This document shows, piece after piece, positions 1-64,000 of a DNA stretch of 64,000 bases (the stretch's first letter is position 1; each line of letters opens with the position of its first letter). The position numbers were made by a program, and so were the translations under genes. Under the pieces are notes generated by a model. The model saw only the letters and a program-made list of their open reading frames with translations. It had not been told where the DNA came from and searched no databases. Origin of the DNA: Promethearchaeota archaeon. Its GTDB lineage: Archaea > Asgardarchaeota > Lokiarchaeia > Sigyniarchaeales > SOKP01. The stretch covers positions 32,001 to 96,000 of the forward strand of contig JBHLNS010000002.1 in NCBI GenBank assembly GCA_048941285.1, in the 5' to 3' direction.

Positions 1-2
1 TC

Positions 3-269
3 GAATTATTGGAAATGCGTCGAAACCGTGAAAATGCTTGGTGTTGTGGTGCTGGGGGAGGTGTAAAGATAGGTTACCCTGAATGGTCATTGGAAGTCTC
101 AAAAGAGAGATTGGATGAAGCTAAAGAAACAGGTGCTTCAGTAATATCTTCAATATGTCCTTTTTGCAGAACGAATTTATCGGATGCAAATGAAAAGTAT
201 AATATGGATTTTGAAGTAATTGATCTGATGGAAATTTTAGATAAACTTGATATTGATATAAAGAAGTAA
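3..269 (+). CDS. Fe-S oxidoreductase, CCG-domain (HdrD/GlpC-like), C-terminal part; gene starts before the window
   Basis: NAWCCGAGGG and CPFC motifs of the cysteine-rich CCG domain; the frame is open to the window edge. Confidence 0.8.
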   Translation, partial: ELLEMRRNRENAWCCGAGGGVKIGYPEWSLEVSKERLDEAKETGASVISSICPFCRTNLSDANEKYNMDFEVIDLMEILDKLDIDIKK

Positions 270-301
270 AAATAATAGAAAGAATAAAAATTAATTTTAA
301 T

Positions 302-1315
302 TTAGTAATTTAATTCTTCACCAAGTGCCATGCGAGCTAAATCGCTTAGCAAATAATTCTTTAATCCATTCCTCTCAACTTTGGATCCTAAAACATCTTT
401 ACATGCAGGGCAGTTATATACGCATGCTTCAGCGCCATGATCAAGCATATCTTTGACATTCTTATTTTGGGTAGGTCTAACTAATTTACTTTTGCCTATC
501 CATGAAAACCCTCCAGCACAACATAATGCATTTATTCTATCATACTCTCTCGCGACGCGTTCTACTCCAATTAATTCACAAATTTTATCAACCCACTCAT
601 CAGTCTCAGGTATAAATCTATTGGAACAATTTCTTTGATACGCAATTTTCATATTAAGTTTTTTCAATTCTGATTCGTGTTCTTTTAGATAATTATATAT
701 ATATTCAAGGAGATGAATCGGCTTAAATGGCACCTCAATATTATTTCTTTGACAATAAGATGTCCAAAGTCCATAGCATTCGTCATGCCAACAAATCAAT
801 TCTTTTATTCCATGTTTTTTTATATTGTCAATTATAATTGGAACCCTTTCTCTTATTACCGAATCTCTAGCAAGGTGATGATACATTAAATTACAATAAA
901 AAGCACGACCGCTTATATATTGCATATTTTCAAACATTTGCCCTTTCATTTCTTCCTCATTTATTCTTGAAAAAGTACATTTATGAAAAACAGGTTTATT
1001 AGGATCAATTTCTTTTATTATTAATTCATCAGGAGGTTTAAACCGATTAATCAAGTCATTTATAAACGTTGGAGGAATATCGAATGAATTATATTTTTCC
1101 TGTAATTCTGTTTTTAAATCAAATGGATGTGAATTATATGGACAATATTCGTCACAAGCAAAACATGTAACACATTGCTTTAAGACGAATGAATCCTCTC
1201 CATTAATCATTTTTTCCATTTCAATTCTCGCTGTTTCTTTATCAATATCCATCCATTGGCATCGAGTTAAGCAATCAATATTTTCACATTCAGAACAATG
1301 AGATTTATCAAACAT
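302..1315 (-). CDS. (Fe-S)-binding oxidoreductase with ferredoxin-like and CCG domains
   Basis: CVTCFACDEYCP ferredoxin motif; C-terminal LCCAGG and CPAC CCG motifs. Confidence 0.75.
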   Translation of the reverse strand: MFDKSHCSECENIDCLTRCQWMDIDKETARIEMEKMINGEDSFVLKQCVTCFACDEYCPYNSHPFDLKTELQEKYNSFDIPPTFINDLINRFKPPDELIIKEIDPNKPVFHKCTFSRINEEEMKGQMFENMQYISGRAFYCNLMYHHLARDSVIRERVPIIIDNIKKHGIKELICWHDECYGLWTSYCQRNNIEVPFKPIHLLEYIYNYLKEHESELKKLNMKIAYQRNCSNRFIPETDEWVDKICELIGVERVAREYDRINALCCAGGFSWIGKSKLVRPTQNKNVKDMLDHGAEACVYNCPACKDVLGSKVERNGLKNYLLSDLARMALGEELNY

Positions 1316-1530
1316 TTTTATAACATTTTTAAAATGTAATTTTTAAACTCTTTAATTTTGAAGATTTATAATTAATAAATTTAGAAGATTAATTTAATTT
1401 TATTAAAAATAGGTTTATAGAATTTGAAAAATTCTAATTAAAAGCAATCTGCAAACTACGTGATAGATGGTTAAGGAAAAAAAATTTAAAAAAAAAGAAA
1501 ATATTAGTTTAATGGTTTAAAAAGGGTTCT

Positions 1531-3627
1531 CTAAATTAAAAAGGCCAATAATCCCGCTCCACCGTTGAAGAGAAGTAAGAATCCCATAAAAATAGATGCA
1601 GTCAGTGACATTACTACTAAGAGAGTATTTATACTAGGACCTGCAGTATCTTTAAATGGATCTCCAACAGTATCTCCTGTAATAGACGCCTTATGAGTTT
1701 CAGTCCCTTTTCCTCCTAGATTACCATCTTCTATCCACTTCTTAGCATTGTCCCAAGCTCCACCTGCATTAGACATCATTACTGCAAAAACAAATCCAGA
1801 TAAGATCGCCCCTGCTAGAAATGCCCCTAATGAAGCAACTCCAAATATAATGCCTACCGCAATAGGGATAGCAATTGATATTATACTCGGTAAAAGTAAT
1901 TCTTTTAGTGAACCTCTTGTAGCGATATCAATTGTTCTACTAAAATCAGCAGCTACTTCACCCGTAAGGATTTTTGGATTAGATTCAAATTGTCTTCTGA
2001 TTTCATCCACCATCTTTGCTGCGTTTCTTTGTACAGCTCGTATTAATAATGCTGAAAATAAAGCTGGAACTACTACACCTATGAATCCTCCAATCAAAAC
2101 TTTCACATCTAATAAATCTATAATCGCAATTCCTGCTTCTTGTGCATAAGAAAATAATAATGCTAATACTGTTAGATTAGCGGCTCCTATCGCGAACCCT
2201 TTTGTTATTGCCTTAGCAGTATTACCCGCAGAATCTAGTCTATCAGCAGTACGGATAATATCATCACCTAATTCTCCTTGTTCAGCAATAGCTCTAGCAT
2301 TATCAACTATGGGCCCGTAAGCATCATTAGATACTATGGTTCCTACAATTGCTAACATTCCAACAGCTGCCATTGCAACTCCAAGAAATCCGTCTAAAAC
2401 AAATGCAAAGGCCATAGCAAATGAAATGCCAATTGCAGGAGGAACAACACTAATCAATCCATATGAAAACCCAGAAAGAATAACAACAGCGTGCCCTTCT
2501 TGTGCTGCATGAGCCATATTGCGCGTTGGCTTTTTATCATCTCGAGTAAAATAGTCACTAGTAAATCCTATTATTAACCCACTTGCTAACCCTAATAAAA
2601 CAGCAAAATAATCTAACCATATTTTTCCATAATAACTTGGATCCAACAATGGATCTAAAGTCATCAACAGGGCAAAAAGTCCCCCCAGTCCAGCAAAAAT
2701 AATTGTAGCGATGTAAGTTCCAGAATTTAAAGATTTTCCTGGATCTTCAGAACCTTTCCATTTTATTAGAAAAATCCCTATAAGGGATGCGATTAATCCC
2801 ACTCCTGCTAATACTATAGGATAAATTACAAACGATCCTGAAAGATCTCCAGCAACTAACGCTGCTGCTAAAATCATTGCGGCCACTATAGACGCTACAT
2901 ACGAGTCAAACAAATCACTACCCATTCCTGCAATATCACCAACGTTATCACCAACATTGTCAGCAATGGTTGCTGGATTTCTTGGATCATCTTCGGGGAG
3001 ATTATATTCTGCCTTTCCAACAAGATCAGCCCCTACATCAGCAGTCTTTGTGTATATACCACCACCACACTTCATAAAAAGTGCTATACTGCTCGCACCA
3101 AAACTAAAACCTAATACAATCAATGGTTCTTGAAAAATCCAATAAAGAGTTGATACTCCAATTAAAGCAACTCCTACAACTGCTAACCCCATAACTGAAC
3201 CTCCAAAGAAAGCAATATCGAATCCTTTCTTGGTACCAACTGTACAACCCTGGGCTGCACGAGTATTTGCTTTAACACCAACATACATACCCAACCAACC
3301 AGCTAACATAGAACCTATTGCCCCAATTAAATATGCAAGAGCCTGTTCCCAATTTAGATGTCCAGTGATAATTGGAATTGTATCGGCTGTCATTTCAGTA
3401 GGCAAAAGTAGTAACATAATTGCAAAAAGTACACCAACAAAAATCCCCAAGATTTTATATTGAACTTTAAGATAAGTTGTAGCTCCTTTCTCAATATATC
3501 CAGCTACCTCCACCATTTTTTCATTTCCCGGATCTTCCTTTAGAACTAGACTTCTAAAATATAAAGCCATTGCTATTGAGATTACTCCAGCAATTAAAGC
3601 AACAATTAAAATTATTGGTACAGCCAT
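1531..3627 (-). CDS. hppA: Membrane-bound ion-translocating pyrophosphatase (K+-independent signature)
   Basis: GGIYTKTADVGADLVGK, EDDPRN, DNVGDNVGD, GNTAKAITKG, GGAWDNAKK, GDTVGDPFKDT; many TM helices. Confidence 0.96.
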   Translation of the reverse strand: MAVPIILIVALIAGVISIAMALYFRSLVLKEDPGNEKMVEVAGYIEKGATTYLKVQYKILGIFVGVLFAIMLLLLPTEMTADTIPIITGHLNWEQALAYLIGAIGSMLAGWLGMYVGVKANTRAAQGCTVGTKKGFDIAFFGGSVMGLAVVGVALIGVSTLYWIFQEPLIVLGFSFGASSIALFMKCGGGIYTKTADVGADLVGKAEYNLPEDDPRNPATIADNVGDNVGDIAGMGSDLFDSYVASIVAAMILAAALVAGDLSGSFVIYPIVLAGVGLIASLIGIFLIKWKGSEDPGKSLNSGTYIATIIFAGLGGLFALLMTLDPLLDPSYYGKIWLDYFAVLLGLASGLIIGFTSDYFTRDDKKPTRNMAHAAQEGHAVVILSGFSYGLISVVPPAIGISFAMAFAFVLDGFLGVAMAAVGMLAIVGTIVSNDAYGPIVDNARAIAEQGELGDDIIRTADRLDSAGNTAKAITKGFAIGAANLTVLALLFSYAQEAGIAIIDLLDVKVLIGGFIGVVVPALFSALLIRAVQRNAAKMVDEIRRQFESNPKILTGEVAADFSRTIDIATRGSLKELLLPSIISIAIPIAVGIIFGVASLGAFLAGAILSGFVFAVMMSNAGGAWDNAKKWIEDGNLGGKGTETHKASITGDTVGDPFKDTAGPSINTLLVVMSLTASIFMGFLLLFNGGAGLLAFLI

Positions 3628-3896
3628 AATTTTTCACTTAATTTTATAGTATTTTTTTAGATTTTTTGTTATTCAAATTAATAATAATATCACTCAAAAT
3701 TACTTAAATCATTAAAATATTTTGAATTTTAAAGAAAAATTAACTTGAAATGAAGTTGATTTTATAATTATAACTTAAAACATATCAAATTATATTTCTT
3801 AATTAGGTAAAATGAACCCTTGCTTTTCAAAATAAAAATAGTTATTAATATCTATCTAACTTAATAATATTCAATAAAAAATTTAGAAAATATTGG

Positions 3897-5012
3897 GTGA
3901 ATTCAATCACTTTACAAAATCAGAATGAAAAAGAAGTTACAATAAAGGATCAAATGAAAAAATTCCTAATAAAAGGCTTTTATGGATTTAATACAGTACT
4001 AACATTTGGTTTAGGTCAAAGGCTTGGTATTTTTGATTATCTTTATGAAAAAACTAAATCTTCAACCGCAGGATCATCATTATCTTCAATTATTTTTACT
4101 ATAGAAGAAATTTCTGAAAAACTTAATTTAAATCTAAAATATATAGATGCGTGGGTTCATTTAGGTCTTGTGTGTGGTCTTTTCGAAATCAACGATGCCA
4201 TTAAAAAAGAAATAAAAACTGCTCCACATGTGTATAGTTTATTAATTGACTGCAATCATATGTTTTATGTTGGAGATACTATTGGTGCTTTTTATTACCT
4301 TGCACCATATCAAGATTCTATATTTGAGTATATTAAGGGTAGAAAACAATTAGGTACCAAAGAATTCTATAATGAATATCCTGAAGATGTAATTAGAGCT
4401 ACACAGAGGATGAGTGCGAGAGTTGGATCATTGGTCGAGAGGTTATTTTCTAAGAATTTTAAGGATTTTTGTAGATCTTTAACAAGTGATTCATCTATTC
4501 TATCAGTAGGTTGTGGTTATGGTTATACTTTAGCAATGTGGGCAAAAAAATATAAGAAAGCTCAATTTGTAGGTATTGATATTGATTCTCGAGGGACATT
4601 AGCTGCTCAAAAGTTAATAGAAGAAAATAATATGAGTGATAGAGTTGAAATTCTTGAAATTCCACTTGATAAATATACTAAACAATCAGAAAAAAAGTTT
4701 AATTTGATATTATTAAATCAAGTGCTCCATGAGATGGAAAAGGATAAGGCTTATCGATTTAATGTGTTCAATGATCTTTATGTTTTGTTAAAAGATGGTG
4801 GAATTTTGCTTGTTGGAGAGAGTATGATACATGACACTTTTGATTGGCAACAGGAATTCCAGCTTTTTGATGTTATGCATAAATTTCTTGAAGCAGATTT
4901 TGCGGGTTTTTATGACGAGATAACTTTTAAAGAATTTATTAATTCTACACCATTTAAAGACTATGAATTTATAAAAGACAAGGGAACTTATTTCTGGGTT
5001 TTACGAAAGTAA
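3897..5012 (+). CDS. Class I SAM-dependent methyltransferase with N-terminal winged-helix domain
   Basis: SVGCGYG motif I, GIDID, LNQVLHE, LKDGGILLVGE. Confidence 0.8.
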   Translation: MNSITLQNQNEKEVTIKDQMKKFLIKGFYGFNTVLTFGLGQRLGIFDYLYEKTKSSTAGSSLSSIIFTIEEISEKLNLNLKYIDAWVHLGLVCGLFEINDAIKKEIKTAPHVYSLLIDCNHMFYVGDTIGAFYYLAPYQDSIFEYIKGRKQLGTKEFYNEYPEDVIRATQRMSARVGSLVERLFSKNFKDFCRSLTSDSSILSVGCGYGYTLAMWAKKYKKAQFVGIDIDSRGTLAAQKLIEENNMSDRVEILEIPLDKYTKQSEKKFNLILLNQVLHEMEKDKAYRFNVFNDLYVLLKDGGILLVGESMIHDTFDWQQEFQLFDVMHKFLEADFAGFYDEITFKEFINSTPFKDYEFIKDKGTYFWVLRK

Positions 5013-5306
5013 AATTAATTATAGAAAAACGGAATTAGAAAATTTGAAGTGCTTATTATGGATTAATCACAATGGTTTTTCCAAGTAAGCGCGGATGTTG
5101 GAATTGCAAAGAAAAAGGTTCCAGGAAGAAAAATAAAAGGTTAATTATTAGTTATTAAATTGTTTTATAATCAAAACTGTTTTTATATCACAATATTAAA
5201 TTAATTAGGATATTTTTCTTATTATAATTGCAAAGGGAGTATAATAAAAAGTAAATCTATAAGCTTATTTCATTTTAATGTAAAATAAATCTGAGTGAAA
5301 GTTTTT

Positions 5307-6251
5307 ATGGAAGAATTAAGTTGCGAAGCTCTTATTATTGGTAGTGGACCAGCAGGGTTAACTGCGGGGATTTATTGTGCTCGTGCAAATAGAGATGTTA
5401 TAATTCTAGATGGAAAAGAACCATCTGCATTAGCAAAAACTAAAGAAATTCAAAATTGGCCTGGAGAAATTGATATCAGGGGTAAAAAACTGTTAGAAAA
5501 ATTTAGGGCTCATGCTGAAAGTTATTCAGAAAATGTGCGAATTATTCAAAGTGATGTTATTTCACTAATGCTTGGAATGGGTGTAAACAGAATCTCAACA
5601 AGAACAGTAAATATAACGTCTGATGTTGTTATAATTGCTACGGGAGGAGGTACACGAAAAGAAATAATAAAAGGAGAGGATTCTTTGCTTGGATTCGGTG
5701 TTTCCTATAGTGCCTTATGGGATGGACCCTTATATAAAGATAAAGTAGTCTATTTATATGGTAATGACGCGGAAATGTTGGATGATGCTTTAGCCCTTCA
5801 ACAAATGGGTTGCATCGTTCGAGTAATCACAAATATTGAAATTGAAAAATTACCTGAAAATTTATATGATGTAAAAAAAGCTGGAATTGAGATTTTTGAA
5901 AACTTGGAAATAATTGAAGCCGTTCCAAATTCAGAAGGTATTATTCAAAAGATTTTATGCAGATCTACTAAATCTAATTCAGAAGCGGTAGAAGAAATAA
6001 AGGAATTTGAACTTAGTTGTTTATTTATATTATCTCATATATCTTCAAATTCAATTTTTAAAAAATCTGGAGTAGAATTAGATGAAATGGGAAATATTAA
6101 AGTTGATGAAGAACAAAAAACAAATCTAAAAGGAGTTTATGCTGCTGGCGATTGTACAGGAGGAGCTTTTCAAGTTATATTTGCTGTGGCAGAAGGTGGT
6201 CGTGCAGGAATTAATGCTTGCAAATACCTTCGACAATTAAAAAAAGAATAA
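5307..6251 (+). CDS. Thioredoxin reductase-like FAD-binding protein with degenerate active site (SALW)
   Basis: IIGSGPAG FAD motif, IIATG, TNLKGVYAAGD; GVSYSALWDGP replaces GVSYCATCDG; ATG at 5307 chosen over GTG at 5295. Confidence 0.8.
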   Translation: MEELSCEALIIGSGPAGLTAGIYCARANRDVIILDGKEPSALAKTKEIQNWPGEIDIRGKKLLEKFRAHAESYSENVRIIQSDVISLMLGMGVNRISTRTVNITSDVVIIATGGGTRKEIIKGEDSLLGFGVSYSALWDGPLYKDKVVYLYGNDAEMLDDALALQQMGCIVRVITNIEIEKLPENLYDVKKAGIEIFENLEIIEAVPNSEGIIQKILCRSTKSNSEAVEEIKEFELSCLFILSHISSNSIFKKSGVELDEMGNIKVDEEQKTNLKGVYAAGDCTGGAFQVIFAVAEGGRAGINACKYLRQLKKE

Positions 6252-6410
6252 AATTTAGAATGCATTACACTCTCTTTTTTACTTTCTTCTCGAAAAACCT
6301 CACAGTTAAATTAAATATATATCCTATAAAAAAAATTCAAAAAATTTATACCATTATTAAAATTAATATGCCTAAATTTGAATGAAACTACAAAATATTG
6401 GGGATTAACC

Positions 6411-7355
6411 TTGTCTCAAGATAATGAATTTGATCTAATAATTATTGGTGGTGGTCCCGCAGGATTAACAGCAGCAATTTATGGAGGAAGAATGGGTTTG
6501 AAGACTGCTCTGTATGAAGGTAAAGGGTTTGGAGGTTTAGCAGGGACAACACCCAAAATTGAAAATTATCCTGGATATATGAGTATTAATGGTCTGGAAT
6601 TAACTGAAAAAATGAGGGAGCAAGCTGAAAAATGGGGAACTACCTTCTTCTTTAATGAAGTTTCTATGATCAACCCAAAGAGTATGACCATAACATCTTA
6701 TGAAGGAGAAGTGAAAGCTAAAGCAATTATAATTGCTACTGGATCAAAACATATGACACTTGGATTGTCAAATGAGTTTCAATTAGTGGGAAATGGTATA
6801 TCTTATTGTGCCACTTGTGATGGCCCTTTATTTCGAGATCAAGTAGTAGCTACGGTTGGTGGTGGTAATGCTGCAGGGTTAGAAGTAATTTATCTTTCCG
6901 GGGTCGCAAAAAAAGTTTATCTTATTCATCGACGTCACTGTATGCGTGCAGAAGCGTGTATCGTAGATGAAGTTGAATCATTACCCAATGTTGTGCCAAT
7001 GTATAATTGTACTATTGAAGAAGCAATAACAAAAGATGGCAAGTTGGGAGAATTAAAAATCAAAAATCTTGAAACTGGTGAAAGTTCTAATATTAATGTA
7101 AATGCACTCTTTATAGCAATAGGCGTTAAACCACAAAGTGATTTAGCGAAAAAAGCAGGGATAGAACTCGACAAAGATAAATTTATTAAAGTTAACAGAA
7201 ATCAAGAAACTAATTTTTCAGGGATATATGCAGCAGGAGACGTAACAGGTGGAATACGACAAGTAACAACTGCAGTAGGCGAAGGAACAACTGCTAGTAT
7301 GAATGCTTATCTTTTTATCAAAAAAGGATGGTACGGAGAAGGATTAACTAAATGA
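6411..7355 (+). CDS. trxB: Thioredoxin-disulfide reductase
   Basis: GGGPAG, SYCATCDG, GGGNAA, HRR, AAGD motifs; TTG at 6411 is the likely start (ORF open from 6378). Confidence 0.92.
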   Translation: MSQDNEFDLIIIGGGPAGLTAAIYGGRMGLKTALYEGKGFGGLAGTTPKIENYPGYMSINGLELTEKMREQAEKWGTTFFFNEVSMINPKSMTITSYEGEVKAKAIIIATGSKHMTLGLSNEFQLVGNGISYCATCDGPLFRDQVVATVGGGNAAGLEVIYLSGVAKKVYLIHRRHCMRAEACIVDEVESLPNVVPMYNCTIEEAITKDGKLGELKIKNLETGESSNINVNALFIAIGVKPQSDLAKKAGIELDKDKFIKVNRNQETNFSGIYAAGDVTGGIRQVTTAVGEGTTASMNAYLFIKKGWYGEGLTK

Positions 7356-7423
7356 AATCTTTTTAAAATATATACCTAGATATCACACAATAATTTGTAT
7401 TATCTTGATAATTTCCATATAAT

Positions 7424-8347
7424 ATGGAAAATTACAAAATTTCTGATTTTTTGGAAGATTTCTTAGTCGCAAAAGAGGTTGAAGAAGGTTGCTCGTCATC
7501 TACAATTAAAGCTTACCGTTATGATCTTTATAAATTCATTGAACTTGTAGGAGATCTCCAAATTAATTCTCCTTTAATTCGTCAAAAAATTCGACTTTTC
7601 CTAAAAAAATTAAATGAAATGGACTATACTAAAAAAGGTGTAGGAAGAAAAATAGCTTCATTACGGTCTTACTTCAAATTTCTAACCTTAAATGAGTTTA
7701 TTTCAAAAGATCCTATGAGTACTATCAAAACACCGAAAATAAAACTCGAAGAAAGTTTACCAAAATTCTTAAGAATTTCTGATATGGAAAAGATCTTCGA
7801 GAAACTAAAAGATCGACGAGAATTTAACTCAAGAAAGAGTGAACGCTATTATTTAATTGTTCGATTATTATATTCTACTATGGCAAGAGTAAGTGAATTA
7901 TGCAATATAAAAATTAAGGATATAGATTTTGAAAGGGGTTATATTAAACTCCGAGGAAAAGGAAATAAGGAACGGATTGTTCCAGCTGATCATAAGACTT
8001 TAAAAATTTTCGAAGAACATCTCAAAAACAGAATAAGTTATGATACTGAAGATTTTCTGTTAGTTAATACGAGGAACCAACAATTAAGTCCTAGAGTCAT
8101 ACAGACAGATATTAAACTCATTAAAGAAAAATGTGGATTTGCTGATTCTAAAATAATAACTCCCCATGTTTTCAGGCATACTGGAGCAACTCATTTAAGA
8201 CGTTCAGGTATGGATATTAGCGAATTACAAGATATATTAGGACATTCGAGTCCAAACACGACGCGAATTTACGCTAAAAATGACATAACTAAGTTAAAAG
8301 AATCTTATTCTCAGATGCACCCTATCAACAATCTAGATAAATTATAG
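7424..8347 (+). CDS. xerA: XerA/XerC-family tyrosine recombinase
   Basis: N-terminal SSSTIKAYRYDL, ARVSEL (R), GKGNKER (K), PHVFRH (HxxR), LGHSS, TRIY (Y). Confidence 0.88.
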   Translation: MENYKISDFLEDFLVAKEVEEGCSSSTIKAYRYDLYKFIELVGDLQINSPLIRQKIRLFLKKLNEMDYTKKGVGRKIASLRSYFKFLTLNEFISKDPMSTIKTPKIKLEESLPKFLRISDMEKIFEKLKDRREFNSRKSERYYLIVRLLYSTMARVSELCNIKIKDIDFERGYIKLRGKGNKERIVPADHKTLKIFEEHLKNRISYDTEDFLLVNTRNQQLSPRVIQTDIKLIKEKCGFADSKIITPHVFRHTGATHLRRSGMDISELQDILGHSSPNTTRIYAKNDITKLKESYSQMHPINNLDKL

Positions 8348-8484
8348 ATATTAACATAGTTTTTTAATTAAAAAATTTTTTATAGAAAAAAGATAATTCG
8401 AGTATAGTATAAGAAAATTTATACTTAGATTGTTCTTTTATTACATATCAATTAAATTATAATTTCAAAATTTATCGATTTGCC

Positions 8485-9678
8485 ATGGACGAGGATGAAT
8501 TCAGAAAACAGTTCATGAAAAAGTCAGTTTTTAGACAAGCTAGTTCCCTAGATTTAAGTTATGTGCCAGATAAGTTATTTTGTCGAGATGAAGCTCTAAA
8601 AACATTAATTTTCAATTATAGGAGGATTATGGAAGAAAAGGAACAACCTTCTATTAATTGTTTGATATTAGGGAAGGGAGGTGTAGGAAAAACTTGTACT
8701 GCGCGTTTTTTTGGAAAAAGTTTTAGAACAATAGCAATTGAAAATGATGTTAAACTATTCCTAGAATATTTTAATTGCATTAATTTTCGTTCCAAAAGTA
8801 AGATTATTAGAGAGCTGCTCGCCAAATATCAGCATGGCAGTGGTAGAGGTTTTTCAGACGATGAAGCATTAAAATTAATTCTCTCACAACTAATTCGAGA
8901 TAACGGTTATATGTTATTAGTCATTGATGAGATTCATCTCTTAAAATCCGATGAAGTTTTAGCATTTCTAGATATTGCAGAGACATTTGGCCATCAAAAT
9001 GCCAAGTTATCGTTGCTTCTAATTTCAAGAAGCAAGGATTGGATGAGTATTGAAACTGAAAGAATATTAAGTAGATTGAACGAGAAAATCGTATTAAAAC
9101 CCTATAATTTTGATGAATCTCTTCAAATTTTAGAATATCGTAGTGACCTTGCATTAAAAGAGAATGTCATAGATGAGGAGTTATTAACAATGATTGCTCA
9201 AATCGTAGTTGATCATAAAAATATGAGGCATGGTATCGAGATTTTACGAAAAAGTGGGTCATATTGCGATAAGGAAGGGATTGATCGCATAAACGCTGAC
9301 ATAATTAGAGAAGCTTCAAATGATGTTTATCCCACTTTTAGAAATGATATTGTAGATCAATTAAAAGACCAAGAATTATTGGCATTATACGGAATTGTGC
9401 GATCATTAATTGATAAAGGAGAACCATTTACTTTAGTTGATGATGCCTTTGAGGAATATAATGCAATATGCGAGAACTATTCAATGGAACCTCATGTTAA
9501 AATGAGTTTTAGAAAATACGTTCGCCAACTTACTCAATTAAAAATAGTAGCCTCTAAAACAGTAAGAATTGAAGATGCTACGCGTGGAAGACATCTAGAA
9601 ATAACTCTGCTAGATATACCAGCAGTAAAACTACTAGAATTATTAGAAAATATTTTTGAAAGAAAATTCAGTAGTTAG
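8485..9678 (+). CDS. cdc6: Cdc6/Orc1-family AAA+ replication initiator
   Basis: LSYVPDKLFCRD N-terminus, Walker A GKGGVGKT, YFNC, Walker B VIDEIH, C-terminal winged helix. Confidence 0.9.
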   Translation: MDEDEFRKQFMKKSVFRQASSLDLSYVPDKLFCRDEALKTLIFNYRRIMEEKEQPSINCLILGKGGVGKTCTARFFGKSFRTIAIENDVKLFLEYFNCINFRSKSKIIRELLAKYQHGSGRGFSDDEALKLILSQLIRDNGYMLLVIDEIHLLKSDEVLAFLDIAETFGHQNAKLSLLLISRSKDWMSIETERILSRLNEKIVLKPYNFDESLQILEYRSDLALKENVIDEELLTMIAQIVVDHKNMRHGIEILRKSGSYCDKEGIDRINADIIREASNDVYPTFRNDIVDQLKDQELLALYGIVRSLIDKGEPFTLVDDAFEEYNAICENYSMEPHVKMSFRKYVRQLTQLKIVASKTVRIEDATRGRHLEITLLDIPAVKLLELLENIFERKFSS

Positions 9679-9774
9679 TTAAAAATTCTCTACAAATAAA
9701 CAATATGACTCTCTTTTAATTAATTTCTAAATAAATTTCACTTATTATCTAGAATTTCTGTATTTATTCTACTT

Positions 9775-10005
9775 TTAATAATTTTCTTTATCAGATTTAG
9801 AGGAAGAATACCATTCAAGCCATTCTTTTCTACGATTTTTCTTTTGCTGGACACTATCAGTATCTGTAATATTTTCACTCCTTACTTTCTGCCAATATCT
9901 GTCCAACTCATGTCTTGAAAGCGACAATCCACACGATTGACAAACAACTTGCTTTATAGCTGAATGATATTTCATAAATCCTCCGCACTCAGGACAACGA
10001 GCCAT
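9775..10005 (-). CDS. Small zinc-ribbon protein
   Basis: CPECGG...CQSCG. Confidence 0.75.
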   Translation of the reverse strand: MARCPECGGFMKYHSAIKQVVCQSCGLSLSRHELDRYWQKVRSENITDTDSVQQKKNRRKEWLEWYSSSKSDKENY

Positions 10006-10142
10006 CTTTATAATTTATTGTATCAATTATTGTTTATATATTATATTAATAGAATTAATTAGTGTTAAAATATTTTTTGACATAAAATATAAACTCTAAT
10101 TATTTGTATGAAACATATAAACTATTTTTATGGTGTTGAGAA

Positions 10143-11378
10143 ATTAAATCAGATGTATTTTATTTTACTGCTCGAACACACTCTCATGAGCAGAGTATGA
10201 GCAAGTTTAAAGGTTTATTGGGATTGAAGAAACTCGGGTTTGAACAAAAAATTAATAATAGCAATCGAATAGTAATTAAAACTCACTTTGGAGCATTAGA
10301 AAATACCAGATATATCCGTCCGAGTTATATTCGTTTTTTGTGCGATTATGTTAAAGAAATTGGAGGAATTCCATCTGTAGCAGAGTCTTGTGGATGGGGT
10401 ATACCTGAGAATGTTTCAGGGATTCATACAGAATATTCTGGCAGAGCTACTGAAGAAGAATATTTATATGCTGCTTTAGTTCATGGTTTTACAGAAGAAA
10501 CTATGGGTGCTCCAATTCTTATGTTAGATGGAAAAGATGGAACAGACATAGAGGTACAAGAAATTAATGGGAACAAATTTAGTGAAGTATTAGTAGCTGG
10601 ACGTTTAAAAGAGTTTGATTACATGATATTGGCAACTCATTTTAAAGGACATGCAGGTGCGGGTTTTGGTGGTTCGATAAAAAATTTAGGAATTGGATGC
10701 GTATCAAAAGGTGGGAAAGTTGAAGCTCACACTGGCAAAACTTTTGAATTTAATTTTGAGAATTGCAATCCAGAATGTAAGAATTGTGTTAATATATGTC
10801 CTTCAAATGCTTTATCTAAAGATAAAAATAGTAAACTGATTTTTAATAAAGAAAAATGTAAATTATGTTATATGTGTGCTTCTGTATGTAAGGATAAAGT
10901 TATTAATTTAGGGACCGTTTCTCGTGAAGAATTTATCACTCAGATGGTAGACAACGCTAAAGGAGTTGTAGAATATTTTGGAAAAGATAAAATATTTTAT
11001 ATAAATTACGCGATAGATATCACCTATCAATGCGATTGTACAGGGGGTTCAGATGTCCCCTTTGTACCAGATATTGGAGTTTTAGCATCATTAGATCCCG
11101 TCGCATTGGATCAGGCAACTATAGATCTAATCCATAATTCTTCAATTAGTCCTCACTCGGTTCTTTCTGATGTGAATAATATTCCAACTCAAGGACCTTT
11201 TGAATGGCTTTCACATATTCCTCGCTTTAATCCAAAATCAGGTGAGATGGATTTTAATTTAGATGGAAATTCATCAAAACACTGGGAGTTACAATTAGAT
11301 TTAGCTGAAAAAATTGGTTTAGGTTCCAGAGAATATAATTTAATAGAGGTAAAGTCTGAAAAAAAAGATAAAAAGTAA
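10143..11378 (+). CDS. DUF362-family protein with 4Fe-4S ferredoxin insert; probable ATT start at 10143 (first ATG at 10197)
   Basis: IKTHFG, THFKGH..GFGGSIKNLGIGC, ferredoxin Cys motifs, PDIGVLASLDPVALDQA; in-frame upstream IKSDVFYFTART resembles the family N-terminus. Confidence 0.85.
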   Translation: MKSDVFYFTARTHSHEQSMSKFKGLLGLKKLGFEQKINNSNRIVIKTHFGALENTRYIRPSYIRFLCDYVKEIGGIPSVAESCGWGIPENVSGIHTEYSGRATEEEYLYAALVHGFTEETMGAPILMLDGKDGTDIEVQEINGNKFSEVLVAGRLKEFDYMILATHFKGHAGAGFGGSIKNLGIGCVSKGGKVEAHTGKTFEFNFENCNPECKNCVNICPSNALSKDKNSKLIFNKEKCKLCYMCASVCKDKVINLGTVSREEFITQMVDNAKGVVEYFGKDKIFYINYAIDITYQCDCTGGSDVPFVPDIGVLASLDPVALDQATIDLIHNSSISPHSVLSDVNNIPTQGPFEWLSHIPRFNPKSGEMDFNLDGNSSKHWELQLDLAEKIGLGSREYNLIEVKSEKKDKK

Positions 11379-11419
11379 AATTATTTTATTTAAATATCTC
11401 AAATTACAAAAATCTTTTT

Positions 11420-11896
11420 TTAAAGAAAAGAGTTCCATGCATTTAAAATATCTTCGCCCTTTACTTTAAATTTACTTGAGAGTTTTTTTAGGTTTAAATG
11501 ATTTACAATTCCATCTTCCCAGATATTATTAATACCTTGAACAATTGCCTTTACATAATCTTGGTTTTCAGTATATATATCAATTTTATTCACATGATTA
11601 TCTGTGCTGTATGCAACATATCCTGAAATCTTATCAAGAATTTCAATGTAAACATTTGCCTGTGGTGCTAAATAAAAAAATTTTGCACTTCTTCCACCAG
11701 TAGTAGATTCACTTATAATTGCTGAAGGATCAATGTTTTTAATCCAATCTTCTATGAGATATGCGACATCTGGTTTAATTTTCGAAAATTTGGCTTTAAT
11801 TTTCTTCGGTGAATAATAAAATGTATATTGTGATTTGTTCATCATTCCTATTTTTTTAGCTTGACTTTGAGCTTCTTTACCCATTAGCTTCACCAC
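11420..11896 (-). CDS. Hypothetical protein
   Basis: 158-aa ORF filling the gap between genes; no motif recognised. Confidence 0.6.
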   Translation of the reverse strand: MVKLMGKEAQSQAKKIGMMNKSQYTFYYSPKKIKAKFSKIKPDVAYLIEDWIKNIDPSAIISESTTGGRSAKFFYLAPQANVYIEILDKISGYVAYSTDNHVNKIDIYTENQDYVKAIVQGINNIWEDGIVNHLNLKKLSSKFKVKGEDILNAWNSFL

Positions 11897-11990
11897 TATA
11901 AATATTTAATATTTAAATGTTAGGTAAGAAATAAATGTAAACTTAATTATTTAAATCAATTTAACAATATAGTTAAGAGAGTTCAGTATT

Positions 11991-13334
11991 TCAAGAGGAT
12001 ACTGTTAAATTATTAAAGACCATATATGGAAATAGAGAATTTTCAAAAAACTCTCGTTCTTTCGAAATGTATTGACAATCTCCAAGCATTTTGATAACAT
12101 TACCACTAATATTGCCAAGTTTGATTGGATATTCGATCTTTCCATTCTTAATATAATAACCATTTCTAATTTCTGCTCCAAAAGCTCCTGACAATTTACT
12201 TGGATTTAACCAGGAAAATTGATCAATATAATAGCCTTCATTAATTTCAGAAATAATATCATCCAAATTCATAGTTCCAGGTAATATCTCAAGGTTACTT
12301 ATTCCATTATTTATAATTTCTGTTCTTATATCTCTTATTGCATTTCCGGTTGAACTTTGATTGGAAAATATTGCATATCTCTGATCGTAAATATATTTCT
12401 GGAAAATGCCATTCTTGACAATTTCGGTTCTTTGACGCGGGGAGCCTTCAATATCCCATCCATTGGTTCGTAATCCTCCTTTTAATAACCCATCATCTAT
12501 AATAGAGATTTCTTCAGAAGCTACTTCTTGATCAATTTTAAATCGAGATATTTTTTGAAAAAAAGCTCTTCCTGAAGAATGATTTTCTATTACAGGGTTG
12601 AGTGCTTTATTTAATACTTGCGGAGAAAAAATAACTGTTGCTTTTTCCTTCGGTTTAGGTACTTTCGCGATTAATGAATCTTGAGCTAGTTTTACCCAAT
12701 GTTCTACTCTTTCTGGAAAATTTAATTGATCTTTATCTTTAATAAATAAATAAGGCCAGTATTCTGATAATTTTCCCTCTTTTTGAGATTTCAAAGAGAA
12801 TTCTACAAAAAAATACGTTTTTATATTGCTCAAATTGAGATCATTACTATTTCTTAAAGAGATCTTATCGATATGAACACGAATACGACCGAAAGTAGGC
12901 TGAATTTCTTTATATTGTTGTATCTCTGAAATTAATTCTTCAGCTAGAATATTTTTAGTATTCAAGGGGTCTTGAATTACTTTTTTATCAGCAATAATTG
13001 TATCATGAAAAGAAGCTTGACCAGGAAAATAAAATTTTGAGCCTAAATTACTTTTTGCTATTGAAATGCATATATCTATATTTCTCTCAATTTCTTTTCG
13101 ATCTAAAGAATTCCCTTTTACCAATCCAACACCGGTTTTATCCTCCTTATGAGTCAGTATTCGCAAAAAGTATTTAAAATCATTAATATCTCTTTCAGTA
13201 TCAACCTTATCTTTTAGAAATATTGATTCATATGATTTTCCATCTGTAAGAAAAATCTCATAATCAGTGATATGCTTGTCTTTTATTTCCTTTTCTATAA
13301 TATCTATTTTCTCATTAGACAATTTTTCACTCAC
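11991..13334 (-). CDS. pmbA: PmbA/TldE-family protein (non-catalytic partner)
   Basis: WDIEGSP, STGNA, SNLEILPG, GYYIKNGKI; no HExxxH; start overlaps the tldD stop. Confidence 0.85.
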   Translation of the reverse strand: MSEKLSNEKIDIIEKEIKDKHITDYEIFLTDGKSYESIFLKDKVDTERDINDFKYFLRILTHKEDKTGVGLVKGNSLDRKEIERNIDICISIAKSNLGSKFYFPGQASFHDTIIADKKVIQDPLNTKNILAEELISEIQQYKEIQPTFGRIRVHIDKISLRNSNDLNLSNIKTYFFVEFSLKSQKEGKLSEYWPYLFIKDKDQLNFPERVEHWVKLAQDSLIAKVPKPKEKATVIFSPQVLNKALNPVIENHSSGRAFFQKISRFKIDQEVASEEISIIDDGLLKGGLRTNGWDIEGSPRQRTEIVKNGIFQKYIYDQRYAIFSNQSSTGNAIRDIRTEIINNGISNLEILPGTMNLDDIISEINEGYYIDQFSWLNPSKLSGAFGAEIRNGYYIKNGKIEYPIKLGNISGNVIKMLGDCQYISKEREFFENSLFPYMVFNNLTVSS

Positions 13335-14713
13335 CCTGGACTAATTAAAACTTCATTGATCCTAAGATAACTACCTCCATCACTAACAGGTACCTTATCA
13401 TAATGACCCTTTCCACACACACCACCATGGAATTTTGTAGAGTCTTTACTTATTGCATCGATGTTATTTAGAACATTTAAGACATGTCCACTTAATGCGA
13501 TTGATTTTAAAATTTGTGTTCTTTCACCATTTTTTATTAAATATCCTTTCTTGGATGTAGCTTGTAGCCCACCCCCTAAAGGATCCTCCATTCCGAAAAA
13601 TGAATGATTACACATTACACCTTCTTTAATTTCAGATATAATTTCTTCTAGATCATAATCCCCTGGTTCGAAGTAGGTATTAGACATTCTTGGATGAACT
13701 ACATGAGCGTAACTTTGCCTTCTTCCGTTTCCTTGAGGATCTTTACCAATTACTGAGGCACTTCTTCTGTCATAGATGAAATTTGTTAAAATTCCATTTT
13801 CTACTAAAATATTTTTTCCTGCTTTAATTCCCTCATCATCAAAGAAATAAGATCCTATCTGACCTTCCATATTAGGCGCATCACATATTACACATATGTC
13901 TGAAGCAACTTGTTTATTCAATTTATTCTCAAGATAACTTCTTCCTCTTAAGATTTGATCCGCTTCTAAACCATGACCAAAACTTTCATGTGCAATAATT
14001 CCTGCCATTGATGGATCCACAATTATAGGAAATTTCCCAGATGGAGGATTTTTAGCCTTTAACATATCTAGAGAGTTATTTACAATTTTTTCCAATTTAG
14101 AGTTATTTAAATCATCAAAAATTTCAAAACCTGCTTGGCCTTCAATTACTGAATGATCATAATCAACTGTATTACCTTCTTTAACAATAGGAAAAATAAA
14201 AAATCTCAACCGTGGAATGACTTGTCTTAATTGACTTCCTTCATTATTCACAAAAATACGAGTTATTTCAGATTCTTGATATTTTAATTGACACATTAAA
14301 ATCCGTTCATCATAATTTTGAATAAAGTTGTAAATATCTCTAATTTTCTTTAATTTTTCTTCAATGGGTATATCTCTTGAGTCAATTTTCGGCTTAACTT
14401 CTTTATTCAGAATCCAACCTGCTAATTCCGCAAGTTGTTCACCTTTATTAATTACTTTGGGTATTTTTTCGAGAGCTTTATTAATATTAGAAATATCATC
14501 AAAAGCTACTTCTTTCCAATTTCCATCAAACGTTCTGGCTACAATTCCAGAAGTTTTTACGTTTATTGAAACTATTTCTGTAGAAGGATTTTTTTCAATG
14601 TATGTAACCGATTGTGAATCATATAAAATGTCAAAATATTGGTTTTTTCGGTTAAAAGAATTTGCACTCTCTTCAAAAGCAGAAATAATCTGATCATAAG
14701 AATGATCAATCAT
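13331..14713 (-). CDS. tldD: TldD-family metalloprotease
   Basis: HESFGHGLEAD, FDDEG, GNGRR, PRMSNT, CGKG. Confidence 0.9.
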   Translation of the reverse strand: MIDHSYDQIISAFEESANSFNRKNQYFDILYDSQSVTYIEKNPSTEIVSINVKTSGIVARTFDGNWKEVAFDDISNINKALEKIPKVINKGEQLAELAGWILNKEVKPKIDSRDIPIEEKLKKIRDIYNFIQNYDERILMCQLKYQESEITRIFVNNEGSQLRQVIPRLRFFIFPIVKEGNTVDYDHSVIEGQAGFEIFDDLNNSKLEKIVNNSLDMLKAKNPPSGKFPIIVDPSMAGIIAHESFGHGLEADQILRGRSYLENKLNKQVASDICVICDAPNMEGQIGSYFFDDEGIKAGKNILVENGILTNFIYDRRSASVIGKDPQGNGRRQSYAHVVHPRMSNTYFEPGDYDLEEIISEIKEGVMCNHSFFGMEDPLGGGLQATSKKGYLIKNGERTQILKSIALSGHVLNVLNNIDAISKDSTKFHGGVCGKGHYDKVPVSDGGSYLRINEVLISPG

Positions 14714-14799
14714 GTGAAGATAAATTTGAGATTAAATAAGATATTTATTTTTTTAGTGGATAATTAACAAATAAGTTTGCAGAAATTTATTTTGAATAT

Positions 14800-15711
14800 T
14801 TAAATTTCTAAATCTAAGGATTGGTGATTTGGATTTGAATTTTTTTCAAGATAACTTATCCTTTTTTCTAAGATAGTCATTGTTTCGATTATGTTATTGA
14901 GAACTTTGTTTGTTTCTCTAATCTCATATTGGAGGTCACCAAGCTGATTAAGAAGGAATGACAATACCTTTGATTCTCTTACAGGTTCTATTAACCAATT
15001 AATAATGTTTTGTAAAAATTTCCGATTATCGAATGTATTTATACCTATTCTTGAATTTGAAGTAAATATATCAATATCTCCGATTGCTACAACTTTCCCT
15101 TGTCCAAATTCTGTATATGAAGCAATAATTTGCTGTTTCTCTTGATCTTTACTCCATTCTTCAGAAGTATTATTATAAATTTCAGACCAAACAGATCTTT
15201 CATTTGATTGCAATAATATTTTTGCTTCTTTATTTAAAAATAAGGAACAAGATCCTCCGATAATAATTTCTCTTAGATTTTTTGTAATTTGATGTTTTAT
15301 AAAATCTTGGATATGTAAAATACTAGTACAATTTTGATTATTACTATTTATCTCTTTAATTATGTTTTTCTCAAAGAAGATACCGAATTTTCCTGAAATG
15401 TCATTTAGATTAGTTTTTTGAAGGTAATCCGCCCCGTATTCACTTAATAACAATAATCCCCCTCCATTTCTTACATAATCAATAATATGTTTAATTTCTA
15501 AACTTGAAAAGAAGTCGTCAATTGGGTTGCCAAGAATTAAGAGGTCAATATTTTCTAAAATTTCTCTTGTGATATGACTGTTTTCATTTTTGATAATTTT
15601 AAGATCTTGTTTTCTAAGGAGATCTAAAAATTCACTAAATTCGTCCTCATCAGTATTCAACATTTCATTATGAGCGAGATCAATTAGGACAGTTTTCTTA
15701 AAAGTAGGCAA
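14800..15711 (-). CDS. GldG/IFT52(GIFT)/DUF4350-like domain protein with C-terminal coiled coil
   Basis: LIDLAHNE, DLLILGNP, YVRNGGGLLLL, GQGKVVAIGDIDIF, DNRKFLQNIINWL; heptad-rich tail. Confidence 0.65.
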   Translation of the reverse strand: MPTFKKTVLIDLAHNEMLNTDEDEFSEFLDLLRKQDLKIIKNENSHITREILENIDLLILGNPIDDFFSSLEIKHIIDYVRNGGGLLLLSEYGADYLQKTNLNDISGKFGIFFEKNIIKEINSNNQNCTSILHIQDFIKHQITKNLREIIIGGSCSLFLNKEAKILLQSNERSVWSEIYNNTSEEWSKDQEKQQIIASYTEFGQGKVVAIGDIDIFTSNSRIGINTFDNRKFLQNIINWLIEPVRESKVLSFLLNQLGDLQYEIRETNKVLNNIIETMTILEKRISYLEKNSNPNHQSLDLEI

Positions 15712-15916
15712 GATTCTTTAGAAGGGAGTGTTTTTGTTTATTTTAGATTTATAAAATAAGTTTATGACTTACAAGAAAATTCGAATATAAAAATCATTAC
15801 CTAACTAATGGATTTCTGTTCTTATCAACCAAAAATTTTTTAAAGTTAATATAATAACTTATTTTGGACTCAAAAAAGATTATAATTATACAAAATTATC
15901 AAAAGGAAAATGACAT

Positions 15917-17249
15917 ATGAGTAAAACTATTGCCGTTATAGGCCTTTCGTGGGGAGTTTAGTTTTGCATGCCGCATACTAACCCTATACGAAGGCAAAGG
16001 CAAATTTGTTGACTTTTTAGCACAAAAGGCAGACATTGTTGTTCGATACAATGGAGGGAATAACGCGGGCCATACCATAAATGCTAATGGTGTCAAATAC
16101 AAGTTTAAGTTAATGCCATCTGGAGCTCCTTTAGAAAAAGAGGGTGTAATAGCCAATGGTTGTGTGGTAGATCCAAAAATCTTGCTAGAAGAAATTGAAA
16201 ACCTAAGGAAATTGAATAAAAAAGTCAATTTGAAACTGAGTTCTACAGCTCATGTAATTTTTCCCTTTCATCGTATCTTAGATGGATTAGAAGAAAAAAC
16301 AAAAGGAAATTATGCTGCTGGGACCACAAAAAGAGGAATTGGCCCTGCTTATTCGGATAAAGCAGCTCGGTGGGGTTTAAGAATCTTTGATTTAATAAAT
16401 CCTGAACTCTTGCAATCAAAATTAGAAAAACTGTTTAAAATTAAGAAAGACCTCATATCGTTATATGATCCCAATGTAGATATTAATTTAGAAGCTATCT
16501 ATGAAGAATACAAAACCTATGGGGAACAATTAAAACCTTTTGTAATTGATACAACATATTATTTGAATAAAGCTGTTGATTCTGGAAAAAAAGTTCTTTT
16601 TGAAGCAGCTCAAGGTAGTCTTTTAAGCATTGATTTTGGAATGTACCCTTACGGGACTTCTTCTAATGCAAACGCTTTAGGTATTTCGTCAGGTACTGGA
16701 ATTCCCCCTAAAAAAATTATGAAGGTAATTGGAATTGTAAAAGCATATACTTCTCGTGTTGGTGAGGGTAAATTCCCCACAGAGTTATTTAACGAAACAG
16801 CGGATAAAATCAGAGAACAAGGACATGAATATGGAACTGTAACAGGAAGACCAAGAAGGGTTGGATGGCTAGATCTTTTTAATATTCAATATGGAATTAT
16901 GATTAATGGTGTTGATAAAGTCATTATAACTCTTTTGGATGCGTTACAAGGGATTAACCCAATCAAAATTTGTATTGGCTATGATTTAAAAGGCATACAA
17001 CTTGAAAGTTGGCCAATACAATCAGAACTAATTGAAAATTGTGAACCGATTTATAAAACTTTTGAAGGTTGGGAGGAAAAGACTAGAGAAGAATGGTTGG
17101 ATATAGCGAAAAAAGGATATGATGCCCTCCCAGAAACTATGAAAACGTATATTCAAGCAATTAAAAATATCCTTAAAACTGATGTTGCAATGGTTTCGAT
17201 TGGACCAGATAGAAAGGAAACAATAGTGTTAGAAGATGTGAATTTTTAA
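15917..17249 (+). CDS. purA: Adenylosuccinate synthetase, interrupted by a 31-nt intron-like insert (join 15917-15956, 15988-17249; 433 aa)
   Basis: The joined sequence reads MSKTIAVIGLSWGDEGKGKFVDFL...RYNGGNNAGHT...GTTKRGIGPAY...EYGTVTGRPRRVGWLD. The ORF track only shows the part from 16113. Confidence 0.95.
15957..15987 (+). other. Putative bulge-helix-bulge (BHB/BHL-type) intron in purA mRNA
   Basis: Insert TTTAGTTTTGCATGCCGCATACTAACCCTAT splits the G|AC (Asp) codon. Central helix GGGG(15951-54)/CCCT(15982-85); bulges AG^T and AT^A; intron stem TTAGT/ACTAA; exon stem CTTTCG/CGAAGG. Confidence 0.8.
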
Positions 17250-17269
17250 TGTTTTTCTTTTCTTCTTTT

Positions 17270-17830
17270 TTATTTAAAACATACTAAACCAAACCGATAA
17301 ACAAATTCATTAGGAGGCCATTCTATTTTGAAATTTAGGTTTTTTACAGTCTGAGTTACATCAATTCCGACTGCTTCCATCGAATATCTCTTTTTACCTG
17401 GATATCGACAAGGATTACCTGCATCATATGTACAACCTTTATCTTTTTCATTAAAACATACTCTACAAAATCCATCCCATAAAATAAGTATATCATCATA
17501 AAGGTCTTGATACTGATGTATAAATAAACTAATTTGTTGTTCTAACTTATCTCGTAGAAGATTTTTCATAAAAAAAGCACTTTTTATATTATTTTCATTT
17601 CTGTTAGGATGTTTTCGTTTTTCTTTATAAACATGCTTCTGTAAATTGTAAGAAACGTATATAAGAAAATGCTTTTTATATTTTGAAACTTTTTGTTCTA
17701 AATATGGTGCTTCCGGTGGGCAAGCCCAAGAATGACCATAACTAGGGCATTTAAAACCAGAATTAATACAATAATTTTGTATTTTTCGATCAAATATAAT
17801 ATCCTTAAACTGTATTTCAAGAAAAGGCAA
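17270..17830 (-). CDS. DUF2284-family predicted metal-binding protein
   Basis: CPSYGHSWACPP, FCRVC, CRYP..RYSMEAVGIDV. Confidence 0.85.
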   Translation of the reverse strand: MPFLEIQFKDIIFDRKIQNYCINSGFKCPSYGHSWACPPEAPYLEQKVSKYKKHFLIYVSYNLQKHVYKEKRKHPNRNENNIKSAFFMKNLLRDKLEQQISLFIHQYQDLYDDILILWDGFCRVCFNEKDKGCTYDAGNPCRYPGKKRYSMEAVGIDVTQTVKNLNFKIEWPPNEFVYRFGLVCFK

Positions 17831-17990
17831 GAGAGCTTATTATATTTAAATTAAGTTGATTTCAATTAATATTGATTTTTTTTTAAATTATAATCCCTTT
17901 AAAACTAATCTAAAAATAGAAATTTTTTTTAATAAATAAATGATATCTATGACTATTACATCCTATTAGGTAAATTAATAAACTTTTGAT

Positions 17991-18653
17991 GTGAGACGAA
18001 TGAAATTAAAATTAAAAAGCGAGAAAAGAAATCAGCTACTGAATGCAGCAAGTGAATTTAATAATGAAGTTTTAAATGGTTCCCTATTACTACATGATTG
18101 TATAACCGATTTAGTAAATGAAAAGTTAGATAAGAAAAGATTAGACAAAGTTATTGAATGTGAACATAATGCAGACCGAGCTAAAGAAAAATACATTGAT
18201 TTACTTTATAAAGATCAGCGAGCGCTTCCTTTTCTAGTTGAAGATCGTTATAGATTAATCAAATATTTGGATTTTGTCTCTGATGGCTCAGAAGAGCTGG
18301 CAATGGGGCTAAAAGTATATCCTTTTGATCTCTTTGATGATATTAGAGATAAAGTAAAAATACTTAACGATTTGTATCAAGAAACAATTGATACTTTAAT
18401 TGATATGGTAAATCTTATGGAAACAGATTTTAAAACTGCCTACCAAAAAAGTTTTCACATAGAAACTCTAAAACGAAGCGCTCGTGAAGCAAAATATAAC
18501 ATCCTAGAAAAAATTTATCAAAAACCTAAAGAAAAATCTCTTCGTGTATATTTAACATCAAAAATTTGTATAAAAATGTTTGATATGATAATTAGGGCTG
18601 AAGAGATAAGCGATTTTCTTAGAAGTTTAATAGTTAAATACCCAAGCAAATAA
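17991..18653 (+). CDS. DUF47/PhoU-like phosphate transport regulator
   Basis: EHNADRAK, LPFLVEDR, AEEISD helical pattern; directly upstream of a PiT transporter. Confidence 0.8.
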   Translation: MRRMKLKLKSEKRNQLLNAASEFNNEVLNGSLLLHDCITDLVNEKLDKKRLDKVIECEHNADRAKEKYIDLLYKDQRALPFLVEDRYRLIKYLDFVSDGSEELAMGLKVYPFDLFDDIRDKVKILNDLYQETIDTLIDMVNLMETDFKTAYQKSFHIETLKRSAREAKYNILEKIYQKPKEKSLRVYLTSKICIKMFDMIIRAEEISDFLRSLIVKYPSK

Positions 18654-18668
18654 AAAAAGGCGATTTAA

Positions 18669-19625
18669 ATGGCTTTTTCAATAATTTTAACAATATTTTT
18701 AGTTATAGCTATTGTTATCTCTTTTGGGATAGGTGCGAATGATGAAACTTTCGCCGGAATCTATGGTTCGAGAATTTTAAAGATGAAGCAAATTCTTATC
18801 TTAGCAACTATTTTTGCAATTGTAGGAGCATTTATTCTAGGTGGAGCAGTGAGTAAAACTGTTGGTGATGATTTACTATTAAGTATTGATAATGCTATAG
18901 TTATAACGATTTTAATTTCTACTGCTATTTGGTTGATTTTATCCTCCGCATTAGGATTGCCAATATCTACTACACATGCAACAATTGGAGCAATAATAGG
19001 CCTTGGAATAACCCCAGTTGTGAGTATACAGTGGCTAAAAATTGTTGAGTTAAGTCTCTGGTGGATATTGTCTCCAATTATTGGTTTTGCTGCTTCATTT
19101 TTAGTTTATAAGCTTATGCATCATTATAAACTAAAGCATCTAAATAGCTTTCAGAGTTTTGAAAGGACAGAAAAATTCTTTTCATACATTGTATTGATAG
19201 TTATCTGTATAACAGCTTTTTCAAGAGCTGGAAATGATTGCTCAAATGCAGTAGGTATAGTTGTAGGGATAGGAGAAATACAAATAGATCTACTTCTTTT
19301 ATTAACTGGCTTAAGTCTAGCTGGAGGTTTAATAGTATTAGGAAGAGGTGTTATTAAAAATGTTGGAAGAATTACAGAATTATATCCTAGTACTGCTTTT
19401 GCTACACAAATCCCTACAGCAGCGATTTTATTTCTTGGAACAGCACTAGGAATTCCTTTATCTGGATCTCATATGCTAGTTGCTTCAATGATCGGATTAT
19501 CAAAAGCAAGCCATACTCCTGTTAGAAGAGGGATGTGGAAAATTGTACTAATCTGGTTTTTAACCTTTCCTATGGCAGGAATTCTCTCAATTATTTTATA
19601 TATTCCTATAAGTAGCTTTTTATAA
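18669..19625 (+). CDS. pit: PiT-family inorganic phosphate transporter
   Basis: GIGAND, GLPISTTHATIGAIIG, GNDCSNAVG, GIPLSGSH. Confidence 0.9.
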   Translation: MAFSIILTIFLVIAIVISFGIGANDETFAGIYGSRILKMKQILILATIFAIVGAFILGGAVSKTVGDDLLLSIDNAIVITILISTAIWLILSSALGLPISTTHATIGAIIGLGITPVVSIQWLKIVELSLWWILSPIIGFAASFLVYKLMHHYKLKHLNSFQSFERTEKFFSYIVLIVICITAFSRAGNDCSNAVGIVVGIGEIQIDLLLLLTGLSLAGGLIVLGRGVIKNVGRITELYPSTAFATQIPTAAILFLGTALGIPLSGSHMLVASMIGLSKASHTPVRRGMWKIVLIWFLTFPMAGILSIILYIPISSFL

Positions 19626-19642
19626 GTTAAATAATAATTTTT

Positions 19643-20671
19643 TTATTTATTTTTCCATATATTTTCAGTATAACAAGGTACAGGTATATCTTTCATGGTT
19701 AATAATCCAGGTTTCGCATCAATTATCTTAGGTATTAAATTAGCAACCATTGCTGCGGTACCAATATCACCGTGAACGCCACCCATAATTTTTTGATGGA
19801 TATTCGGATTTCCTTCTATTATAACACTATCAAATTCTTCATGATCACCAGCAAATGCTAAAAAATCTAAGACAATTATTTCCTTATTCAGCTTTTTAGC
19901 AATAGCTTTACTCTGCAAACCACAAACATACCCTTTTGGTACTTTTTCTCCATAAGAAGTAATAATTTCCTTTTCAGAAACTATAGGTTTTGGTGGGATC
20001 TCTAAAATCTCATCATATTCAATTCCAAGAGCAGCTGCAATCATTTGAATTGATTGAATTAAACCAACATGACCAGTAATTTCTTTATCTTTAATTTTAT
20101 TATCAAATTCTTCTGGCGTTAAACCCGTTCCTATCTTACGTTGGAAAGATACTCTCCTTTTTGCAGAATTCATCATCCGTATTACTTTAATTGATTCTAC
20201 AAATTGACAAGGTGCTGTGATGACAATAGGTAATAGATCCATAAGATACCCTGGATTAATTCCTGTCCCTATAATCGATACATTTAGTGATTTTGCTAGC
20301 TGATTTAATTCTTCAGAAAGTTTGGGATAATATTGAAATGGATAAGATAATTCCTCGCATATGGAAATCACATTAATTCTTGATTTAACAGCTTCCACAA
20401 TTATTGGCGAATTCTTTTCTAATGAAGAAGATGTGGCAATAATGACAACATCAACTTTCTCCTTCGAAAGGATCTTTTTAGAGTTTGATTCTATAATTAG
20501 ATCTTCTTTGTTACCAATATCAAAAAAATCAGATAGTTTTTTCCCGTTAAATTGAGGATCTATGTCTACGACTCCCTTCAATTGTATATTATTACGGGTA
20601 AGCAATAGTTTTACTATTAATTTCCCCATTGGTCCTAAACCTACTTGAACAACTGTGAATTTTTTTTTCAT
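19643..20671 (-). CDS. 2,4-diaminopentanoate dehydrogenase-like / DapB-N NAD(P)-dependent oxidoreductase
   Basis: VGLGPMG Rossmann motif, NVISICEELSYP, GTGINPGYLMD, GVHGDIGTAA. Confidence 0.75.
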   Translation of the reverse strand: MKKKFTVVQVGLGPMGKLIVKLLLTRNNIQLKGVVDIDPQFNGKKLSDFFDIGNKEDLIIESNSKKILSKEKVDVVIIATSSSLEKNSPIIVEAVKSRINVISICEELSYPFQYYPKLSEELNQLAKSLNVSIIGTGINPGYLMDLLPIVITAPCQFVESIKVIRMMNSAKRRVSFQRKIGTGLTPEEFDNKIKDKEITGHVGLIQSIQMIAAALGIEYDEILEIPPKPIVSEKEIITSYGEKVPKGYVCGLQSKAIAKKLNKEIIVLDFLAFAGDHEEFDSVIIEGNPNIHQKIMGGVHGDIGTAAMVANLIPKIIDAKPGLLTMKDIPVPCYTENIWKNK

Positions 20672-20735
20672 TTGAAAAACCTATTTTAATTATTTTATGA
20701 ATAGGATATGAATGTTTATATCTATTAAAAGAATT

Positions 20736-22076
20736 TTAACTAAAAGTTGTTTGAGATACCGGTTTAGCAATTGCTTCAACTGTTTCTTGTATTTGGACAA
20801 CATTTTCGTGAGTATGAGCCATAGAAATCGATCCTAATCCATGTAATCCTGAAATATTTCGATTAAAAAGTGATAATTGAATTAAAGCTTCACGCTTTTT
20901 ATCTTTAAATTCAATAATTTCCCCAATCGAAGGATTTTCAATCCATTTTGTAAGAGCATGAAGCACTACTATCGATTTATAACCTTTAGCTATGATCGGT
21001 AATTTCTTTTCTAGAAAATATTGGTTTAGATTATTTAACAAATTATCACCTTCTTTGTTTATTCGAGAGTAATTTCTTTTTGAATTCTTTAAGATTTCCA
21101 ACGTCTTTAGCCCCGCAATCATACTTAATGGATATCCAGAGAAAGTTCCGCCTCCAATTAAAACTTGATTCTCTATACCAGGTTTCGATTTCTCAATAAT
21201 TTCTTCTCGACCACCAATGGCACCTATTGGCATTCCTCCACCAATAATTTTACCCATTGTGGTTAAATCTGGAATAACATCTATCTGGTTTTGGAATAAT
21301 GAATCTGTGAATCGATAACCCGTTATAACCTCATCAAAAATAAGAAGAATATCATATCTCTCAGTTTCCTCCCGCAATCTTTTTAGAAATTCTATATCGA
21401 CTGGAAATCCACCACCACCACCCAAAATAGGCTCTAAAATAATTGCAGCTAAATTATGAGAATTTTTCTTTATTAAATCAAATGTTTTTTCATTATTAAT
21501 TTCAAAAGTAATAATACCTGCTTCACTTGCGTTTGGAAGACCTGGAGGCCCTATATCACCAAAAATCCCTCCTACATCATAATATAAGGTGTCATTTGCC
21601 CCATGCCATCCCATTTGAGCTTTCCCTATAACTTTTCTCTTAGTAAAAGCCCGCGCTAGACGTGACGCGTACATAGTTGCTTCAGTGCCACTAGTACAAA
21701 AACGCATTTTTTCAATACTAGGATTGTCTCTTATAATAGCCTCAGCTAATTTAACTTGGTGTTCTGTATTGGTTCCAAAATGCCATCCATAAGAGACGTA
21801 TTTTTTAATAATATCTCGAATTTCAGGAGGATTATGTCCTAAAATCATAGCAAAATGTCCATTCCAACAATCAAGATACTTATTATTATCAATATCTGTC
21901 ATGAAGGCACCATTGGCAGAATTTATAAAAATTGGAAAAGCACCAATTAATTGTAACCCAAATGTTCTTATATTATGAGAAATCCCACCAGGTAATACTT
22001 TAATAGCTTTTTCCCATAATGCCTTGGTTTTAGGTCTATTACTCTGATAAGTTTTTATTTCTTCTTTGAGATACAT
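20736..22076 (-). CDS. Class III PLP aminotransferase, glutamate-1-semialdehyde aminomutase (HemL)-like
   Basis: LPGG, RFCTSGTEA, LIFDEVITGYR, PDLTTMGKIIGGGMPIGA, GTFSG. Confidence 0.85.
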   Translation of the reverse strand: MYLKEEIKTYQSNRPKTKALWEKAIKVLPGGISHNIRTFGLQLIGAFPIFINSANGAFMTDIDNNKYLDCWNGHFAMILGHNPPEIRDIIKKYVSYGWHFGTNTEHQVKLAEAIIRDNPSIEKMRFCTSGTEATMYASRLARAFTKRKVIGKAQMGWHGANDTLYYDVGGIFGDIGPPGLPNASEAGIITFEINNEKTFDLIKKNSHNLAAIILEPILGGGGGFPVDIEFLKRLREETERYDILLIFDEVITGYRFTDSLFQNQIDVIPDLTTMGKIIGGGMPIGAIGGREEIIEKSKPGIENQVLIGGGTFSGYPLSMIAGLKTLEILKNSKRNYSRINKEGDNLLNNLNQYFLEKKLPIIAKGYKSIVVLHALTKWIENPSIGEIIEFKDKKREALIQLSLFNRNISGLHGLGSISMAHTHENVVQIQETVEAIAKPVSQTTFS

Positions 22077-22261
22077 CTAAACCATAGAATTTATTGTATA
22101 GTTTGATATATATATTATATTTTAATAATTTAGATAAATTTCTGTGCACTTCAAATTATTTTTAAATAATTGTTTAAGTTTAAAAATAAAATACATTAAT
22201 CAGTATTGCGTGACATGGCGTTAAAAGGAGAGGAGATAATTAAAATTATAGGATGAGAAGA

Positions 22262-23566
22262 TTAGTCAATTTTAGCTCCACAGGTAGGACAATTTTCAAC
22301 TAAAGCACCACAAGTCGCTCCGCAAATTTTACAGAGCTTTATTGTTACAGCTCCTCTCTTCTTTGGAGGCTGTAAAGCTGTTATTGAAATGGGCTTTTCT
22401 TTTTGTTCAGAAGATTTTAAAGGTTCGGTTCCCACCAATTTATTTGTATTTTTAGTACCTATGGTGATTTCTTGGCCAAAAAAGCCCCCTATTTTTACTT
22501 TTTTAGTAACCTCGGGTTTTTTTTCTAATTCTGTTAGTAAGGTTCCAGAATCTGCTTCTTCCTCTAAAATTTGTTGGTCTTCAATTTCTTCTATAGTGGT
22601 TATTTGAGAAATAGGTTCTTGCAAATCAACTTCATGTAATTCTTCTTCTAAATCTTCCTCAAAAACTATATTAACAAATTCTTCGTCTAACTTTAAAAGT
22701 GTTTCACATTGAACACATCTGAAAACGTGGCGTATGCCAATATTTTTTGCAATTGAGTATTTTGCACCACAACAATTATGATATTTAGCATTACAATTAT
22801 AACATTTATGAATCTCATCAGAATGTGCTTCACAAATAGGACATAACTCTTGTTCACATATATCACAAATCTCTTCATCTTCGGGAGATAAACTAATAAG
22901 ATCTACTGCTAAACGTTCATAGAAGACTTTGTCATCAGTTAAAACCTGTTCAGATTCTTCGGTCTTAATAACTTTAAATTCTTTTTTATTCTGAATCAAT
23001 GAATCTAATATATTTGACAAAAGCTTTTCATTCGGACAATAAAATGTACCTCCGTGGGTCTCACTTGAAATTACTTTTAATTTGACATCATCTTCATAAA
23101 ATTTATCATCTCCTACACGTATGATGTCAATAAAAGCTGAAAATTTTTTTGCCTTGATCAACAAATCATAGAGTGCATTATAATATTCTTCAGATAATTT
23201 GCTTGGAGCATCTGAAATAATTATAACTCGATAATTTTTTCTCGCTTCACGACTTTTTCTAAAAATATAAGCAAGGATTTCATATAACCCATTCTCTAAA
23301 TAACTCTGTTCAATTTCCCTTCTTTCCCATGCCTCGTCAATAGTGTTCAAAACGGTTTCTACATCTTTTAAATTATAAACGCTAATAGGGTTATCATCTT
23401 TTTGGAATAAGACAACTCCATAAGAAGTTAAAGCATTATACTTATCTTTTTCTTTGATAAAAGCATTAATCGCTTTCATTAAAGACTTCTTTTTAAGAAA
23501 ATTTGAAATTAAATCTATGAAAAATATAAACTCCTCAGAATTCACGGCTTCGGTTCTTGGCAACAT
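22262..23566 (-). CDS. vWA-like domain plus RING/PHD-like zinc finger and C-terminal zinc ribbon
   Basis: FIFFIDL, VIIISDAPS, IDIIRVG, ETHGGTFY; CDIC-CPIC-CYNC-HNCC-CVQC; CKIC-CPTC. Confidence 0.7.
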   Translation of the reverse strand: MLPRTEAVNSEEFIFFIDLISNFLKKKSLMKAINAFIKEKDKYNALTSYGVVLFQKDDNPISVYNLKDVETVLNTIDEAWERREIEQSYLENGLYEILAYIFRKSREARKNYRVIIISDAPSKLSEEYYNALYDLLIKAKKFSAFIDIIRVGDDKFYEDDVKLKVISSETHGGTFYCPNEKLLSNILDSLIQNKKEFKVIKTEESEQVLTDDKVFYERLAVDLISLSPEDEEICDICEQELCPICEAHSDEIHKCYNCNAKYHNCCGAKYSIAKNIGIRHVFRCVQCETLLKLDEEFVNIVFEEDLEEELHEVDLQEPISQITTIEEIEDQQILEEEADSGTLLTELEKKPEVTKKVKIGGFFGQEITIGTKNTNKLVGTEPLKSSEQKEKPISITALQPPKKRGAVTIKLCKICGATCGALVENCPTCGAKID

Positions 23567-23701
23567 TTTAGCATCAATGATAAACTAATAACAGAAGTTT
23601 TATTTATTTTTATCTCTAATTATTATAATTTCTTTTTAATTTAATTCTAATAAAAAATTATATTATAAAAGTGTTATAAAATTCAAAGTGTACACTCTTT
23701 A

Positions 23702-25057
23702 TTATAATTTCGAGCCACAATTAGAGCATTTTATTTGTTGAGAATCATTCTGTCTCCCACATTGAGGACAAATTGTAAAGCGAGGCCTTTTCCTTTCTCT
23801 TTCATTTATTGATGAGATTGCTTTTTGGGGTATTAATTCTCTGTCTTTTTGAGCAGTAAAGTTTGACTTAAATGATGTTTGGGTAGCTCTTTCATATACA
23901 ATTTTATCACCTACTTTCTTTACTGTATAGACTTTTCCAAAAAACCCTCCAATTCTAATGGTTTTAACCCTTTCCTCTTCAGAAGAAAAAAAATCATCAA
24001 TTTCTGTGCTGGGATTGACATCTTCATTTTTTTTTTGTTCCAGAATAGATGGTGTTGATGGTAGTGGTTTGATTTTAGGAATTTCTTTAGTAATTGTCAT
24101 TAATTCTTCTTCCTCCAGGTATTCTTTTACAGTACTCACTTCCACTTCACCAGAAACCTCAATAATCTCATCTTCATCAATTTTTAGCAGTACATCACAT
24201 TCTTTATTTGGACAGCGAAAAATATTTGGAATACCTATATTATGATTTATTACATGGTTTGTAACACAGCAATTGTGGAAACTTGAATTGCAATCTTCAC
24301 AAACTACTGGTAAATCATAAATATCAACGCAAACAGGACAAACCTCCTCCTTACAGAAATAACAAACAAGACCTTCTACACTTTCTGGTTTTTTCAAAGG
24401 TTTTGCCAAATGATTATAAAAAGCATAATCTTCTTTACTTATTCTAATACGTTCAGGTTTATCTACAAATGTTGATACAAATTGTTTGGTTTTTACTAAT
24501 TTCTTAATTATTTCAGAAAATTCTTTTCGATCCTTGATATAAAAGATGCTTCCCTTAGTATCAGCCGCAAGTAAATTCAATTTTACATCATCACTAAAAA
24601 ATCGTTCACTAATGCCTGAGACTCTTATGATCTCTATAAATGTTGGAAAATTTTTAATTTTAGATACAAGGTTAAATAGAGCGTTTTGATAATCTTCGGA
24701 TAAATCAGAAGGTGTGTCAGTAATAATTATAATTCTATTATATTTAGATTTCTTTCTCACTGTTTCAGCAATATAGGAAAAAATATAAAATAATCCATTT
24801 TCAAAATAACTTTGTTGTTTTGGGCGTGTTTTCCAATTCTCTTCAATGGATTTTGCAATTATTTCAGAATCTTTTTTATCATTAATAAAGATTGGATTTC
24901 CTTCTTCTTGAAATATCAGAAGAGAATAATGGCCTTTTATATTTACTTTGTTTTTTTCCTCAATATAATATTTAATAGATTTTATGATTTCCTTTTTCTT
25001 TAATATATCTTTCGTTAAATCCAAGTAAAAATAGATATCTTCAATCATTACTTTCAC
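23702..25057 (-). CDS. vWA-like plus zinc-finger protein, paralog of 22262-23566
   Basis: Shared QSYxENGL, IIIxDxPS, IGGFFG motifs and the same Cys pattern. Confidence 0.7.
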   Translation of the reverse strand: MKVMIEDIYFYLDLTKDILKKKEIIKSIKYYIEEKNKVNIKGHYSLLIFQEEGNPIFINDKKDSEIIAKSIEENWKTRPKQQSYFENGLFYIFSYIAETVRKKSKYNRIIIITDTPSDLSEDYQNALFNLVSKIKNFPTFIEIIRVSGISERFFSDDVKLNLLAADTKGSIFYIKDRKEFSEIIKKLVKTKQFVSTFVDKPERIRISKEDYAFYNHLAKPLKKPESVEGLVCYFCKEEVCPVCVDIYDLPVVCEDCNSSFHNCCVTNHVINHNIGIPNIFRCPNKECDVLLKIDEDEIIEVSGEVEVSTVKEYLEEEELMTITKEIPKIKPLPSTPSILEQKKNEDVNPSTEIDDFFSSEEERVKTIRIGGFFGKVYTVKKVGDKIVYERATQTSFKSNFTAQKDRELIPQKAISSINERERKRPRFTICPQCGRQNDSQQIKCSNCGSKL

Positions 25058-25234
25058 ATTAACTAATTAAAAGTGATAATGTATCTCTACTATTATTAAT
25101 AATGTTAATGATAAAACCTCCTTAAATATTTTTTAGAAAAGAAATTGATATAATAAATAGAAATAAAAATTCAAATAAGTTATTAATTTATATCGAATAG
25201 TCAAAAATATGTAAAATAAATTGGTGAAAAATAA

Positions 25235-27220
25235 ATGGATGACTTTTTGAGAAAAATACAACTTTCAGAATATGCCATTGAAATCTATCTTAAAGCATTA
25301 GGAAAATTCTCCTATTCGTACTATGAGTTGTCTAATATTATACCTAAAGCATCCATAGAGCAATTTAATGATTCTTTAAAGGAACTTATAGATACTGGGT
25401 TATTAGTCCAATTACCATCTGGAAAAGATGATAGGGTAGTCCAATACTCTGTTTTACCTCCAATTCTCCCAATCTTGAATTATTATGAAAACATTAATGC
25501 TAATTTGCCAAACATTAAAAACTCAATTCAAGAATTAATGGTCAATTCAATTAATAAAATTTTTAAGGGGAATGATGCAGTAGAATTGGATAGTATACTA
25601 GAGACTTTTCAAGAGATTAAAAAAGATATCGATGAGGATTCCATTATCCAGAAACAAGAAGTTGAAGATATCGTAGCGGGAATGGAAGAATTAAAGCAAG
25701 TAAACAAAAAAATTACAGGGCTTCATCAAGATATAAAAGGTATAGTTCAAACTAAATTTGCAGATTTGATTAAAAATATTAATAATATTAAAACAACCTT
25801 AACTGAGAATATTAAAAAAAAGGAAATATTAACTCTTATCGAAGATTTATTCAAAGAAAAATATGATAACATAGTTTTAGATTTTACTACTAATCTAAAT
25901 GAATTAATCGAGAAAAAGTTTGATGAGAGCTTTAAACCAATAGAAAAAATTACTGAGACAATATTTCAATATAGAAACGATTTTAAAATGCTTCTATTGA
26001 ATATGTTAACTAATTTTGAGACTAATTTAAATAAAATTCATGAAGAACTTAAATATAATAATGATAATCTTTCTACTGCTATTATAAATGTTGAAAATAA
26101 AGTAATAGAGAGTTTGAATACGATAATTCAAAACTCTATTAATGAGGTTTCAGGCTTAAATAAACCAATTGAAGATGTGATGAAAAGTTATCTTCAAGAA
26201 ATAAGCCCGACTAAAACAGATCTCTCTAATTATGTTTGGATAATTCATAGTGTAATCAGAATTAACGAAACAATTCAAAACCTTATCTCAAATTCGAAAG
26301 AAAGTCTGACTATAATAATCCCTCATATAGAAAACCATATAGCACTCGAACAATTTGAAAACATTTCAAGTAATTTGAAAATAAGGCTAACTTCCTCAGA
26401 AGCACACACAAATAGTATTGTAAAAAGCTTTAAAAATATCACAAATGTTTTATACCGTAATTACCAAAACGAAAATTTGATAATTTTAAAAGCAGATGAT
26501 AAACAACTCTTTTTAGGAATAATTCAAGAGTCAAATAACTCATTAAATGATTTTATTGGAATTGGAACTAATTCCAGACCACTAATTAAGCAAATTGATC
26601 CTCTCATTAATAGTATTTGGGAAACAGCTTATTCAGACACTTTTCACGGGGTTCAAGTGGCAAAATCTGAATTTAGTAAAACAACACCTACTAAAACACT
26701 AACAACTGCTAAACCTATAATTAAAGAGGACTTTCAATCAGGTAAAATTGATAAAAGACCTATAATAATAGAAAAATACGATAAAGTAGCATCAGTTAAA
26801 GCCCCAAATCAAATCCAAGAAGTAGAAAGAGATGGTGATAGGGTGATGAAAAACCAATTAAAAGAAACTGTTAGTTCAATTACTCCAAAACCCCAATTGA
26901 AAGACTTAAAACAAAAATTAAAAGAAAAAATAGACTTTGTAACAGAAGCACAACCGAAAGCGAATGATAAAGCTGCTGTAGAAATTGATAGTGCTTTTAG
27001 AACGCTAATTATAAAATTGAATACCATTAAAGGCGATGAATTTAGCAAAGAATTGCAAAATATCGCTGATCTAATATTAGAGAAAAAAGGCTTTTCAGTA
27101 ACTTTACATAAAATAAGAAGTGTTATAAATCAGTTTAAAGATAAACTTAGTTTACTAGATGTAAATGATAAAAAAGACATTTTGGAATATATAGAAAATT
27201 GGAAGCAAAAATTGTTCTAA
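25235..27220 (+). CDS. TrmB-like HTH, long helical/coiled-coil region and PLD-like domain protein
   Basis: LSEYAIEIYLKAL..YELS..LKELIDTGLL winged-helix pattern; helical middle; LISNSKESLTIIIP domain. Confidence 0.55.
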   Translation: MDDFLRKIQLSEYAIEIYLKALGKFSYSYYELSNIIPKASIEQFNDSLKELIDTGLLVQLPSGKDDRVVQYSVLPPILPILNYYENINANLPNIKNSIQELMVNSINKIFKGNDAVELDSILETFQEIKKDIDEDSIIQKQEVEDIVAGMEELKQVNKKITGLHQDIKGIVQTKFADLIKNINNIKTTLTENIKKKEILTLIEDLFKEKYDNIVLDFTTNLNELIEKKFDESFKPIEKITETIFQYRNDFKMLLLNMLTNFETNLNKIHEELKYNNDNLSTAIINVENKVIESLNTIIQNSINEVSGLNKPIEDVMKSYLQEISPTKTDLSNYVWIIHSVIRINETIQNLISNSKESLTIIIPHIENHIALEQFENISSNLKIRLTSSEAHTNSIVKSFKNITNVLYRNYQNENLIILKADDKQLFLGIIQESNNSLNDFIGIGTNSRPLIKQIDPLINSIWETAYSDTFHGVQVAKSEFSKTTPTKTLTTAKPIIKEDFQSGKIDKRPIIIEKYDKVASVKAPNQIQEVERDGDRVMKNQLKETVSSITPKPQLKDLKQKLKEKIDFVTEAQPKANDKAAVEIDSAFRTLIIKLNTIKGDEFSKELQNIADLILEKKGFSVTLHKIRSVINQFKDKLSLLDVNDKKDILEYIENWKQKLF

Positions 27221-27236
27221 AAAAATTCATAAGTTT

Positions 27237-28016
27237 TTACTGCACAGTAGTAAGATTCTTTTTCTTTGATATTTGATAGATATAAAAGCCTTTTATGATG
27301 AAGGATATTATTAATAAGAAAAATCCCAAAAAGATAATTGAACTGATAATTGATAACAAAAAATTGGGAGAACTAATACCTATTATACCAAAAGTGGGAC
27401 AAAGAGGTGCGATTATAAGGAAGAGAATATAAGTTCCTTTATCTTTTGCACCAAAACGAAGATAAGTAGTTATATTAAACCACCCAATTAAAATCATTAT
27501 GAAGGGGATTATAAATGAAGCTGCTATCAAAAGATTACCTATAGCCATAGAATAAAAATAATTAGCATAAAAATAAGTAATTAACAACAGTGCACTCACA
27601 GGAGTTGGTAATCCTGTGTATCCTAAACTCTCTATAATATTAAATCGTGCTAATCTAAGCATAGCCCCTAGAGTGTAACAAATTGCTCCAATTATAATAA
27701 AAATATCATAAATCGTATCAGTTTTGAAAGTTAAATATGTTAGAATTGCAGGGGTGACCCCAAATGTTAAAAAATCGCTTAAAGAGTCTAGTTCCTTACC
27801 CATTTCATTTATAGTTTTAGTTTTACGCGCAATATAACCATCAATCAAATCAGTACCTATCGAGATTGATATTAGAAAAAAACCTAATGAAAAAAACTCA
27901 ATAGTTCTAAAAAAAGCACATATTAGAGCAATAATTCCGAGAGAAGTTCCAACTAAAGTAATATAATCTTTTAATTTTAATATTTTTGGAATTTTGGATT
28001 CAGTAATATTGGACAT
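27237..28016 (-). CDS. pssA: CDP-alcohol phosphatidyltransferase (PssA/archaetidylserine synthase-like)
   Basis: DLIDGYIARK..GKELDSLSD..FGVTPA, LRLARFN, GLPTP. Confidence 0.85.
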   Translation of the reverse strand: MSNITESKIPKILKLKDYITLVGTSLGIIALICAFFRTIEFFSLGFFLISISIGTDLIDGYIARKTKTINEMGKELDSLSDFLTFGVTPAILTYLTFKTDTIYDIFIIIGAICYTLGAMLRLARFNIIESLGYTGLPTPVSALLLITYFYANYFYSMAIGNLLIAASFIIPFIMILIGWFNITTYLRFGAKDKGTYILFLIIAPLCPTFGIIGISSPNFLLSIISSIIFLGFFLLIISFIIKGFYIYQISKKKNLTTVQ

Positions 28017-28169
28017 TCTGCTTGCCTATTTATTTTATATTAATAATAATTAACCCTTATTCCATTAAAACATTTTCATAAGGATATGATAACAAAATTG
28101 TTCACCCAAACTTTATAAAACTACATCAACATTCATTCCATAAAATAATTATTAAAAAAAAGAAAAAAA

Positions 28170-28883
28170 ATGCCATTATATTGTCCAAATTGTGGAGATG
28201 AAATTAAGGATGTATCCCAAAATTATTGCGAGAAATGTGGGTCTCCAATTCCTTCGAGTTTAAAATCAAAAGAAGGGACTACTTCACCTATAGTGCAAAA
28301 AACTTCAGTACCAGGAATAAGAAGTCAAGCTAAACCGGGAGGATTATTCGATATTAACAGAAATTATTATATTTTAAAGGAAAAATATTGGGATTGGGGT
28401 TCTGGTGATATTTTAGATGAGAATAATCAAATAATTGGAAAAATGAAAAGAGTCATATTAAGCATTAGAAGAAGAGTTGAGTTGCAAGAAGTTGATGGTA
28501 CTATAGCAGCTACAATCCATGCAAAAATAGTCTCCGCACGCGGAGCCCAAGATTTAAAAGATCCTCAAGGAAACTTAATAGCAAGGATTAAGAAAAAGAT
28601 ACTTACTTTTTTCAAGAATAAGTTCTTTTTAGAAGCACCTGATGGAACTCGATGGTATGAAGCTGTTGGTAATTTCTTTGGATTTAGCTTTAAAGTCTAT
28701 GATGTAACAACAGGTAATCTTATAGCAGAAATTGAAAAAGCTGACAGATGGAGAGATTTATTTCTTGGTGGATTATTAGATTTTAAAGATACTTATGCTT
28801 TAAAGATTCTTGACAATGAAACTGATAGAAGAATTTTAGTTGGATTTGTACTTTCAATTGACAATGTTCTTCATGATTATTAA
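28170..28883 (+). CDS. Zinc-ribbon plus LURP-one-related/scramblase (Tubby-C-like) protein
   Basis: CPNCG..CEKCG; YILKEK, ILDENNQIIG, GNFFGFSF, DTYALKI and a terminal helix. Confidence 0.75.
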   Translation: MPLYCPNCGDEIKDVSQNYCEKCGSPIPSSLKSKEGTTSPIVQKTSVPGIRSQAKPGGLFDINRNYYILKEKYWDWGSGDILDENNQIIGKMKRVILSIRRRVELQEVDGTIAATIHAKIVSARGAQDLKDPQGNLIARIKKKILTFFKNKFFLEAPDGTRWYEAVGNFFGFSFKVYDVTTGNLIAEIEKADRWRDLFLGGLLDFKDTYALKILDNETDRRILVGFVLSIDNVLHDY

Positions 28884-29080
28884 ATAAAACCTATTTTTTT
28901 TTTCTATTTTATAAAATTTAACTGCTAAAAAATAGCTTTATGTTTTTTAAAAAAAAAAATTTAAAACGCCTTAATTTATATTTTTTTTAAAATAAGTAAA
29001 TTTGAATGGAAATTTCAAATTTTTTTAGGAATTATTTATTAAACTTATATATAACTCAATATTGACACTACTGAAAGAAA

Positions 29081-30160
29081 ATGACTGAATTAGAAACTTT
29101 TATGGTTTATGAATTGGATGATTCTGGAGAAAAAATTAAATTAGATATAGAGGAAGATCAACTTCAGGAAACTTTGCATTCAGAACAAGTCTTAGTTATA
29201 ATCAGAGAAGATTTGCGGAGAATTTTCATCTGGAAAGGACCAAAATCACCCGTTCGAAAACGATTTATAAGTTCAAGAGTTGCCTCAGCTATTCAAGATG
29301 AATTAATGAAAGATTCTAGATATCATCGATGTAAAATAGTTTCTGTTGATGCAGGCGACGAGCCTACAGAATTCTTAAATGCGTTTAAAATAGAATCAAT
29401 GGAAGTTACTGAGCGACTAGAAGATATGCGTTATATTAGAAATATTGAACGAGAACGAGAAGTTCAAGCAACTATTACAGATATTACTCCAAAAGCAATT
29501 GAAACACAAGAAGAAGAATATTTTTCACCAGCATTACAAGATACTAATAATAAAGTAATAATTTCATCTTATGCTCAGAATATATCTCCACCAAAAACTA
29601 GTAGAACAATGGTAAAACCATATACGTTTAGCAAATCAGTAGGATTATCAGAAGAGCACGCCCAACAAATTAAAGATAAAATTTTAAAAACAAAAATTTC
29701 TAATGGTTATAAAAGAATAAACCTTATTTTAGGACATACCCTTTATGCTGCGGTTTCTAAATCTGCAAAAGTTTTTGGAAAAGATGTTGAAGACACTCAA
29801 TGGGAACCAGTGAAGAAGGTTCCAGAAGATATGATAGAATTAGAAAATCATTTATTAAGAGTCTATTTTGATGAAAACAAAGGAATTGTGGAAGCTGTGG
29901 AAGTATTAGAAAAGCCATCAACACCACTTGAAATAAATTTAATGAAGGAAACCTCGACCAGCTCCACAAAAAAGGTTGAAATTAGTGAAGAAATAATAGA
30001 TTTTCATTCAATGACAGTAAAAGACCTGAAAGCTTATGCTGAAGAGAAAAATATTGAAATATCTGCTCATTTGAGAAAGGCAGAAATAATAGAAATATTG
30101 GAAAAATATAAAGAAAAAAAACCAAGAAGAAAATTACCCGAGATTCCAAAATCTGATTGA
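29081..30160 (+). CDS. Gelsolin-domain protein with C-terminal Rho-N/SAP-like helix-extension-helix
   Basis: LHSEQVLVII..RIFIWKG..SPVRKRF..VDAGDEPTEF gelsolin pattern; SMTVKDLKAYAEEKNI..LRKAEII. Confidence 0.75.
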   Translation: MTELETFMVYELDDSGEKIKLDIEEDQLQETLHSEQVLVIIREDLRRIFIWKGPKSPVRKRFISSRVASAIQDELMKDSRYHRCKIVSVDAGDEPTEFLNAFKIESMEVTERLEDMRYIRNIEREREVQATITDITPKAIETQEEEYFSPALQDTNNKVIISSYAQNISPPKTSRTMVKPYTFSKSVGLSEEHAQQIKDKILKTKISNGYKRINLILGHTLYAAVSKSAKVFGKDVEDTQWEPVKKVPEDMIELENHLLRVYFDENKGIVEAVEVLEKPSTPLEINLMKETSTSSTKKVEISEEIIDFHSMTVKDLKAYAEEKNIEISAHLRKAEIIEILEKYKEKKPRRKLPEIPKSD

Positions 30161-30162
30161 AC

Positions 30163-30738
30163 TTATTCCTTCGTATCTTCTGATTTAGAATTATCTTCAT
30201 GAATTCCCCTGCTTTCTGGTTTTCCCTCATCCATTTCTTTTGGTTTGATCTTTTTTTTAATCTTTCTTAATCCTTCAATAGCTTCCTTTCGTACCAGTGC
30301 ACTTTCATCTTTTAGGGCTTTTGTTAATGCCTCTAGACTATATGGATGATGAATATCTCCCAGCTCATCTGCTGCCTCTTTCCTTACACTCTCATCTGGA
30401 TCATTTAATAAGACATATGTAAGAACTCCTAGAACACTCTTGTCTTCAAAGTCTCCTAATGTATCAACAGCCTCTTTTCTAACCTCAGGATCAGGATCAG
30501 ATACAGCGGTCATAGCTAATTGCTTTGAAATCTCGTCTTTTCCTATTGGTTCTATCTCACTTAAGTCAACTCCGCAATATTTACAGAAGTTATGGGTTAT
30601 TGTAATAGCGCGTCCACATGCAGGACAAATTCTATGGGTACTGAAGTCAATGAAATCTCTTTTAGGGCGATTAGATGCGTGTGTTACCTTATAAGGATTA
30701 AGGTTCGGATCTGGTCTAAAATTTTTATCCCTTCCCAT
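30163..30738 (-). CDS. Zinc-ribbon plus HEAT (PBS-lyase-type) repeat protein
   Basis: CPACG..FCKYCG; three VRKEA repeats. Confidence 0.85.
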   Translation of the reverse strand: MGRDKNFRPDPNLNPYKVTHASNRPKRDFIDFSTHRICPACGRAITITHNFCKYCGVDLSEIEPIGKDEISKQLAMTAVSDPDPEVRKEAVDTLGDFEDKSVLGVLTYVLLNDPDESVRKEAADELGDIHHPYSLEALTKALKDESALVRKEAIEGLRKIKKKIKPKEMDEGKPESRGIHEDNSKSEDTKE

Positions 30739-30846
30739 AATAATCTCAAGAAATTATTAATTCTATAGATGAATAATGTTGTTTTTCTTTTTAATTTTAA
30801 TTCAATAAAAATAAAATTGTTAAAATAAAGAGAAAGAGAAAATTTC

Positions 30847-31920
30847 TTATGCTATAGTAATATCTTTGCATAAATAGACATCTTGTACTGCATTCAAAAT
30901 TTTAATTCCTTCTACAGTCGGTTTTTTAAAAGCTTTTCTTCCTAATATTAACCCCATCCCTCCTGAACGTTTATTGATAACCGCAGCGGTTACGGAATCC
31001 TGTAAATCATTTCCTCCAGTTTCTCCTCCAGAATTTATAAGTCCAGCTCTCCCCATGAAACAATTTGCTACTTGGTAGCGATTCCATTCAATTGGGTGAT
31101 CTGTTGCTAACTTTTCATAAACCAGTTTATCTGTTTTACCAAATTTTAGATCAATAAAACCTCTACTAATTGTAGAAAGTTTTTGTTTTATAATATCTGC
31201 CTCAATAGTGACTCCAAGATAATTAGCTTGACTTTCTAAATCATTTGCGGTGTGATAATCTTTTCCATCTTTAATGAATTCTTCTTTATTCCTTAAATAA
31301 CACCAGAGTATACAGACCAATCCTAATTCATGAGCATATTTAAAAGATTCACTTATTTCTTGAATTTGGCGTCTTGATTCATTAGACCCGAAGTAAATTG
31401 TAGCTCCTACTGCTGCTGCTCCCATATCCCATGCTTGATCAACATTCGCAAATAGTGTTTGATCAGAAATTTCTGGTTTCGTTAAGAGCTCATTGTGATT
31501 TATTTTTACGATAAATGGGATTTTATGAGCATATCTCCTTGAAACAGAACCTAATATTCCAAGAGTTGACGCAACCGCATTACAACCCCCATTGATTGCT
31601 AATTTAATAATATTTTCTGGATCAAAATATGATGGGTTTACTGCAAAACTAGCAGAAGCTGTGTGCTCAATTCCTTGATCCACAGGTAATACTGAGAGAT
31701 AACCCGTTCCTGCTAACCTCCCAGTTTGATTAAATAATCGTTCCATATTATTCAACACTAAATTATTCCTATCAGTATGTACTATCACTCGTTCTATATA
31801 ATCAGGTCCAGGAGGGTGAATCATCTCCTTAGGTATTCCTTGACATATATGATTTAATAAATTTTCAGCATCAGTTCCCAATAGACTTTTTATTTCTTCA
31901 AAATTCATTTTAATCATCAA
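30847..31920 (-). CDS. fbaB: Class I fructose-bisphosphate aldolase (DhnA/FbaB type)
   Basis: [49 protein letters not shown]. Confidence 0.93.
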
Positions 31921-32010
31921 ATTTGCATTTAAATTTAAATTAATGAAGAAATAGGAGTGCTAAAATAAAATATTTTTCTTTTGGTTTCTGAGAAAAGAAA
32001 TCAATTTTAA

Positions 32011-32328
32011 TTATTCAAAACTTTTTGAGCCATTAAAAAATTCTTTTATTAATTCTGAAATTAGTGTGAAATTACTAGAAGACGCTTTAGGACTTTCACT
32101 TTCCAATTTTAAAGATATTTTTCTTTTCTCAATTCCACTAGACTCTAGTTTAATTATAAGCTTTTTATTTTCATTTTTTGAAACCTTAGAGGGGGATGAA
32201 TTTTCACTCCACAAACTATCAATTTTATTCCCTACTATCTCTTTATTATTGGAAGTTCCAATTTCGGAGTTTTTAGATAATTTTATTTTTTCCAATTTAA
32301 ACCCTTTATTTTTTAGATATAAATTCAA
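32011..32328 (-). CDS. Hypothetical protein
   Basis: K/E/S-rich 105-aa ORF; composition fits this genome's coding strand better than the antisense ORF does. Confidence 0.45.
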   Translation of the reverse strand: MNLYLKNKGFKLEKIKLSKNSEIGTSNNKEIVGNKIDSLWSENSSPSKVSKNENKKLIIKLESSGIEKRKISLKLESESPKASSSNFTLISELIKEFFNGSKSFE

Positions 32329-32436
32329 TAATTTACTTTTAAGCTAATTATTTAAAGCCCTTCTATAATTTAACATTAAAGTAATACAAAACATTGAAAA
32401 CCCAAAACTTTTCTTTTCTTATTATTTTTCTCAAAT

Positions 32437-32775
32437 ATGCCCGATGAGTTTGATTTTAAGAATTATAAAACAATGGAAGAATTTAGTAAGACAGTTGAGG
32501 GAACACGATATTTACATGAGCTTTATCTTAAAGCTGTTAATCATCCCATCAGGCGAGAAATCCTAAATATAATAAACGATGCGAAGCGAATTTCAAAGAC
32601 CGAATTGTTAAAAAAGCTTGTTAAAGATAAAATTCTCGATGATGAATCAATGCTAAATTATAATATTGATTTTTTAATCAAAGCTTTTTGTATTAATTCT
32701 GTAAAAGATGAAGATACTGGCAAAATTCTTTATGAAATAACTCAAAGTGGAAAAATAATTGAATATTTAAAATAA
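32437..32775 (+). CDS. ArsR-like winged-helix protein
   Basis: KAVNHPIRREIL...YEITQSG. Confidence 0.7.
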   Translation: MPDEFDFKNYKTMEEFSKTVEGTRYLHELYLKAVNHPIRREILNIINDAKRISKTELLKKLVKDKILDDESMLNYNIDFLIKAFCINSVKDEDTGKILYEITQSGKIIEYLK

Positions 32776-32788
32776 AAATTATTTATTT

Positions 32789-33259
32789 TTATGTTTCTCT
32801 CAGAAATTGCTTATAGCAACTACAACATGGAACTCCAAATTGAAATTTTATTTTTTTTAAGTTTTCTTTCTTTAATGTCATCAGTCTTATCAATTCTTTT
32901 ATAATAAATTTCTTATCATCATCAAAAAATATGTGCTTTAAATTAAAGAAGTGATTTTGATTACCACATATAGGACAAATCCTATAAAATCTAATAAAAT
33001 TATAAAAAATTTCTCTTTCTTTATCTGTTAATGCTTTAATTTTTAAGTCTGGATTATTTCTAATTAATTCTCTTAAATTATTTAACTCATTTATCATTTC
33101 ATCTCTTAGAAAAGTAGAATTACTATTTACTGATACAATATTATTAGTGTTTTCTTGGTTCACCAAGTCTTGGTTATCGAATTTATCAATATATTCGACT
33201 GCTTCGTTAAAGAATTTCAAGCGAGTATTTCTCTTTTTTTCACTCATATAAAAATACAA
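32789..33259 (-). CDS. Hypothetical zinc-binding protein
   Basis: CPICG..H and PCCSCY motifs. Confidence 0.6.
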   Translation of the reverse strand: MYFYMSEKKRNTRLKFFNEAVEYIDKFDNQDLVNQENTNNIVSVNSNSTFLRDEMINELNNLRELIRNNPDLKIKALTDKEREIFYNFIRFYRICPICGNQNHFFNLKHIFFDDDKKFIIKELIRLMTLKKENLKKIKFQFGVPCCSCYKQFLRET

Positions 33260-33316
33260 TTATAATTTTTGGAACTTTTCAAAAGAATATTTAGATATTC
33301 TTTCTAAAAAATTTTA

Positions 33317-34603
33317 TTAAAGAAATTTCAAATTTTTTTCATTTCCATTAAATAAATCGTTCTCCTTTTCACCTTCTAATCTTCTAAAGTCAATTATTTT
33401 TGTTGGAGCAAAATACTCAAAATCAAATTCAACTTCATCTCCCGATTTTTTCCCAGGAATGGGCATAAGTCTACAAGTTAATGGTTTATTTAAAACAACA
33501 GATATCGTGCATATGTCAAGTAATATATAAAATAATTCACGTTCTGTTATATCTCCCGGAAGTGGAACTACATCTAAACCAGCTCCGCACATAGTAGAAT
33601 ACAATATAAGGGAATCTAAATTAAATTTATTTTCAGCTAATCTTCTTGATAATATAGAATCCTCTAATACAGGTTGCATAAATCCCGAAAATCCTATCAC
33701 TTTTTCTTTATTAATTGGAATCGAATTCTTTATAAGTGCTACTGCTGTCAGCGTTCCATTAGCTCCAAAATAATCAATCCCTAATTTTTCTATAGCTGTT
33801 CCAATGCTCTTCTCAATCTTTGGAAAGGGAGCTGGAGAAAAATCTATCCCTTTGAACTCTATATCAAAATTCCTTGATAATTTTTCTGCCATTTTTGTTA
33901 AAAGATCATAGATTTCATTAAATTTTGCAAGTAAATTATGCTGAGCATCCCCAAATGAATTTGATTGCTCAATAACATTAACCACTTCATCTGCCATTTC
34001 TAGAGCTAATGAAAAACCAGGCTTTTCTGATAAATGATAAGCAGCAGGGAAAAAAGGAGTATTTGGACCTACATTAGTAGAAATACAAAATTGCAGATTA
34101 TTGAAGGGATCGGGGTCTGAAGAACTTTTTATTATTTTTGCTCCTGATCTTAACGCAGTTAAGTTAATTCCTTTTTCTGTCGAAGCTACAGGCAAAGATG
34201 TAAAAAAATTACGTTTATTTTGGATAAAATGTGGCACTTCATTTAATAGAAGTTTTTCAAAAATTCCTAATTCTTGCATTTGGTCAGCTCTCATAATGGC
34301 ACAGGCGAAATAATTAATATCATAATCCATGAATACGTCTTGTAAAAACTGTAATTGATCATCTATCTTCCCAATTGTTTCTTTTAAATTTTTTTCATAA
34401 AATAACTTGTTATCGTAAGAAAAAAGTGGCTGTGAAGAGATTCTTTTAGTCTCTATTTCAATACCAATTTCTTTTAGCATATCACTAAATTCATTAAAGA
34501 AAGAGCCAAATTTTCTTAATTTGTCCTGCAGAAATGATAAAATTGTTTCATTTTTTAATAAAAATGGAATCATCTGCCCAATGGTAATAGCACGGATTCT
34601 CAT
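33317..34603 (-). CDS. DUF711 (UPF0210)-family protein
   Basis: MRIRAITIG, PFFPAAYH, GIDFSPAP, GFSGFMQPVLED, CGAGLDVVPLPGD, KPLTCRLMP. Confidence 0.85.
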   Translation of the reverse strand: MRIRAITIGQMIPFLLKNETILSFLQDKLRKFGSFFNEFSDMLKEIGIEIETKRISSQPLFSYDNKLFYEKNLKETIGKIDDQLQFLQDVFMDYDINYFACAIMRADQMQELGIFEKLLLNEVPHFIQNKRNFFTSLPVASTEKGINLTALRSGAKIIKSSSDPDPFNNLQFCISTNVGPNTPFFPAAYHLSEKPGFSLALEMADEVVNVIEQSNSFGDAQHNLLAKFNEIYDLLTKMAEKLSRNFDIEFKGIDFSPAPFPKIEKSIGTAIEKLGIDYFGANGTLTAVALIKNSIPINKEKVIGFSGFMQPVLEDSILSRRLAENKFNLDSLILYSTMCGAGLDVVPLPGDITERELFYILLDICTISVVLNKPLTCRLMPIPGKKSGDEVEFDFEYFAPTKIIDFRRLEGEKENDLFNGNEKNLKFL

Positions 34604-34755
34604 ATTTATCCTGTTAAATTATAAATTTATGATAAAAATTCGCGTAATATAATATAATAGAAAATATCTATTTATAAGCTTTATAAGAGATAAGCTTTAT
34701 AAAATTGAATTTTCTAGGTGAGAATCATTTAAAGTACGCCATATTGTATTATGCC

Positions 34756-37146
34756 TTATAGTTCATTTAATTTTGCTTTATCTTTTAATGGTTCTTTAAC
34801 AGAGGGAGGTTTTATGAATTCATTTGGTCGAATTGGACCTAAATTAGCTATGTCTTCGTTAAAATCTTTTATTATTTTTGCATATTTATCTGCTTCTCCA
34901 GCTGAGACAGATACAATTTTTACTCTATTTTCATTAATTCCCACTTCTGCCAACATTTGCTTAATGCTTTCATATCTAGTTTTAGCTTTAATAAATCCCT
35001 CTTGATAGTGGCAGTCTTGTTCATGACAACCAGCAATTAAAACCCCATCAGCTCCATAAAATAAACTTTCGAATACTAAAGATGGGTTCAACATGGCGGT
35101 GCACATTACATGAATGGTTCTTACATTAGTAGGATATGTTAGTTTATTTACTCCAGCTAGATCAGCACCAATATAGGAGCACCAATTGCATAGGAAAGCA
35201 ATAATAAGAGGGAACTCACTTTTTTTAGCTAATATTGTTTTAATTTGATTGGAGATTTGATTTTTTGTAAAACCGGGGATATATAACGCATCCTCGGGAC
35301 ACATTGCAGCACATGCACCACATCCAGTGCAGTTGGCAGGGATTATCCTTAACTCTTTCTCTTCAATCTTTAAGGCATTAAACATGCATATATTTTCACA
35401 TAATCTACATAATGTACATTTATCTTTGTCAAAATAAACTACATGTGGGTCTAATTCTACTTTTCCTTTAGAAATCAGTGAAATAGCTTTTGCTGCTGCG
35501 CTTTCTGCTTGCGCAATGCTATTCGGTATATCTTTTGGGCCTTGGATTACTCCTGCTAGAAATATTCCATTTACAGAAGTTTCAGATGGCTTCACTTTTA
35601 GATGTTTTTCAAGTAGAAAACCATTTGGATCAAGGGAAATATTGAGAATTTGGCTCAATTCATCTGTACCTACGGGAGGTTCAATACCAACGGCAAGAAT
35701 TACTAAATCTGTTTTATTTTCAAAAAGTGAATCTTCAATTACATCTTCGCCTCGAACTATTAACTCATCAGATGTATCACTTTTTAATATTGCCGAGACA
35801 TTACTCTTAATAAAGCGTATTCCAAAGGATTCCATGGCTCTATTATAAAACTCCTCGCAATTCTTGCCTACTGCTCTAATATCTGTATAATAAACATTGA
35901 CCTCTACACTAGGATACTCCTTTTTTAATAAAATTGCTTGTTTAATAGATTCATTGCAGCAAACTTGACTACAATATTCATGATGTATTTTTTTATTCCG
36001 AGAACCAACACATAAAACAAAAGAAACCTTCTTAGGGGGTTTCCCATTAGAAGGTCTTACCACTTTTCCATGAGTTGGACCATCGTTATTAAGTAATCTC
36101 TCCATTTGCATCGTAGTGATGACATCAGAATATTTATTATATCCCAATTCTCCTAATATTGATGGATCAAAAGTTTTAAACCCAGTTGCAACGATAATTG
36201 ATCCTACTTTAAAATTTATAATTTCTGGTTTTTGTTCAAAATCAATAGCATCTCTATCGCAGGCTTGAGCACACGCTTTACATCCGATACAATGCTCCTC
36301 TAAAATGTTAGGAAATAAAGGTATTGCTTGAGGATAAGGAACATCGATAGCTTTCCTAGGGAAAAAATTATCCTCTATATTAATTGGACAGACTTCCCGA
36401 CAAATATCAAAACATCCAACGCAATCCTCTTCTACTATAAACCGAGGTTTCTTTTTTATTTTTATATCAAAATTCCCAATATACCCATCCACACTTTCTA
36501 CAGACGAATATGTTAACAATTCAATATTCGGATGATCTTTAACCTCAGTCATCATTGGTCCTAAAATACATATACTACAGTCAAGCGTTGGAAACGTTTT
36601 ATCAAACAATGCCATATGTCCTCCTATAGTTGGTTCTTTTTCAACTAAAAAGACTTTATTACCTGTATCAGCAATTACGAGAGCTGCCTTGATCCCTGCA
36701 ATACCTCCTCCAATGATTAACACTGCGGGTGAGACATTTGAATACTGAAGCTCTAGCGGTTCTAAAAGCTTAACTTGCTCTATTGCCATATTTATCTGAT
36801 CAATTGCCTTTTTTGTTGCTTTTTCTGGCTCATCATAATGTACCCATGAATTTTGTTCTCTTATATTTGCAAATGATATTAAAAATCTATTAATTCCAGC
36901 TTTTTCAATTGTTTTGCGAAATAAGGACCCATGCAATTTAAATGAACAGGCAGCTATTACAATTCGATCAACTTCTTTTTCTTTTATTTCATCAATTATC
37001 TTATTTAATCCTAATTCTGAACATAAATATTGATCCCTAAATACATGTATATCAGGGTATTTCTCAAAATGTTTGATTAATAAATCATTATCGATTACAC
37101 CACTAATATTTTTACCACAATCGCAGATAAATAAACCAATTTTCAA
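34756..37146 (-). CDS. hdrA: Heterodisulfide reductase subunit A fused to MvhD (HdrA-MvhD)
   Basis: ICDCG, NIREQ, GGGIAG, DKTFPTLDCSIC, CVGSR, GPKDIP, ferredoxin motifs; C-terminal FLCNWCSY..GCHEQDCHY MvhD domain. Confidence 0.93.
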   Translation of the reverse strand: MKIGLFICDCGKNISGVIDNDLLIKHFEKYPDIHVFRDQYLCSELGLNKIIDEIKEKEVDRIVIAACSFKLHGSLFRKTIEKAGINRFLISFANIREQNSWVHYDEPEKATKKAIDQINMAIEQVKLLEPLELQYSNVSPAVLIIGGGIAGIKAALVIADTGNKVFLVEKEPTIGGHMALFDKTFPTLDCSICILGPMMTEVKDHPNIELLTYSSVESVDGYIGNFDIKIKKKPRFIVEEDCVGCFDICREVCPINIEDNFFPRKAIDVPYPQAIPLFPNILEEHCIGCKACAQACDRDAIDFEQKPEIINFKVGSIIVATGFKTFDPSILGELGYNKYSDVITTMQMERLLNNDGPTHGKVVRPSNGKPPKKVSFVLCVGSRNKKIHHEYCSQVCCNESIKQAILLKKEYPSVEVNVYYTDIRAVGKNCEEFYNRAMESFGIRFIKSNVSAILKSDTSDELIVRGEDVIEDSLFENKTDLVILAVGIEPPVGTDELSQILNISLDPNGFLLEKHLKVKPSETSVNGIFLAGVIQGPKDIPNSIAQAESAAAKAISLISKGKVELDPHVVYFDKDKCTLCRLCENICMFNALKIEEKELRIIPANCTGCGACAAMCPEDALYIPGFTKNQISNQIKTILAKKSEFPLIIAFLCNWCSYIGADLAGVNKLTYPTNVRTIHVMCTAMLNPSLVFESLFYGADGVLIAGCHEQDCHYQEGFIKAKTRYESIKQMLAEVGINENRVKIVSVSAGEADKYAKIIKDFNEDIANLGPIRPNEFIKPPSVKEPLKDKAKLNEL

Positions 37147-37400
37147 TTTTATCCTACTCCGAAATAAGATATATTTGTTTTTCTTTAATTATTATAAAGT
37201 CGATTTTTTAATAACTATTGAGATTAATTAAATTAGGATTTTAATATCACAAATTTATAAAATTAAATGATTATCTAATTAAATAGAAATCTAATTTTTT
37301 ACTATTGGAAAAACTCGTATTCATTTGAAAATAGAAAGTTTTAAATTCTTGATATACAGACAATTGCGATTCTATATTTCATTTTATGAGATAAAATGAT

Positions 37401-37475
37401 ATTAAGTATATAATAAGAAATATGTAAAACCTTTTAAATTGGGCAAGACAATTTAACTGTAATTCCGATATGGAA
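37401..37475 (+). promoter_or_regulatory. Conserved upstream element, copy 1 (promoter plus leader with TTCC-N5-GGAA hairpin)
   Basis: Near-identical to 38535-38609; contains the TATA-like TTTTAAA and a 28-nt exact match. Confidence 0.7.
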
Positions 37476-37517
37476 AAAAAAATTTAAACAAAAATAAAAA
37501 ATAAAAAGTGATATTGT

Positions 37518-38180
37518 ATGGGAGAAGAACGAGGAGTAATGACTCCTACTAAATTAGTTCTCTTTATTGCTATGCTGTTGATCTTTGCACAAGGAATATT
37601 TTATTTCTATGCATTTGCTCTATTGCCATTGCTGGGAATGCTTATTCTCTATGGAATCCTATGTATTGTTTTCGCTATTATAATCTTTATTTCCTTAGAT
37701 CTGATTGGTTTAGGACCAGTTAAACTACCTTACTTTTGGTGGCTAATGCTTATTATCGGTGTAATTTTGATATTATTTGATTGGTTAAACGATGGTAGTT
37801 ATTTAAACGGTACTCTTGTAATTTTAGCTGTATTGATGGAATTAGTTGGAGGAAAAATGAAACTTGAAGGCTGCAAATTTATGGTATTCTTTGGAGTACT
37901 CTTTGGTATCTGGGATTGTGTTACAATTTTCATTGGTTACGCACCTGGTGGAGAATTAGGACTAATAAACGGGATTTTTGGTCTAATCTTGATGATAATT
38001 TTGTTAATATTAGTGTTTGATTTCTTTGATATTAAAATTCCCTATAAATGGTGGGTTCTTTTAATTATCGCATTTGTTATGTATACATTTGTAGAGGGAT
38101 TTGCTGGAGGATTCCCTGTAACTGGATTCAGCGGAACGGTTTTAATGATTGCTTGGGTTTGTCATATTTACTTCAAATAG
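37518..38180 (+). CDS. Polytopic membrane protein, internally duplicated; paralog of 38655-39392
   Basis: Very hydrophobic; repeats KLPYFWWLMLII and KIPYKWWVLLII. Confidence 0.75.
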   Translation: MGEERGVMTPTKLVLFIAMLLIFAQGIFYFYAFALLPLLGMLILYGILCIVFAIIIFISLDLIGLGPVKLPYFWWLMLIIGVILILFDWLNDGSYLNGTLVILAVLMELVGGKMKLEGCKFMVFFGVLFGIWDCVTIFIGYAPGGELGLINGIFGLILMIILLILVFDFFDIKIPYKWWVLLIIAFVMYTFVEGFAGGFPVTGFSGTVLMIAWVCHIYFK

Positions 38181-38337
38181 ACTGGTTTTTAATATTATTC
38201 GTGATAAATAAATTAATTTTTTTTTTTTTTCTTTTCACAAAACCCTTAGCTCCTAATGTTTAGCTAAAAAGTTAGTGTTTAGACTTTTTGCAATTGTAAT
38301 TCATGAAAGTAAATCCCTCTAATTATATGTTTTTTTG

Positions 38338-38496
38338 TCTTCTAGCATTTTTTCAGAGAGAAAAGGATAACTTTAAGAATATTAAATTTGTGTTATTTCA
38401 TTTCTAAGAAGTAATTCTTCTCCATTTCGTATTTGTATTTTGCCCTTTTTAGAATTTCGTCTTTCATATTAAATATTCCTTTCAGAAGTTGCAGTC
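38338..38496 (-). pseudogene. Degraded copy of the 3' end of the YkgJ-family gene at 39529-40122
   Basis: Reverse strand reads LQLLKGIFNMKDEILKRAKYKYEMEKNYFLEMK*HKFNILKV, versus LQLLKGKFYTREEILKWAKEEYEIEMKYFLEMKKHKFNILKV in the intact gene; premature stop followed by a frameshift. Confidence 0.85.
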
Positions 38497-38534
38497 AATT
38501 ACTTTTCTTATCATAAGTGTCAAAATTGTATCCT

Positions 38535-38609
38535 ATTAAGTATATAATAAGAAATTTATAAAAGCTTTTAAAGTAGGCAAAACAATTTAACTGTAATTCC
38601 GATATGGAA
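38535..38609 (+). promoter_or_regulatory. Conserved upstream element, copy 2
   Basis: ATTAAGTATATAATAAGAAAT...ACAATTTAACTGTAATTCCGATATGGAA shared with 37401-37475. Confidence 0.7.
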
Positions 38610-38654
38610 TAATAACAATTTAATTAATTTAAAAAATATAGAACGTGATTTTAT

Positions 38655-39392
38655 ATGGGAGAAGAAAGTAGAGAGATGACTGCCCCAAAAATAATGTATT
38701 TTATTGGGATGCTATTTTTACTATTTGACGCTGTTGCTTATTTCTGGTTAGCTGATTCCGCATTTACTGGAGATAATTTATTGATCTTATTTGGTGTTTT
38801 AAACTTGATTTTAATCCTTATTATGTTTTTGTCTTTAGAGCTTGTTGGAACAGGTCGTGTCAAAATTCCTTATTTCTGGTGGCTAATGCTAATAATTGGT
38901 GCGCTCTCAATTGTATTTTCATACCTAATTGCTAATTTCTGGAACTATGGAGAATATTTTATAGGATTACTAGAAATTTTTAATGTAAAGCCAATTCCAT
39001 ACTTCACAGGGGTTTTAATAATACTAGCTGTTTTAATAGAAGTTGCGCCTAAAATAAAAGATTTAAAAAGTTCGAAAGTCGTAGCAATAGTAGGAATTTT
39101 ATTTACAATCTATGATTGTGTTGTTATGATTATATTACAAACTTATACATTCTTTTTGATAACCGCAATTGTTGGCATCATTTTAGCAGTCATTCTCCTA
39201 ATAATAGTTCTAGGTTTTATTGACATCAGAATCCCCAATACCTGGTGGGTTGTTCTTACATTCGCTTTTGTAATCTATATTTGGGTTGTACCTACACTAG
39301 TAGCAGCTTGGGCATCAACATTTGTTCCTTTGACTGGTTTTGGCGGACTATTCCTACTAATTGCAGTGCTACTAATGCTATTTGGTATGTAA
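38655..39392 (+). CDS. Polytopic membrane protein; paralog of 37518-38180
   Basis: MGEE start, VKIPYFWWLMLIIG, IRIPNTWWVVL, TGFGG. Confidence 0.75.
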   Translation: MGEESREMTAPKIMYFIGMLFLLFDAVAYFWLADSAFTGDNLLILFGVLNLILILIMFLSLELVGTGRVKIPYFWWLMLIIGALSIVFSYLIANFWNYGEYFIGLLEIFNVKPIPYFTGVLIILAVLIEVAPKIKDLKSSKVVAIVGILFTIYDCVVMIILQTYTFFLITAIVGIILAVILLIIVLGFIDIRIPNTWWVVLTFAFVIYIWVVPTLVAAWASTFVPLTGFGGLFLLIAVLLMLFGM

Positions 39393-39528
39393 AATAGAGT
39401 AATTATTAAGTAAATTACAAATCTTTTTTTTTTCTATTTTAATTAAAAAACGAAGTATATTGCTTTAATCTAAATTCCGCTCTGATCATCATACATCATA
39501 ATAATTAATCCCTCTCGTATGATCTTAT

Positions 39529-40122
39529 TTACTCTTCGAGCATTTCTTTTGGTAGAAAAGTGTAAACTTTGAGAATATTGAATTTATGTTTTTTCATTTC
39601 TAAAAAGTACTTCATTTCAATTTCATATTCTTCTTTTGCCCATTTTAATATTTCCTCTCTCGTATAAAATTTCCCCTTAAGTAGCTGCAGTCCTTTACAT
39701 TTTTTTGTATAATTATCAAAATTTAATTTACTAGATACCATCATTTGCCAAAAAGGAAATGATTTACACTGAAAAGGGCGCGCTACATGAACACTACATT
39801 TATTATTTATTAGAAAGTGGCAATGCTCATCGTCTCCTGTAAATCTAAAACCAAGAGACTTAAACCGATAAGTCTTTCCTCTTTCTGCTCCTGGTTCCTT
39901 CCAAAAAAAAGAATCGTTTACAACTTTTAGATATTTTTCAGCGAAATACCTCAAACCTTTAAATCCATGCAGATTCAAATGTTTTGCTAATCTGAAAATA
40001 TCTTCTTTATATAAATAAACTTCGCCTTCGTTGAAACCAGTACAACACTTCCCACACATTTGGCAAGAAAATTCAATTCCATTTGCTAGATTTCTGGATA
40101 TTGATATCTTTGCAGAAGTCAA
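39529..40122 (-). CDS. YkgJ/UPF0153 cysteine-cluster protein
   Basis: FSCQMCGKCC, CHFL..KCSVHVARPFQCKSFPFW. Confidence 0.88.
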   Translation of the reverse strand: MTSAKISISRNLANGIEFSCQMCGKCCTGFNEGEVYLYKEDIFRLAKHLNLHGFKGLRYFAEKYLKVVNDSFFWKEPGAERGKTYRFKSLGFRFTGDDEHCHFLINNKCSVHVARPFQCKSFPFWQMMVSSKLNFDNYTKKCKGLQLLKGKFYTREEILKWAKEEYEIEMKYFLEMKKHKFNILKVYTFLPKEMLEE

Positions 40123-40243
40123 GACGGTTTATTTCAATTTTACTTTGGTTTAATAATTAATATACAAATACTTAATTAATATTTAAATATTAAATCATTG
40201 ATTATAAAACAGAATTGATAATTCGGAGTATTAATTTTAGGTT

Positions 40244-42496
40244 ATGCTAATTAATCTAAATGATGAAAAAGTTTTAGATCTAAATTTTATAAATGAGAAT
40301 TTGAAGAATCTCGAGGTTCTCTTAACTAAACATGGAATTTTCCAAAAAGCGGAATTTAAAGAATGGTTTGATGATTTCAAAAAGGTATATGGTGAAAACC
40401 TGGTTACATTGCAATTATATAGTGTTTATGCTCTTATTTATTTAATTGGATATTTATTTATCTCTAAATTTGTTCTTAAAAAAAAGAATTCAGCTTTCCA
40501 AATTAAAAGTTCTTTAAAATTATTAAAAAATATCGAAACTGAAATTCGATCTAATTATAAAAATCTAGATCTTTTTGTGATAAGATATTTTGAACCCGTT
40601 TTTTCTCTCTCTGAAATAGAGAATCTAGAATTTTTCAATTCTTTATTATTGGAAGTGTCTGAATATGTTTTTAATCTTAATATTCCTCCTGAATACTATT
40701 TTGATTATCTTATGCAAAAATTAATTTCTCCTATTATAAGGCATAAATCAGGTGAATATTATACACCTCCATTTTTAGTAAAAACGATGATTAGAGATTC
40801 TTATCTATTTGGTGAAACTGTACTTGATCCTTGTTGTGGTTCAGGTAATTTTCTAGTGGAACTTGTAAAGTTAATATTGTCTCAGAGAGAAACGAAAGAG
40901 AAGAAAATTGGAGCATTCAATAGTATCTATGGTTTTGATATAAATCCAATTTCGATTTATATGTCAAAGATAAATTTATTGTATTTATTAGAAAACTTTA
41001 GGGCTGAAGTAATGTTAAATTTATATGTATTTGATTCTCTATTTCAAGTAGAAAGAAAATTTGAAAAAAAATTTGATTTAATAATTGGAAATCCCCCGTG
41101 GTATACTTATCGCGATATAGAATCTATTGATGAACAAGAAAGAGTGAAAAATTTAGCACATCAATTTAAAATTAAACCCTTACCAAAAAATCTATTGAAT
41201 TTAGAAATCTCAACCCTGTTCTTTTTCAAGGCAAATAGCACTTTTTTAAGGGAGAAGGGAAAAATATTCTTTGTAATTACCAAAGGAGTGATAACAGGTT
41301 CTCATACCTCTCGATTCCGTAATTTTGAAGGCCTTTCTAATATAAAAATCTGGGTATTTGATAGAAAAGTAGAAAATATTTTCAATATTGACTTTATATG
41401 CTTATTTGGGCAAAAAACGAGTAATTCCTCTATTAATTCTAACAAAGAAATTAAATCCTATTATTTTAATTTAAAATGCAAAAATGATCAAATTGAATAT
41501 TTTAAAGAAATAGAATTGAAGTTAGAAAAGGTAGACAATTTAATACCGTATGAAATCGAAAAAAAAGCCGGAAAAACTTATACTAAAAAGTTTATATCGA
41601 AAAGTATTGTACAAGATCTTTTACCTATAAAAGAGAGTTATTATAAACCACTTTTTCATAAAGGAGCAGACTTAAATCCAAGGAATTTGATATTTGTAAG
41701 CTATAAAGAATTAAATAACTCCTTAGTTAGGATAAACCCTGAAAAGAGAATCTTCAAAAAAGCCAAACCTCCATGGAATAAAAAGGAATATAAGAATGAG
41801 GTTATTGAAAAGAAATATATCTTCAAAATAATCAAGAGCACAGAATTAGTAAAGTTTTATGTATATAATTATTACAATGTATTTCTACCACTCTCAAAAA
41901 ATGATTTGAGTTTTGAATATAAAAATTTAGATAAATATGCTAAATCTTTTTATGATAAAATTAACAATCTGTATAAAAGATACAAAAAATCAACAACTAA
42001 ACATAAAACTTTGATGGACAATCTAAATCGATGGTCTAAATTGATAAATAAAAGACAGATGTCTAATATCAAAGTGGTATATAATAATTCAGGTTCTATT
42101 TTACAATGCGCTGTAGTATTAGGAGATTATTTGGTTACGGGTGATTTATCTTTCTATGCTACAGAAAATCTTGAAGAAGCTTTCTATTTATCTGCCATAC
42201 TAAATTCTAACATAATAAATAAACAAGTAAAAATTATGAAGAGTTCAAGACATATTTTTAAACTTCCATTAGAAATTCCTATTGAAAAGTTTGATATTAG
42301 TAATGATAATCACCAAAAACTAGTGGATTTAGGGAAAAGAGGACAAGAAATGGCGAAAGTACTCTTTAATAGATTTATAAAAAATAATAATGAGAATTTA
42401 TCAAAATTTAAAATTCAAAATTTTTTAAGTGACAAATTAGAAGCTATAATTGCTAAAATTGATGAGATTCTTATAAAACAATTTTATAAAAGTTAA
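40244..42496 (+). CDS. N6-adenine DNA methyltransferase (gamma class, Eco57I/type IIG-like M plus specificity region)
   Basis: GEYYTP, LDPCCGSGNF, GFDINP, FDLIIGNPPW, YLSAILNS. Confidence 0.85.
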   Translation: MLINLNDEKVLDLNFINENLKNLEVLLTKHGIFQKAEFKEWFDDFKKVYGENLVTLQLYSVYALIYLIGYLFISKFVLKKKNSAFQIKSSLKLLKNIETEIRSNYKNLDLFVIRYFEPVFSLSEIENLEFFNSLLLEVSEYVFNLNIPPEYYFDYLMQKLISPIIRHKSGEYYTPPFLVKTMIRDSYLFGETVLDPCCGSGNFLVELVKLILSQRETKEKKIGAFNSIYGFDINPISIYMSKINLLYLLENFRAEVMLNLYVFDSLFQVERKFEKKFDLIIGNPPWYTYRDIESIDEQERVKNLAHQFKIKPLPKNLLNLEISTLFFFKANSTFLREKGKIFFVITKGVITGSHTSRFRNFEGLSNIKIWVFDRKVENIFNIDFICLFGQKTSNSSINSNKEIKSYYFNLKCKNDQIEYFKEIELKLEKVDNLIPYEIEKKAGKTYTKKFISKSIVQDLLPIKESYYKPLFHKGADLNPRNLIFVSYKELNNSLVRINPEKRIFKKAKPPWNKKEYKNEVIEKKYIFKIIKSTELVKFYVYNYYNVFLPLSKNDLSFEYKNLDKYAKSFYDKINNLYKRYKKSTTKHKTLMDNLNRWSKLINKRQMSNIKVVYNNSGSILQCAVVLGDYLVTGDLSFYATENLEEAFYLSAILNSNIINKQVKIMKSSRHIFKLPLEIPIEKFDISNDNHQKLVDLGKRGQEMAKVLFNRFIKNNNENLSKFKIQNFLSDKLEAIIAKIDEILIKQFYKS

Positions 42497-42581
42497 GTAA
42501 AAAAATAGTTAAAATTCAACGTATTAAAATAAATAAGTAGTTTTACATTTTTCCCATATAATAGTATTTACCCATTCACTT

Positions 42582-43100
42582 ATGAAAAATTATATATTCA
42601 AAGTTCTTCTGACTGGAAATGGTGGAGTTGGAAAAACATCACTTCTAAGAAGGTATGTGGATGGTATGTTTGACAGCTCAACAGTGATGACTATCGGGGC
42701 AGATTTTTTTACCAAAGAGCTATTTTTTGATAATGCACGTTGTATGATACAATTATGGGATTTGGGAGGTCAAGAACGCTTCAGATATCTTCTTGAGAAT
42801 TTTGTCATGGGAGCAAGGGCTGCCCTTCTTTTAATTGATTTAACTCGAATGCCTCTTATAAAAGATATATTAGAATGGGTAAATATTGCTCGATTGCATG
42901 ATATAAGTTTACCTATATTACTTGTAGGGACCAAACTAGATCTTGAAGATTTAATTGCAATTGATGACGAAAGTGCTCTTCATCTAAAAAATACTTTTAA
43001 TATGATAGACTATATAAAAACATCAGCTAAAACTGGTTATAACGTTGAAAAAGTATTTGATGTACTAGTTAAAAATTTAGTAAATATAAGTAAATATTAG
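42582..43100 (+). CDS. Rab-like small GTPase
   Basis: G1 GNGGVGKTS, G2 TIGADF, G3 WDLGGQERF, G4 TKLD, G5 TSAK. Confidence 0.92.
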   Translation: MKNYIFKVLLTGNGGVGKTSLLRRYVDGMFDSSTVMTIGADFFTKELFFDNARCMIQLWDLGGQERFRYLLENFVMGARAALLLIDLTRMPLIKDILEWVNIARLHDISLPILLVGTKLDLEDLIAIDDESALHLKNTFNMIDYIKTSAKTGYNVEKVFDVLVKNLVNISKY

Positions 43101-43118
43101 ACTTATTTTGGTAAAAAA

Positions 43119-43934
43119 ATGATTAGTATGAATGATGAACTAGTTATTCTTGGTTCTGGAGGTGGTCGTCATCATATTAGAACACAATATAGAGCTACTG
43201 GAGGAATTATCTATAAATTTCAAGGCATACAAGCACATATAGATCCAGGACCTGGTGCTATTGTTAGGGTAAATCAATATAAAGAAGATCCTGTAAAAAC
43301 TGAACTTTTTATTGTGACTCACGGCCATGTTGACCATTATAGCGATTTAAGTGCTATTATTGAGAGTTCCAGAGAAGTTCTACATGATAAAAAATATTAT
43401 TACTATAAAAAGGGTACTTTAATTACAACAGATGAAGTATTAAAGTATATTTCTGATTATCATCTTAACATGCTTGAAAACGTGGTGAGGTTTAGAGCAG
43501 GAGATAAAATCATCTATAAAGGGGTAGAAATTATGGGGACAAAGACTGTTCATTCTCCCTCAAATGATGGATTTGGAATTAAATTTGGCCTTAAAGATTA
43601 CTCTATAGCATTTACAAGCGATACAATGGTATACGATGGTTTTTCTGAAGAATTTTCCGGATGTAATATTTTAGTGCTTAATTTACTTCGCCCAGATTCA
43701 ATTATTTGTAAAAGACATTTATGTACTAATGAAGTTATCCCCTATATAAATAAGATTACCCCTCCACTTAATGGGCTTATCATTACTCATTTTGGTTCAT
43801 TTATGGATAGCCCTACATCGACAAAAAATTATGTCCCTAGCCAAGTATTAAAATTCCAAGAAAATACAAGCATAAACAATATTATCGCAGCAGAAGACGG
43901 ACTAAAAATAAATATTAAAGACCTATTGAAATAA
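43119..43934 (+). CDS. Metallo-beta-lactamase-fold hydrolase (RNase Z/PhnP-like)
   Basis: ILGSGGG, IDPGPG, THGHVDH, FTSDT, ITHFG. Confidence 0.85.
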   Translation: MISMNDELVILGSGGGRHHIRTQYRATGGIIYKFQGIQAHIDPGPGAIVRVNQYKEDPVKTELFIVTHGHVDHYSDLSAIIESSREVLHDKKYYYYKKGTLITTDEVLKYISDYHLNMLENVVRFRAGDKIIYKGVEIMGTKTVHSPSNDGFGIKFGLKDYSIAFTSDTMVYDGFSEEFSGCNILVLNLLRPDSIICKRHLCTNEVIPYINKITPPLNGLIITHFGSFMDSPTSTKNYVPSQVLKFQENTSINNIIAAEDGLKINIKDLLK

Positions 43935-44367
43935 GGTTTTATTGCTTCTATAAGGGGTTTACTAAATAAGATGAATTTTTTGGCATGATTTTGTACAAAA
44001 ATTTTAGTTTGTTACTCAAATATAATATTCTAACTTGTACTCGATACCGTAACATAAATAAAATATAATACTATAGTTTTTATATCCCCAATATCTACTA
44101 TCTTTCAAGAAGGGAAAACTAAATAGATAATCTGGTTGCATAACATTGGATACAATTATAATTAGAGAGCCCATTTCGGGTAGTTGCCAAAATTCGCCCT
44201 CTATTAAACTCTTTAGAGTTTAATTCTCTCCCTGATTTTTAAATTTTTGCCCAGATTTCTGTTCCCTTCCTTTTCTTTAACACTTTAAATGTGTAAAACT
44301 TAAAAAGACTAAAATTAGATTTGATGTTTATTTAATCTTTATCTTCTTTATAATAAGTATAAGAATT

Positions 44368-44526
44368 TTATTCTTGGGCAATCCAATATCGACAAACGAT
44401 GCACTGCAATACATTTTGGAATGTAACTTCATTAGAGTTATTAAGACGAATCTTTCGATTTACCATAACATTTCCGCATTTATCGCAAATAGTTAGGTCT
44501 TTTGGTTTTAATTTATGTACGGACAT
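44368..44526 (-). CDS. Small zinc-ribbon protein, 52 aa (absent from the ORF track)
   Basis: MSVHKLKPKDLTICDKCGNVMVNRKIRLNNSNEVTFQNVLQCIVCRYWIAQE*; two CxxC motifs. Confidence 0.75.
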   Translation of the reverse strand: MSVHKLKPKDLTICDKCGNVMVNRKIRLNNSNEVTFQNVLQCIVCRYWIAQE

Positions 44527-44741
44527 GTGTCATTTCACGAATAACTGATAATGCTAATAAGAAATCGATTTTATCAATATGCCTAATGACATAAGCATTA
44601 ATCGATGATGCAACCCTTATTTAGATATTAATAACTATCTAATTATTTAAATATGTTTTAAAGTAAAAATTTTATCGATTTTAATACGAACTGTACTTTA
44701 AAAGCCTCAAAAGATAAGAATCTTATCCAAATGAAACGATT

Positions 44742-45296
44742 TTAGATTAAAGTTTCTTTATTTAACATACATACTATTAGTGTATAAATATGAATTATCA
44801 TTAAAATTATTACTGCTATAATAAGAACAATATAATAATTTATAAAGTTTTCAGGCGCAAAAGAAATAATTTCAATAAGTGTAATGATATAATTATACAA
44901 ATTGAATGAATTAAATATGATATATACTAAAGATAATATGAAAAGAACTGCTATAGATGACTTTGTTTGTCTATAAAAAAACCATCTAGCAAAAATATCT
45001 TCACTTCTAAAGTGCTTCTGGATTGTTGCGCATAAAATAAATATTGTAATAAGAAAGTTTACTAAAATAAACATTAAAATGAAAGGTATAACGCTCACAA
45101 TTAAGTTACCTATATTTGTTAATAATTCTGAAATTGGGATGGTATATAAATAATATAAAAATGATTGAATAAAATAATATAGCTGAGGAATAAACTGAAT
45201 AAAAAGAGTAAGTGAAATAAAAGCCAGAATTATTGTACCGGTTTTGCTTATTCGAAAACCGAATAATTTTATATCAGAATTTTCTTTTATAGTCAT
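44742..45296 (-). CDS. Hypothetical membrane protein
   Basis: About four hydrophobic segments; GAGGTG-like RBS upstream on the minus strand. Confidence 0.6.
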   Translation of the reverse strand: MTIKENSDIKLFGFRISKTGTIILAFISLTLFIQFIPQLYYFIQSFLYYLYTIPISELLTNIGNLIVSVIPFILMFILVNFLITIFILCATIQKHFRSEDIFARWFFYRQTKSSIAVLFILSLVYIIFNSFNLYNYIITLIEIISFAPENFINYYIVLIIAVIILMIIHIYTLIVCMLNKETLI

Positions 45297-45355
45297 TAAA
45301 ACACCTCATTCAAACTGGAATTCTAATAGACAATTATAACCCTTTGTTTTTAAAA

Positions 45356-46288
45356 TTAATTAAAGCTTTTTGAAACCGAAATTTTATCTTTTTCTTTGAT
45401 CTTATTAATTTTTAATACTGCAATTAAAATAGCACAGAAAATTAAACCACTACCAATCCAACCAAATATAGATAAGATTTCATTATCTATTAAAAATCCA
45501 AACAAAGCTGCGAATACTGGTTCAAGAGTAAATATAATTGCAGTGGTTGTTGGCCCTTGATATTGTTGACTCCAATTTTGGAAAAGAATGGTAAGGGTCA
45601 TAACGACAATTCCCATATATGTCATTATTAACCAAAAAGGAAGAGAAAATGAAAATAAGTCATATGGTTCTCTTAAGATTAAGGAACAGAGAAAACAGGA
45701 TGCAAAAACAACAACCACTTGAATTATGGAATATAGATACAAATCAACAAGGCGGACATATTTATCATTTAAAATAATATAAAAAGCAAAGAAGAATGCA
45801 CAAATTAATACTAAAAGATCTCCAATTATTAATCCAGATTCACCCTCCAATAATAATAATGCCATACCGATAACAGAAATTATTACAGCTAACCAAATTC
45901 TAATGTGAAGTCGCTTTTTATAACCAATCCATGCAATAAATGGCACGATTATTGTACTTAAACCCGTTATAAAACCAGTTTTTCCAGCTGAATCATTGAG
46001 TTGAAGTCCATAAGTCTGAAATACAATACCAAAAAAATATAATAATCCTGTTATACATCCCATTAGTAATATCTTTTTATTCAAGTTTTTTAGACGTGGA
46101 AAGAAAGGAATAAATCCAAAGAAAGCAATCAAAAATCTAAAACCAAGATACAAAAAGATTGGGACACCTTCTATAATATTTTTAGTTATAATAAATGATG
46201 TCCCCCAGAGTACTGTAGTAAGAATCAATAAAAATATGGCGATAACCCTCTTAGAGTGTGAAATTTCTTTAAGGTTTTTCTGCGCCAT
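45356..46288 (-). CDS. DMT/EamA-family transporter
   Basis: LWGTSF, RFLIA, GDLLVL, IFTLEPVFAA; about 10 TM helices. Confidence 0.9.
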   Translation of the reverse strand: MAQKNLKEISHSKRVIAIFLLILTTVLWGTSFIITKNIIEGVPIFLYLGFRFLIAFFGFIPFFPRLKNLNKKILLMGCITGLLYFFGIVFQTYGLQLNDSAGKTGFITGLSTIIVPFIAWIGYKKRLHIRIWLAVIISVIGMALLLLEGESGLIIGDLLVLICAFFFAFYIILNDKYVRLVDLYLYSIIQVVVVFASCFLCSLILREPYDLFSFSLPFWLIMTYMGIVVMTLTILFQNWSQQYQGPTTTAIIFTLEPVFAALFGFLIDNEILSIFGWIGSGLIFCAILIAVLKINKIKEKDKISVSKSFN

Positions 46289-46507
46289 ACTAATTTCATC
46301 TTCTAAGTCTTGTAATTGTAGAAAAATTAATTAAAATATAAATAATTCTAAACGCCCATTTTTTCTCTATTTATTATCTTTTTATAATTTTAATGCATAT
46401 TTTATGCATTTAATGGATATTTTCAAAATTTAATAATATTAAATATGCATATCTCTAATTTTTCAATATTAATAAAAAATAGATATGCAAAAAAAAAAGG
46501 TGATGAA

Positions 46508-47629
46508 TTGCCAAAAACCTATAATGAGATTAATGAAAAAATAAAGAAAGGAAATGTTAAAGTTGTTACAGCAGAAGAAATGATTAAAATTGTAGAAGAA
46601 AGCGGAATTAAGGTAGCTGCTGAAGAGATCGATGTAGTAACTACAGGAACTTTTGGACCTATGTGTTCAAGTGGGGCATTCTTGAATTTTGGTCATTCAG
46701 ATCCTCCAATAAAGTTTGAACATGTTTGGCTTAACGATGTTAAAGCATATCATGGTAATGCTGCCGTAGATTGCTATATAGGGTGTTCAAAAATGTCTAA
46801 ATTGTACCCATTTAAATATGGTGGGGGCCATGTAATTGAAGATCTTGTATCTAGAAAACCAATAAAATTGAGAGGTAATTCTTATATAACAGATTGTTAC
46901 CCTCTCTCTAATGTTGAAACTGAATTCACAATCGATGACATAAATCAAGCCATTTTATGTAATCCGAGAAATGCATATCAACGATATATTTGTGCAGTGA
47001 ATAGCTCTGATAAAACGTTATATACGTATATGGGAAAATTATTACGTCACTTTGGAAATGCTCATTTTGCTGGAGCAGGATGTTTAAATCCCTTAAGCAA
47101 TGATCCTGATTATGAAACAATAGGAATAGGGACTAGAATATTTCTTGGTGGAGGCGTTGGATATGTTATCGGAGAAGGAACACAACACAACCCAAGAACA
47201 GGAATGGGTACTATATTTGTTAAGGGGAATCTGAAACAGATGAATTCAGAATTTCTACGTGGAGTATCCTATGAGAATTATGGAACTTCTATGTTAGTTG
47301 GAGTTGGAATCCCAATTCCAATTTTGAATAAAGGATTAGCTAAAAAAACCGCAATTAAAGATGAGGACATTTTAACTGAAGTAGTAGATTATGGAATACC
47401 GAGAAGAGAAAGACCAATACTTAAAAAAGTTACGTATAAGGAATTGAAAAGTGGAAATATAGAATTAAATCATAAAAAAATAAAATGTTCATCCTTATCT
47501 TCCGTCCCAAAATCAAGAAAAATAGCTAAAATTTTGAAAAATTGGATTCAAAAGGGAAAATTTTACCTAAATCCCCCAGCAGAAACACTACCTTTAGAAA
47601 AAGAGTTGAAACAAATGAAGCAGAATTAA
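46508..47629 (+). CDS. Homocysteine biosynthesis protein (DUF39; aspartate-semialdehyde sulfurtransferase family)
   Basis: VVTAEE, DVVTTGTFGPMCSSGAFLNFGH, PRNAYQ, GVGIPIP; TTG start at 46508 after GGTGA. Confidence 0.88.
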   Translation: MPKTYNEINEKIKKGNVKVVTAEEMIKIVEESGIKVAAEEIDVVTTGTFGPMCSSGAFLNFGHSDPPIKFEHVWLNDVKAYHGNAAVDCYIGCSKMSKLYPFKYGGGHVIEDLVSRKPIKLRGNSYITDCYPLSNVETEFTIDDINQAILCNPRNAYQRYICAVNSSDKTLYTYMGKLLRHFGNAHFAGAGCLNPLSNDPDYETIGIGTRIFLGGGVGYVIGEGTQHNPRTGMGTIFVKGNLKQMNSEFLRGVSYENYGTSMLVGVGIPIPILNKGLAKKTAIKDEDILTEVVDYGIPRRERPILKKVTYKELKSGNIELNHKKIKCSSLSSVPKSRKIAKILKNWIQKGKFYLNPPAETLPLEKELKQMKQN

Positions 47630-47667
47630 GTGAAAACTTTGTAAAAAAATATTTAGTATAAAAACAA

Positions 47668-48681
47668 CTATTCCCTTGTTATAATCTCAAAAATCTCATC
47701 CAAGCGAGGAGTCTTGCGTCTTAAAGTGATACAACGTTCTTCTTCACAGCCTCGCAGGATAGCTATTAATTCATTCAAATGAATAGTAGGAATATCCAAC
47801 TTCTCTCCAAACCATTTATTCATTTTCTCTCTATATTCAGGCTTACTTAAAGTATATAAACAAGTCGGGCAAGGAGTTACTAAGAAATCCGCTCCAACGT
47901 TTTCGGCACTCTTTAATTTATTAAAGGTAATAGATAGGGCTTCTTTAGGATTTATTAATAATTGTGAAGCTCCCCATCCGCAACAACTTTCTTTTTCTTG
48001 ATAATCAACTGGTGTCCCTCCAAAAAGAAAAACCAATTCATCTAATTTAGTTTTATCTTTTAAATAGGCTTCGATATTTCTTTTATCCCGTGATAAATTT
48101 AGATAATGACAGCCATAATGAATTGCAACTTTAAGTCCTTTTAAATCGAATTTTAAAGAATTAAGAACATCATTTCTAATTAAATATAAAAAATCTAAAT
48201 CATGAATTAACTTTAGATTAAAATTGTCTAAAATCTCATATTTTTTAGGATAATTTTCTCCTATTCTTTTCTCCTTTAATCTGTTTAGAATTTCAATTGT
48301 TTTTTTCTTAACGTCAGGAATATTTAAAAATTCCCGACCTCTTAAAAGACTGTTATAACAACCATTACAACTAAATAGCACAATATCTGCTAATTGATTC
48401 ATTTCACTTAAATTCCTCTCATTAATAGCAGCAAATTGCGCTCGAGTAATCAAATTTCTTTGAAAAAATGTCCCAGAGCAACAAGACTGATTTAAACACA
48501 AGGTCGGATTTAATTCAAGCTCTTCTAAAAGATCTTGAAGACCCCATCTAACTCCAGGAAAATAACGTTCTAGACATGCTTTGAAAAGACACAATCTTTT
48601 TTGTTTAAAAAATTCTAAAGGATTTTCTGGATAAGCTCTTTCTATTTCTTCAAGATTTAATGCTAAATTAATTGCTTCCAT
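47668..48681 (-). CDS. hdrB: Heterodisulfide reductase subunit B-like (two CCG domains)
   Basis: QSCCSG, SCNGC, VAIHYGCH, SCCGWG, PCPTC. Confidence 0.85.
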   Translation of the reverse strand: MEAINLALNLEEIERAYPENPLEFFKQKRLCLFKACLERYFPGVRWGLQDLLEELELNPTLCLNQSCCSGTFFQRNLITRAQFAAINERNLSEMNQLADIVLFSCNGCYNSLLRGREFLNIPDVKKKTIEILNRLKEKRIGENYPKKYEILDNFNLKLIHDLDFLYLIRNDVLNSLKFDLKGLKVAIHYGCHYLNLSRDKRNIEAYLKDKTKLDELVFLFGGTPVDYQEKESCCGWGASQLLINPKEALSITFNKLKSAENVGADFLVTPCPTCLYTLSKPEYREKMNKWFGEKLDIPTIHLNELIAILRGCEEERCITLRRKTPRLDEIFEIITRE

Positions 48682-48696
48682 TGGTCTGAAACTTTC

Positions 48697-49221
48697 TTAT
48701 TTTTTCTTTTTCTTTGTCTCTTTTTTTTTATTTTTGCTCGCTTTAAATACATATTTTATACGCGCAAAATTACATATTTCATTTAATTCTTCCATACGTT
48801 CCGGTGACAAACCTCCATCTAAAGGATCTTCCAACACAGTACCGTTGGTTAAAAATTTTTCAGACATCTCTACATATTTTCGCAAATCATTATAACGAGG
48901 TCCATAACCTTTCTTAAAACTCTCATTTCTCAAATTAATAATTAATAAAGGGATATTTATATTATCTTTTGGGCAGACTCTTTTACAACGTTCACATAGA
49001 TAACAATACCAAATATCAGAATCTTTTAAAACACTTTTATCTCCTCGAAGTACTTTCTTAATTATTTTTCGTATATTAAAGTTTGAAACTTTACTTGCAG
49101 GACAATCGCCAACGCATTTTCCACATGAAATACATTGAATTAGATTTCTATTTTCATCTACATCATCAACGAGTTCTTCATAAAAGTTCCAATTCCATTC
49201 TGAATCACTATATCCGCCCAT
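48697..49221 (-). CDS. hdrC: Heterodisulfide reductase subunit C-like ferredoxin
   Basis: CISCGKCVGDCP and IWYCYLCERCKRVCP; upstream of hdrB. Confidence 0.85.
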   Translation of the reverse strand: MGGYSDSEWNWNFYEELVDDVDENRNLIQCISCGKCVGDCPASKVSNFNIRKIIKKVLRGDKSVLKDSDIWYCYLCERCKRVCPKDNINIPLLIINLRNESFKKGYGPRYNDLRKYVEMSEKFLTNGTVLEDPLDGGLSPERMEELNEICNFARIKYVFKASKNKKKETKKKKK

Positions 49222-49430
49222 AATTTTAAGTATTTTTCTCAGGTTAATATATTACTTTCATTTTCTATTTGAGAATCATAGTTCATTGTAAAAAAAATAT
49301 TGTATTTAAGTATATAATCTTAAAATGCAAAATCTTTAATTTTGAAAATTTGTATTATATATATCCTTGATCAAACTTATCCATATAGAAGATTTAAAGA
49401 TAATTTACGGAAAAGCATTGGAGATTTTTA

Positions 49431-50123
49431 ATGGTTCAATATAAAGATGGTAATATTTATCTGAAGATTGTGTATTATGGTATGGCAGGGTGTGGGAAGA
49501 CAACTATACTAGAAACCCTCTACAAATTAACAAAAGATGGTAAAAGAGAAATTATTCCTGCAAGTGATTTACAAAAAATTGATAGAGATAGTGGAGCTAC
49601 CCTTTATTTTGATAGGGGAATATTTCAATCTGCAAAAAAAAAGAAGATTTATTATAGAGTATACACTGTTGCTGGTCAAAAAGGTTTTGCTACATTAAGA
49701 AGAAAAGTTTTTAATAAAATAGATGCTGAGACAGATGCTGTAATATTCGTTGTAGATTCGCAAATAAAATATTTTGAAGATAATATTGAATTTCTACTAG
49801 AATTAAAAGACATTACGAAAGATAGACTCATTAAAGAAATTCCATTTATTGTCATGCTAAATAAACAAGATTTAAAACAAATAATTAATGAAGATGACTT
49901 TATTCATATATTAAAAAGAGAAAAGCTTTGGTATGAACCTGATCATGAATTATACATTTGGAGTCCACTAATTTATAAAACTTGTGCATTATATGATCAA
50001 GAAAAAGATATTTATCGCAGTTTTCATGAGATAGCACGAAGAACAGGGTTATATCATATATATGGAGATGGAAGAGCTCCAAAAGATAAGAGATTTACAG
50101 ATACTTCAATCTTAACAGCTTAA
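49431..50123 (+). CDS. MglA-like small GTPase
   Basis: LKIVYYGMAGCGKTT, TLYFD, YTVAGQ, VIFVVDS, NKQDL. Confidence 0.85.
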   Translation: MVQYKDGNIYLKIVYYGMAGCGKTTILETLYKLTKDGKREIIPASDLQKIDRDSGATLYFDRGIFQSAKKKKIYYRVYTVAGQKGFATLRRKVFNKIDAETDAVIFVVDSQIKYFEDNIEFLLELKDITKDRLIKEIPFIVMLNKQDLKQIINEDDFIHILKREKLWYEPDHELYIWSPLIYKTCALYDQEKDIYRSFHEIARRTGLYHIYGDGRAPKDKRFTDTSILTA

Positions 50124-50176
50124 TTTTATTTTGCTGCAATTCTTTCTTAAAATAAAAATAAAATAATGAATTTATA

Positions 50177-50938
50177 TTATTCATTTTTTATAAAAATCTC
50201 TTTCATCCAACGAGGGAGAAGGAAACCGCCATAGAATTCCAATGCACTTAATATCAACAATATTCTTACGACAACAACCATTATCGATAAAAATAGATCA
50301 GTAGGATCTTCAAAAATAGCCCCTAGCAAAGAATCAAATACTGAGCCAACAGTGAAAGTTATAAACGCAGCCCGAAGTAATTTCCCCTTCAATCTAATTT
50401 CTCGGTCGTCTGATTTAACTGATTTTTGAGCAAAAATTATTCCAGTAACCAACATAACTATAATTACTATCATTAAGTAAATTGTGATAAAGATGCCAAA
50501 ATCAGCAGTGAATGGTCTACTTAATGGATCAATTGTACCTATCAAATTTAAATCTATGAAAAACAGAGAAAAAAATATAATTTCAAAGATAATTGAAAGA
50601 ATAATTGTGGTTGTGATTACCTTTTTCTGCGATTTTTTTCTTATCATATCTGTATATGCGGTTAACCAAGTTATTAAAGCAATAGGAAGAAAGCAATTAC
50701 CTATGATAAAATACCAGCCAGTATCCAAAGGAGTCTGTGCAATAAGAATCATTAAGAACGAAACAGAATCAGGAATCCATGGATTTGCCACACCTATCCA
50801 GGAAATTCCTACTAAGATCAATAGCCGATTTTTATATTCAAAATACTTCGACAAAATTGTTATTCCAATAATTAAAGATATTATTACAAATATAAGACTA
50901 AAACTCCCTTGTAAGTAATCTACTAATTCAAGTGCCAT
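50177..50938 (-). CDS. Membrane protein with about 7 TM helices
   Basis: Seven hydrophobic segments, C-terminal GFLLPRW. Confidence 0.65.
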   Translation of the reverse strand: MALELVDYLQGSFSLIFVIISLIIGITILSKYFEYKNRLLILVGISWIGVANPWIPDSVSFLMILIAQTPLDTGWYFIIGNCFLPIALITWLTAYTDMIRKKSQKKVITTTIILSIIFEIIFFSLFFIDLNLIGTIDPLSRPFTADFGIFITIYLMIVIIVMLVTGIIFAQKSVKSDDREIRLKGKLLRAAFITFTVGSVFDSLLGAIFEDPTDLFLSIMVVVVRILLILSALEFYGGFLLPRWMKEIFIKNE

Positions 50939-51067
50939 AATTTCTCACTAAAGTTTTAAATATATTATCGTGCGATTGTATAAACTTATGTTCTTTTTCT
51001 ATAAAAATATATATCTTTTTATTGCCCTAAATTTAAAGCTTAGAATAGAATCAAATAGTTACTAAAA

Positions 51068-52153
51068 TTAAACAATTTCATAATCAAAAGAGGTATCTTC
51101 TCCCATCTGCTCTGTTAAGAGCTTTAAGTGAGTTATATATTCATTTAAGGATATTTCTTGGTTCTGATATCTTTCAATTATTTTCTCAATAACATAATAT
51201 GGTCTGAATTTAATAAACCGGACATCGGAGAAAAGGTAGACAAAACCCTTTGTTTCATAAATAAATCTCTTATCTAATAGCTCATTAAAGAGTTCTTCTT
51301 TATTGTTTAAAATATTCAAGCAATCATTTACCGACAATCTTTTTTCTCTTAGTGTCTTCAAGAGAGAAAATACATCTTTATTAAATAATACTGTCTGAAT
51401 TACCGTCTTATTTTCGTAATCTGAGATATTATAATAATCAATATAATATTTTTTTAAAGATTCTTTATACTTTTTTAAGATATGTTCTTCTATCTCTTCA
51501 GAAGGAAATTTTTTAGGAGGAATTCGAGAGCAGGATAGGTCTTTCACTAAAAAATAACATTCTTTGCTTCCGGGTACATTCTTTTTTATCACAAGATTTT
51601 CATGAAGAAAAGAGATTAATATTAGATCAATATTTACTGTGGAAAAGCCATAGCTATGTCTTAAAATGTTCATTAACTCAATTTTAGATATTACGCCATT
51701 TCTTAAGATTTCGAGAATTGTATATTTCATCTTATCTTGAAAAAAATTGACTAAATTATCCTCTTCATCTAATTTGGAATAATCTCTTATTGTATTGAAC
51801 GCTTCAGATATTGTCCGAGTGATTTTATTTGTATTAATTAATTCAATTAAATTTTTACTTATAAGCGCTAGAATCTCTGGAGATTGCTCAATGATATCTT
51901 CAATACTCTCTTTTTTCTTATAAACTAAGATAAGGAAATAATCTTCTCCCTCCATTCTTTGTATCATCGAGATATAACGGATATCTTGATCCTCAGGAAT
52001 GAATTCAATCATAGAGGCTTCTTTATTTGTTTCGTGTTTTGCCCAAATTTTTAGTAGAAGTTCTTTCGAAGGAAAATTTTTTTCTGGGGGATATTGTATT
52101 ATGGGCTCCGGTCCTGTGGAAGTATTCCAGTGAGTTAGAATAATGCGTTCCAT
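51068..52153 (-). CDS. Longin/uDENN-like domain protein with winged-helix-like C-terminal region
   Basis: IILTHWNTSTGPEPIIQYP N-terminus, typical of longin/uDENN-fold proteins. Confidence 0.55.
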   Translation of the reverse strand: MERIILTHWNTSTGPEPIIQYPPEKNFPSKELLLKIWAKHETNKEASMIEFIPEDQDIRYISMIQRMEGEDYFLILVYKKKESIEDIIEQSPEILALISKNLIELINTNKITRTISEAFNTIRDYSKLDEEDNLVNFFQDKMKYTILEILRNGVISKIELMNILRHSYGFSTVNIDLILISFLHENLVIKKNVPGSKECYFLVKDLSCSRIPPKKFPSEEIEEHILKKYKESLKKYYIDYYNISDYENKTVIQTVLFNKDVFSLLKTLREKRLSVNDCLNILNNKEELFNELLDKRFIYETKGFVYLFSDVRFIKFRPYYVIEKIIERYQNQEISLNEYITHLKLLTEQMGEDTSFDYEIV

Positions 52154-52394
52154 TTCTGTATGGATCTCTATTATTAATATATATTTTTATTGAGTTTTAC
52201 ATATCTTTTATAATTATTTTTCTCTTTCTTATTAATGGATTTTGTTCTTATAATAATTTACGATTTTAGTATAGATGATATTTTATATTATATTAATAGT
52301 ATAGAAAGTCCAAAAAGGTTTTCTTTAATATTTTTTGATATAAATTAAGTTTTAATTAATTAAAAAAGAGATATTCTGAAAAGAGCTATTTTAA

Positions 52395-52643
52395 TTAAAA
52401 GAATTCTGGAAAGGATTGCTCAATTCTATTTAATGTTATTGCTAAAAGATTAAGAACTTCCTCATTATTATTAGATTTAATATTGTCAATTACACTATCT
52501 AAAATTTTATTACCTAATTGAATATCGGCTTTTGTCTTTACTTGTTTATAACGAAACAACAAAGTGAACTCATTCTCGAGCCATTCTAAGTCTTCTTTTA
52601 AAGTATCTTCCAAAACTTTCTCATAGTCTCCATCAACTGACAT
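52395..52643 (-). CDS. Small acidic helical hypothetical protein
   Basis: 82-aa ORF with GGAGGA RBS upstream on the minus strand. Confidence 0.7.
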   Translation of the reverse strand: MSVDGDYEKVLEDTLKEDLEWLENEFTLLFRYKQVKTKADIQLGNKILDSVIDNIKSNNNEEVLNLLAITLNRIEQSFPEFF

Positions 52644-52881
52644 TTATTAATCCTCCTAACCTAATATAATACCTCAAATCTTTAATAATAATATAATTAT
52701 TTAAAACTAGTTGAACAAAAAAATTTTTATAACAATAGGACGTACAAAACACTTTTGTACACAAAAAAAGTGATTTGAGATAATAAAAGAATGCAATGAT
52801 TGATTAAGAATTTAATTCCCTCTCCCTATTTGCGAGATAGAATAAAAATTATAACTAATTTATGATTTACCAATAGAATAG

Positions 52882-53055
52882 TTAATTCTCTACATTCTTA
52901 AATTGATACCTAGTGAAAATTTTCGAAAGTTCGTAGACCGACTGCATATTTTTCCTTAAAATTGCGTTATCGAGCGTTTTATAGAATTCTGACAAATTAA
53001 TTTCATTATTTTCCTTAGGGATAGTTTCCTTCAAGCTTTTTCCTTTTTCATTCAT
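52882..53055 (-). CDS. Small hypothetical protein, 57 aa (absent from the ORF track)
   Basis: MNEKGKSLKETIPKENNEINLSEFYKTLDNAILRKNMQSVYELSKIFTRYQFKNVEN*; fills a 490-bp gap and is co-oriented with its neighbours. Confidence 0.5.
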   Translation of the reverse strand: MNEKGKSLKETIPKENNEINLSEFYKTLDNAILRKNMQSVYELSKIFTRYQFKNVEN

Positions 53056-53135
53056 AACCTATATTGTATTACCCTCGGTAAAAAAAAAGAATGATATCAC
53101 AATGATACTTGAAATAAAAAAGGATTTAAAAGTAG

Positions 53136-53954
53136 TTAATCAAGATTATTAACAGACTTTTTCTTTTCATAAAATCTAGCAAAAAGGTAATAAGCAATAA
53201 AAATTATAGCTAATACTCCAACTATAATTAATAAAATTATATTAAATAATGCTGATTGTGCCTCAATGTTAGGATTATTAGGATCAACTCCGAATAAAGA
53301 ACCTAACCACGCAAAGAAGAATGCCCGAGGAATGGCTCCAATTAAAGTTCCAAGGGTGTATTTCTTAACATCCATTCCTACGAGTCCTGAAGTATAGCTT
53401 ATAGGATCAAAAGCTATGAATGGGAGCACTCTTGAAATTAAAATTGCCCATATACCATATTTTTCAATAAATGCATCAGCCATATTTATCGCTTTCTTTC
53501 CTACAAATTTTTCTGCAAGTGGACGACCTCCTTTTTTACTAACATAAAAGCAGAGAACACCTGCTGCTAAAGATCCAATTATCCCCATAAAACCTCCTAA
53601 AAAGAGCCCCCATATCATACCAGTCGCTAACAAAACAATCTCAGATGGGAGAGGTACAATAAGACCTTGAAGTGCCATTATACCTATAAAAAAGAATATT
53701 CCTAAAAATCCTAAAGCTTGAATTGGATTGACAAAAAGATTTACCACAATTGTATAGAGAAAAGTTGGATCAAAGAAATAGTTATATATAAACAATCCAA
53801 GAGACAATACAATTAAAATTACAAATAGAATAATATATAGAAGAGTTTTGGTATCGTAATGAGAGAAATCAACTAAATTTCTTAAATAGTTCTTTACTTT
53901 CGCCGAAAAAGAATGGTTTTCATCTATTTGCTTATCCTTATTTTCTTGTGTCAT
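53136..53954 (-). CDS. TVP38/TMEM64 (DedA/VTT, SNARE-associated) membrane protein
   Basis: VPLPSE..TGMIWG, GRPLAEK, SRVLPFIAFDPISYTSGL, GTLIGAIP. Confidence 0.88.
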   Translation of the reverse strand: MTQENKDKQIDENHSFSAKVKNYLRNLVDFSHYDTKTLLYIILFVILIVLSLGLFIYNYFFDPTFLYTIVVNLFVNPIQALGFLGIFFFIGIMALQGLIVPLPSEIVLLATGMIWGLFLGGFMGIIGSLAAGVLCFYVSKKGGRPLAEKFVGKKAINMADAFIEKYGIWAILISRVLPFIAFDPISYTSGLVGMDVKKYTLGTLIGAIPRAFFFAWLGSLFGVDPNNPNIEAQSALFNIILLIIVGVLAIIFIAYYLFARFYEKKKSVNNLD

Positions 53955-54051
53955 TTTTAATAAGATTTTGAGTAAATATTAAGTAATATTAGTAATTTAA
54001 ATTTCTATAAAAAGTATTTTTTAAAGTTATTAGCAAATTTGTGGTTTAGAA

Positions 54052-54861
54052 ATGTTTAAGAATATTAAAAAATCTATAATTACGAAATTAATGTTAGTAA
54101 TAATAGTCTCTTGGGTCATTCTTGCTCTAGTTTTTGGTTTCACAGACCTAGAGATATCTAGAATTGTTGTTAACGAGAATTCAGTTTGGGGTATTTTTGG
54201 AAGAGATTATGGTGAAGCTCCAGGATATGGATTAATCGCCATTGCCTTATCAGCTTTAATTGGAAGTTACAATGATAATTTAAGGAAACAAAAAATTCCT
54301 GCGTACGTAATTATAGTAATTGGAGTTATACTACTAGTTTTAGGTATCATTTTTAATATCCAAGCTTTAGCTGTTGATGGAGCAAGCGTCTCTATTTGTG
54401 TTTTTTTATTTCTAGTTATAACATTCAATAAAGATTGGAAGAATTATAGAAATATTTCAACTGTTGTAATTATTTTGGCAGTTTTAAATCCATTGTTATT
54501 TGTACAAATCACAAAAATTTTAACAGGGAGAATTAGATTTAATGAATTAGCTCCAGGTTTTACTGATTATACTCCTTGGTTCCTACCTCCTGGACCCCTT
54601 TCTGGAGGAGATTCATTTCCATCGGGACATACAAGTGTATCTTTTATGTTTTTACCATTGCTGATACTCATGAGAGAACGTAAATTATTTGATCCAATTA
54701 GAATCTTGGTTACAGTTTTAGTATTAGGATGGGCAATATTTGTTGGAGTATCTCGGGTAATAGTTGGCGATCATTATGCTTCAGATGTCTTATTTTCAAG
54801 TATGGTGGCCGTAGTTATTACTACCTTGCTTTATAAAAAATTTTACGTCAAAACATCCTAA
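54052..54861 (+). CDS. PAP2-family membrane phosphatase
   Basis: KILTGRIR, SFPSGH, SRVIVGDHYASDV. Confidence 0.9.
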   Translation: MFKNIKKSIITKLMLVIIVSWVILALVFGFTDLEISRIVVNENSVWGIFGRDYGEAPGYGLIAIALSALIGSYNDNLRKQKIPAYVIIVIGVILLVLGIIFNIQALAVDGASVSICVFLFLVITFNKDWKNYRNISTVVIILAVLNPLLFVQITKILTGRIRFNELAPGFTDYTPWFLPPGPLSGGDSFPSGHTSVSFMFLPLLILMRERKLFDPIRILVTVLVLGWAIFVGVSRVIVGDHYASDVLFSSMVAVVITTLLYKKFYVKTS

Positions 54862-54875
54862 TCTAAGATTTTAGA

Positions 54876-56252
54876 TTAACCTTTGCTAGTAAATCTCAAG
54901 TTTTTAACTTTTATAGGTACCACTATGCTTTTAATATCATAAGCTTGTTTGATTGGCTGTTTAAATTCTTTTCCAATCTCAATATCTTTTAGAATTCGTG
55001 GAATTTCATCAGTAAATCTCATATTTCTAGCTGATCCTATAATCTCTCCATTCTTGATGATAAGCAATCCATCCTTGGTCATCCCTGTAATCGATCCTAC
55101 TGGAGGGTTAACAAAATTAATATAGTGAAAATTGGTTATTAATAATCCATTTTTAATTTCTGAAATCATTTCTTCTTTGCTGTATATGCCAGGTTTCATA
55201 GTTTCTGCAAATGGAAACCCAATTGTTTCACCAAAAAAGTTATAACAAGTTCCCAATGCTTTAGTTCCTAATCTAACTGCATCTAAACGAGAGCATGAGT
55301 AATTTTTCAAAATACCATTTTCTACAACGGGGAAACGTTGAGTTGCCAATCCCTCATCATCTATAGGTCTAGAACCTAAATGCTCAGGATTATGAGGATT
55401 ATTAATTAGCGTTAGTTTATCACTAAAAACTTGCTTTTCAAGTTTATCAGTTAAGAAACTGGCTTTATCTATTATTAATCTTGAAGAGGTAGCCATACTA
55501 ATATAAAAAAGTAGTTCATTAACAGCTTGATGATCAAGGATTACTTCATATTCACCAGTTTCAATTGTTTTAGCGCCTAATCCTTGGACAGCTCTTTTAG
55601 CAACTTCTTCTGCCTCTTGCGCAATCCCAAGTTTTGAGAATATTCTCGAACCAAAAGTACTATTAGACCGACTTACTTCACCATGCTCAATTGCATTTAT
55701 ATTAATGGTTGAAGTTATTTTTGTACTAGGGTAGAGTATCTCTTGTCCTTCAGAAGAAATGAAATATTTAAAACCATCAGTTAATAAAATATTACCGGAA
55801 ATCCCTTCAATCCGTTTATCAACAGCTTCTCCTGCAACGATAGATTCTTCAACTTTATCAACAATCGCATCAGGGCCAATATTTGAAACATTAGGATCAT
55901 TTAAACTTAATGAAGGATATTGCTGTTTCTGTTTTATAATTCCGGGGTAATCTGGATCAGGAGGTACTAATTTTGCAGTGGTAATGAGATAATCTACGAG
56001 ATTAAGAATTCGCTTCTTTGTTACATCATTTGTTGATGATTTAATCCGTTGTTTATCTTTATAGATAATAGTAATAGCGAAATCTCTGCATAAGTCTCTG
56101 TAATTTTGTAATATCTCTGAATTGGAAAACCGAGTAATATATTCTTTTGCTATTGAAGCATTTATAAAAGCATCACATCCAGAATCTTGTGCTCGTTTTA
56201 CTGCAAGTTCTGAAAGTTCAATAAACAATTCCTTTTGTTTGTCTAAACTCAT
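54876..56252 (-). CDS. PmbA/TldE-family protein (second copy)
   Basis: TRFSNSEI, IDDEG, LLITNFHY, TGMTKDG, NMRF; no HExxxH. Confidence 0.82.
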   Translation of the reverse strand: MSLDKQKELFIELSELAVKRAQDSGCDAFINASIAKEYITRFSNSEILQNYRDLCRDFAITIIYKDKQRIKSSTNDVTKKRILNLVDYLITTAKLVPPDPDYPGIIKQKQQYPSLSLNDPNVSNIGPDAIVDKVEESIVAGEAVDKRIEGISGNILLTDGFKYFISSEGQEILYPSTKITSTININAIEHGEVSRSNSTFGSRIFSKLGIAQEAEEVAKRAVQGLGAKTIETGEYEVILDHQAVNELLFYISMATSSRLIIDKASFLTDKLEKQVFSDKLTLINNPHNPEHLGSRPIDDEGLATQRFPVVENGILKNYSCSRLDAVRLGTKALGTCYNFFGETIGFPFAETMKPGIYSKEEMISEIKNGLLITNFHYINFVNPPVGSITGMTKDGLLIIKNGEIIGSARNMRFTDEIPRILKDIEIGKEFKQPIKQAYDIKSIVVPIKVKNLRFTSKG

Positions 56253-56263
56253 AATTACACCTC

Positions 56264-57715
56264 TTAACCACTAAATATACTTACTCCTTGGAATCTAGAC
56301 CATGGACCACCATGAGAAATCCACATTGACTGCATATATGGTGCTCCTTTACCACAAACTGGACCATGACCATCAATTCTCCATTCTTTAGTCATCATAT
56401 CTAATCCCCCCCAGAATTCAGGAGTAGCTGCTTGATATATAGTATTTTTCAAAGGTTTCCCTAGTTCACCATTTTTAATTTCATAAGCAATCTGTACGGC
56501 AAATTGGAAATTCATTCTCTTATCGTCAATACTATGAGATTTCCAATTAATACCATATATTCCTTCTTTCGTTTCAGATATAAGTTCATCAACATTTTTA
56601 GGTCCTTGAGGGTCTGGTTCGAGATATAAATTACTCATTCTAATAAGAGGAAATCTATTATATCTGTCAACTCTCGCATTTCCATTACTATACTCTTTAC
56701 CTATAAGCTTAGCTGTTTGCCTATCCGATTGATAATCATTAAAAATCCCTTCTTTTACCACATAAAACTTTTTAGTTTTTACTCCTTCATGGTCATATTT
56801 TTCATGACCTAGAACATAGGGCATTGTTGGATCGCAGATTAAATTCACTTTCTCTGATCCATATTGATAATTAGATCCAAGTTTATCTAAGGTTAGAAAA
56901 CTTGTTCCAGCAAAATCTGCTTCCCATCCCAAAACCCTATCAAGTTCTGAAGGATGCCCACAAGATTCATGAATTGTGAGACCAAGTTGGTATGGCTCTA
57001 ATATAAAAGTTGTTTTTTGAGGTTTAGGAGCGATAGCTTCGGTCGCAAGAATTATTGCTTCAGTTGCAATTTGATCTGATGTTTTTTCAAAATTAAACAT
57101 GTCAATATATTCATAACCTCGCATATCAAACAACATTATATTCCTATTCTGGTTATCCTTTTCAATTGCAGTTGCTGAACAACCAGCACCAGAGAATAAC
57201 TCTTGTTGAGATATCAATGTTCCTTCAGAATTACCATAATTGATATTAATTTTTGCAAAATACATTGAGTTCTCTCTTACTTTAATACTATTGCCTTTTT
57301 CCGCCATTATAGAATCTGCATTCTTCAAAATCTCTATTTTATCTTCTATATCAACCTCAAAGGGATCTATTTTGAAAGAAGTTTCATATGTATCTTTAAT
57401 AATCGGTTCGTCAGTTAGTTGAACTGGATTCTTTATTATTCTACTAGTAGCTTCAGCTTCTTTTACAGCTGCTTCAACTATCTCAGGTAAAATAGATTTA
57501 TCTATGATTGCCGTACTAGCAAAACCCCAAGCTCCATTTTTTAATACACGAATTCCATATCCGATATCTTTAGCTCTCATTAGGTTATCAATTTGTCCAT
57601 TTCTGATCCGTAATTCTTCTACTTCATATCCAAAAAATCTACATTCAGCAAAATCAACATCATTCAATTCTGCTTTTTTTAATGATAAGGAAATAAAATC
57701 TTCCATAGTTATCAA
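56264..57715 (-). CDS. tldD: TldD-family metalloprotease (second copy)
   Basis: GIRVLKNGAWGFAS, HESCGHPSELDRVLG, RMSNL, SIDDKRMNFQF, CGKG. Confidence 0.9.
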   Translation of the reverse strand: MITMEDFISLSLKKAELNDVDFAECRFFGYEVEELRIRNGQIDNLMRAKDIGYGIRVLKNGAWGFASTAIIDKSILPEIVEAAVKEAEATSRIIKNPVQLTDEPIIKDTYETSFKIDPFEVDIEDKIEILKNADSIMAEKGNSIKVRENSMYFAKININYGNSEGTLISQQELFSGAGCSATAIEKDNQNRNIMLFDMRGYEYIDMFNFEKTSDQIATEAIILATEAIAPKPQKTTFILEPYQLGLTIHESCGHPSELDRVLGWEADFAGTSFLTLDKLGSNYQYGSEKVNLICDPTMPYVLGHEKYDHEGVKTKKFYVVKEGIFNDYQSDRQTAKLIGKEYSNGNARVDRYNRFPLIRMSNLYLEPDPQGPKNVDELISETKEGIYGINWKSHSIDDKRMNFQFAVQIAYEIKNGELGKPLKNTIYQAATPEFWGGLDMMTKEWRIDGHGPVCGKGAPYMQSMWISHGGPWSRFQGVSIFSG

Positions 57716-57848
57716 GTAAAAATAATATTACATTTAATGAATGAGTTTTTTTAATAATAGTTTTCTTTAATAATTGCATTTTACAAAACTATTATTTTTT
57801 AAATAATAAATCACAATGATTGATTAATATTAATAAGGAGAATAAAAA

Positions 57849-58499
57849 TTGAGAGAAATCATTAAGGATATTTATCATATAGGAGATTCTGGTTGTTCAG
57901 TTTATTTAATACAAACCCATAGTGAAGAAGGTCTGGTTTTAATTGATTGTGGAATGAGTGTTAAGATGATAAAAAAGATTGATAGTATCAATTTAAATCC
58001 AATGGATATTAACCATTGCATTATAACGCATTTCCATATTGATCATATTGCTGCCTGTTATGATCTTAAGCAATTTAACGAAAAAATAAATTTTTATGCT
58101 CATGAGATGGACGCAGACGCAATAGAAGAAGTAGGTCATGATAAAGAAACCGCAGCTAAATGGTATGGAGTGAGTTATAAACCAGTTAAACTTAAAAAAA
58201 GATTGAAAGGTGAACTCGAGACACTTGTTTTCGGTATTTATGATTTTCAATGCATTCATACACCTGGTCATACTCCAGGATCTATTTCAATTCTACTCCA
58301 AACTAAAGAAAACAAAAAAATCTTGTTTGGACAAGATTTGCATGGACCAATTATTCCTGGAGTAAGTAATTATGAGGATTACCAAAATTCATTACGCAAA
58401 CTCCTTGATTTAAAAGCAGATATTTTATGTGAAGGTCATTTTGGGATTTTTCAACCAGCAAGCGAAGTTCAAAGATATATTAAACAATATATAGATTGA
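57849..58499 (+). CDS. MBL-fold metallo-hydrolase (glyoxalase II-like)
   Basis: LIDCG, THFHIDH, HTPGHTPGS, EGH. Confidence 0.88.
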   Translation: MREIIKDIYHIGDSGCSVYLIQTHSEEGLVLIDCGMSVKMIKKIDSINLNPMDINHCIITHFHIDHIAACYDLKQFNEKINFYAHEMDADAIEEVGHDKETAAKWYGVSYKPVKLKKRLKGELETLVFGIYDFQCIHTPGHTPGSISILLQTKENKKILFGQDLHGPIIPGVSNYEDYQNSLRKLLDLKADILCEGHFGIFQPASEVQRYIKQYID

Positions 58500-58526
58500 A
58501 TAAGGATTAACTCAAATAAGATTTAC

Positions 58527-59000
58527 TTAAGATTCTGCTTTTTGCTCTTTGCCCGTTATATCAGATATATCCATCCGTAACATTCCCGAATTTTCATAGG
58601 TTTCATCTTTTTTTAGGTACTTATTTCTAATGATATTAGGATCTTGTTCCAATTGATTTAATAGAATATTGAATCCATATTTTTTTTCTTTTAAAGTTTC
58701 TATAATTTCCATTTTTCCTCTAAACACTATTGAGCGAAAGGTTTGACCGCAAGCTTCTTCATACCCATTATCCTCGATGACAGTGCCACACACGTAAGGA
58801 TTCGCTTTTATGAAATCTATTTTTTGCCCTTCTTTTGCGCAATGAAAATATAAAGCATTTTTGGATTCATCATATCCATAACTTAAAGTAATAATGTAAG
58901 GTTCATTCTCTTTAGCCAAAGAAAAAACCGCATATTTTCCTCCTTTTAATAACTCACGTAATTCTTCTGTATTCTTTATTTCCTTTTCAATCCTTCTCAT
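58527..59000 (-). CDS. Pyridoxamine 5'-phosphate oxidase-like flavin-binding protein (NimA-like)
   Basis: MRRIEKEI, EPYII, LYFHCAKEGQK, FRSIVFRG, ITGK. Confidence 0.85.
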   Translation of the reverse strand: MRRIEKEIKNTEELRELLKGGKYAVFSLAKENEPYIITLSYGYDESKNALYFHCAKEGQKIDFIKANPYVCGTVIEDNGYEEACGQTFRSIVFRGKMEIIETLKEKKYGFNILLNQLEQDPNIIRNKYLKKDETYENSGMLRMDISDITGKEQKAES

Positions 59001-59172
59001 GTGATATTTGGGTATAATAAACCACCCCTTAAAAACTCCAAATTAAAAAAGTAAATTTTCCTTTGTTTAAATTTTCACCTCGAAATTCTTTAAATTTATT
59101 GTTCAAAACCTCTTTAACTTATAAGATCATATCATTAATTTTATCAAACTTCAACTATTTTTCAAATATAAG

Positions 59173-60033
59173 ATGGTTTTAGAAGATTGGCATACTCATA
59201 ATGAACTATGTCGCCACGCAGTAGGCTCTATTGAGGATTATATTAAACAAGCTATCAAATTAAATTTGGATCTTATTGGAATTAGTGATCATTTCCCATA
59301 TGAATATCTTAAGAACAGCAGTGTCTTAATAGAAGAAGTTCCTTATCAAGAATATGCCATGAAGTTAAGTGAGGTTGAATTATATTTTTCTACAATTCAA
59401 AAGTTGAAGAAGAAATATGATAATGATATTCAGATAAGAATAGCTTTTGAGATCGACTATTTTAGAAGTCAAGAAGAATTATTAATTAAATATTTGAAAA
59501 AAAGGGTTGATTTAATAGACTATATTTTAGGATCTGTCCATATGTTACATGGAAAATCAAGATTATTTGCTTTTGATGATGAAAGATTCTTAAGCATGTA
59601 TAAAGAATATGAGAATATTGATATCATCTATTTAGAATATTATCATAATTTACAGGATATGATCAATTCAGATAAATTTGAATTTGATATCTTATGCCAT
59701 TTTGATTTACCAAAGAAATACAATAAAAGAGCTATCAATAAGGATTTAGTTATGAATGAAGCGATTAAGACTCTAGAGCTGGCAAAGAAATTAGATTTAA
59801 CTATAGAAATAAATACCGGAGGATTAAGAAAGCAAGTGAAAGAACAATACCCCAGTTTTGAAATTATTGAACGAATGTATGAGTTAGATATCCCAATCCT
59901 TCTATCTTCTGATGCACACCATCCAGATGATCTAGGATATAAATTTAATAAAATGTTAAAACTATTAAGAAAAATTGGTTATAATCAATTAGCTCATTTT
60001 AAAAAAAGAAAAAGATCATTTATAGAGATATAA
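59173..60033 (+). CDS. hisK: PHP-family histidinol-phosphatase (HisJ/HisK type)
   Basis: DWHTHNELCRHA, ISDH, ILGSVH, HFDLPK, EINTGG, SDAH. Confidence 0.85.
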   Translation: MVLEDWHTHNELCRHAVGSIEDYIKQAIKLNLDLIGISDHFPYEYLKNSSVLIEEVPYQEYAMKLSEVELYFSTIQKLKKKYDNDIQIRIAFEIDYFRSQEELLIKYLKKRVDLIDYILGSVHMLHGKSRLFAFDDERFLSMYKEYENIDIIYLEYYHNLQDMINSDKFEFDILCHFDLPKKYNKRAINKDLVMNEAIKTLELAKKLDLTIEINTGGLRKQVKEQYPSFEIIERMYELDIPILLSSDAHHPDDLGYKFNKMLKLLRKIGYNQLAHFKKRKRSFIEI

Positions 60034-60054
60034 TAATTTACATTTAGGATTGAG

Positions 60055-60771
60055 ATGAAGGAAAAAAATAGTGATAAATGTGAAATTTGTGGCAAGAACT
60101 TAATTTATGCTACTAAATTTGAAGATTATAAGGATCTAAAGTGTGAAATTTGTGGTAAAATTTTTAAATCGAATGTTTATTGTGAAATAGGTCATTATAT
60201 GTGCGATACTTGTCATTCCAAAGGTCCAATTGAAATTATTGAACAAATTTGTGCTGAAACAAGGCTTAAGGATCCATTTGAATTAGCAGATAAGATTATG
60301 AAGCATCCTAACTTTAAAATTTATGGCCCTGAACATCATGTGTTGACACCAACTGTTATTTTAACGGCACTTAGAAACAATAATATAAAAAAACCTAATG
60401 GAAATGAAATAACTTTGTTTGATATCAAAGAAGCAATACGGAGAGCCTCTAAGATCCCGGGTGGTTGGTGTGGGTATTATGGATCGTGTGGTGCGGGAAT
60501 GGGTTCTGGTATAGCAATAAGTATTTTCATGGATGCAACACCCTCAACAGATTATCCAAGAACATTAGCAAATCAAATTACGTCTAGATCATTAGAAAAA
60601 ATAGCCGATAATTTGGAGCATTGCTGTAAAAGATCTGTTAGATTATCAATTATCGAAACTTTAGAACTCTTAAAAGAGAAGTTTAATATTGATTTAGGAT
60701 ATATTAACAAAAATTGTATATTCTCAAGAGTCAACAAAAAATGTGAAAGAGAAAAGTGTCCTGTTTTTTAA
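60055..60771 (+). CDS. DUF5714-like cysteine-rich protein
   Basis: Multiple CxxC, GPEHH, PGGWCGYYGSCGA, HCCKRS, C-terminal CP. Confidence 0.75.
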   Translation: MKEKNSDKCEICGKNLIYATKFEDYKDLKCEICGKIFKSNVYCEIGHYMCDTCHSKGPIEIIEQICAETRLKDPFELADKIMKHPNFKIYGPEHHVLTPTVILTALRNNNIKKPNGNEITLFDIKEAIRRASKIPGGWCGYYGSCGAGMGSGIAISIFMDATPSTDYPRTLANQITSRSLEKIADNLEHCCKRSVRLSIIETLELLKEKFNIDLGYINKNCIFSRVNKKCEREKCPVF

Positions 60772-60779
60772 TTATAGAT

Positions 60780-61580
60780 TTAAACTTTTCTACTCTGTAT
60801 CCACCCTTCAGTGGATATTGAATTAAGCAGTTTAATATGTTTGGAATCTTTTGTATGAATTACTAAATTATTATCATCAGAATTGCCAATTATAGCTAAT
60901 AGTAGTTCTTCTCCATCTCTAGTTAAGACGTATCTATCTGCTCTTTCATAATTTCTAAGAGCTATGTTATCTAGGCTTTCAAATTCCTCGAGAAGTTCAT
61001 TATGTTCCTCAATTTCAGGACTAATTCTACAAGCAATTTTCAAAGAGACAGACGATCTTAATTCATACAAATATAATTCCTGCAAATCTTCAATAGAAGG
61101 GACAACAATTGTAACATTAGCTATAGCCTTCTCTAGAATCTCTCTCATTTTTTCGATAATGGTGGGCTTAGAAATTTGCAATTTTGTAAAATCAATAATT
61201 TTAACATCATTAGAACTAGTTTGTGCCTCTTTAAGTTTCTCATTTTCTAATTCTAAGCTCTCTATATCTTCGTCAGCTTTAGATAATTCTTCATTTAATA
61301 TTTTTATTTCTTTCTGAAGTTGATTGATAGTGGCATCTTTTTGTTTTAATATATTATGATCAACTGCTGAAGAAGTCAATTTTTTAATTTCTTCATCCTT
61401 TAGTGTTATAGTTTTTTCTAAGGTTTTGGCTCCCTTATCTTTAGTCTCTAAAGTCTTTTCAAGTATTTTGATTTGTTCGTCTTTTAATGAAAGAGAATTC
61501 TCAAGTGTCTTGATTTGTTCATCTTTTAATTTAATGAGATTATCCTTTGTCTCTAACTGCTTTTTAATTTCATAATCCAT
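60780..61580 (-). CDS. Coiled-coil repeat protein with C-terminal PLD/TrmB-C-like domain
   Basis: 14-aa repeats LKDEQIKTLE; AIANVTIVVP..RDGEELLLA. Confidence 0.6.
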   Translation of the reverse strand: MDYEIKKQLETKDNLIKLKDEQIKTLENSLSLKDEQIKILEKTLETKDKGAKTLEKTITLKDEEIKKLTSSAVDHNILKQKDATINQLQKEIKILNEELSKADEDIESLELENEKLKEAQTSSNDVKIIDFTKLQISKPTIIEKMREILEKAIANVTIVVPSIEDLQELYLYELRSSVSLKIACRISPEIEEHNELLEEFESLDNIALRNYERADRYVLTRDGEELLLAIIGNSDDNNLVIHTKDSKHIKLLNSISTEGWIQSRKV

Positions 61581-61801
61581 AATCTAACAAGATCACAATA
61601 TTTTTTATTTATATTTTTAACTATAAAGATTATAATTTTAAAATTTATTATTTCTAAATCCTTTTTATCATTTTTAACATTATATCAATCTGATTCAATT
61701 TCAGCCATCTAACAACTTTGAGTTATTATCATATACATTTTTTTAAAATTATTATTAAATTATTAGAATATCTTTTTATTTTCAGTTATACAATATTCCC
61801 T

Positions 61802-62539
61802 ATGAATGATCAAGAAAAAATACTAGAAGAATTAAAATCAGATGTGTCTGAACGAATAGAAAAAGAGCTTGAATCCTCTTCAGCAATATTAGGTATTAAT
61901 GTTGGAACACTAGAGGGTACTAAAATTGCAAGCATATTCAAAAAAGATATTAAAATGACAACGGGCGAAGTTACAGCAGCAAACAGCAGCCTAGTATTTC
62001 TTTCGTCTAAAATGTTAAAAGATTCACTAAATCAAGAAGTCTCTTATAACTTAATTTTTGGCAAGGAAAAAATAGTTTTATCAATTTTGACAGAAATTAT
62101 TACTATGATTATCTATTTAAATCGAGAAATTGCTGAACTCGAAGGTTTAGATTCTTATATAGAAAAATTACAAAAATTAAGTTTACAAATATCTGCTATA
62201 ATTGAAACCTCAGATATTCTTAAGGAGGAAATTTTTAAAGGTCTTAAGAGGGCAATCCCAAATACTTTGGTTTTAGCAATTATTACAAAAGACGGATTAC
62301 CCATTAAGGTTCAATCTACTATGCCCGAACCAATTCTTTCTGCTATGGTTGCTGCTTTATATAATTTATCCGGGGTATTATTAGAAAGTCACATGGAATA
62401 CTCGATTATCGGTGGAGAGAATGGCTCTGTAATTCTTCATGACTTAGATGAGAATAGAGTTTTAGCAATAGCAGTTCCAGAATCAGATGGAAGGAAGTTA
62501 GGAACATACATCGCAAAGATAAAGGCAATCATTCAATAA
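61802..62539 (+). CDS. Tandem roadblock/LC7 (MglB-like) domain protein
   Basis: Two repeats: VGTLEGTKIAS and AIITKDGLPI..LSAMVAAL..IGGENG; ATG at 61802 is the likely start. Confidence 0.78.
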   Translation: MNDQEKILEELKSDVSERIEKELESSSAILGINVGTLEGTKIASIFKKDIKMTTGEVTAANSSLVFLSSKMLKDSLNQEVSYNLIFGKEKIVLSILTEIITMIIYLNREIAELEGLDSYIEKLQKLSLQISAIIETSDILKEEIFKGLKRAIPNTLVLAIITKDGLPIKVQSTMPEPILSAMVAALYNLSGVLLESHMEYSIIGGENGSVILHDLDENRVLAIAVPESDGRKLGTYIAKIKAIIQ

Positions 62540-63776
62540 TTCCATTAATTTTACTTACAACATCTTTAGCACCACTATAAGATTCAGAAAAAGTTTTCCC
62601 CTCATATAAAATAGTACATAAAGGTTCACCTTTAGAAGTGTTCTTAATTGGTTCAGATTTATCATGAATGAACTTTAACATATTGATTTTTGGTATAATG
62701 TTTTTATTAATATCTTTTGGGGCAAAAAAGATTAATTTTGTTGCAAAACTTTTGGGTTTTGTGGATTTAATTAGAGTTGTAATACTTTTCCACTCTTCAG
62801 GGATGAAACTTTTAATATGTAGGTCTAAAAGATTTAAATTTAAAACTAATTCAGAGGCTCTAATTGAGCCTGGAATTCTTGGATTACATTCCATAAGATA
62901 TGGATAATGTTCTTTTAATACAAAATCAAATCCGTTAATTCCTTTTAAACCTAATTTTTTAGATAAAAATATTGATATTTCAGAGATAATTTTCATATCT
63001 TTTTTAATTAAACCCGCAGGTACAATATTGCCACAATAAACAAATTCTTTTGGAGGATAGAGGAATTTTTCACCAATAATTTGACGGTTTATAGAAATAA
63101 CTTCACACTCTTTACCATTTGAAATCACAGTACAACTTACTGGAGTCCCTGTGATATATTCTTCAATTAACCATTCTGATTGCAAAAAAGATTTCTTTTC
63201 TAAAAGCTGCGTTTGATTATTTAAATTGATTTCATCTTCAATTTTAAAAACATTCATACCCCCAGCGCTTCTCTTTTTCTTCAATATAAAAGGATATTTT
63301 AGATCACAATCATTTAAATTCAAATTTTCAAATGAATAATAAATCGGAACATTGTAGTTATTGGATTTAAGTAAATCAAAAACAAATTCAATATCTCTTG
63401 ATTTTTTTATAACCTCTAAATCGTTATTAACACTTTTCGTATTAAACTTTTGAAGATGATCTATAATAAGTGTTCTTTCTTCGTAAGCATCATCTAATCC
63501 ACTTCCTATTAATAAATACTCTACGTCTGGATGTTTCTGGAGCAATTTAAGTGCAAACTCAGCTAGATATCTACTATATCTATCTTTCAGAGAGTTATAT
63601 GTACTTTTTAATTCTTTCAGAACTATAATATAATCTTTTACAAAAGGGAAAAGATCTAAGTCTCCAAAAAAATCTACAGCATATACCTCATACCCTACTT
63701 TTTTTAGAGAATAGGCTAATGGCCGTGTATTAAATCCAACAACTAAAATTGATTTCGAATTATTAACCATTATCAA
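62529..63776 (-). CDS. ATP-grasp protein (H4MPT/methanofuran C1-pathway-associated type)
   Basis: VGFNTRPLAYS, VDFFGDLD, PFILK..SAGG, IEEYITG, GINGFDF, ECNPR. Confidence 0.82.
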   Translation of the reverse strand: MIMVNNSKSILVVGFNTRPLAYSLKKVGYEVYAVDFFGDLDLFPFVKDYIIVLKELKSTYNSLKDRYSRYLAEFALKLLQKHPDVEYLLIGSGLDDAYEERTLIIDHLQKFNTKSVNNDLEVIKKSRDIEFVFDLLKSNNYNVPIYYSFENLNLNDCDLKYPFILKKKRSAGGMNVFKIEDEINLNNQTQLLEKKSFLQSEWLIEEYITGTPVSCTVISNGKECEVISINRQIIGEKFLYPPKEFVYCGNIVPAGLIKKDMKIISEISIFLSKKLGLKGINGFDFVLKEHYPYLMECNPRIPGSIRASELVLNLNLLDLHIKSFIPEEWKSITTLIKSTKPKSFATKLIFFAPKDINKNIIPKINMLKFIHDKSEPIKNTSKGEPLCTILYEGKTFSESYSGAKDVVSKINGIIE

Positions 63777-63812
63777 AGTTAATGATATAAAAATTAATGA
63801 AATTTTGCTTCA

Positions 63813-63998
63813 TTACAGAATCTTCTTTAATTCTAATACTAAAGAGGAAGGATTGTATTTATCGAATTTATAAATGGTAGCGTTACCATATTTTTTAAAA
63901 TTCCTCTTAATTTGATCAGCAGAATAAGTATGAACTCCTAATGCGTGAGTTGCATAAGATTTTTTCGGTTCAAGTACAACTAGGTGGATATTTTGTTT
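63813..63998 (-). CDS. C-terminal end of a gene that starts beyond the window
   Basis: Open frame KQNIHLVVLEPKKSYATHALG...LELKKIL*. Confidence 0.6.
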   Translation of the reverse strand, partial: KQNIHLVVLEPKKSYATHALGVHTYSADQIKRNFKKYGNATIYKFDKYNPSSLVLELKKIL

Positions 63999-64000
63999 TG

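What the first reader, a model, noticed from the sequence alone, without database searches (positions are those of the whole stretch)
15917..16000. Candidate tRNA-type (bulge-helix-bulge) intron in the purA mRNA, splitting the catalytic Asp codon
SEEN: from ATG 15917 the frame reads MSKTIAVIGLSWG-V-stop, while EGKGKFVD... resumes at 15990 in another frame that has no ATG before 16113. Removing exactly 15957-15987 (31 nt) joins G+AC to give GAC and restores WGDEGKGK in an intact 433-aa PurA. Independently of the protein, the RNA folds as: exon stem CUUUCG/CGAAGG; 4-bp central helix GGGG(15951-54)/CCCU(15982-85); 3-nt bulges A-G^U (15955-57) and A-U^A (15986-88); intron stem UUAGU/ACUAA capped by a UGC/GCA hairpin. 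ESTABLISHED: archaeal splicing endonuclease (EndA) cuts after the second nucleotide of each BHB bulge, and those are exactly the two junctions the protein alignment requires. The mRNA BHB intron I know of is in crenarchaeal cbf5, also at a catalytic Asp. The one deviation here is an extra U at 15950, making the exon side a relaxed BHB/BHL. INFERENCE: this is a spliced protein-coding intron in a core metabolic gene of a probable Asgard archaeon, which bears on the origin of mRNA introns. I cannot confirm from the sequence alone that it is undescribed.
Basis: partly seen in the sequence, partly recalled or inferred. Interest (0 to 1): 0.95.

Follow-up and report, generated by a model that had tools for sequence, protein, structure and literature searches.

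The report
Spliced mini-intron inside archaeal purA gene
A 31-base insert that breaks the only adenylosuccinate synthetase gene of this Asgard archaeon looks like a tRNA-type intron cut out of the messenger RNA, and the same genome carries similar inserts in its RNA polymerase, elongation factor 2 and a CoA-transferase gene.

Summary
From ATG 15917 the frame stops after 14 codons. EGKGK... resumes at 15990 in another frame. Only removal of 15957-15987 restores WGDEGKGK.

The required junctions are the two cut sites of a bulge-helix-bulge (BHB) fold. That fit occurs at 4e-6 to 3e-4 of fixed placements in this genome.

A 30-32 nt insert sits at the same site in 30 of 135 genomes of one Asgard family and in 0 of 265 other genomes of the phylum. 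Insert-bearing genes keep a full 419-codon second exon and a conserved 13-codon first exon. Their dN/dS is 0.087 against 0.081 for intact genes. Helix pairs covary.

The genome has one purA, two EndA subunit genes and one RtcB gene.

Splicing by EndA and RtcB is the best reading, at about 0.88. No RNA evidence could be obtained.

Beyond the finding, the same genome has similar 30-34 nt inserts in aEF-2, rpoA1 and a CoA-transferase gene. Six literature searches found no prior report for Asgard protein genes.

The parts
15917..15956 (+). purA exon 1: ATG, 13 codons (MSKTIAVIGLSWG) and the first base (G) of the Asp codon
   Evidence: In all 18 insert-bearing genus loci the exon is 13 codons from ATG. 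The peptide is conserved with synonymous variation, for example GGC/GGG/GGT, CTT/TTA/CTC and TCG/AGT/TCC.
15957..15987 (+). 31-nt intron with an in-frame TAG at 15959-61. It comprises the third base of the 5' bulge, the inner stem, a hairpin, the 3' strand of the central helix and the first two bases of the 3' bulge.
   Evidence: Homologous inserts of 30-32 nt lie at the same site in 30 of 135 family genomes.
15988..17249 (+). purA exon 2: AC of the Asp codon, 419 codons (EGKGKFVD...) and the stop codon
   Evidence: Pfam PF00709 Adenylsucc_synt, E 5.9e-154, profile positions 10-416 of 416. It is the only purA in the genome.
15944..15949 (+). Outer (exon) helix, 5' strand CUUUCG. It pairs with 15989-15994. 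U15950 is left unpaired.
   Evidence: Four sequences carry the synonymous double change CUU/GAA to CUC/GAG at alignment columns 14 and 61. This helix is absent in L016, L018 and L042 and in the other genera.
15951..15954 (+). Central helix, 5' strand GGGG (exon; Trp and Gly codons). It pairs with CCCU 15982-15985 in the intron.
   Evidence: 4 of 4 pairs in 16 of 18 genus sequences, and 3 of 4 in L042 and L055. 4 of 4 pairs in 11 of 11 sequences from other genera.
15955..15957 (+). 5' bulge A-G|U. The predicted cut is after G15956.
   Evidence: The cut position equals the junction that the protein requires. The Gly codon is GGA in all 30 matched insert-bearing sequences. By my reading, about 7 of 31 intact genus genes use GGA.
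15958..15981 (+). Intron hairpin: inner stem UUAGU (15958-62) with ACUAA (15977-81), topped by UGC (15965-67) with GCA (15973-75) and the loop AUGCC
   Evidence: 7 of the 8 pairs in this helix show changes on both sides across the 18 sequences.
15982..15985 (+). Central helix, 3' strand CCCU (intron)
15986..15988 (+). 3' bulge A-U|A. The predicted cut is after U15987.
   Evidence: The cut equals the junction that the protein requires. In the minimum-free-energy fold A15986 and U15987 pair with U15950 and G15949, which makes this a relaxed 3' site.
15989..15994 (+). Outer (exon) helix, 3' strand CGAAGG

Best explanation
The 31 bases 15957-15987 are an archaeal bulge-helix-bulge (tRNA-type) intron within the purA pre-mRNA.

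The proposed mechanism runs as follows. The transcript folds so that the exon bases GGGG pair with the intron bases CCCU. A 5-bp intron stem lies on one side and, in this species, a 6-bp exon stem on the other. The heteromeric (alpha-beta type) splicing endonuclease EndA cuts after the second base of each 3-nt bulge, that is after G15956 and after U15987. RtcB joins the exons, and probably circularises the intron. The join creates the GAC codon of the catalytic Asp in the P-loop GDEGKGK and a 433-residue adenylosuccinate synthetase.

Shown here:
- the anatomy of the insert
- the unique junction
- recurrence at the same site
- covariation of the helices
- purifying selection on both exons
- presence of the enzyme genes

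Inferred, not shown:
- that cutting and joining actually occur
- which enzymes do it
- whether splicing has any regulatory role
For: 1. The junction demanded by the protein is unique and coincides with both predicted BHB cut sites. The background frequency of such a fit at a fixed placement is 2.7e-4 for the central helix plus at least 5 inner pairs, and 4.2e-6 with the outer stem added.

2. Recurrence. A pattern scan of 400 genomes of the phylum gave 32 hits. Thirty are purA inserts, all in family f1: genus g1 18 of 54 including the window's genome, g15 2 of 6, g21 1 of 10, g22 9 of 42. The other two hits (G298, G302) are in-frame coding sequence. The reversed-pattern control gave 1 hit.

3. 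Insert lengths are 30, 31 and 32 nt. Every one puts a stop in the upstream frame, by my reading of those sequences. Precise removal restores WGDEGKGK in every case.

4. Selection. All 17 full-length insert-bearing genes keep a complete 419-codon exon 2. Median dN/dS is 0.087 among them (129 usable of 136 pairs) against 0.081 among intact genes, with dS about 1.4. Exon 1 is 13 codons from ATG in 18 of 18, with synonymous variation.

5. Covariation on 18 sequences. 87% of cells are paired, against 81.7% in shuffles (0 of 500 reach the observed value) and 32-49% when partners are slid. Eight pairs carry double changes (1 of 500 shuffles).

6. There is one purA in the genome and one match in each insert-bearing genus genome, except the cut-off G004.

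7. Two EndA-family ORFs of 205 and 203 aa carry PF01974 and PF02778, and there is one RtcB gene. Passages of PMC5829648 state that Asgard archaea have the (alpha-beta)2 EndA with the L1 loop, which is linked to broad substrate range.

8. The genome is rich in BHB introns: ARAGORN predicts an intron in 19 of the 31 tRNA genes it finds.

9. The same genome has similar inserts in aEF-2, rpoA1 and a CoA-transferase gene. Pfam profile coordinates continue across them, for example Rpb1_1 positions 2-73 then 74-312.

10. The insert-bearing sequence also occurs in a record deposited as a closed chromosome (L069).
Against: - No RNA evidence exists. The one RNA run found holds a single 151-nt contig, 15780-15930, that ends before the insert.
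- The motif is not a strict BHB. U15950 is extra. The minimum-free-energy fold closes part of the 3' bulge.
- The outer helix is missing in L016, L018 and L042 and in all 11 sequences read from g15 and g22.
- Two sequences have only 3 of 4 central pairs.
- Related genomes are not independent, so the shuffle statistics overstate support.
- All genomes are metagenome-assembled. No read-level check of the window's own assembly was possible.
Confidence: 0.88

Rival explanations
1. The insert stays in the mRNA and the ribosome copes with it by recoding. Options are a +1 frameshift at GUU-UAG into the open downstream frame, stop-codon readthrough, or translational bypass. The product would be a PurA with extra residues or a skipped stretch.
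For: In the window the downstream frame is already open from 15942. A single +1 shift before TAG 15959-61 would therefore link the two frames. The hairpin after a stop codon resembles known recoding signals (recalled, not tested).
Against: - The product would lack the Asp of GDEGKGK and would carry about 11 foreign residues in the P-loop.
- Inserts of 30, 31 and 32 nt would need readthrough, a +1 shift and a -1 shift respectively for the same gene.
- Insert changes follow RNA pairing and not codons.
- No Gly codon lies near the 3' end of the insert to serve as a landing site for bypass.
Confidence: 0.04
2. The insert is removed from the RNA, but not by EndA and RtcB. Another endonuclease or ligase, or an unknown pathway that recognises the hairpin, does the job.
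For: - The 3' site is not a clean 3-nt bulge in many species.
- A hairpin top of the form GC-ANNUC-GC is shared by the purA introns and both CoA-transferase introns. It could be a protein-binding site.
Against: - The 5' bulge, the 4-bp central helix and the inner helix are kept in 29 of 29 sequences examined, with 3 of 4 central pairs in two of them.
- Cut sites fall after the second bulge base on both sides, as for EndA.
- The aEF-2 and rpoA1 inserts share the BHB geometry but not the hairpin motif.
Confidence: 0.05
3. purA is a pseudogene broken by a small insertion, or the insert is an assembly artefact.
For: - The gene as written is interrupted by a stop.
- The genome is a 101-contig metagenome-assembled genome, 94% complete with 3.4% contamination.
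- purA was not found in 5 of 54 genus genomes, so loss of the gene may be tolerated in some of them.
Against: - dN/dS is 0.087 with dS about 1.4 among insert-bearing genes, the same as for intact genes.
- Exon 1 and its ATG are kept in 18 of 18.
- The insert is present in 30 separate assemblies from four genera, including a record deposited as a closed chromosome.
Confidence: 0.02

Closest known systems
cbf5 pre-mRNA intron of Crenarchaeota (Desulfurococcales and Sulfolobales). Sources: PMC2738675 read as passages. Watanabe et al. 2002 and Yoshinari et al. 2006 seen only as citations.
   Same: [quoted passage not shown]
- It lies between the first and second letter of the codon of a catalytic Asp.
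- The cleavage motif is often relaxed.
- The hosts have a hetero-oligomeric EndA.
- Distribution is patchy, with lineage-specific losses.
   Different: - The gene differs: purA, a purine-synthesis enzyme, and not an RNA-modifying enzyme.
- The phylum differs: Asgard (Promethearchaeota), not Thermoproteota.
- Here the intron sits 13 codons from the start.
- At least three further genes of the same genome carry similar inserts.
- cbf5 itself is uninterrupted in this genome.
BHB intron in the 5' UTR of HVO_1309 mRNA, Haloferax volcanii (PMC7714728 passages; PMC10485636 passages)
   Same: EndA acts on an mRNA, and cleavage in vitro was shown in that system.
   Different: That intron lies in the untranslated leader of a euryarchaeon with a homodimeric enzyme. 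It does not interrupt a reading frame.
Non-canonical tRNA introns of Asgard archaea (preprint 10.64898/2026.10.13.758758; abstract and passages)
   Same: - Same lineage and presumably the same enzyme.
- Many recent gains.
- Motif classes hBHBh', hBH and HBh'. [quoted passage not shown]
   Different: The host RNA is a protein-coding transcript. That paper does not contain the word mRNA at all (0 occurrences).
HAC1/XBP1 unconventional mRNA splicing in eukaryotes (recalled; mentioned in PMC13149111 passages)
   Same: A protein endonuclease and an RtcB-type ligation remove a very short intron and change the reading frame of an mRNA.
   Different: The endonuclease is IRE1, not the tRNA splicing endonuclease. 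The sites are two stem-loops, not a BHB. No IRE1 is implied here.

Membership tests
Archaeal BHB (EndA-dependent) intron | [quoted passage not shown] | tested here: met
   GGGG with CCCU in the window. 4 of 4 pairs in 16 of 18 genus sequences and 3 of 4 in two. 4 of 4 pairs in 11 of 11 sequences from other genera.
Archaeal BHB (EndA-dependent) intron | Two 3-nt bulges on opposite strands, each following its central-helix strand, with cuts after the second bulge base | tested here: inconclusive
   The 5' bulge AG|U appears in every fold. The 3' bulge AU|A is possible, but the minimum-free-energy fold pairs two of its bases. The protein-required junctions fall exactly after the second base of both bulges.
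Archaeal BHB (EndA-dependent) intron | At least one flanking helix: h from exon sequence or h' from intron sequence | tested here: met
   h' has 5 pairs in the window and at least 2 contiguous pairs in 27 of 29 sequences. In L039 and L057 the stem starts one base in. h has 6 pairs, offset by the extra U15950, in the window's clade, and is absent elsewhere.
Archaeal BHB (EndA-dependent) intron | The host encodes a splicing endonuclease able to take relaxed motifs, and an RNA ligase | tested here: met
   Two PF01974 and PF02778 ORFs (205 and 203 aa) and one RtcB gene. The alpha and beta assignment is my own reading: the C70 ORF keeps a His where the C68 ORF has none, and the catalytic triad is recalled. 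The L1 loop was not checked.
Archaeal BHB (EndA-dependent) intron | Cleavage and exon ligation observed in RNA | not testable with these tools
   One RNA run was found and laid. Its only near-identical contig ends at 15930.
Adenylosuccinate synthetase (PurA) | Full-length match to the family profile and the N-terminal P-loop GDEGKGK | tested here: met
   PF00709 positions 10-416 of 416 in exon 2. The motif is complete only after removal of 15957-15987. Intact relatives read WG-D-EGKGK contiguously.
Self-splicing group I or II intron, or another curated RNA family | A match to a known ribozyme or RNA family | tested here: not met
   No Rfam family reached its gathering score anywhere in the window. 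A 31-nt insert is far below ribozyme size (size limit recalled).
Programmed ribosomal frameshift or bypass site | One recoding event that yields the conserved protein in all carriers | tested here: not met
   Inserts of 30, 31 and 32 nt need three different events, and none yields the Asp codon.

The most novel reading that the evidence does not exclude
In one family of Asgard archaea, 30-34 nt mini-introns spliced by protein enzymes are a dynamic, genome-wide feature of protein-coding genes.

At least five sites in four genes were seen: purA, aEF-2, the RNA polymerase subunit A' gene, and two sites in a CoA-transferase gene. They are gained and lost between species of one genus.

Some of them, namely the purA intron and both CoA-transferase introns, share a GC-ANNUC-GC hairpin and may be one intron family that copies itself into new genes. 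[quoted passage not shown]
Probability: 0.4. Interest if true: 0.92.

Novelty: new member of a known kind. Interest (0 to 1): 0.82.

Why it matters
Enzyme-spliced (BHB) introns inside archaeal protein genes were known from one gene, cbf5, in Crenarchaeota, plus one 5'-UTR case. A 2023 review says that 'at least two archaeal genes' are spliced this way and that more probably remain to be found (PMC10485636 passages).

If the reading is right, it has four consequences.

- **Reach.** The phenomenon extends to Asgard archaea and to core genes for purine synthesis, translation and transcription.
- **Annotation.** Gene callers will report such genes as truncated, frameshifted or missing. That biases metabolic reconstructions and completeness estimates for these metagenome-assembled genomes.
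- **A natural experiment.** Closely related species with and without the intron at the same site allow study of how such introns arrive and leave.
- **A concrete substrate.** It offers a test of whether Asgard EndA acts on mRNA.

The bearing on the origin of spliceosomal introns is indirect, because the mechanism is that of tRNA splicing.

Tried and rejected
**RNA evidence.** The look-up of sequencing runs listed one RNA run with a 0.05 share of words. Laying it at 80% likeness gave four contig pieces. Only one was near-identical, 15780-15930, and it stops before the insert. No joints were reported. This says nothing for or against splicing.

**Curated RNA families and tRNAs.** Neither search found anything in the window.

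**First own-genome scan.** It used a strict hBHBh' motif plus an ORF-joining test.
- With loose ORF rules it gave 1,730 joins, almost all intergenic or inside other ORFs.
- With strict rules it gave 23 candidates and recovered purA.
- In one search, most of the other 22 lie inside a longer ORF in another frame or strand, or inside one continuous ORF. None was convincing.

**Later scans.** These were more useful but are not exhaustive. They require 4 of 4 central pairs and at least 3 or 4 inner pairs, and they rely on my reading of the flanking peptides.

**Candidates rejected on reading the protein:**
- C31:43588-43630: HdrB-like, and the real ORF runs through it.
- C87:16951-16996: small GTPase.
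- C32:16089-16138: ribosomal protein L3 N-terminus.
- C28:1248-1296: two separate genes.
- C50:32476-32503: the C-terminus of an enoyl-CoA-hydratase-like ORF.
- C1:190187-190231: a Kae1/Bud32 boundary, possibly with a TTG start.
- C69:62539-62600: weak helices.

**Hairpin-motif scan.** Of 571 occurrences, 108 showed some BHB plus ORF join. It recovered only purA and the CoA-transferase site A as credible. C79:4336-4366 and C22:28480-28510 share the string AGCGAATCGTTTT and were not resolved.

**Steps not done:**
- No covariance model was built.
- No structure prediction or complex prediction was run.
- L097 (the g21 purA locus) was matched by the pattern but dropped out of my script. It was read only from the row.
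- Supplementary files of the papers were not opened.
Full report
**The observation**

The window reads, from ATG 15917, MSKTIAVIGLSWGV and then TAG. A second frame, open from 15942, reads ...EGKGKFVDFLAQK... from 15990 to the stop at 17247-49. Its first ATG, GTG or TTG is at codon 57, which is 16113.

Removing 15957-15987 joins G15956 to A15988-C15989. The result reads WG-D-EGKGK and gives a protein of 433 residues. Moving the excised stretch by one base either way gives Y or V in place of D, so the junction is unique.

Exon 2 matches Pfam Adenylsucc_synt from profile position 10 to 416 of 416 (E 5.9e-154). The missing nine positions correspond to exon 1.

**The fold**

On each strand the order is flanking helix, four central bases, three-base bulge, flanking helix. 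That is the true BHB topology.

- The central helix is GGGG (15951-54, exon) with CCCU (15982-85, intron).
- The bulges are AG|U and AU|A.
- The inner stem is UUAGU with ACUAA, capped by UGC-AUGCC-GCA.
- The outer stem is CUUUCG with CGAAGG, and U15950 is left over.

Cutting after the second base of each bulge gives exactly the junctions that the protein needs.

The unconstrained fold keeps all of this except the 3' bulge. There it pairs A15986 and U15987 with U15950 and G15949 (z -2.1 to -2.5). The motif is therefore a relaxed BHB.

Under the rule of a recent preprint on Asgard tRNA introns, it is class HBh' with an offset h. That rule requires four central pairs and at least one flanking helix of two or more pairs (passages).

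At a fixed placement in this 29.7% G+C genome, the central helix plus at least 5 inner pairs occurs at 2.7e-4. With an outer stem of at least 6 pairs added it occurs at 4.2e-6. Both figures come from 28.3 million placements.

**The organism and its enzymes**

Close relatives found by protein carry titles such as Promethearchaeota archaeon, Promethearchaeia archaeon, Candidatus Hodarchaeota and Candidatus Hermodarchaeota. All of these are Asgard archaea (kingdom Promethearchaeati).

The genome has 3.55 Mb in 101 contigs and is 94% complete. It has one purA and one RtcB gene. It has two EndA-family ORFs of 205 and 203 aa, each with PF02778 and PF01974.

Two subunit genes fit the (alpha-beta)2 enzyme that PMC5829648 reports for Asgard archaea, with the L1 loop linked to broad specificity (passages). 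I did not check that loop.

ARAGORN finds only 31 tRNA genes and predicts an intron in 19 of them. cbf5 is uninterrupted.

**Recurrence**

In the genus, 49 of 54 genomes have a purA match. I read the site in all of them.

- 18 carry an insert at the identical position. Seventeen are full-length and one, L057, is cut by a contig end.
- Insert lengths are 30 nt (1 sequence), 31 nt (15) and 32 nt (2).
- The other genus loci, and 11 loci from other genera and families, read tggggNgaY|GAR without interruption.

A pattern scan of 400 genomes from 85 genera of the phylum found 32 matches.

- Thirty are purA inserts, all in family f1: g1 18 of 54 with the window's genome, g15 2 of 6, g21 1 of 10, g22 9 of 42.
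- Two matches in other families are ordinary in-frame coding sequence.
- The reversed-pattern control gave one hit.

The pattern fixes TGGGG.G and A-Y-GARGG. Inserts at other purA sites or with other flanks would be missed.

**Selection**

All 17 full-length insert-bearing genes keep a complete 419-codon exon 2.

| Pair type | Median dN/dS | Usable pairs | Median dS |
|---|---|---|---|
| insert-bearing with insert-bearing | 0.087 | 129 of 136 | 1.41 |
| intact with intact | 0.081 | 454 of 465 | – |

Both rows come, by the Nei-Gojobori method. dS is near saturation, so the ratios are rough.

Exon 1 is 13 codons from ATG in 18 of 18. Its peptide follows M[ST][KND][TNC][IL]A[VI][IVM]GLSWG, and Gly, Leu, Ser, Ile and Ala show many synonymous differences. 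In g15 and g22 it is 14-16 codons and again ends IGLSWG.

A broken gene would not keep both parts in this state across four genera.

**Covariation**

Counts were made on the 18 genus sequences (alignment A2).

- 87.0% of cells pair. Shuffles give 81.7% (0 of 500 reach the observed value), and slid partners give 32-49%.
- Eight of 18 pairs carry changes on both sides (1 of 500 shuffles).
- Seven of the eight pairs of the intron helix do so, for example U-A to A-U in L012 and U-A to C-G in L016 and L018.
- In the exon stem, four sequences change Leu CUU to CUC together with Glu GAA to GAG. Both changes are synonymous, and the pair is kept.

The introns of L039 and L057, of g15 and of g21 have quite different sequences. 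They still form a hairpin next to a CCCU, CCCC or CUUU strand that pairs with GGGG.

Three lines of evidence cut against a strict motif.

- The outer stem is absent where Ser is AGU: L016, L018 and L042, and all 11 sequences read from g15 and g22.
- Two sequences have 3 of 4 central pairs.
- Relatedness inflates all such counts.

**History**

On a tree of exon 2 (59 rows, quick maximum-likelihood search) the insert needs at least 7 gains or losses. All genus carriers lie in one 44-row subclade. Because the insert also occurs in three other genera, an old gain with repeated precise losses is the simpler reading. That is the history proposed for cbf5 (abstract, PMC2738675). A gene tree cannot settle this point.

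**Rivals**

*Recoding.* In the window a +1 shift at GUU-UAG would link the frames. The product would lack the catalytic Asp and would carry foreign residues in the P-loop. Inserts of 30 and 32 nt in relatives would need different events.

*Pseudogene or artefact.* This is contradicted by the selection data and by 30 separate assemblies, among them a record deposited as a closed chromosome (L069).

*Another nuclease.* Removal by a nuclease other than EndA cannot be excluded.

**Beyond the finding**

I listed ORFs of at least 150 codons with no start codon in their first 35 codons; there are 60 of 2,622. I then looked for an HBh' motif that joins an upstream ATG exon. purA ranked first, and three further cases emerged.

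1. *aEF-2.*
   - The site is G000:C1:142733-142762, 30 nt, in frame but with stops, between ...QMTDSD and DEEQERGITI.
   - Exon 1 matches GTP_EFTU positions 2-35 and exon 2 matches 49-187.
   - The central helix is UCAG with CUGA, and the inner stem has 9 bp.
   - It is present in 17 of 135 family genomes, with 0 controls. It is absent at the same site in 19 genus loci read.

2. *rpoA1.*
   - The site is C1:98368-98397, 30 nt, between ...CMGHFGH and IELARPV.
   - Pfam Rpb1_1 positions 2-73 and 74-312 are contiguous across it.
   - It is a single-copy gene.
   - 27 of 30 genus loci are intact. Two others carry 65-nt and 85-nt inserts at the same site.

3. *A family III CoA-transferase.*
   - The site is C33:43254-43287, 34 nt, splitting ...LDCS|Q|FISGPW.
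   - Relatives show this site, and a second site inside AEVIKVE|PPPFGE (read by eye).

The purA intron and both CoA-transferase introns share a hairpin top of the form GC-ANNUC-GC. The aEF-2 and rpoA1 introns do not.

None of these three cases has RNA support either.

**Prior knowledge**

Six full-text searches returned no paper describing BHB introns in protein-coding genes of Asgard archaea or in purA.

- PMC7714728 (2020, passages) calls cbf5 the only additional BHB intron reported, besides its own 5'-UTR case.
- PMC10485636 (2023, passages) says at least two archaeal genes are spliced this way.
- The October 2026 preprint on Asgard tRNA introns does not use the word mRNA.

The library lacks most subscription journals, and I could not open supplements. 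Absence from print is therefore not proven.

**Verdict**

In kind it is a new member of the cbf5-type class of archaeal mRNA introns. Its setting in Asgard archaea, and the sibling introns in core genes, raise its interest.

Noticed in passing
L127:733-762 (G000:C1:142733-142762, + strand; outside the window): A 30-nt insert with in-frame stops lies in the aEF-2 gene between ...QMTDSD and DEEQERGITI. It has BHB geometry: central helix UCAG with CUGA and a 9-bp inner stem. It is present in 17 of 135 family genomes and absent at the same site in 19 genus loci read. A second EF-2 paralogue (41% identity) lies at C66:76070.
   Followed up: partly
L158:568-597 (G000:C1:98368-98397, + strand): A 30-nt insert with stops lies in the single-copy RNA polymerase subunit A' gene, between CMGHFGH and IELARPV. 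Pfam Rpb1_1 positions 2-73 and 74-312 are contiguous across it. Among 30 genus loci only the window's genome has it. L169 and L189 carry 85-nt and 65-nt inserts at the same site.
   Followed up: partly
L159:1454-1487, minus strand (G000:C33:43254-43287); relatives L201-L217: A 34-nt insert splits a Gln codon near the start of a family III CoA-transferase gene. Relatives show this site and a second site of about 31 nt inside AEVIKVE|PPPFGE. L217 has 7 stops and may be a true pseudogene.
   Followed up: partly
window 15965-15975; L159 intron; site-B introns in L201, L205, L206, L208: A hairpin top of the form GC-ANNUC-GC is shared by the purA intron and both CoA-transferase introns. The aEF-2 and rpoA1 introns lack it. 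This may point to one intron family spreading between genes, or to a protein-binding site.
   Followed up: no
window 15953-15955 and the same codon in relatives: The Gly codon before the split Asp is GGA in all 30 matched insert-bearing genes. By my count, about 7 of 31 intact genus genes use GGA. Its A is the first base of the 5' bulge.
   Followed up: no
whole genome G000: ARAGORN finds only 31 tRNA genes, 19 of them with a predicted intron, and none in the window. Many tRNA genes are probably missed because of multiple or non-canonical introns.
   Followed up: no
whole genome G000: 367 of 2,622 long ORFs have no ATG in their first 40 codons, yet most have GTG or TTG within a few codons. Either alternative start codons are common, or more genes have hidden upstream exons.
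   Followed up: no
genus genomes G003, G006, G051, G065, G068; G049: purA was not found with this query in 5 of 54 genus genomes. One of them is a one-contig genome rated 90% complete (G006) and another is rated 97% complete (G003). G049 has two intact copies.
   Followed up: no
window 15899-16249, minus strand: A 116-codon antisense open frame covers the purA start and the intron. It has no support and is probably spurious, but a gene caller faced with the broken purA might report it.
   Followed up: no
G000:C79:4336-4366 (minus strand) and G000:C22:28480-28510 (+ strand): Two further 31-nt candidates share the string AGCGAATCGTTTT and a BHB-like setting. The flanking peptides were not recognisable, so they remain unresolved.
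   Followed up: no
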